Shown: positions 1 through 14,760 of the stretch, piece after piece
How the letters are laid out: every line of letters starts with the position of its first letter
Position numbering within the stretch: position 1 is the first letter of the stretch
Origin: an uncultured Bacilli bacterium
GTDB lineage: Bacteria; Bacillota_I; Bacilli_A; RF39; UBA660
Assembly: GCA_949065595.1 (NCBI GenBank)
Contig: CARSXK010000007.1
Span: 1,769 to 16,528, forward strand
DNA: 14,760 bases
Direction: 5' to 3'
Program-made: the position numbers and the translations under genes
Notes under the pieces: generated by a model
Seen by the model: only the letters and a program-made list of their open reading frames with translations
Told to the model about the DNA's origin: nothing
The model's database searches: none

Positions 1-795
1 TGGCCCTGTTGGCCCTTGTGGAATGGCAAAATCCAATAAAACATGGTCTCCCACTGTTTGTTGCATAACAGCGGCCATTGTTCCTGGTTGTAAAGTTGCT
101 ACATTCCCAACTTGAAATTGAAAACTCACCCCTGTTGGTCCTATTGGTCCTGGAATACCTTGTGGTCCTGGTGGCCCTTGAATATGACCAACATTTTCCC
201 AATTATTGCTGGTATCTGACCATACATATAAATCTCCACCCACTAAATAAGCATCTGATACATTCCCAACTGGATGAGCATTTATCAAATCAGCAAATGT
301 ATCATAAGATCCTAAAATATTTACTCCGGTTCCTGCTGGCCCTGTTGGCCCTGTGGGTCCTGTTGGTCCTGTTACACCAGTTGGCCCAATCAAACCTGGA
401 ACACCTTGTGGTCCTTGAAGCCCTTGGGGTCCTGTCGGTCCTGTCGGTCCTGTAGCGCCATCCAGCCCATTGTCTCCTGGAAGTCCTGGGATGCCTTGAA
501 GTCCTTGTGGACCCGTGGGTCCTATTGATCCTGGGATGCCTTGTGGTCCCTGAAGCCCTTGAGGTCCAGCAACCCCTTCTGGTCCCGTTGGCCCTGTGGG
601 TCCAGTCGGTCCTGTTATCCCCGTTGGCCCTGTTGGTCCTGTTGGTCCGCCAGATGGTCCTGTTGGCCCCGTTGGGCCTGGTATGGCAATTACATTAGAA
701 ATATTTCCGCAAACATTTTGATCCGCTTCAATTTTGGCAAGTGCTTCTCTATATATATTACTCGATGGATTTCCACAATTATTACAAGAATTCAT
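1..795 (-). CDS. Collagen-like (Gly-X-Y) triple-helix repeat protein, N-terminal 265 codons; the 3' end runs off the window
   Basis: Minus-strand ATG at 793-795, preceded by GGAGGA (complement of 802-807). Hand translation gives [65 protein letters not shown]..., with about 115 aa of GXY repeats. A non-collagen insert follows ([50 protein letters not shown]), then more GXY, then [44 protein letters not shown] checked the frame codon by codon at both ends and at 301-342, and it stays open to position 1. It is missing from the ORF track only because no stop lies inside the window. Confidence 0.85.
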
Positions 796-853
796 AATGA
801 TTCCTCCTTTTCTATTATAAAATATGCAGCTTTTAACTTTATTGCTAATACAT

Positions 854-892
854 ATGTAGATAAAAAAATGTAGATTTCATTTTTATCTACAT
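854..892. repeat. Three copies of the octamer ATGTAGAT (direct at 854-861 and 868-875, inverted at 885-892); the outer copies extend to 13-bp hairpin arms (854-866 / 880-892)
   Basis: Read directly: ATGTAGATAAAAA-aatgtagatttca-TTTTTATCTACAT. It lies 60-100 nt upstream of the collagen-like gene start, between that gene and the terminator of the preceding gene. Confidence 0.6.
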
Positions 893-916
893 TTTCATGA
901 ATATATCATTTGAATC

Positions 917-941
917 AAAAAGAGTCCATTTAGACTCTTTT
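917..941 (-). terminator. Rho-independent terminator downstream of the 50-aa ORF
   Basis: Stem AAAGAGTC (919-926) / GACTCTTT (933-940) with a 6-nt loop. On the minus strand the stem runs into CTTTTTG. It starts 2 nt after the stop codon at 943-945. Confidence 0.6.
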
Positions 942-942
942 A

Positions 943-1095
943 CTACATCATATTTTCTAGCTTTTTATTTGCTTTTTTCATAGTTGCATCTACTGCTTTT
1001 TCTACACTTTTTTTGACAGGCTTATTATACTTTTGATACGCCAAAACAGCTCCCGCACCTAAGCCCATAAGTGCCATATCTTTTACAAATTTCAT
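943..1095 (-). CDS. Small (50 aa) hypothetical protein with a Gly/Ala-rich hydrophobic N-terminus and a Lys-rich tail
   Basis: MKFVKDMALMGLGAGAVLAYQKYNKPVKKSVEKAVDATMKKANKKLENMM. The internal ATG at 1093-1095 is preceded by GAAGGTGA. The track ORF start at 1143 has no RBS. A terminator follows the gene. Confidence 0.55.
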   Translation of the reverse strand: MKFVKDMALMGLGAGAVLAYQKYNKPVKKSVEKAVDATMKKANKKLENMM

Positions 1096-1126
1096 ATTAT
1101 CACCTTCTCGCCAAAAAATATGAACC

Positions 1127-1145
1127 GTATGTATACTATACATAC
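1127..1145. repeat. Perfect 19-bp palindrome GTATGTATA-C-TATACATAC
   Basis: Read directly. It lies between the recD2 stop (1169) and the start of the small ORF (1095), inside the small ORF's presumed promoter region (TTGCAA on the minus strand just upstream). Confidence 0.7.
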
Positions 1146-1168
1146 ATTCATAGTTTGCAACAAAAAGA

Positions 1169-3385
1169 CTAATTTATACATATTTTTTTTAATTTCTGAC
1201 ATAAACTCGTTTTACGAATTCTTTCATTGTTATTTGAAACACTATAAACAAATGCCTGTGGTTCTCCAATTAAAATCAACTTTCGTTTGGCTCTGGTTAT
1301 TCCAGTATAAATGAGTTTACGATATAACATTCTATAATAAGACATACAAATAGGTAAAACAACCATTTCAAATTCGCTACCTTGAGATTTATGGATACTA
1401 ATAATATAACCATGTTTTATTTTAGAAAAATCTTTGGGCAAATACTTCACTTCTAATCCATCATAATCCACATAGATTTCATTTTTTTTACTTTTGCTTT
1501 GTTGTGCAGGAATAATGTATTTAATGATCCCAATATCTCCGTTGAACACGTTTTCATCTGGCATATTGACTAGCTGCAATACTTTATCATTTTCTCTAAA
1601 TATCACATCACCTACTTGGATTTCCCTTTTCCCTTCTTCCTTTGGATTCCATATCATCTGCAATATTTGATTGAAACGATCAATTCCGTTCATCCCAGCA
1701 TACATAGGTGCCATGACTTGTACTCTTTTATAATCGTATCCTTTTTCAATTAACTGTTCTGTTAATTTTTGCAATGTTGGGCCAATTTGCTCTGATGAAC
1801 AATTTAAAAATGTAAAATCATTGGTGGTATTCAAATACTGATTACTCAACTGATTATTTTTGATTTCTTCTGCCAAAACAGGAATATAAGAATCGGTACT
1901 TTGTCGATATAATAACTCCAAAGGAACTGTAGAAATACATTCACTTAATAATAAATCCTTTAGAACTTGACCAGGACCAACGCTTGCAAGTTGATTGGCA
2001 TCCCCAACCAATACCAATTGAATATTGGAAGTGAGTCCTTTTAGCAAATGGCCAAATAATTCAACATCAATCATACTCACCTCATCAACTACAATTAAAT
2101 GTTGCAAAGCAGGATTCCATTCATTGACTGCAAACTCATTGTTATCTTTATTCCATTTTAAAAATCGATGGATGGTTGTAGCTGGAAATAAGGTAGACTC
2201 CATCATCCGTTTACTCGCTCTTCCTGTAGGTGCCAACAAAGCAATTTGTTTCTCCGCTTCTTCTGCCGTCAAATGATTGAGACTCTGATACAATTCTACA
2301 ATCGCCTTAATAATGGTCGTCTTACCTGTCCCTGGTCCTCCTGTAATAATGGTAATATGTTTTTGAAGTGCTTCTTTAATCGCCTTTTTTTGTGCTTCAT
2401 TATATTCCATTTGTTGTGTATGTTCTAATATTTTTATTTTTTCATCCAAGGTTTGATTGATGGAATCTTTCTTTTGTAATAATGTTGAAATTCGCTTTAC
2501 AATATATTGTTCTGCTTCATAAATGGCTTTTAAATAATAATATCCTTCTTCTTCTATCAATTTATGTTCCAAACACAAGTCCTTTATATTGGCTTGAAAG
2601 ACATCTTTGTCCATTTCTGCATGAAAAAATTGATTACAGTTTTCATATATTTCCTCTAATGTAAAATAAGTATCTCCTGTTTCAAAAGAAAGTTTTTTAC
2701 AAATATGTAATAATCCTGCTTTGATGCGTCTTTCATCCATTGCATCCATGTTTAATTTTAGAGCAATGGAATCCACTTTTGTAAACGTAATTTCCTCAAC
2801 ATCGTCAATGGTTCTATAAATATTATGCTCCAATTCTAGAACAGTATTACTCTTATAACAATGATAAATCGCCAAAGCATCTTTCATAGAAAAACCAAGT
2901 TCTGTTAAGTACACGATCGTTTTATGACTTTCTTCATATTGTGTTAAGTGATCATAAATCTGTTTTTGTTTTTGATAAGAAAGTTTAGGAACTAAATTTA
3001 AACATGCTGGTTCTTCTAAAATACGCTCTAAAGTTTGGTCACCTAAAACTTCTACAATTTTAGTTGCCATTTTCTCCCCAATTCCTGGAAATAAATCACT
3101 AGATAAAAAGGCAATAATACCATCTTTGTCTTCTGGCTTCATATGCTCACATTCTGTTACCTGAAATTGAAAACCATATTTAGGATGTTGAACAGTTTCA
3201 CCATGTAATAAATAGATGTCATCTTCCTTTAAATCTGCAAAATATCCAGTAAAAGTCAATGTTTTTTCAATATAATCCTTTAATTCTTCATCGTTAGTTT
3301 CTTTGACCTTTAATATGCCAATTACAAAGCCTTTTTCAGAAGAAAAAATACTTCTTTTATAAATTCCTTTTACATATTTCTGCAT
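1169..3385 (-). CDS. recD2: ATP-dependent RecD-like DNA helicase (RecD2/YrrC family, SF1B)
   Basis: 738 aa. Walker A is GGPGTGKTT and Walker B is VVDEVSMID. The C-terminal motif is SIHKSQGSEF...YTGITRAK. The N-terminal OB/HhH-like region is typical of Bacillus YrrC. Confidence 0.92.
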   Translation of the reverse strand: MQKYVKGIYKRSIFSSEKGFVIGILKVKETNDEELKDYIEKTLTFTGYFADLKEDDIYLLHGETVQHPKYGFQFQVTECEHMKPEDKDGIIAFLSSDLFPGIGEKMATKIVEVLGDQTLERILEEPACLNLVPKLSYQKQKQIYDHLTQYEESHKTIVYLTELGFSMKDALAIYHCYKSNTVLELEHNIYRTIDDVEEITFTKVDSIALKLNMDAMDERRIKAGLLHICKKLSFETGDTYFTLEEIYENCNQFFHAEMDKDVFQANIKDLCLEHKLIEEEGYYYLKAIYEAEQYIVKRISTLLQKKDSINQTLDEKIKILEHTQQMEYNEAQKKAIKEALQKHITIITGGPGTGKTTIIKAIVELYQSLNHLTAEEAEKQIALLAPTGRASKRMMESTLFPATTIHRFLKWNKDNNEFAVNEWNPALQHLIVVDEVSMIDVELFGHLLKGLTSNIQLVLVGDANQLASVGPGQVLKDLLLSECISTVPLELLYRQSTDSYIPVLAEEIKNNQLSNQYLNTTNDFTFLNCSSEQIGPTLQKLTEQLIEKGYDYKRVQVMAPMYAGMNGIDRFNQILQMIWNPKEEGKREIQVGDVIFRENDKVLQLVNMPDENVFNGDIGIIKYIIPAQQSKSKKNEIYVDYDGLEVKYLPKDFSKIKHGYIISIHKSQGSEFEMVVLPICMSYYRMLYRKLIYTGITRAKRKLILIGEPQAFVYSVSNNNERIRKTSLCQKLKKICIN

Positions 3386-3406
3386 CTTATCATTCCTATC
3401 ATTTAC

Positions 3407-3435
3407 ATTATATCAAACATACGTTCTAATTACAA
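3407..3435 (-). promoter_or_regulatory. Sigma-A-type promoter of recD2 (TTGTAA-17 nt-TATAAT) with a Cheo-box-like element in the spacer
   Basis: On the minus strand the -35 TTGTAA is at 3430-3435 and the -10 TATAAT is at 3407-3412. The spacer contains AGAACGTATGTTTG (3414-3427), against the Firmicute LexA consensus CGAAC-N4-GTTCG. Confidence 0.45.
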
Positions 3436-3469
3436 ATAAATTTCAAAAAGAAAAAAGTCTTCTATGACT

Positions 3470-4087
3470 TTATTTTTTGAATTTTTGATGTCCTTCCAGT
3501 TCGGTTTCTAATTCTACCAAACCTTTTGTCCTAATGTCTTCCAATCTTTTTTGTTCCTGTTCCAACTGAATGTTTCGTTGATAATCAATTTCTGAATATA
3601 TATTAGGAATGCAAGCACAACCACTTCCTAATAACACACTAAACAGAATCATCGTACCAATTGTTTGTTTGATTCTATCTTTTCCTTTTGATTCCTCACT
3701 GTTAGCTCTATGAAGAAGATTCACCAAAGTTTTTTCTAGATCTCCCCATTCTAAATCGAGACATTTTTTCGTATATATCTCTTTGCTGACTTTCAATATC
3801 AACCGTTTTGTTGGTGCAGATAAACATTTTGATTTTATATTTCCTTTTTTGGCGCAGAAAATAAAGTACATACCATCCTTATTCATACAAAGAAAGCCAT
3901 CTATATTTTCAATCTTCACTCTCAATTCATGCAACAAATCAGAAACAATGATATCTGCTTGACCATTCTCTGGCGATATTTGTCTAAAGACAAATGCCTC
4001 CTGATTCACATCAATATATTGCAATCCATCCATATATGTTGCCGTATCATGCAATTCATAAACCAAACACTCATAATTTTTTGACAT
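3470..4087 (-). CDS. Hypothetical single-pass membrane protein (about 145-aa N-terminal domain, one TM segment, short charged coiled-coil tail)
   Basis: 205 aa. The RBS GGAGTGGAG and a TTGACA-16-TATACT promoter lie in 4088-4140. The TM segment is TIGTMILFSVLLGSGCACIPNIY. I recognise no family motif. Confidence 0.7.
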   Translation of the reverse strand: MSKNYECLVYELHDTATYMDGLQYIDVNQEAFVFRQISPENGQADIIVSDLLHELRVKIENIDGFLCMNKDGMYFIFCAKKGNIKSKCLSAPTKRLILKVSKEIYTKKCLDLEWGDLEKTLVNLLHRANSEESKGKDRIKQTIGTMILFSVLLGSGCACIPNIYSEIDYQRNIQLEQEQKRLEDIRTKGLVELETELEGHQKFKK

Positions 4088-4161
4088 TTTCTCAACTCCA
4101 CTCCCACTAGTATACTGTATTTTTAAAATATGTCAAATTATCAAATCTAATTCAAAAACGT

Positions 4162-5448
4162 CTAATTGGTATTTTTGGAATGAATGACAAGTACACTCCT
4201 ATGTTCAAAATGAAAAGCATCTACTACTTTTCTAAAATCACTGTAATTTAAACTTTGATACTCGTCATATAAATTGCTCCTGACATGACCATATCTTACA
4301 AAATCGCTCACCAATCGATTATTAAGTCGATCTACACTATCACTCATAAAAATACAAGAACTTAAAATTGTCTTCTTTTTACGAATGAAATCTGCCTCTA
4401 TCGTTTTTGTATTTTTGAGTTCTAAATCAATACGACTAATCAATTCATCTTGTCTTTCTGTTTCTCCTTCAATACTTAACAAAATATGACTTTCAATATC
4501 AGAAAAATCAAAATATAAATCTTCTGTTACCACCTTATCTTTTTTGAGTTGTTCTAAAAAAGATGAGGTTGCGCTCAATTTAATATCCAAATAAATCGAA
4601 ACATATAAAGAAAGTAATGTATCTGGAATATCCTTCATTTCTCTTTTATTTAATTTATAATTGATGAATATTTTAGGAATCGTCACATTCATAGCAATAC
4701 TTTCAAATTCCTTATTTACGGTATCTGGTTCTTGATATTCCTGAATTTTAATTGGTTCTGGTTTTGGAAATTGTTTTCTTGCCTGATTTTTTCGAATCCA
4801 TTCCATTGTCATTTCAGGATCTACATTACCAGTAATCACAAGAGCCATATTAGAAGGATGGTAAAATGTTTCATAGCAAGTATATAAATCTTTTTCAGTG
4901 ATGGATTCTACACTTTCTTTAGTACCACCTGTAGAAATCCGAAGTGGATGCACTTGTAGCAAATTCAAATTGCTTTTTTCAAATCCAACCCGATAAGGAT
5001 TATCCATATACATTTCGATTTCTTGTATTATGATTCCCTTTTCTTTTTCTACATTTTTCTTTGTAAAATAGGGTGATTGAACAAAATCAAGTAAAAAATT
5101 CAAATTTTTTTCAAAATCCTGCGTCCCTGCAAACCAGTAATTTGTTTGCCAAGGATTGGTAGAAGCATTGCACTCACTTCCACTTTCATCAAAGAAAGAA
5201 AACGGATCAACCCCATCTTCTTGTTCAAACAATTTATGTTCCAAAAAATGGGCAACTCCATCTGGAACACGAATCATTTCTGTTTTTCCCATTGGAACAA
5301 ATTCACTAACATTAGATCCATACTTGGTAACTAATGTAGCTCTTGCATTGTTACAATTTTCTTTTGGAACAATATAAACTTGTAGACCTTGTTCTAATGT
5401 TTCCTCATAAATGGTCAAATCCAAATGCTCAAAGGGTATCTTTTTCAT
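4162..5448 (-). CDS. M16 (pitrilysin/insulinase) family zinc metallopeptidase, catalytically competent subunit
   Basis: The inverted zinc motif HxxEH is present (VAHFLEHKLFEQE). I chose the start at the internal ATG 5446-5448 (MKKIPFEHLD...), which is preceded by AGGAGG. The track start at 5499 has no RBS. Confidence 0.85.
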   Translation of the reverse strand: MKKIPFEHLDLTIYEETLEQGLQVYIVPKENCNNARATLVTKYGSNVSEFVPMGKTEMIRVPDGVAHFLEHKLFEQEDGVDPFSFFDESGSECNASTNPWQTNYWFAGTQDFEKNLNFLLDFVQSPYFTKKNVEKEKGIIIQEIEMYMDNPYRVGFEKSNLNLLQVHPLRISTGGTKESVESITEKDLYTCYETFYHPSNMALVITGNVDPEMTMEWIRKNQARKQFPKPEPIKIQEYQEPDTVNKEFESIAMNVTIPKIFINYKLNKREMKDIPDTLLSLYVSIYLDIKLSATSSFLEQLKKDKVVTEDLYFDFSDIESHILLSIEGETERQDELISRIDLELKNTKTIEADFIRKKKTILSSCIFMSDSVDRLNNRLVSDFVRYGHVRSNLYDEYQSLNYSDFRKVVDAFHFEHRSVLVIHSKNTN

Positions 5449-6715
5449 TTTTGCCTCCTTCCAATAAATAAACGGTATCAACATGAATTTTTTTAGCAAG
5501 TTCTACAATCATGTCTTTTGTTACTTTTTTGATATTGTCTATTTTTTCTTCTAGCAAATCATTTCCCATATATTCATGTACCAAATAAATATTAGATAAT
5601 AGTGTTGGGGAATCCTCTACTTCCTTACAACCACTTATGAAAGTTGCAACAGCTTTTTCCATCATTTTAGAATCAAATTCCCCTTGCTGCATACTTTCAA
5701 TTTGTTCCTTGATTAAATTTAAGGTCTTTTTAAATGTTTTCGCATCAATTCCGGCAGAAATGACCAAAGTATGATACAAATAATTGTAGTTAGAATTAAT
5801 AAAATAGCAAAGTGAATTTTTTTCACGAACCGTTTGAAATAATTTAGAGTCTCCGCCCCCACCTAAGATAAAAGAATAAATATTCATAACATATTGGCGT
5901 TCAAAAGGGGTCAGTTCTTCTACTTTACAACCAATCAATAGCTGACTTTGTGTAATATCCATCGGCTCTTTTACTACTTGTTCTTCTTCTGAAAAATTTG
6001 TATAGTTTAATATATGTTCCCCAGTTGCCATTTGATTTTTAGGCGCTACAATATATTTTTCTATGTAAGATTTTGCCTGTTGTGAATCAATATCACCAAT
6101 GACAAAAACATCTACAATTGAATTATTTATCAGATTTTGATAATAAGTATATAAATTTTTTCTTGTAATTTTTTCTAAATCTTCTAAATACCCAGAAGGA
6201 TGATAAGAAAGTTTAGAATCTGGTGCCATGACTTCATATAAACGAAGTAAACTATATCGTCTCGGATTATCCTTGGTACTACGAATGTCTTCCTCTAATC
6301 CTTTTTTTATAATATCAAATGAGGTTTCATCAAAACAACCATCTACTACATTTGGGTGATATAGTAAATTCATAAAAAAAGCAATTGATTTTTCATTCAT
6401 ACCTAATTCTGTATATTTTTCATTTAAAAACCGACATTTAAAAGATAAAATACTATATTTACCTGATCGAATATTCGCTCCATTAACAGAGATATTATAT
6501 AAATCTTCTGTCGCGATAGAAAGTGCTTTACTGGTTGGATATTCCTTGCATGTAGAAAGTAACATATCATCTAAAAAATTGCGTATTGTTATTTCTTCTT
6601 TTTTGAGCTCATTTTTATAGTTGACAATGACTTGTATCGTTTTAAAGCGATCGGTTTTTATGATGTGCAAATTATAATTTTCTTGAGACAATTTTTGATA
6701 ATTCATAGCGTTCAC
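5429..6715 (-). CDS. M16 family peptidase-like protein lacking the zinc-binding motif (non-catalytic partner)
   Basis: 428 aa with M16-like length and layout. The position of HxxEH reads NFLDD. The RBS is AGAGGTGA. Its 3' end overlaps the next M16 gene by 20 nt. Confidence 0.8.
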   Translation of the reverse strand: MNAMNYQKLSQENYNLHIIKTDRFKTIQVIVNYKNELKKEEITIRNFLDDMLLSTCKEYPTSKALSIATEDLYNISVNGANIRSGKYSILSFKCRFLNEKYTELGMNEKSIAFFMNLLYHPNVVDGCFDETSFDIIKKGLEEDIRSTKDNPRRYSLLRLYEVMAPDSKLSYHPSGYLEDLEKITRKNLYTYYQNLINNSIVDVFVIGDIDSQQAKSYIEKYIVAPKNQMATGEHILNYTNFSEEEQVVKEPMDITQSQLLIGCKVEELTPFERQYVMNIYSFILGGGGDSKLFQTVREKNSLCYFINSNYNYLYHTLVISAGIDAKTFKKTLNLIKEQIESMQQGEFDSKMMEKAVATFISGCKEVEDSPTLLSNIYLVHEYMGNDLLEEKIDNIKKVTKDMIVELAKKIHVDTVYLLEGGKNEKDTL

Positions 6716-6746
6716 CTCTTGTTTAGTATATGAATATTTTTCATTT

Positions 6747-7451
6747 TTATAATATCGATTCTAAAGCCAATTCAATCATTTTTAAAAACGATGTTTGTCT
6801 TTCTTTACCAGTCGTTTCCTCATTTGTAATAAGATTATCAGATACAGTTAAAATACAAGCAGCCCTCTTATTACATACTTTTGCATTATGGAATAAAGCA
6901 AATGACTCCATTTCTACAGCCAAACAACCATATTGATGATATAACTCTAAATAATTATTTGTTTCATTATAAAACACATCACAACTATGTATATTGGCAA
7001 TTGTAATAGGAAAGTTTAAAGCTTCAGCGGTTTGTTTAATGACTAAATTCATACTATCAGATGCATATAACATGTGATCTTCTGTTCCATTTTGGGTTTT
7101 GGCATAACTAGATTCAGAATAAGCCCCATTGACCAAAATTAAATCATATAAATTGAGATCTTTTGTATATGCCCCACAAGAGCCCACTCGAATAATTTTT
7201 TCGACACCATATACTTGAAATAACTCATAAGAATAAATTCCCATACTAGGCATTCCCATCCCTGATCCCATTATGGTAACTTCTTTTCCTTTATAATATC
7301 CTGTATATGCGTACATATTTCTAAGCTGATTCACCAATTTATAATCCTCTAAATAAGTTTCTGCAATCATTTTAGCGCGCAAAGGATCTCCTGGCATAAT
7401 AACAGTTTTTGCAATTTCACCTATATTTGCTTCATTATGTGGTGTTGCCAT
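6747..7451 (-). CDS. deoD: Purine nucleoside phosphorylase, DeoD type
   Basis: MATPHNEANIGEIAKTVIMPGDPLRAKMIAETYLED...GSGMGMPSMGIYSYEL...RVGSCGA...VEMES...ERQTSF is collinear with E. coli DeoD. The start at 7449-7451 has GGAGG 8 nt upstream. An extended -10 TGCTATAAT lies just upstream. Confidence 0.92.
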   Translation of the reverse strand: MATPHNEANIGEIAKTVIMPGDPLRAKMIAETYLEDYKLVNQLRNMYAYTGYYKGKEVTIMGSGMGMPSMGIYSYELFQVYGVEKIIRVGSCGAYTKDLNLYDLILVNGAYSESSYAKTQNGTEDHMLYASDSMNLVIKQTAEALNFPITIANIHSCDVFYNETNNYLELYHQYGCLAVEMESFALFHNAKVCNKRAACILTVSDNLITNEETTGKERQTSFLKMIELALESIL

Positions 7452-7497
7452 TTTATCTACCTCCTTATTTATTATAGCACGCAAACGATTAATTCGA

Positions 7498-7941
7498 TTA
7501 TAATTTTTTCTGCAACATTTGTAATTCTGTCAACATATAATCGACTTGTAAAAAAGAAAGACATTTTTTCTTACATACTATCAACGAATAAGAATATTTA
7601 TAATATCTCATTAATAAAAAATTTCTTTTCCACTGTTTTCTCTTTTTCAATAAATATAAATGTTGATGCCACATAATAAATTTTAAATAGTGCAAATTAC
7701 TTTTAGAATACACTTGATAAAATTGCATCATCAGTATCAAATTTCTTTTGGTAAAACCAATTATAATCCCATACTGTTTCTGCAATTCCCATTCTAATAC
7801 TTTAAGCATATGAATCGGAATGTTTTTACAAAGGTAACAGCCGATTTGATAGTAAAGGAATATCAAAATGCCATTATCAATAGGATGACTCAAAGCTTCT
7901 AAAATATACAAATTAATTTGTTTGATATCTTCTTTTTTCAT
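7498..7941 (-). CDS. DUF1016 (YhcG-like) N-terminal-domain protein; the PD-(D/E)XK nuclease domain is absent (truncated remnant or stand-alone domain)
   Basis: 147 aa from the internal ATG 7939-7941 (RBS AAGGAG). LYYQIGCYL...YGIIIGFTKRNLILMMQFYQVY...WHQHLYLL...YSYSLIV matches my memory of the DUF1016 N-terminal pattern (LYWxIG...G.GFS.RNL..MR.FY...W.H...LL...WSvReL). The ORF ends where full-length members begin the nuclease domain. Confidence 0.5.
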   Translation of the reverse strand: MKKEDIKQINLYILEALSHPIDNGILIFLYYQIGCYLCKNIPIHMLKVLEWELQKQYGIIIGFTKRNLILMMQFYQVYSKSNLHYLKFIMWHQHLYLLKKRKQWKRNFLLMRYYKYSYSLIVCKKKCLSFLQVDYMLTELQMLQKKL

Positions 7942-7962
7942 AGTCCACTCCTTTATATTAAC

Positions 7963-7991
7963 AATATAAAGAATGTTAGACCAATTGTCAA
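7963..7991 (-). promoter_or_regulatory. Sigma-A-type promoter for the DUF1016-N ORF (TTGACA-17 nt-TATATT)
   Basis: On the minus strand TTGACA is at 7986-7991 and TATATT is at 7963-7968, with an exact 17-nt spacer, about 20 nt upstream of the RBS. Confidence 0.5.
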
Positions 7992-8188
7992 AGTATAAAA
8001 ATAAAAGATCAGAAGATAAAAAAAGACAAATTAATAATTTGCGGTAATACATTATTTGAATTTAGAATAGTAAGAAACTGCAAACTGAAAAAGAACGTTT
8101 TTTTAAATATTTTACTCAAAAAAATCATCATTTAATTGTTGAACAACTAAATTTATTTTATGAAAACACTTTTTTACAAAAACAGATG

Positions 8189-8323
8189 TTAAGAGACATA
8201 CAAAATTGCGTTGGAATTTCCTTCTTCCTCCAAATGGTTTATCTGTATAGAGTTTAAATATGTGAACCCTAATACAAATATCACAAAACCAATTAATACC
8301 TTACTATGTAACATTTCTTTCAT
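8189..8323 (-). CDS. Unannotated 44-aa small membrane protein, divergent from lexA and preceded by a LexA-box promoter
   Basis: Hand translation gives MKEMLHSKVLIGFVIFVLGFTYLNSIQINHLEEEGNSNAILYVS, with stop TAA at 8189-8191. A perfect RBS GAGGAGG (complement of 8331-8337) lies 7 nt before the ATG at 8321-8323. There is one predicted TM helix (VLIGFVIFVLGFTYL). The ORF is shorter than any entry in the ORF track. Confidence 0.6.
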   Translation of the reverse strand: MKEMLHSKVLIGFVIFVLGFTYLNSIQINHLEEEGNSNAILYVS

Positions 8324-8347
8324 TGTTTATCCTCCTCTGCTAATTTT

Positions 8348-8376
8348 AGTTTAACACGAACATACATTCGTGTCAA
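8348..8376 (-). promoter_or_regulatory. Promoter of the 44-aa ORF (TTGACA-17 nt-TAAACT) with LexA box 1 occupying the spacer
   Basis: On the minus strand TTGACA is at 8371-8376 and TAAACT is at 8348-8353. The spacer holds CGAATGTATGTTCG (plus-strand CGAACATACATTCG, 8357-8370), with one mismatch to CGAAC-N4-GTTCG. This box sits inside the 7-bp-arm palindrome ACACGAA-N6-TTCGTGT (8354-8373). Confidence 0.65.
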
Positions 8377-8385
8377 TACAAAATT

Positions 8386-8425
8386 CGAACAAATGTTTGA
8401 CTTATTGTCAACAGTGTGTTAAAAT
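8386..8425 (+). promoter_or_regulatory. lexA promoter (TTGACT-17 nt-TAAAAT) with LexA box 2 overlapping the -35 (autoregulation)
   Basis: CGAACAAATGTTTG is at 8386-8399, with one mismatch to the consensus. The -35 TTGACT is at 8397-8402 and the -10 TAAAAT is at 8420-8425. The RBS AAGGAGG precedes the ATG at 8456. Confidence 0.7.
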
Positions 8426-8455
8426 AAAGAGGAAAATAAAAAAGGAGGTCGTAAT

Positions 8456-9073
8456 ATGATTACATTAACCAAGCGACAAAATGAAATTTTAAGCTATATC
8501 AAAAAATATATTGCAACCCATGGTTATCCCCCTACCATTCGTGAAATTGGATCAGCGGTAGATGTTTCCTCCCCTGCAACCATCCATGCCCATTTGGCCA
8601 ATCTAGAGAAAAAAGGATTCATTCGAAAACAAGAAACCAAAAATCGTGCTTTAGAATTGTTAGTTGAAAATGAATTTGAACCTAAAAATGACTTAATTAT
8701 AGAAGTACCTTTGCTAGGAAAAATAACAGCTGGTTCTCCGATCGAAGCCATTGAACATCCCGATGAAACATTTGCGATACCATCCTACTTGGTTCCTAAA
8801 AATAAAGATGTCTTTACTCTAAACGTAAGTGGTACTAGTATGATAAATGCGGGAATTTTGGATGGAGATATTGTCATTGTGGAACGAAAAAATACAGCAC
8901 GCAATGGACAAATCGTTGTTGCTATGACAGATGAAAATGAAGTGACATTGAAAACATTTTATAAAGAAGATGGCTACTTTAGATTACAACCAGAAAACGA
9001 TTCCATGGAACCAATTATTTTAGACAATGTGACTATTTTAGGAATTGCGATTGGACTTTATCGAAAACTATAA
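8456..9073 (+). CDS. lexA: LexA transcriptional repressor (SOS regulator, S24 autopeptidase)
   Basis: 205 aa. The N-terminal winged HTH reads YPPTIREIGSAVDVSSPATIHAHLANLEKKGFI. The Ala-Gly cleavage site is in KITAGSPI. The catalytic Ser is in VSGTSM and the Lys is in VTLKTFY. Confidence 0.97.
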   Translation: MITLTKRQNEILSYIKKYIATHGYPPTIREIGSAVDVSSPATIHAHLANLEKKGFIRKQETKNRALELLVENEFEPKNDLIIEVPLLGKITAGSPIEAIEHPDETFAIPSYLVPKNKDVFTLNVSGTSMINAGILDGDIVIVERKNTARNGQIVVAMTDENEVTLKTFYKEDGYFRLQPENDSMEPIILDNVTILGIAIGLYRKL

Positions 9074-9105
9074 AAGAGAATTCATTGGAATCCTCTTTTA
9101 TTTTT
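9072..9105. terminator. Bidirectional terminator shared by the convergent lexA and lipoprotein genes
   Basis: A 12-bp stem AAAAGAGAATTC / GAATCCTCTTTT has one mismatch and a 4-nt loop (ATTG). T-tracts flank it on both strands. It overlaps both stop codons. Confidence 0.6.
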
Positions 9106-9823
9106 CGTATTTTTCTTTTAGTCCTTGATACCAATTGCTTACTTTTTCTTTTCCAGATTGATACACATGAGAAGCGCCTTCTTGAATCATCCCAGCAGTA
9201 TTTTGGAATGCTTCCACCATATCATCTTTGGCTTCTACAAAATTTTGATAATTGTCACTTCCCATTGTGGATTCTAGCTTTTCTGATATTTTATGTGTTA
9301 AATTAGCAGCTTCTGTTTTTACATACTGAAGTACAATTTGATACTTTTCTTTTAATGTATCTTTATACCCAGGTAATTTATTTTCAATCGCTTGATCCAT
9401 GCGTGCTAAAACTGCACACACTTTTTCTTGTGCGCTTGCTGTCAAATCCTTGAAATAAAGATTTCCTATTGGTTGTTCATAATAGATAAAATCAACCAAC
9501 ATAATGAATTTTGTTGCAATGGTTTCTTTGGCTGATTCTATCTTTTCTGATGCAAGAAGTGTCGTAATTTCTTGTTCTAAAGAATCAATCTGTTGCATTG
9601 CTTGTTCCTCCTTTGTAATAACAGGAGTATTTTTTATTGATCCATCTTCTAATGATTCACTTACTGGTATAGTGGGTTCAACATCCAAACTAGAAGATTC
9701 TGGATTGGAGTCCGTTTCTTCTTTGATTCCCACATCTACTTTTTGATTGTTTTCATTTTGAACAATCCTTTTTTCATTACAACCAGTTACCAATATTAAA
9801 CTTACTAATACAATCCATTTCAT
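9098..9823 (-). CDS. Hypothetical lipoprotein
   Basis: The signal peptide with lipobox is MKWIVLVSLILVTGC. An acidic low-complexity linker is followed by a helical domain. The start ATG overlaps the queH stop (ATGA). Confidence 0.8.
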   Translation of the reverse strand: MKWIVLVSLILVTGCNEKRIVQNENNQKVDVGIKEETDSNPESSSLDVEPTIPVSESLEDGSIKNTPVITKEEQAMQQIDSLEQEITTLLASEKIESAKETIATKFIMLVDFIYYEQPIGNLYFKDLTASAQEKVCAVLARMDQAIENKLPGYKDTLKEKYQIVLQYVKTEAANLTHKISEKLESTMGSDNYQNFVEAKDDMVEAFQNTAGMIQEGASHVYQSGKEKVSNWYQGLKEKYEK

Positions 9824-10428
9824 ATTTCACACCTCTTTTTAGAAAACTCACAACCACAATAATCCTGTCTATATAAATGATATTGTTTGGATAATTCTAT
9901 AGAACGTTTATACCCATTTCTTTTCTTAAAATCTGCATATAAGTAAGAAATTCCATATTGTTTTTCTAATATTTCTCCAATTTGATTTAATTTCTGACTG
10001 TCTTTATAAGGACTAATGGATAATGTAGTTGTAAAATAATCAAAAGCCAATTCCTTGGCCTTTTTTGCCGTTTCATTCATACGTAAATAGTAACATTTAT
10101 TACAACGAGCACCTCCTTCAGGTTCCTCTTCGAGTCCCCTACTCATTTCAGTAAACAGATTAGGGGTATAAGTTCCTTCCAAAAAGTGTACATCTGGATG
10201 AATCAATTCAATCAATCGCTTTTGTTCTTCTACTCTATGTTGATATTCTATGCCATCAGTAATATTTGGATTATAATAAAAAACTGTAATTTCAAAATAA
10301 TGTTTTAAATACTCTAATACATAACTGCTACAAGGTCCACAACAACTATGTAATAGCAATTTCGCTTTTCTTTCAATAGGTAAATGGTTCAAAATTTCAT
10401 CTAATTTTAATTGATAATTGATTTTCAT
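9820..10428 (-). CDS. queH: Epoxyqueuosine reductase QueH (DUF208)
   Basis: 202 aa. It has the N-terminal LLHSCCGPCS motif and the C-terminal RQDYCGCEFS motif, plus an internal ARCNKCY. These are the Cys motifs I associate with QueH. Confidence 0.85.
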   Translation of the reverse strand: MKINYQLKLDEILNHLPIERKAKLLLHSCCGPCSSYVLEYLKHYFEITVFYYNPNITDGIEYQHRVEEQKRLIELIHPDVHFLEGTYTPNLFTEMSRGLEEEPEGGARCNKCYYLRMNETAKKAKELAFDYFTTTLSISPYKDSQKLNQIGEILEKQYGISYLYADFKKRNGYKRSIELSKQYHLYRQDYCGCEFSKKRCEI

Positions 10429-10476
10429 ATTTCCACATCCCCTATCAGTTTAACATAAATCATAGAAAAAAGAAAC

Positions 10477-11154
10477 TTACGTTCGTCTCTTTTTTCTTTT
10501 TTCATTATAACTTTTTAGTATTGCTTTGACATCTGGAAAAGCATTCATCAAGCGTTTTCCTAAAAAGGAACGATTGGATAAAACAGCTTTGACTTTTTTT
10601 GAAATTTCTTCTGTACTGTCTTTTCGAATATTAGTTGCAACTTTCTTAAAATTAAGAATAACTTTAAAGGAAACCAAATTATCAGTGATGAAAATTAAAA
10701 AGAAAAGAATAGCTGTTATTGTTAATATTTGACTAGGTATCAAGGACAAACTATATGTAATAAGAGGATTGGCTATATACAAAATCAAGCATCCACCAAT
10801 TCCAAAAAGAATCATATTTACCAAACAAATACGACCATTGAGATTGAATTTACTACTGCTATAATCCCACCACCTTGCTTTGAATATTTTTTCCATAATA
10901 TAGCTTGTTCCATATTCTAATACAGAACAAATAACAATTGTCATTAGAAATAAAACAAGGGGGTTGCTTATATAAGAATGTAAAAAATAAATAATAAATA
11001 AAGAGCCATATCCATAGATAGGACAATAAGGGCCGATTAAAAAACCACGGTTTATCCATTTTTTTGTAATCAAAAAAATATTAATTACTTCTATAATCCA
11101 ACCAATAAAAGAATAAATCATAAATAACAAAAACCATGTTTTCAAATCATACAT
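10477..11154 (-). CDS. Polytopic membrane protein of the PF06541 family (putative ABC-transporter type IV)
   Basis: 225 aa with about 6 TM segments. It has the N-terminal YSFIGWIIEV and GPYCPIYGYG motifs typical of that family, and a basic C-terminal tail. Confidence 0.7.
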   Translation of the reverse strand: MYDLKTWFLLFMIYSFIGWIIEVINIFLITKKWINRGFLIGPYCPIYGYGSLFIIYFLHSYISNPLVLFLMTIVICSVLEYGTSYIMEKIFKARWWDYSSSKFNLNGRICLVNMILFGIGGCLILYIANPLITYSLSLIPSQILTITAILFFLIFITDNLVSFKVILNFKKVATNIRKDSTEEISKKVKAVLSNRSFLGKRLMNAFPDVKAILKSYNEKRKKRRT

Positions 11155-11230
11155 ATTGTAGGCTCCATTTCAGATTTTAAAATTTCCCATTTAGTATATC
11201 ATATTTTGTCAAAAAAAGAAACAATTTTAA

Positions 11231-11259
11231 TTGGCAATCATAAAATTATATGGTATAAT
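11231..11259 (+). promoter_or_regulatory. Promoter of tRNA-Thr (TTGGCA-17 nt-TATAAT with TGn extension)
   Basis: TTGGCA is at 11231-11236 and TGGTATAAT is at 11251-11259, about 18 nt upstream of the tRNA 5' end. Confidence 0.6.
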
Positions 11260-11276
11260 AAGTTTGTTTTTAAATT

Positions 11277-11350
11277 GCCGCCTTAGTTAAGTGGTATAAC
11301 AGAGCCATGGTAAGGCTCAGTTGTAAGTTCGATTCTTACAGGTGGCACCA
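11277..11350 (+). tRNA. tRNA-Thr, anticodon GGU, CCA encoded
   Basis: Hand-folded cloverleaf. The acceptor stem is GCCGCCT/AGGTGGC (one G-U pair). The D arm is GTTA-AGTGGTA-TAAC. The anticodon arm is GAGCC-ATGGTAA-GGCTC, placing GGT at positions 34-36 with U33 and A37. The variable loop is AGTT and the T arm is GTAAG-TTCGATT-CTTAC. The discriminator A and CCA follow, for 74 nt in total. Confidence 0.9.
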
Positions 11351-11433
11351 GATTGATAGGAAACTCGAACTTTCTATATTTTTGTAGAAATTCGAGTTTT
11401 AATATGCTTTAAATTATTGTATAATATATTTGT
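11344..11433 (+). repeat. Module copy A: tRNA 3' end, downstream core, terminator hairpin and promoter-like stretch
   Basis: The core GGCACCAGATTGATAG is at 11344-11359 (the last 7 nt of the tRNA plus 9 nt downstream). The hairpin is AAACTCGAA-c-TTTCTA / TAGAAA-TTCGAGTTT (11361-11399). It is followed by GAGTTTTAATATGCTTTAAATTATTGTATAATATATTT, with an extended -10 TGTATAAT at 11418-11425. Confidence 0.75.
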
Positions 11434-11469
11434 AGTAACCAAACTAAACTTATTTATCAGGAGGTTTTA

Positions 11470-12330
11470 ATGAACAAAGAAATAGTTCAATCAGAAATAA
11501 ATGTAAATGATAACAAAATAAAAGTAATAAGAATAGGATCTAAAGAATATATATCTTTAACCGATTTAGCAAGATATGCAAATCCAGAAGAGCCTAAAGT
11601 CCCTATACAAACTTGGATGAGAAATAAAGATGTAATAGCTTATTTAGGATTGTGGGAAAAATTAAATAACGAAAATTTCAAAGGTCACGAATTTACGACC
11701 TTTGAAAATTCTGCTGGTAGAAATAGTTTTTATATGTCACCACAAAAGTGGGTCAAGGAAACAAACGCAATAGGAATTGTATCAAAATCTGGAAATAATG
11801 GTGGTACATATGCTTGCAGTGATATTGCTTTGGAATTTGCAAGTTGGTTATCTCCAGAATTTAAATTATATGTTATTCAAGAATTTGAAAGATTAAAGAA
11901 AAATGAAGCGTACCAGTATAAGCTTGATTGGTCTGCTAACAGAATGCTTGCAAAAACTAACTATCATATCCATACAGATTCTATTAAAGAAAATATTGTA
12001 CCTAAATTAACTGAAAAACAAAAACAATATATCTATGCAGAAGAAGCTGACGTGTTAAATGTAGCATTATTTGGTATGACTGCCAAAGAATGGAGAGAAG
12101 AAAATCCAAATTTAAAAGGCAATATTCGCGACTATACTGATTTAAAACATTTACTAATTTTATGTAACCTAGAAAATACTAATGCTGAACTCATTAACGA
12201 TAATATTCCACAAAAAGAAAGATTGGTAAAATTAAATAATTCTGCAATTAGACAAATGAAAATTTTAGAAAATGATAAGAGTATAAAGGAACTTGAAACA
12301 TTAAATAAAAATCTAATTGAAACGAAATAA
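11470..12330 (+). CDS. KilA-N domain-containing DNA-binding protein
   Basis: 286 aa with RBS AGGAGG. YISLTDLARYAN...WMRNKDVIAYLGLWEKLNNENF...GRNSFYMSPQKWVKETNAIGIVSKSGNNGGTYACSDIALEFASWLSPEFKLYVIQEFERLK matches the widespread KilA-N family pattern as I remember it. Confidence 0.8.
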   Translation: MNKEIVQSEINVNDNKIKVIRIGSKEYISLTDLARYANPEEPKVPIQTWMRNKDVIAYLGLWEKLNNENFKGHEFTTFENSAGRNSFYMSPQKWVKETNAIGIVSKSGNNGGTYACSDIALEFASWLSPEFKLYVIQEFERLKKNEAYQYKLDWSANRMLAKTNYHIHTDSIKENIVPKLTEKQKQYIYAEEADVLNVALFGMTAKEWREENPNLKGNIRDYTDLKHLLILCNLENTNAELINDNIPQKERLVKLNNSAIRQMKILENDKSIKELETLNKNLIETK

Positions 12331-12434
12331 AGTGTCAATTTAGTAAAACACACTTGTACATTGACATCATCAATGCACACACGGAACTTAAGTTTTTCGC
12401 CATTAAATCTTTTAGTAGTAGAAGTTGAGAAAAT

Positions 12435-12602
12435 ATGAAAAAAGTACTTGTTTTATATTCTAGTGGTAAAGATTCAACGTTAAGTGCCATGTTATTAATA
12501 AAGCAAGGATATCAAGTATTTTTAATATATTATGATAATTCATTAGAAATTGGTAATCACAATGTTAAAAATGATGCTAAAAGATTAGAAAAAAATACAT
12601 AA
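12435..12602 (+). pseudogene. Remnant (55 codons) of a PP-loop ATP pyrophosphatase
   Basis: MKKVLVLYSSGKDSTLSAMLLIKQGYQVFLIYYDN... carries an SGGxDS-type PP-loop (SSGKDS). It stops after 55 aa, whereas family members are more than 200 aa. The downstream frames contain several stops before the next gene. The RBS is weak. Confidence 0.55.
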
Positions 12603-12683
12603 GCGGTAAGGTAATATATTGATGCAGTAAAAAATCTAGAAGTAGAAAAAATATAACAGTATTGAGATAGGAGAAAACTATAT

Positions 12684-13208
12684 ATGACAGATAATAGGAG
12701 TGAATATTTTGTATTTGTTCCCTTTTGTTTATTGGCACAAGCGTATCAAGCTCAAGGAATTGTAAAATATGAATGGAAAAGTTCGATAAAACCATTCGTA
12801 AATCTTCTTATTGACAATGATATTAATATAATTCAAATGCCATGTGCTGAAAGTACCTTTCATAATAATCTAATAAGAGAAACAAAGGGACTAACAAAAT
12901 ATAATACAGTGGATTTTAACATACATTGTGAACATATAGCAAAAGAAGTTTCTAATCAGATAAAACAACTTATAGAATCAAATTATAAAGTAATAGCAGT
13001 TTTAGGAATAGAACAATCACCATCGTGCTGTGTAAACTATATATATACTAATCATGGAAACGAAAACCGAAAAGGTATATTTATAGAAAAATTGTATGAA
13101 AAAATTAAAGAATATGATATACCTATTATAGGTATTAACAGAAAATATATTAATAAATCTCTAAAACAATTAGAAAAAATAATTAATGCAACAAAAATCA
13201 AAAACTGA
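12684..13208 (+). CDS. Cys-motif protein, possibly a divergent DUF523/TudS-like [4Fe-4S] protein
   Basis: 174 aa. Cys residues lie at 15 (PFCLLAQ), 54 (MPCAES), 82 and 115/116 (EQSPSCCV). Their order and context resemble the CLLG / CPE / SPSCG motifs I recall for DUF523. The ORF itself is solid; the family assignment is tentative. Confidence 0.55.
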   Translation: MTDNRSEYFVFVPFCLLAQAYQAQGIVKYEWKSSIKPFVNLLIDNDINIIQMPCAESTFHNNLIRETKGLTKYNTVDFNIHCEHIAKEVSNQIKQLIESNYKVIAVLGIEQSPSCCVNYIYTNHGNENRKGIFIEKLYEKIKEYDIPIIGINRKYINKSLKQLEKIINATKIKN

Positions 13209-13233
13209 AAAGTTGTTGAACGTCCTTCCTTAG

Positions 13234-13304
13234 GGCACCAGATTGATAGATACTCCACTTTATTGTTGGAGTTTTAATATACTTAAAATTATGATAGAAT
13301 ATTT
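13234..13304 (+). repeat. Module copy B: displaced tRNA 3' end core, hairpin and promoter-like stretch
   Basis: The core GGCACCAGATTGATAG at 13234-13249 is identical to 11344-11359. The hairpin is ACTCCA/TGGAGT (13252-13272). It is followed by GAGTTTTAATATACTTAAAATTATGATAGAATATTT, about 80% identical to copy A, with TGATAGAAT at 13292-13300. It starts 26 nt after the stop at 13208. Confidence 0.75.
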
Positions 13305-13353
13305 CTATAAATTAAATTGATTTTGTCAATATACATTTAAAGGAGGGACCAAA

Positions 13354-14145
13354 ATGTATGGGGCTATTATAGGAGATTTAGCAGGATCGATATATGAATT
13401 CGGCCAAATAAAAAAAGTATCCCCTATTTCTGTTAATAAAATAATTGAAGATAATAGTTTTTACAGTGATGATACTATTTTAACAATTGCTATACTTGAT
13501 GCCATATTAAATCATGACCAAAATTATGAACTGTATCTTAAAAAATACATAAAAGCATATTTGAATTATAAACCAAATTATAAACCATATTTTAAAACAC
13601 CCTTTTCTCCCAAATTAATAAAATGGTATGAAGGCAGCATTGAAGGTCAAAGTAAGGGAAATGGAGCAATGATGCGAGTTTCATCAATTGGTTATTTATT
13701 TAACACTAAATATGAAATTCTAAATCAATCCATATTAGCGACTATACCATCTCATTATTCTTTAGAAGCGATAAACGCGTCTCAAATAGTATCATTAATT
13801 ATTTACTATGGAAGATTAGGTATGTCAAAAAAAGAAATAATTAGTAAAATAAATAATCCCTTTGATTACCAACCGTTTCATCAATTTAATACAACATGTC
13901 GTGAGACTTTACCAAATTGTTTATACGCCTTATTCTCATCGAATCATTTTGAAGAAGCTATCAGAACAATAATATCATATGGTGGCGATACAGATACTAA
14001 TGCTTGCATCGTAGGTTCTATGGCTGAAGCTTTATACGGTATAGATGAAAATCTTATTTTACTGGCGAAGAAAAAAATTCCTAGTGAGTTTAATGATATT
14101 CTAGAAAAAGGATATCGTAAAATTCAGAAGCCTATTTTATATTAA
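13354..14145 (+). CDS. ADP-ribosylglycohydrolase family protein (DraG/ARH fold)
   Basis: 263 aa with RBS AAAGGAGGG. The family motifs are YGAIIGDLAGSIYEF, YSDDTILT, GNGAMMRVSSIG and GGDTDTNACIVGSMAEALYG. Confidence 0.88.
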   Translation: MYGAIIGDLAGSIYEFGQIKKVSPISVNKIIEDNSFYSDDTILTIAILDAILNHDQNYELYLKKYIKAYLNYKPNYKPYFKTPFSPKLIKWYEGSIEGQSKGNGAMMRVSSIGYLFNTKYEILNQSILATIPSHYSLEAINASQIVSLIIYYGRLGMSKKEIISKINNPFDYQPFHQFNTTCRETLPNCLYALFSSNHFEEAIRTIISYGGDTDTNACIVGSMAEALYGIDENLILLAKKKIPSEFNDILEKGYRKIQKPILY

Positions 14146-14175
14146 AAATCAGAAAGACTACATCACTATCAACCT

Positions 14176-14256
14176 ACCAGATTGTCGCATGATATTGCTC
14201 TATACCATTGCTAATCATTTCATGTTTAATAAAGTTTCATTCTGATAAAACATTTT
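14176..14256 (+). repeat. Possible degenerate third module copy (C)
   Basis: ACCAGATTG (14176-14184) matches 9 of 16 core positions. TTTAATAAAGTTTCATTCTGATAAAACATTTT (14225-14256) aligns loosely with the promoter-like half of copies A and B. Like copy B, it begins about 30 nt after the preceding stop codon (14145). Confidence 0.35.
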
Positions 14257-14412
14257 CAAATAATCTCTTAAAAAAAAAGATATTTAAATAGATACCAAAA
14301 ATTTTATATAAAAAATACAATCTTTTTTGAAAATTAATTAATCCAAATACGAAACGCATTGCATTGTAGTTCATATCTCAAATAAAATAATTTATCATAG
14401 GAGGAAACAATA

Positions 14413-14760
14413 ATGGCTTATATTCTATTTCATATTCCACATGCATCTTTAAAGATTCCAAAACAATATTGGAGTATCTGTATAAAAAATAAAGATTATA
14501 TCAAAAAAACAAATCAATTTTAAGTGACTTCTTAACAGATAAATTGGTTCCCTATCGATGTCACAAATTGGTATTTCCATACTCTAGAATTTTTTGTGAT
14601 GTTGAAAAATTTAAAATAAGATTCAGAAGAAACCATGTCCAAAAAAGGAATGGGTGCAATTTATACAAATGATTGTGATTATGTAATTGCTACTCCAACC
14701 AAAAAATATAAAAAGAAAGTATTACAATCCTATTATGATACCCATCATAATAAATTAGAT
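14413..14760 (+). pseudogene. N-formylglutamate amidohydrolase family (PF05013-like) gene interrupted by two frameshifts; continues past the window
   Basis: The RBS is AGGAGG. Frame 1 reads MAYILFHIPHASLKIP...DYIKKTNQF, with a stop at 14521. Homology continues in another frame (SDFLTDKLVPYRCHKLVFPYSRIFCDVEKFK). It returns to the original frame after 14620 (DSEETMSKKGMGAIYTND...YYDTHHNKLD). HxPHxS, SRxxxDxE(K/R) and E.M..GMG are the family landmarks as I recall them. A TTGCAT-18-TAAAAT promoter is at 14359-14388. Confidence 0.7.

Follow-up and report, generated by a model that had tools for sequence, protein, structure and literature searches.

The Staphylococcus aureus gene sosA is transcribed divergently from lexA under LexA control, and encodes a protein of 77 aa whose residues 10-30 form a transmembrane (TM) segment and whose C-terminus is external (PMC6851548). 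SosA is without a LysM domain and shows no clear homology to YneA, and synteny served its describers as a clue to function (PMC6851548). The TM helix of YneA binds TM7 of FtsW, and SosA, ChiZ and SidA are predicted to do likewise; the YneA TM segment alone localises without inhibiting, the LysM domain being required in B. subtilis (PMC13396833). SidA of Caulobacter crescentus is a 29-aa, SOS-induced membrane inhibitor that acts on FtsW/FtsN (PMC6851548, PMC13396833). TisB is a LexA-controlled small membrane toxin (PMC8145889, PMC11575346).

The window considered here, that is, the whole 14,760-nucleotide stretch of DNA that was analysed, carries a 44-aa ORF divergent from lexA. The ORF lies on the minus strand at 8189-8323, stop included (ATG 8323-8321, TAA 8191-8189; product MKEMLHSKVLIGFVIFVLGFTYLNSIQINHLEEEGNSNAILYVS), and its reading as a coding sequence draws on the ORF list, homologues, positional conservation, dN/dS and an AF2 model. 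A GAGGAGG Shine-Dalgarno sequence stands 7 nt before the ATG (minus strand, 8337-8331), with a GGAGG-like motif equally distant in relatives. The divergent gene (8456-9073, plus strand; 205 aa) has the Pfam domains LexA_DNA_bind and Peptidase_S24, and matches the NCBIfam equivalog TIGR00498 with E = 7e-70 and 234.8 bits against a cutoff of 110.95, identifying it as lexA. An initial annotation had already described the ORF, its ribosome-binding site, a promoter with a box-filled spacer and a second box over the lexA -35, all of which we recovered. Taken with the comparisons below, they make it very probable that this is a real gene for a LexA-operated membrane peptide.

Firmicute LexA binds CGAAC-N4-GTTCG, and a LexA box that fills the spacer between the -35 and -10 elements should exclude RNA polymerase, as is established for LexA operators generally. 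The predicted promoter of the small gene (minus strand, 8376-8348) consists of TTGACA (8376-8371), a 17-nt spacer and TAAACT (8353-8348), matching the consensus at 10 of 12 positions in a consensus promoter scan. A TG at 8356-8355, absent from the initial annotation, makes the -10 element an extended one. A 5′ UTR of about 18 nt is predicted. Operator 1 (8357-8370; CGAACATACATTCG on the plus strand, CGAATGTATGTTCG when read on the minus strand from 8370 to 8357) has one mismatch to the Firmicute box, adjoins the -35 and takes up 14 of the 17 bases of the spacer. Operator 2 (8386-8399, CGAACAAATGTTTG) also has one mismatch, and its 3′ half, GTTTGAC, forms the -35 of the lexA promoter (plus strand, 8397-8425), in which TTGACT (8397-8402) and TAAAAT (8420-8425) are separated by 17 nt with a TG extension. 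By match and placement, both are putative Firmicute LexA (Cheo-box) operators.

Within the window alone, such features are weak evidence, little better than chance. Four boxes with at most two mismatches occur where 1.4 are expected, a count attained in 10 of 200 shuffles; promoter-like sites number eight against 10.8 in shuffles, showing no excess; and ten ORFs of at least 20 aa occur in 600 bp. For comparison, 80 lexA loci were gathered by a LexA search of one-genome-per-species contigs, with LexA identities from 97% down to 69%. All come from metagenome-assembled genomes of uncultured gut bacteria of animals and humans, classed as Bacilli, "Tenericutes" or Firmicutes. Two named genera occur among these relatives, Candidatus Coprosoma (L019) and, as Candidatus Faecisoma merdavium, Faecisoma (L058); both were placed by their describers in GTDB order RF39, family CAG-822 (PMC8035907). 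Together with a mouse-gut study listed beside runs that contain the window sequence, these placements point to an RF39-type gut bacterium as the probable source of the window.

In 77 of 81 loci there are at least two boxes, with positions near -97 and -68 relative to the lexA ATG, and in 76 a box abuts a TTGACA-like hexamer (at most one mismatch). Outside the lexA upstream regions, the same loci contain no box with one mismatch or fewer in 601,125 bp. Judged across the relatives, the evidence against chance is overwhelming. In the operator-context alignment, the operator within the small-gene promoter is conserved base for base, with the consensus aTTGACA-CGAAyAwwTGTTCG-TGnTAnnAT over 76 loci; the lexA side reads CrAACAAATGTTTGAC-(N)-TGTTAAAAT. 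In 48 loci the two operators are spaced 28-29 bp apart, start to start; in 18 others the figure is 38-39 bp. Operator 1 is closer to the consensus than lexA's own operator: it has no mismatch in 10 loci, one in 64 and two in 2, giving 0-1 mismatches in 74 of 76, compared with one in 29 and two in 47 for operator 2. This difference suggests that the peptide gene is under tighter repression than lexA. With its conserved combination of -35, box and extended -10, the promoter provides a clean model operator from which this lineage's LexA regulon could be defined.

Two further LexA-like boxes in the window, each with two mismatches, lie near other genes. The first, AGAACGTATGTTTG (minus strand, 3414-3427, within the context 3385-3450), occupies the spacer of a TTGTAA-17-TATAAT promoter-like site 29 nt upstream of a recD2-type helicase gene (1169-3385, minus strand). 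Because this layout resembles the operator of the small gene, the helicase may belong to the SOS regulon here. The second, CGAACGTAAGTTTC (10472-10485, minus strand), is upstream of queH (start 10428), 16 nt before the extended -10 sequence TGTTAAACT, and overlaps the end of a CmpB-family gene; it is weaker and may be due to chance.

The reality of the ORF is most clearly seen across relatives. A single-sequence search with the 44-aa peptide returned 22 homologues of 41-63 aa, in which the N-terminal half is nearly invariant (MKEMLHSKVLvGFvvFVLGFTY) and the acidic tail variable. A profile search with the peptide family reached 299 clusters, and HMMER against 1.84 billion protein representatives (E ≤ 0.001) returned 291 clusters at 50% identity. 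The 150 HMMER matches listed are all 29-85 aa long, and family members at the same position are typically single-pass membrane ORFs of 40-55 aa. In some family calls above about 55 aa, an upstream start has added an N-terminal extension, and for several listed matches of 70-85 aa the extra length, where checked, looks like a mis-called upstream start.

The codon pattern points the same way. Over the first 26 codons in 48 loci, pairwise differences amount to 0.42 at the first codon position, 0.23 at the second and 0.47 at the third, and the stronger conservation of the second position is the mark of selection for hydrophobic NTN codons. For the six closest relatives, dN ranges over 0.03-0.23 and dS over 0.15-2.1, with dN/dS about 0.1 (range 0.05-0.23) among close relatives, a pattern indicating that the reading frame is under purifying selection.

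The peptide itself has no Pfam match at E ≤ 0.1 and its family none in NCBIfam. The clusters found by the profile search carry no Pfam domain and bear the sole name "hypothetical protein". A match of one relative to YahO, at 0.064, is at chance level and was rejected. The expectation of a small protein without LysM thus holds for this 44-aa product. The initial annotation had also called the ORF unannotated and likely to be missed by gene calling. It is indeed unnamed; public callers do call the gene, as "hypothetical protein" homologues of 44-48 aa, so the expectation that it would be missed was mistaken. One public record, P0001, has the identical sequence called as 41 aa from Met4. The start is likely Met1 rather than Met4, given the correct spacing of the ribosome-binding site and the conservation of K2 and E3.

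The initial annotation had named loss of the frame in relatives with an otherwise conserved intergenic region as a refutation; the ORF passed this check, being retained in about 76 of the 80 loci. A profile HMM of the peptide, run on every stop-to-stop segment of these loci, placed its best match immediately upstream of lexA, on the minus strand, in 73 of them, about 65 of these at E < 1e-3. Hand inspection of the loci that seemed to lack the ORF revealed ORFs of equal size and topology with a diverged N-terminus in L048, L057, L059 and L079. The small ORF is missing from four others. In two of these (L065 and L071), lexA has degenerate boxes upstream and lies opposite the gene of a UPF0154 (YneF-family) membrane protein; in the remaining two (L054 and L067), other neighbours stand beside lexA. 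In the reverse test, three family members chosen by peptide sequence (P0028, P0119, P0092) lie 132-134 bp from lexA, in divergent orientation, in six of six places. The sequence at 7900-9100 is also contained in two low-depth contig sets of unknown library type, which bears on presence only; the mouse-gut metatranscriptomes listed alongside these matches do not contain the locus.

On the side of the ORF, the window's other genes, for a DUF1016_N protein, a PNP-family phosphorylase and two M16 peptidases, are shared only with five loci (L001-L005). Elsewhere, the next gene encodes transketolase in about 30 loci, with its identity confirmed by Pfam in L009 and L023, and in the rest a MazG-like protein, an AI-2E transporter, a pilin-like protein, a polysaccharide synthase or others. 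Locus L081 has lexA on one side and the peptide gene, transketolase and UPF0154 genes, in that order, on the other. We take the B. subtilis order to be lexA on one side and yneA, yneB, ynzC (BSU17880), tkt and, further along, yneF on the other, YneF presumably being the UPF0154 protein. Since the order in L081 matches this neighbourhood, the peptide appears to fill the yneA slot of an ancestral Bacilli neighbourhood. The initial annotation's view of the ORF as a positional analogue of yneA and sosA is supported by the conserved ORF and operator, the reverse test and the transketolase and UPF0154 neighbours. The gene order indicates that these organisms retain a LexA-controlled, lexA-divergent module in the ancestral Bacillus-type layout.

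The DNA immediately downstream of the peptide gene varies among close relatives. In the three closest (L001 579-950, L002 3356-3730 and L003 3353-3730), a gene for a MazG-like pyrophosphohydrolase of about 123 aa begins 4-15 nt after the peptide gene and is probably co-transcribed with it. The window contains no MazG-like remnant; about 145 bp of AT-rich DNA (8053-8197) is found instead, and similarity to L001 resumes on either side of the replaced segment. A consensus scan of the window found no intrinsic terminator after the small ORF, and the fold of 8040-8200 (z = -0.17) is just an AU-rich hairpin followed by a U-run. A different arrangement is seen in L068, where the LexA-operated promoter is separated from the peptide gene by a 62-aa ORF (3661-3849, minus strand; MEYYTVSDIQILTGYKEV...) that matches no Pfam family and whose stop overlaps the peptide start (ATGA). 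The same ORF also occurs in L053, L058, L060, L063, L066, L070, L072, L073 and L078 of this sub-clade, and with the peptide gene it looks like a two-gene SOS operon.

Further features of the window concern its wider context. Downstream of the peptide gene, 7498-7944 (minus strand) matches DUF1016_N only, at 32.5 bits against the Pfam cutoff of 32.8; it likely starts at 7944, giving about 148 aa, and has its own TTGACA-17-TATATT promoter (7991-7963). As the more distant loci L083 and L084 encode full-length YhcG-type proteins of 295-300 aa with a C-terminal nuclease domain, the form in the window and in L001-L005 appears to be shortened. As listed, there is a 71-bp overlap between the minus-strand ORFs for two M16-family peptidases (4162-5499 and 5429-6715), of which the downstream one, with a TTG start at 5499, probably starts later. 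A tRNA-Thr(GGT) at 11277-11350, the sole Rfam match in the window at E ≤ 1, is followed by a gene with a KilA-N domain (11470-12330) and then by genes oriented opposite to the block on the other side. This region may be the edge of an integrated element.

The peptide has a simple layout, with a basic N-terminus (MKEMLHSK), one TM helix at about residues 9-26 and an acidic tail of 18 residues. AF2 with the family alignment predicts a single helix over residues 2-39, with a pLDDT of 96 at residues 11-20 and low confidence in the tail. Across 156 trimmed family members, the net charge is +1.3 before the hydrophobic core and -1.5 in the tail, and 90% of them obey the positive-inside rule for an N-in/C-out orientation. 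The predicted topology is therefore single-pass, with the N-terminus in the cytoplasm and the acidic tail outside. In the family the external tail spans 18-22 residues, is often acidic and frequently has a hydrophobic-x-N-x-K ending. K8 is nearly invariant, and the family consensus has glycine as residue 19 and an aromatic side chain at residue 22.

From position and topology, we lean, with slightly better than even confidence, towards the peptide being a LexA-repressed SOS division inhibitor, a counterpart of YneA and SosA. With LexA on operator 1, which separates the -35 from the extended -10, RNA polymerase would be blocked at the peptide promoter, and the weaker second operator on the lexA -35 would provide for autoregulation of lexA. 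On DNA damage, RecA-stimulated self-cleavage of LexA would free both promoters, and the peptide would be made fast from a very short leader with a strong ribosome-binding site. It would then insert in the membrane and delay division as the SOS checkpoint effector of this lineage. The most plausible target would be a septal peptidoglycan synthase of the FtsW type, contacted by the TM helix. As the peptide has no LysM domain, the helix and the short tail would have to bring about any inhibition. A peptidoglycan synthase is a plausible target, since a peptidoglycan wall is predicted for most RF39, although most penicillin-binding proteins (PBPs) had been lost in the common ancestor of RFN20, RF39 and ML615J-28 (PMC10868615).

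A bolder proposal, which we regard as speculative and probably too strong, is that this is the smallest lexA-linked checkpoint effector in Bacillota. It would be essentially TM-only and would block septal wall synthesis without a peptidoglycan-binding or long external domain, in a reduced-genome lineage short of PBPs; or else it would be a Gram-positive example of an SOS membrane toxin, sending gut commensals into dormancy. If the first form were true, a helix and an 18-residue acidic tail would represent the smallest surface able to shut off an FtsW-type synthase. Because the TM segment of YneA is non-inhibitory by itself, a peptide resembling it may act differently or do something else.

One such possibility is another LexA-regulated role at the membrane, such as modulation of a protease, a transporter or envelope stress signalling during DNA damage, or service as an adaptor for an SOS protein. 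The regulation and the membrane location are well supported and neither points to a target, which leaves room for this explanation. The 62-aa ORF with its ATGA overlap hints at a two-gene module in one sub-clade, and the MazG-like gene within 4-15 nt in L001-L003 may be counted on the same side. These co-transcribed partners vary, however, while the peptide is conserved, and every characterised lexA-divergent small membrane protein of Bacillota (YneA, SosA) inhibits division (PMC6851548, PMC13396833). We consider this alternative unlikely.

The main rival to division inhibition, in our view distinctly unlikely, is an SOS membrane toxin of the TisB type, which would dissipate the proton-motive force and drive dormancy or persistence rather than act on the divisome. 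The small size, hydrophobicity, single helix and tightly LexA-operated promoter of the peptide are all compatible with it, and TisB itself is a LexA-controlled small membrane toxin (PMC8145889, PMC11575346). The peptide also barely exceeds a TM helix, and the TM segment of YneA alone does not inhibit division (PMC13396833). An antitoxin RNA, however, left no sign over this region: Rfam gave no match to a known RNA in 7900-8500 at E ≤ 1, and in a consensus scan the ORF and the DNA just downstream of it had no promoter-like site on the plus (antisense) strand. In the TisB/IstR-1 system of Escherichia coli, the antitoxin is an antisense RNA and the tisB leader is long, structured and processed. 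Here, in contrast, the leader is about 18 nt long and exposes a strong ribosome-binding site, so that neither the antisense or divergent RNA nor the structured leader of a type I toxin-antitoxin system is seen. The fixed chromosomal yneA/sosA slot by tkt and UPF0154 also speaks, though not decisively, against a toxin, as do the conserved acidic tail and its hydrophobic-x-N-x-K end, which a pore-former would not need.

A translated leader regulating a downstream gene such as transketolase, or a chance ORF in an AT-rich spacer, is highly improbable. In favour of these readings, short ORFs are frequent (ten of at least 20 aa per 600 bp) and this one often lies about 60 nt ahead of transketolase, but its amino-acid sequence is under purifying selection in a family of 291 representative clusters and the peptide persists when the downstream gene changes. 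The gap before transketolase has its own extended -10 and in some loci a hairpin and U-run terminator; with the variable downstream gene, this led us to reject the transketolase leader in particular.

The division-inhibitor reading, which we continue to favour, has consequences for a family that so far is known only from uncultured, reduced-genome gut Bacilli. The peptide gives some 290-300 unnamed clusters a name and a testable role. What is new here is a sequence family rather than a principle, namely another, unusually small, lexA-divergent SOS membrane peptide.

Compared with known systems, the peptide resembles TisB in being a LexA-repressed, small, hydrophobic membrane peptide; TisB, to our knowledge, has no external tail and is unlinked to lexA. 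With SidA it shares the format of a minimal, essentially TM-only peptide, DNA-damage-induced in the case of SidA and presumptively so here, and SidA shows that a peptide of such size can block late division. The two have no sequence relation, the host of SidA belongs to a different phylum with a different LexA box, and we know of no sidA gene beside lexA.

The likeness to YneA and SosA is closer. Profile searches returned only unnamed short proteins, and the peptide is here set against SosA and YneA by their published descriptions. A lexA-divergent gene with a LexA box in its promoter, the arrangement that marks the YneA/SosA class, is found in 76 of 81 loci. With YneA, which occurs in B. subtilis and Listeria, the peptide shares the slot beside lexA with transketolase and UPF0154 nearby (in the B. 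subtilis order assumed above), a single TM helix with a predicted N-in/C-out orientation, and the Firmicute CGAAC-N4-GTTCG operator. In contrast to YneA, it is less than half as long and has a tail of about 18 residues, with no Pfam match, in place of the C-terminal LysM domain that characterises the YneA family. SosA is similar in its lexA-divergent position, LexA control, small size, N-terminal TM segment and external C-terminus, LysM being absent from both, and in each case conservation is strongest at and just after the TM segment. The peptide differs from SosA in length (44-48 aa versus 77), in its external part (about 18-22 residues versus about 45) and in its host, an uncultured RF39-type lineage. 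If its function is confirmed, it would represent a very compact natural inhibitor of late division that can be compared with YneA, SosA and SidA on FtsW.

Follow-up and report, generated by a model that had tools for sequence, protein, structure and literature searches.

The region downstream of the tRNA-Thr(GGU) gene raises the question of how a short sequence that includes the tRNA end came to stand twice in front of a hairpin, a promoter and a gene, and what kind of element brought these genes there. The window, i.e., the whole stretch of 14,760 nucleotides analyzed here, had been interpreted in a preliminary description as carrying small islets accreted one after another at the tRNA 3' end. 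Our data support small islets in tandem at this site, and the accretion model turned out to be largely right. Probably, small non-autonomous integrative elements, deletion derivatives of a large serine recombinase (LSR) family, form a tandem array here, located 3' of tRNA-Thr(GGU), their putative target (attB side) as judged by position. Two tandem units follow the tRNA, and the genes already listed (KilA-N, PP-loop remnant, Cys protein, ADP-ribosylglycohydrolase, FGase-like) were correctly assigned. The features, with LE and RE denoting left and right ends, are as follows:

11231-11259, + strand: promoter-like site of tRNA-Thr, TTGGCA-17-TATAAT with TG
11277-11350, + strand: tRNA-Thr(GGU) gene, CCA-ended (ARAGORN; Rfam RF00005, 64.6 bits)
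11351-13240: unit 1, comprising LE, KilA-N gene, second promoter-like element, cargo and a 32-nt RE
11351-11404, + strand: unit 1 LE with GATTGATAGG spacer, terminator hairpin (11360-11400) and U-tract
11405-11469, + strand: P1 region with extended -10 TGTATAAT (11418-11425) and RBS GGAGG (11460-11464)
11470-12330, + strand: KilA-N family gene, 286 aa, the signature gene of the unit (Pfam KilA-N, 3.4e-20)
12331-12368, + strand: P2, promoter/operator-like GTGTCAATTTAGTAAAACACACTTGTACATTGACA, directly 3' of the KilA-N stop codon
12435-12602, + strand: cargo, truncated PP-loop ATPase fragment, 55 aa (Pfam DUF7411, ThiI, tRNA_Me_trans; N-terminus only)
12684-13208, + strand: cargo, TudS-related (CD3072-family-like) Cys-rich protein (NCBIfam NF045597, Pfam)
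13209-13240, + strand: unit 1 RE, AAAGTTGTTGAACGTCCTTCCTTAGGGCACCA, tRNA-3'-end-like with terminal CCA
13241 onward: unit 2, with ADP-ribosylglycohydrolase cargo, KilA-N absent
13241-13282, + strand: unit 2 LE, GATTGATAG and a shorter terminator hairpin (13252-13272)
13283-13353, + strand: unit 2 P1, running into the 3' portion of a P2-like element (TTGTCAATATAC); -10 TGATAGAAT, RBS 13340-13347
13354-14145, + strand: ADP-ribosylglycohydrolase, unit 2 cargo (Pfam 4.4e-29; PHROG 6572)
14176-14184, + strand: putative copy C (ACCAGATTG), 9-nt match only
14415-14760, + strand: FGase-like pseudogene with in-frame stop codons, continuing off the window

The repeat had been described as a 16-mer, GGCACCAGATTGATAG, followed each time by a hairpin, a stretch of about 80% identity with an extended -10, an RBS and a gene start. 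All of this was borne out for two copies. Copies A (11344-11359) and B (13234-13249) are exact, the window contains no other match with up to three mismatches, and two matches appeared in none of 200 shuffles. The hairpin of copy A (11360-11400) folds with a dG of -19 kcal/mol (z -5.7), that of copy B (13252-13272) with -7.8 kcal/mol (z -2.5). The 44 nt beyond the hairpins (11391-11434 versus 13266-13309) are 80% identical and contain extended -10 elements, read from the sequence, at 11418-11425 (A) and 13292-13300 (B); RBS and ATG lie at 11460-11464 and 11470 after A, and at 13340-13347 and 13354 after B. A covariance model (R1) was built on modules of other genomes and one row (L006a) identical to copy A, whose score of 73.5 bits is a match by construction. 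Copy B, absent from the model, was found with 39.3 bits (E 2.5e-6). In the R1 hairpin 93% of the cells are paired, with G.U wobbles and compensatory changes, which fits the expectation for a terminator acting at the RNA level. Copies A and B are real and homologous. The third, eroded copy C that had been suggested is unsupported: the match comprises 9 nt only, no hairpin was found there (fold z +1.07), R1 did not detect it at E <= 10, and a chance match to CCAGATTG lies within an ORF at 9153. This place is possibly a decayed junction.

The identical 286-aa KilA-N protein is encoded on ten retrieved metagenome contigs. In nine of these copies the 126 nt 5' of the ATG are 100% identical, while L015 differs at three positions; relative to the window, the ORF shows 20-21 nt differences in seven copies and 0-1 in three, all of them synonymous. 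The units reside at tRNA-Thr in the window, at tRNA-Leu (L007, L009, L013) and tRNA-Arg-TCT (L008, L011, L012), and in L006 after a tRNA-Thr-like remnant, adjoining a Mob_Pre gene. In every copy the identity begins at CACCA, with the unit directly after the CCA, and the unit 1 LE is identical after tRNA-Leu, tRNA-Arg and the tRNA-Thr remnant. L008 contains the whole of unit 1 at tRNA-Arg, 99.5% identical to the window, and diverges at 13255, approximately 6 nt past the second 16-mer. Breakpoints at the repeated core, as implied by the preliminary description, were thus found, and cassette-level strain polymorphism exists at a comparable locus. Metagenome assembly may misjoin repeats, and the left and right flanks of the 1.9-kb repeat are unphased, each junction being spanned singly. 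A scan of 80 species-level loci (1.25 Mb) with R1 yielded 30 distinct LE modules; of these, 18 begin precisely at the CCA of tRNA-Thr, Arg, Leu, Met, Cys or tmRNA, seven follow an RE-like 31-mer and three a CTTAACTATCGCACCA-type end. The module is thus tied to tRNA genes, as assumed before, and is not a generic intergenic repeat.

The T-loop core GTTCRA begins at -24 in 47 of 50 genes, and TCGAAC-like motifs lie at +14/+15 past the CCA in 14 of 50 flanks (background 0.2 per position). Together they form a mirror-symmetric arrangement around the CCA, which would be expected of a dimeric recombinase site; it counts against this argument that the +15 motif is also simply the 5' strand of the terminator stem and that its TCGA core is palindromic. 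The TCGAAC-type hairpin at +14/+15 of many terminal tRNAs in these genomes, like module-like flanks at several tRNAs lacking KilA-N, would also suit a native, lineage-wide 3'-flank signal of tRNA genes (terminator plus promoter), spread by homologous recombination or gene conversion, with KilA-N as a mere neighbor and no site-specific element involved. Two loci point the same way. L028 arose by homologous (Campbell-type) rather than site-specific integration, which duplicated uppP' and the whole tRNA-Thr, and in L011 two alleles and two cargos have recombined, joining a window-type KilA-N allele to RibD_C cargo. Some events in relatives are homologous (L028). However, the unit has only CACCA or GCACCA, and not 16 nt, in common with the different target tRNAs, and CACCA is too short for a RecA-dependent exchange on the left side. 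Moreover, the same 4.4-kb element lies between the CCA and two unrelated native flanks (see below), the right end of the units is conserved independently of the cargo, and the terminators of other tRNAs at these loci are unrelated. We regard a native flank signal as unlikely.

The preferred reading, a tandem array of integrative elements, is also based on the right end. The unit 1 RE finishes in GGGCACCA and exhibits no significant RNA fold. In L007, L016, L018, L064, L089 and L045, units whose cargo is unrelated end with this same 31-33-mer. In L007 the RE is followed by an unrelated flank (GGGCACCA, then GTAAGC), in the window and L008 by another LE, and these RE-to-flank and RE-to-LE junctions define the right end. 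A host tRNA as origin of the sequence upstream of B was rejected; that sequence is the element's own RE, conserved over 32 nt and similar to a tRNA 3' end. The repeat had been claimed to extend beyond an att-like core into terminator and promoter. This similarity is real, but it reflects the homologous left ends of related elements, not an extended att duplication.

Within the units, TGATAAAAT of P1 is conserved across species. P2 is kept in most related loci and appears to be the point of cargo exchange, as seen in the recombinant L011. The protein encoded at 12684-13208 scored 92.5 bits with NF045597, which is below the cutoff, and matched Pfam 2-thiour_desulf weakly. The CAATATAC motif of unit 2 is common to the P2 regions of L006 and L008, and unit 2 is most plausibly a derivative that lost KilA-N by deletion.

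Besides the ends, the architecture, the tandem arrays and the occupation of several tRNA/tmRNA genes, we observed complete LSR-bearing relatives with an identical LE in other gut bacteria. L167 and L168 have 4,433 nt in common at 99.5% identity (91 aa, an identical LSR protein, Mob_Pre); one of the two genomes has this segment behind tmRNA, the other behind tRNA-Leu(TAG). This 4.4-kb integrative mobilizable element, consisting of a ~90-aa gene, LSR and MobV relaxase without KilA-N, is bounded by LE GATTGATAGGAAACTCGAAC and RE AAAAGTTATTCGACTTCTTCTTCACAGGCACCA, followed by differing native flanks. The first 20 nt of the unit 1 LE equal its LE; the right ends are homologous (22/33, counted by hand). 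A close LSR variant is located after tRNA-Leu(CAA). L044 shows the order tRNA-Leu, LE, 89 aa, LSR, Mob_Pre, ..., KilA-N, 128 aa, partial-tRNA-like ...CGCACCA and native flank; the LSR-element RE in L044 and L089 (…TATCGCACCA) departs from the canonical RE seen in KilA-N units. No recombinase was detected in the window, either by Pfam or by tblastn with tyrosine integrase and large serine recombinase queries, or in the 6 kb past its end, which confirmed the reported absence of an integrase. Inspection of the window's own genome covered these 14.8 kb and ~6 kb, where no recombinase of this family was found.

The LSR was the sole recombinase found within LE...RE boundaries. This bears on the idea that the repeats are leftover att sites of tRNA-targeting tyrosine-integrase prophages or islands, the KilA-N units being prophage remnants whose integrase end was deleted. 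Tyrosine-integrase phages do enter the same tRNAs: integrase ends lie ~70 nt from a tRNA-Gly fragment in L141 and L140, an endolysin adjoins a tRNA-Cys fragment in L132, L142 and L143, and viral contigs carry KilA-N homologues. In the L contigs just named, however, the phage junction has the module on its host side, and the tRNA fragments carried by the phages are unlike RE. Near-identical units at different tRNAs also misfit a classical tyrosine integrase with a long identity block, making a prophage origin quite improbable.

The KilA-N protein matched PHROG 2657 ('transcriptional regulator') over its full length. Its AF2 model (pLDDT 82.6) consists of the KilA-N domain and a helical dimerization-like region. 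The best PDB fold match was DdrC, a DNA-binding protein; comparison with PDB folds revealed no recombinase, nuclease or other catalytic fold, and the PDB contained no sequence homologue. The protein is thus predicted to be a DNA-binding regulator. More than 564 relatives were found, nearly all in MAGs labelled Bacilli, Tenericutes, Clostridia or Erysipelotrichaceae. The KilA-N family is pan-bacterial, occurs elsewhere within a Type III R-M operon without tRNA linkage, and has homologues in viral contigs. If KilA-N were itself an unrecognized recombinase or targeting factor, the units would be autonomous. It is the sole gene common to units, usually in a unit adjoining the tRNA, and under extreme purifying selection, the 0-21 differences per copy all being synonymous. 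The predicted fold lacking any catalytic fold or motif, the R-M context without tRNA linkage, LSR elements that use the same ends without KilA-N, and the absence of KilA-N from unit 2 all speak against this role, which is highly improbable.

In the LSR model, each unit opens with the LE right after the tRNA CCA. This end consists of the GATTGATAGG spacer, an intrinsic terminator that would shield the unit from the tRNA promoter, and an extended -10 promoter belonging to the unit. The KilA-N gene, the second promoter-like element (the presumed cargo swap site), 1-3 cargo genes and the 32-nt RE, which mimics a tRNA 3' end and ends in GCACCA, follow. KilA-N may regulate P2. RE joined to LE would form the attP-like site, and recombination with the CCA end of a tRNA/tmRNA gene would insert the unit between CCA and native flank, the crossover probably lying within the CCA. 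Repeated insertion would give arrays of tRNA, unit and unit, with internal junctions of GGGCACCA and GATTGATAG, i.e., the 16-mer. No statistically significant inverted-repeat similarity between RE and LE was found, so the att-site model is based on position and conservation only. The window units would be deletion derivatives of integrative mobilizable elements with the same LE and RE (~90-aa protein, LSR, MobV relaxase). Because such relatives with the same ends exist, mobilization in trans can reasonably be inferred; an LSR of this kind would most likely be the catalyst, with homologous exchange sometimes contributing. The window units may still be mobile.

Elements of this kind are already known as serine-recombinase islands at ssrA, cis-mobilizable elements and tycheposons; new are the targeting of the CCA end, the many tRNAs used and the self-contained KilA-N mini-units. 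CIMEs of the Streptococcus ICESt1/3 family are att-flanked DNA without recombination or transfer genes that results from decay of integrative elements. Together with related elements they form tandem arrays at a single attachment site, and they are defined experimentally by mobilization with a neighboring element; CIMEs and IME accretion were reportedly reviewed by Guedon et al. in 2017. Our units, known from sequence alone, likewise lack such genes and lie in tandem at one site, but their ends include a complete expression module. The Dehalococcoides ssrA-specific islands are integrative mobilizable elements with the serine recombinase DsiB that integrate at the 3' part of the tRNA-like gene ssrA and form downstream tandem arrays, in which short direct repeats of the ssrA 3' end separate the members, sequence is conserved past the repeat, and some members without integration module were proposed as cis-mobilizable elements (McMurdie et al. 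2011, PMC3146451). The recombinase family, tandem arrays, conservation past the repeat and recombinase-less members agree with our data. However, these islands have one target (ssrA), T-loop insertion, a 20-bp repeat, and a CcrB-like integrase plus a second small recombinase (PMC3146451), whereas the family described here occupies at least Thr, Leu, Arg, Gly, Met and Cys tRNAs and tmRNA, has its junction directly after the CCA with 5-6 common bases, and comprises complete elements with MobV relaxase and ~90-aa gene as well as KilA-N mini-units with their own terminator and promoter.

Tycheposons of Prochlorococcus are small cargo elements at tRNA genes, with partial tRNA repeats between tandem insertions, degenerated remnants that build variable islands, and a large serine recombinase in a minority (Hackl et al., bioRxiv 10.1101/2020.12.28.424599). 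Small cargo elements at tRNAs and tRNA-end repeats between insertions are common to both, but tycheposons mostly have tyrosine recombinases, often replication genes, and families each tied to particular tRNAs; the KilA-N/LE/RE architecture is not described for them. Integron gene cassettes resemble the units in serial small cassettes at one site, short conserved core boundaries and diverse cargo. Here, in contrast, IntI, attI and attC hairpins with R/L boxes are absent, the cassettes bring their own promoter and terminator, and the target is the tRNA CCA end.

Downstream of unit 2, the FGase-like pseudogene is possibly an older decayed islet. The gene calls for it in L135 are fragmented, with 36 aa and 135 aa (FGase).

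The preliminary description had proposed three modules of tRNA end, hairpin and promoter, copies A, B and C, beginning at 11344, 13234 and 14176. Copies A and B were confirmed. The 16-mer GGCACCAGATTGATAG was found at 11344-11359 and 13234-13249, with no third site in the window even when three mismatches were allowed, and two matches did not occur in any of 200 shuffled sequences. It is followed by a hairpin at 11360-11400 in copy A (dG -19 kcal/mol, z -5.7) and at 13252-13272 in copy B (dG -7.8 kcal/mol, z -2.5). The 44 nt downstream of the hairpins are 80% identical and lead to a ribosome binding site and an ATG, at 11470 and 13354, respectively. A covariance model of the module (R1) supported copy B. 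Copy C is unsupported: it shares nine bases only, lacks the hairpin (z +1.07) and gave no R1 match at E <= 10. The gene content of the region was as claimed. The features are:

11277-11350, tRNA-Thr(GGT), the sole tRNA gene of the window according to a tRNA search and Rfam
11351-11404, left end (LE) of unit 1
11418-11425, extended -10 of copy A, TGTATAAT, read from the sequence
11470-12330, KilA-N gene
window cargo, PP-loop fragment of 55 aa
window cargo, TudS-related Cys protein
13209-13240, right end (RE) of unit 1
13292-13300, extended -10 of copy B, TGATAGAAT, read from the sequence
window cargo, ADP-ribosylglycohydrolase
FGase-like gene, fragmented

The Rfam scan of the window yielded tRNA and no other match. 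With the tRNA-Thr gene complete up to 11350 and the LE of unit 1 beginning at 11351, the target is left whole. A simple promoter/terminator scanner missed the LE promoter P1, which has no -35 region, as well as both hairpins because of loop length and a bulge; the promoters and terminators were thus called by reading the sequence, from folding and from conservation. Upstream of the array lie housekeeping genes (RecD2, two M16 peptidases, PNP, LexA, QueH and CmpB). On the minus strand, positions 1-870 contain a long run of CCTGTTGGT-type repeats with a 9-nt period, which we read as a putative gene for a collagen-like Gly-X-Y repeat protein extending beyond the window start; in locus L001 (L numbers designate fetched loci), a 432-aa product carries this repeat gene on.

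An exact look-up of the KilA-N protein led to contigs in which its gene has quite different surroundings. Of ten copies fetched, nine had the same 126 nt before the ATG and one (L015) showed three differences. This block directly follows the CCA of tRNA-Thr in the window, of tRNA-Leu in L007, L009 and L013, and of tRNA-Arg-TCT in L008, L011 and L012. In L006 and L010 it follows a tRNA-Thr-like remnant of 17-20 nt, downstream of a gene for the MobV relaxase Mob_Pre. All upstream sides have only CACCA in common. Within the KilA-N ORF, seven copies differed from the window by 20-21 nt and three by 0-1 nt, all differences being synonymous. Together with the 126 nt, which do not vary in nine of these copies, this indicates that both the protein and the element upstream of it are constrained.

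The other end of the unit was located in a similar way. From the tRNA end to position 13255 the window and L008 are 99.5% identical, and they diverge approximately 6 nt beyond the second 16-mer. In L007 the cargo, a RibD_C gene, is followed by AAAAGTTGTTGAACGTCCTCCCTTAGGGCACCA as in the window and then by an unrelated flank (GTAAGC...). The RE, 31-33 nt long, recurs right behind the stop codons of unrelated cargo in L016, L018, L064, L089 and L045. A unit thus extends from GATTGATAG... to ...GGGCACCA, the terminal GGGCACCA residing at 13233-13240. Hence, the 16-mer is real at both sites, but what had been taken for a duplicated tRNA end is the junction of the RE of one unit with the LE of the next. 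As in the window, the end of RE in L007, L167 and L168 repeats the 3' end of the target, with an identity of just 5-7 nt; in these three loci the native flank follows. No significant RNA fold was obtained for RE (z -0.66), which looks like a decayed 3' portion of a tRNA; among relatives, a recognisable T-arm is kept in L044 and a whole tRNA copy in L028. Four of five contigs with the neighbouring CmpB gene end at window position 11402 and several KilA-N contigs begin at 11339-11344, which agrees with the module behaving as a repeat in assembly. At the end of another contig (L136, positions 1-49; GCA_949015795.1, CARLNC010000022.1), 49 nt of Illumina adapter abut the RE repeat.

Relatives of the KilA-N protein were numerous, with more than 564 in one-genome-per-species contigs, essentially all of them MAGs labelled Bacilli, Tenericutes, Clostridia or Erysipelotrichaceae. 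R1 was built from an alignment of 33 modules (A4), in which 93% of the stem cells are paired, one pair showing seven G.U and two G-C replacements. As the stem is followed by TTTTAATAT, it fits a predicted intrinsic terminator acting at the RNA level. The model detected copy B, which it does not contain, with an E value of 2.5e-6. Across the 1.25 Mb of related loci it detected 30 distinct modules.

Context of the 30 modules detected by R1
Beginning precisely at the CCA, intact tRNA or tmRNA gene: 18/30 (Thr x6, Arg x4, Leu x3, tmRNA x3, Met, Cys)
After an RE-like 31-mer: 7/30
After a ...CTTAACTATCGCACCA-type end: 3/30
Other: 2/30

The remaining tRNAs of the scanned loci have terminators unrelated to the module, which is thus tied to tRNA 3' ends. 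A generic dispersed intergenic repeat, under which the preliminary description would have failed, is contradicted by the 18 modules that start at a CCA. The order CmpB, tRNA-Thr, KilA-N was not found in other species. Eleven nucleotides of the junction core (CCAGATTGATA) also occur at 9153-9163, within a 241-aa ORF (9098-9823), probably by chance (R1 score only 10.5 bits, E 2.6).

AF2 modelling of the KilA-N protein was unusable with a shallow alignment (pLDDT 49) and reached a pLDDT of 82.6 with a diverse one. The model comprises a KilA-N domain and a long helical region, and its only significant match among PDB structures was the DNA-binding protein DdrC; sequence searches of the PDB came back empty. 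A role as recombinase was rejected on these grounds, and the model makes a regulator plausible rather than an enzyme. The family is pan-bacterial, with full-length members across phyla at unusually high identity. In a Bacteroidetes lineage (L159-L166), a 294-aa homologue, approximately 45-50% identical to that of the window, lies between Mod and Res of a Type III restriction-modification operon.

Directly 3' of the KilA-N stop codon, most related loci have kept an element with the consensus TGTCAATTTAGAAAACACACTTGCATATTGnCA, termed P2, which resembles a promoter or operator. The cargo behind it may be a truncated PP-loop gene with a TudS-like gene, RibD_C, a metallo-beta-lactamase fold or a Pol-beta nucleotidyltransferase; Nudix, HIT, GNAT and HD proteins and peptidases were also recognised on reading translations by eye. 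In L011, RibD_C cargo is joined to a KilA-N allele of the window type, so cargo is exchanged at P2. In unit 2, which starts at 13241, LE and the first promoter are fused to the 3' part of a P2-like element (TTGTCAATATAC...), suggesting that this unit is a derivative from which KilA-N was deleted. Some units have been interrupted by insertion sequences. In L142 (5703-6869) an IS110-family transposase, as judged by eye from the ORF, splits the region between the 90-aa gene and KilA-N, which is frameshifted, and in L006 (6376-6795) an IS200 Y1 transposase lies within the cargo.

LE and RE of unit 1 enclose only KilA-N and cargo. An element-encoded recombinase was found neither in the window, by Pfam and a recombinase-query search, nor in the 6 kb beyond, nor among the cargo ORFs (translations read by eye, four of them searched with Pfam). 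A Mob gene is likewise absent from the window; Mob_Pre occurs in L006, L044 and L167. When all fetched loci were scanned with recombinase queries, large serine recombinases (LSRs) were detected directly behind tRNA genes. Relatives with a recombinase of this kind are L044, L039, L167 and L168. In L044, tRNA-Leu is followed by LE, an 89-aa gene, an LSR with Resolvase, Recombinase and Zn-ribbon domains, Mob_Pre and, further on, KilA-N, a gene for 128 aa, a partial-tRNA-like ...CGCACCA and the native flank. This represents a complete integrative mobilizable element of approximately 7 kb. The order LE, 90-aa gene, LSR is also present in L039 (tRNA-Gly), in three viral contigs and in L089, where the LSR is a pseudogene and a canonical RE precedes the unit.

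L167 and L168 share a segment of 4,433 nt at 99.5% identity, and the LSR encoded in it (P0314) is the same protein in both. The left boundary is a tmRNA in L167 (...CTCCACCA|) and tRNA-Leu(TAG) in L168 (...CCGCACCA|); in both, GATTGATAGGAAACTCGAAC comes next, 20 nt identical to the window. The right boundary, AAAAGTTATTCGACTTCTTCTTCACAGGCACCA|, matches the window RE at 22 of 33 positions (hand count), and two different native flanks lie beyond. We regard this pair as the decisive case. A close variant of the LSR was found after tRNA-Leu(CAA). The Mob_Pre proteins of L006 and L044 are 53% identical. A partial ORF upstream of Mob_Pre in L006 was considered as an LSR C-terminus and dropped, as no similarity was detectable. 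The ends shared with LSR elements indicate that the window units carry both ends of this LSR/MobV family without a recombinase or relaxase of their own. To this extent the earlier proposal of recombinase-less cassettes mobilised in trans stands, the step in trans being one that we infer.

Insertions separate the CCA of different tRNA-like genes from the native flank, with only 5-6 bases shared at the two junctions, and they form tandem arrays. Sites were polymorphic at the repeat: the window differs from L008, the same element resides at tmRNA or tRNA-Leu, and one and the same unit is found behind tRNA-Thr, tRNA-Leu and tRNA-Arg. The divergence of the window from L008 and the occurrence of one unit at several tRNAs bear out the accretion of small islets at a tRNA 3' end with breakpoints at the repeat. 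We propose that RE and LE, together about 55 conserved bp, would form the attP of an LSR and that crossover would take place within the CCA; the shared CACCA or GCACCA could hold the central dinucleotide. LSR sites of the attP type measure roughly 50 bp and are imperfectly symmetric about such a dinucleotide, which attB has as well. The LE terminator would take over from the displaced native tRNA terminator, the LE promoter would drive the unit, and units devoid of LSR would be moved in trans. The empty site at tRNA-Leu would read ...GAGCACCA|GTAAGCAATCTG.

In 47 of 50 genes the T-loop core GTTCRA begins at -24, and a TCGAAC-type motif begins at +14/+15 in 14 of 50 flanks (background, 0.2 per position). 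This mirror arrangement about the CCA might suit a dimeric recombinase, but the motif is also the 5' arm of the terminator and we give it little weight. Global tests for dyad symmetry of RE+LE around the CCA and a gapped inverted-repeat alignment of RE with LE were not significant. Homologous exchange also happens in relatives. Compared to L019, L028 contains a 3-kb insert (2735-5832) that encodes DUF488 and HopA1-like proteins. The insert comes with a second copy of the final 500 nt of the upstream 267-aa gene (by eye, the undecaprenyl-diphosphatase gene uppP), of the entire tRNA-Thr and of 20 nt of the module, as is characteristic of a circle integrated by Campbell-type homologous recombination. 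Near the array, about 2.5-2.8 kb past the window end, a gene with a TfoX_N domain (competence regulator-like; L135, 4938-5243) hints at most at a possible contribution of natural transformation and homologous exchange.

The observation of copies A and B is real and, with the corrections made here, the earlier interpretation was largely right. As a whole, we regard the explanation by tandem islets as probable. Whether an LSR of the L167/L044-type clade moves the units of the window seems to us evenly balanced. Our broadest proposal is tentative and somewhat more doubtful: an LSR clade of uncultured gut Bacilli may target a generic tRNA-like 3' end (GTTCRA at a fixed distance, CCA, mirrored TCGAAC), thereby reaching many tRNAs and tmRNA, and may have spawned mini-cassettes of terminator, promoter, KilA-N regulator, swappable cargo and tRNA-end mimic that use the LSR in trans and form integron-like arrays.

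The closest described system is that of the Dehalococcoides ssrA islands, some of which are devoid of an integration module and have been suggested to be cis-mobilizable (PMC3146451). The outcome also resembles tycheposons. Like CIME-like elements, unit 1 keeps both att-type ends without recombination or transfer genes, whereas the IME class differs by its own recombinase and Mob gene. An integron cassette array was ruled out: IntI, attI and attC hairpins are absent, RE is unfolded, and the window cassettes bring their own promoters. IS200/IS605-type or PATE transposons (Y1 HUH) have subterminal hairpins at both ends, while the window has one at LE only. The Y1_Tnp of L006, situated in one unit and encoded on the opposite strand, is absent elsewhere and represents an unrelated insertion, so that single-strand transposition of this kind was rejected as well. 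Tyrosine-integrase prophages use the same tRNAs, but in viral-contig scans the module was on the host side of the junction and not in a phage attP. From known systems the family differs by the junction at the extreme CCA end, the many tRNAs and tmRNA used within it, the MobV backbone of the complete elements and the self-contained KilA-N mini-unit.

The proposed mechanism would explain how recombinase-less cassettes with hydrolases, nucleotide-modifying enzymes and similar genes build up behind tRNA genes, in hosts that are reduced-genome gut Bacilli known from metagenomes only. With its own insulator and promoter, each cassette would be expressed wherever it landed, leaving the tRNA undisturbed. 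If the LSR does accept any tRNA-like 3' end on the basis of a few shared bases, it would be an unusual natural multi-target serine integrase and as such relevant to integrase specificity and to genome engineering. The LE and RE signatures would then also be a simple means to delimit the mobilome in MAGs, where these repeats at present break assemblies, contigs terminating at LE and RE.

A different short boundary repeat, ACAAATTACAAT, was noticed in L145-L154 (about 11900-17200), L039 (7899-7910) and L064 (4048-4059), beside an inverted repeat (ACAAATTAC...GTAATTTGT). The cassettes bounded by it look like a second, separate system. Among strains of one prevalent gut species, the island that follows tRNA-Leu(GAG) and KilA-N differs by small promoter-less cassettes, and some strains possess an EF-G-like 640-aa gene, possibly for ribosomal-protection tetracycline resistance, and an ANT(6)-type adenylyltransferase. 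The resistance genes of this neighbouring island in a related species therefore belong to a separate cassette system, whose boundaries differ from those of the window units. At the far side of the island, a convergent tRNA-Thr(CGT) (L145, 15745-15831, minus strand) has its own LE module facing into the island, so that the variable region lies between two occupied tRNA ends.
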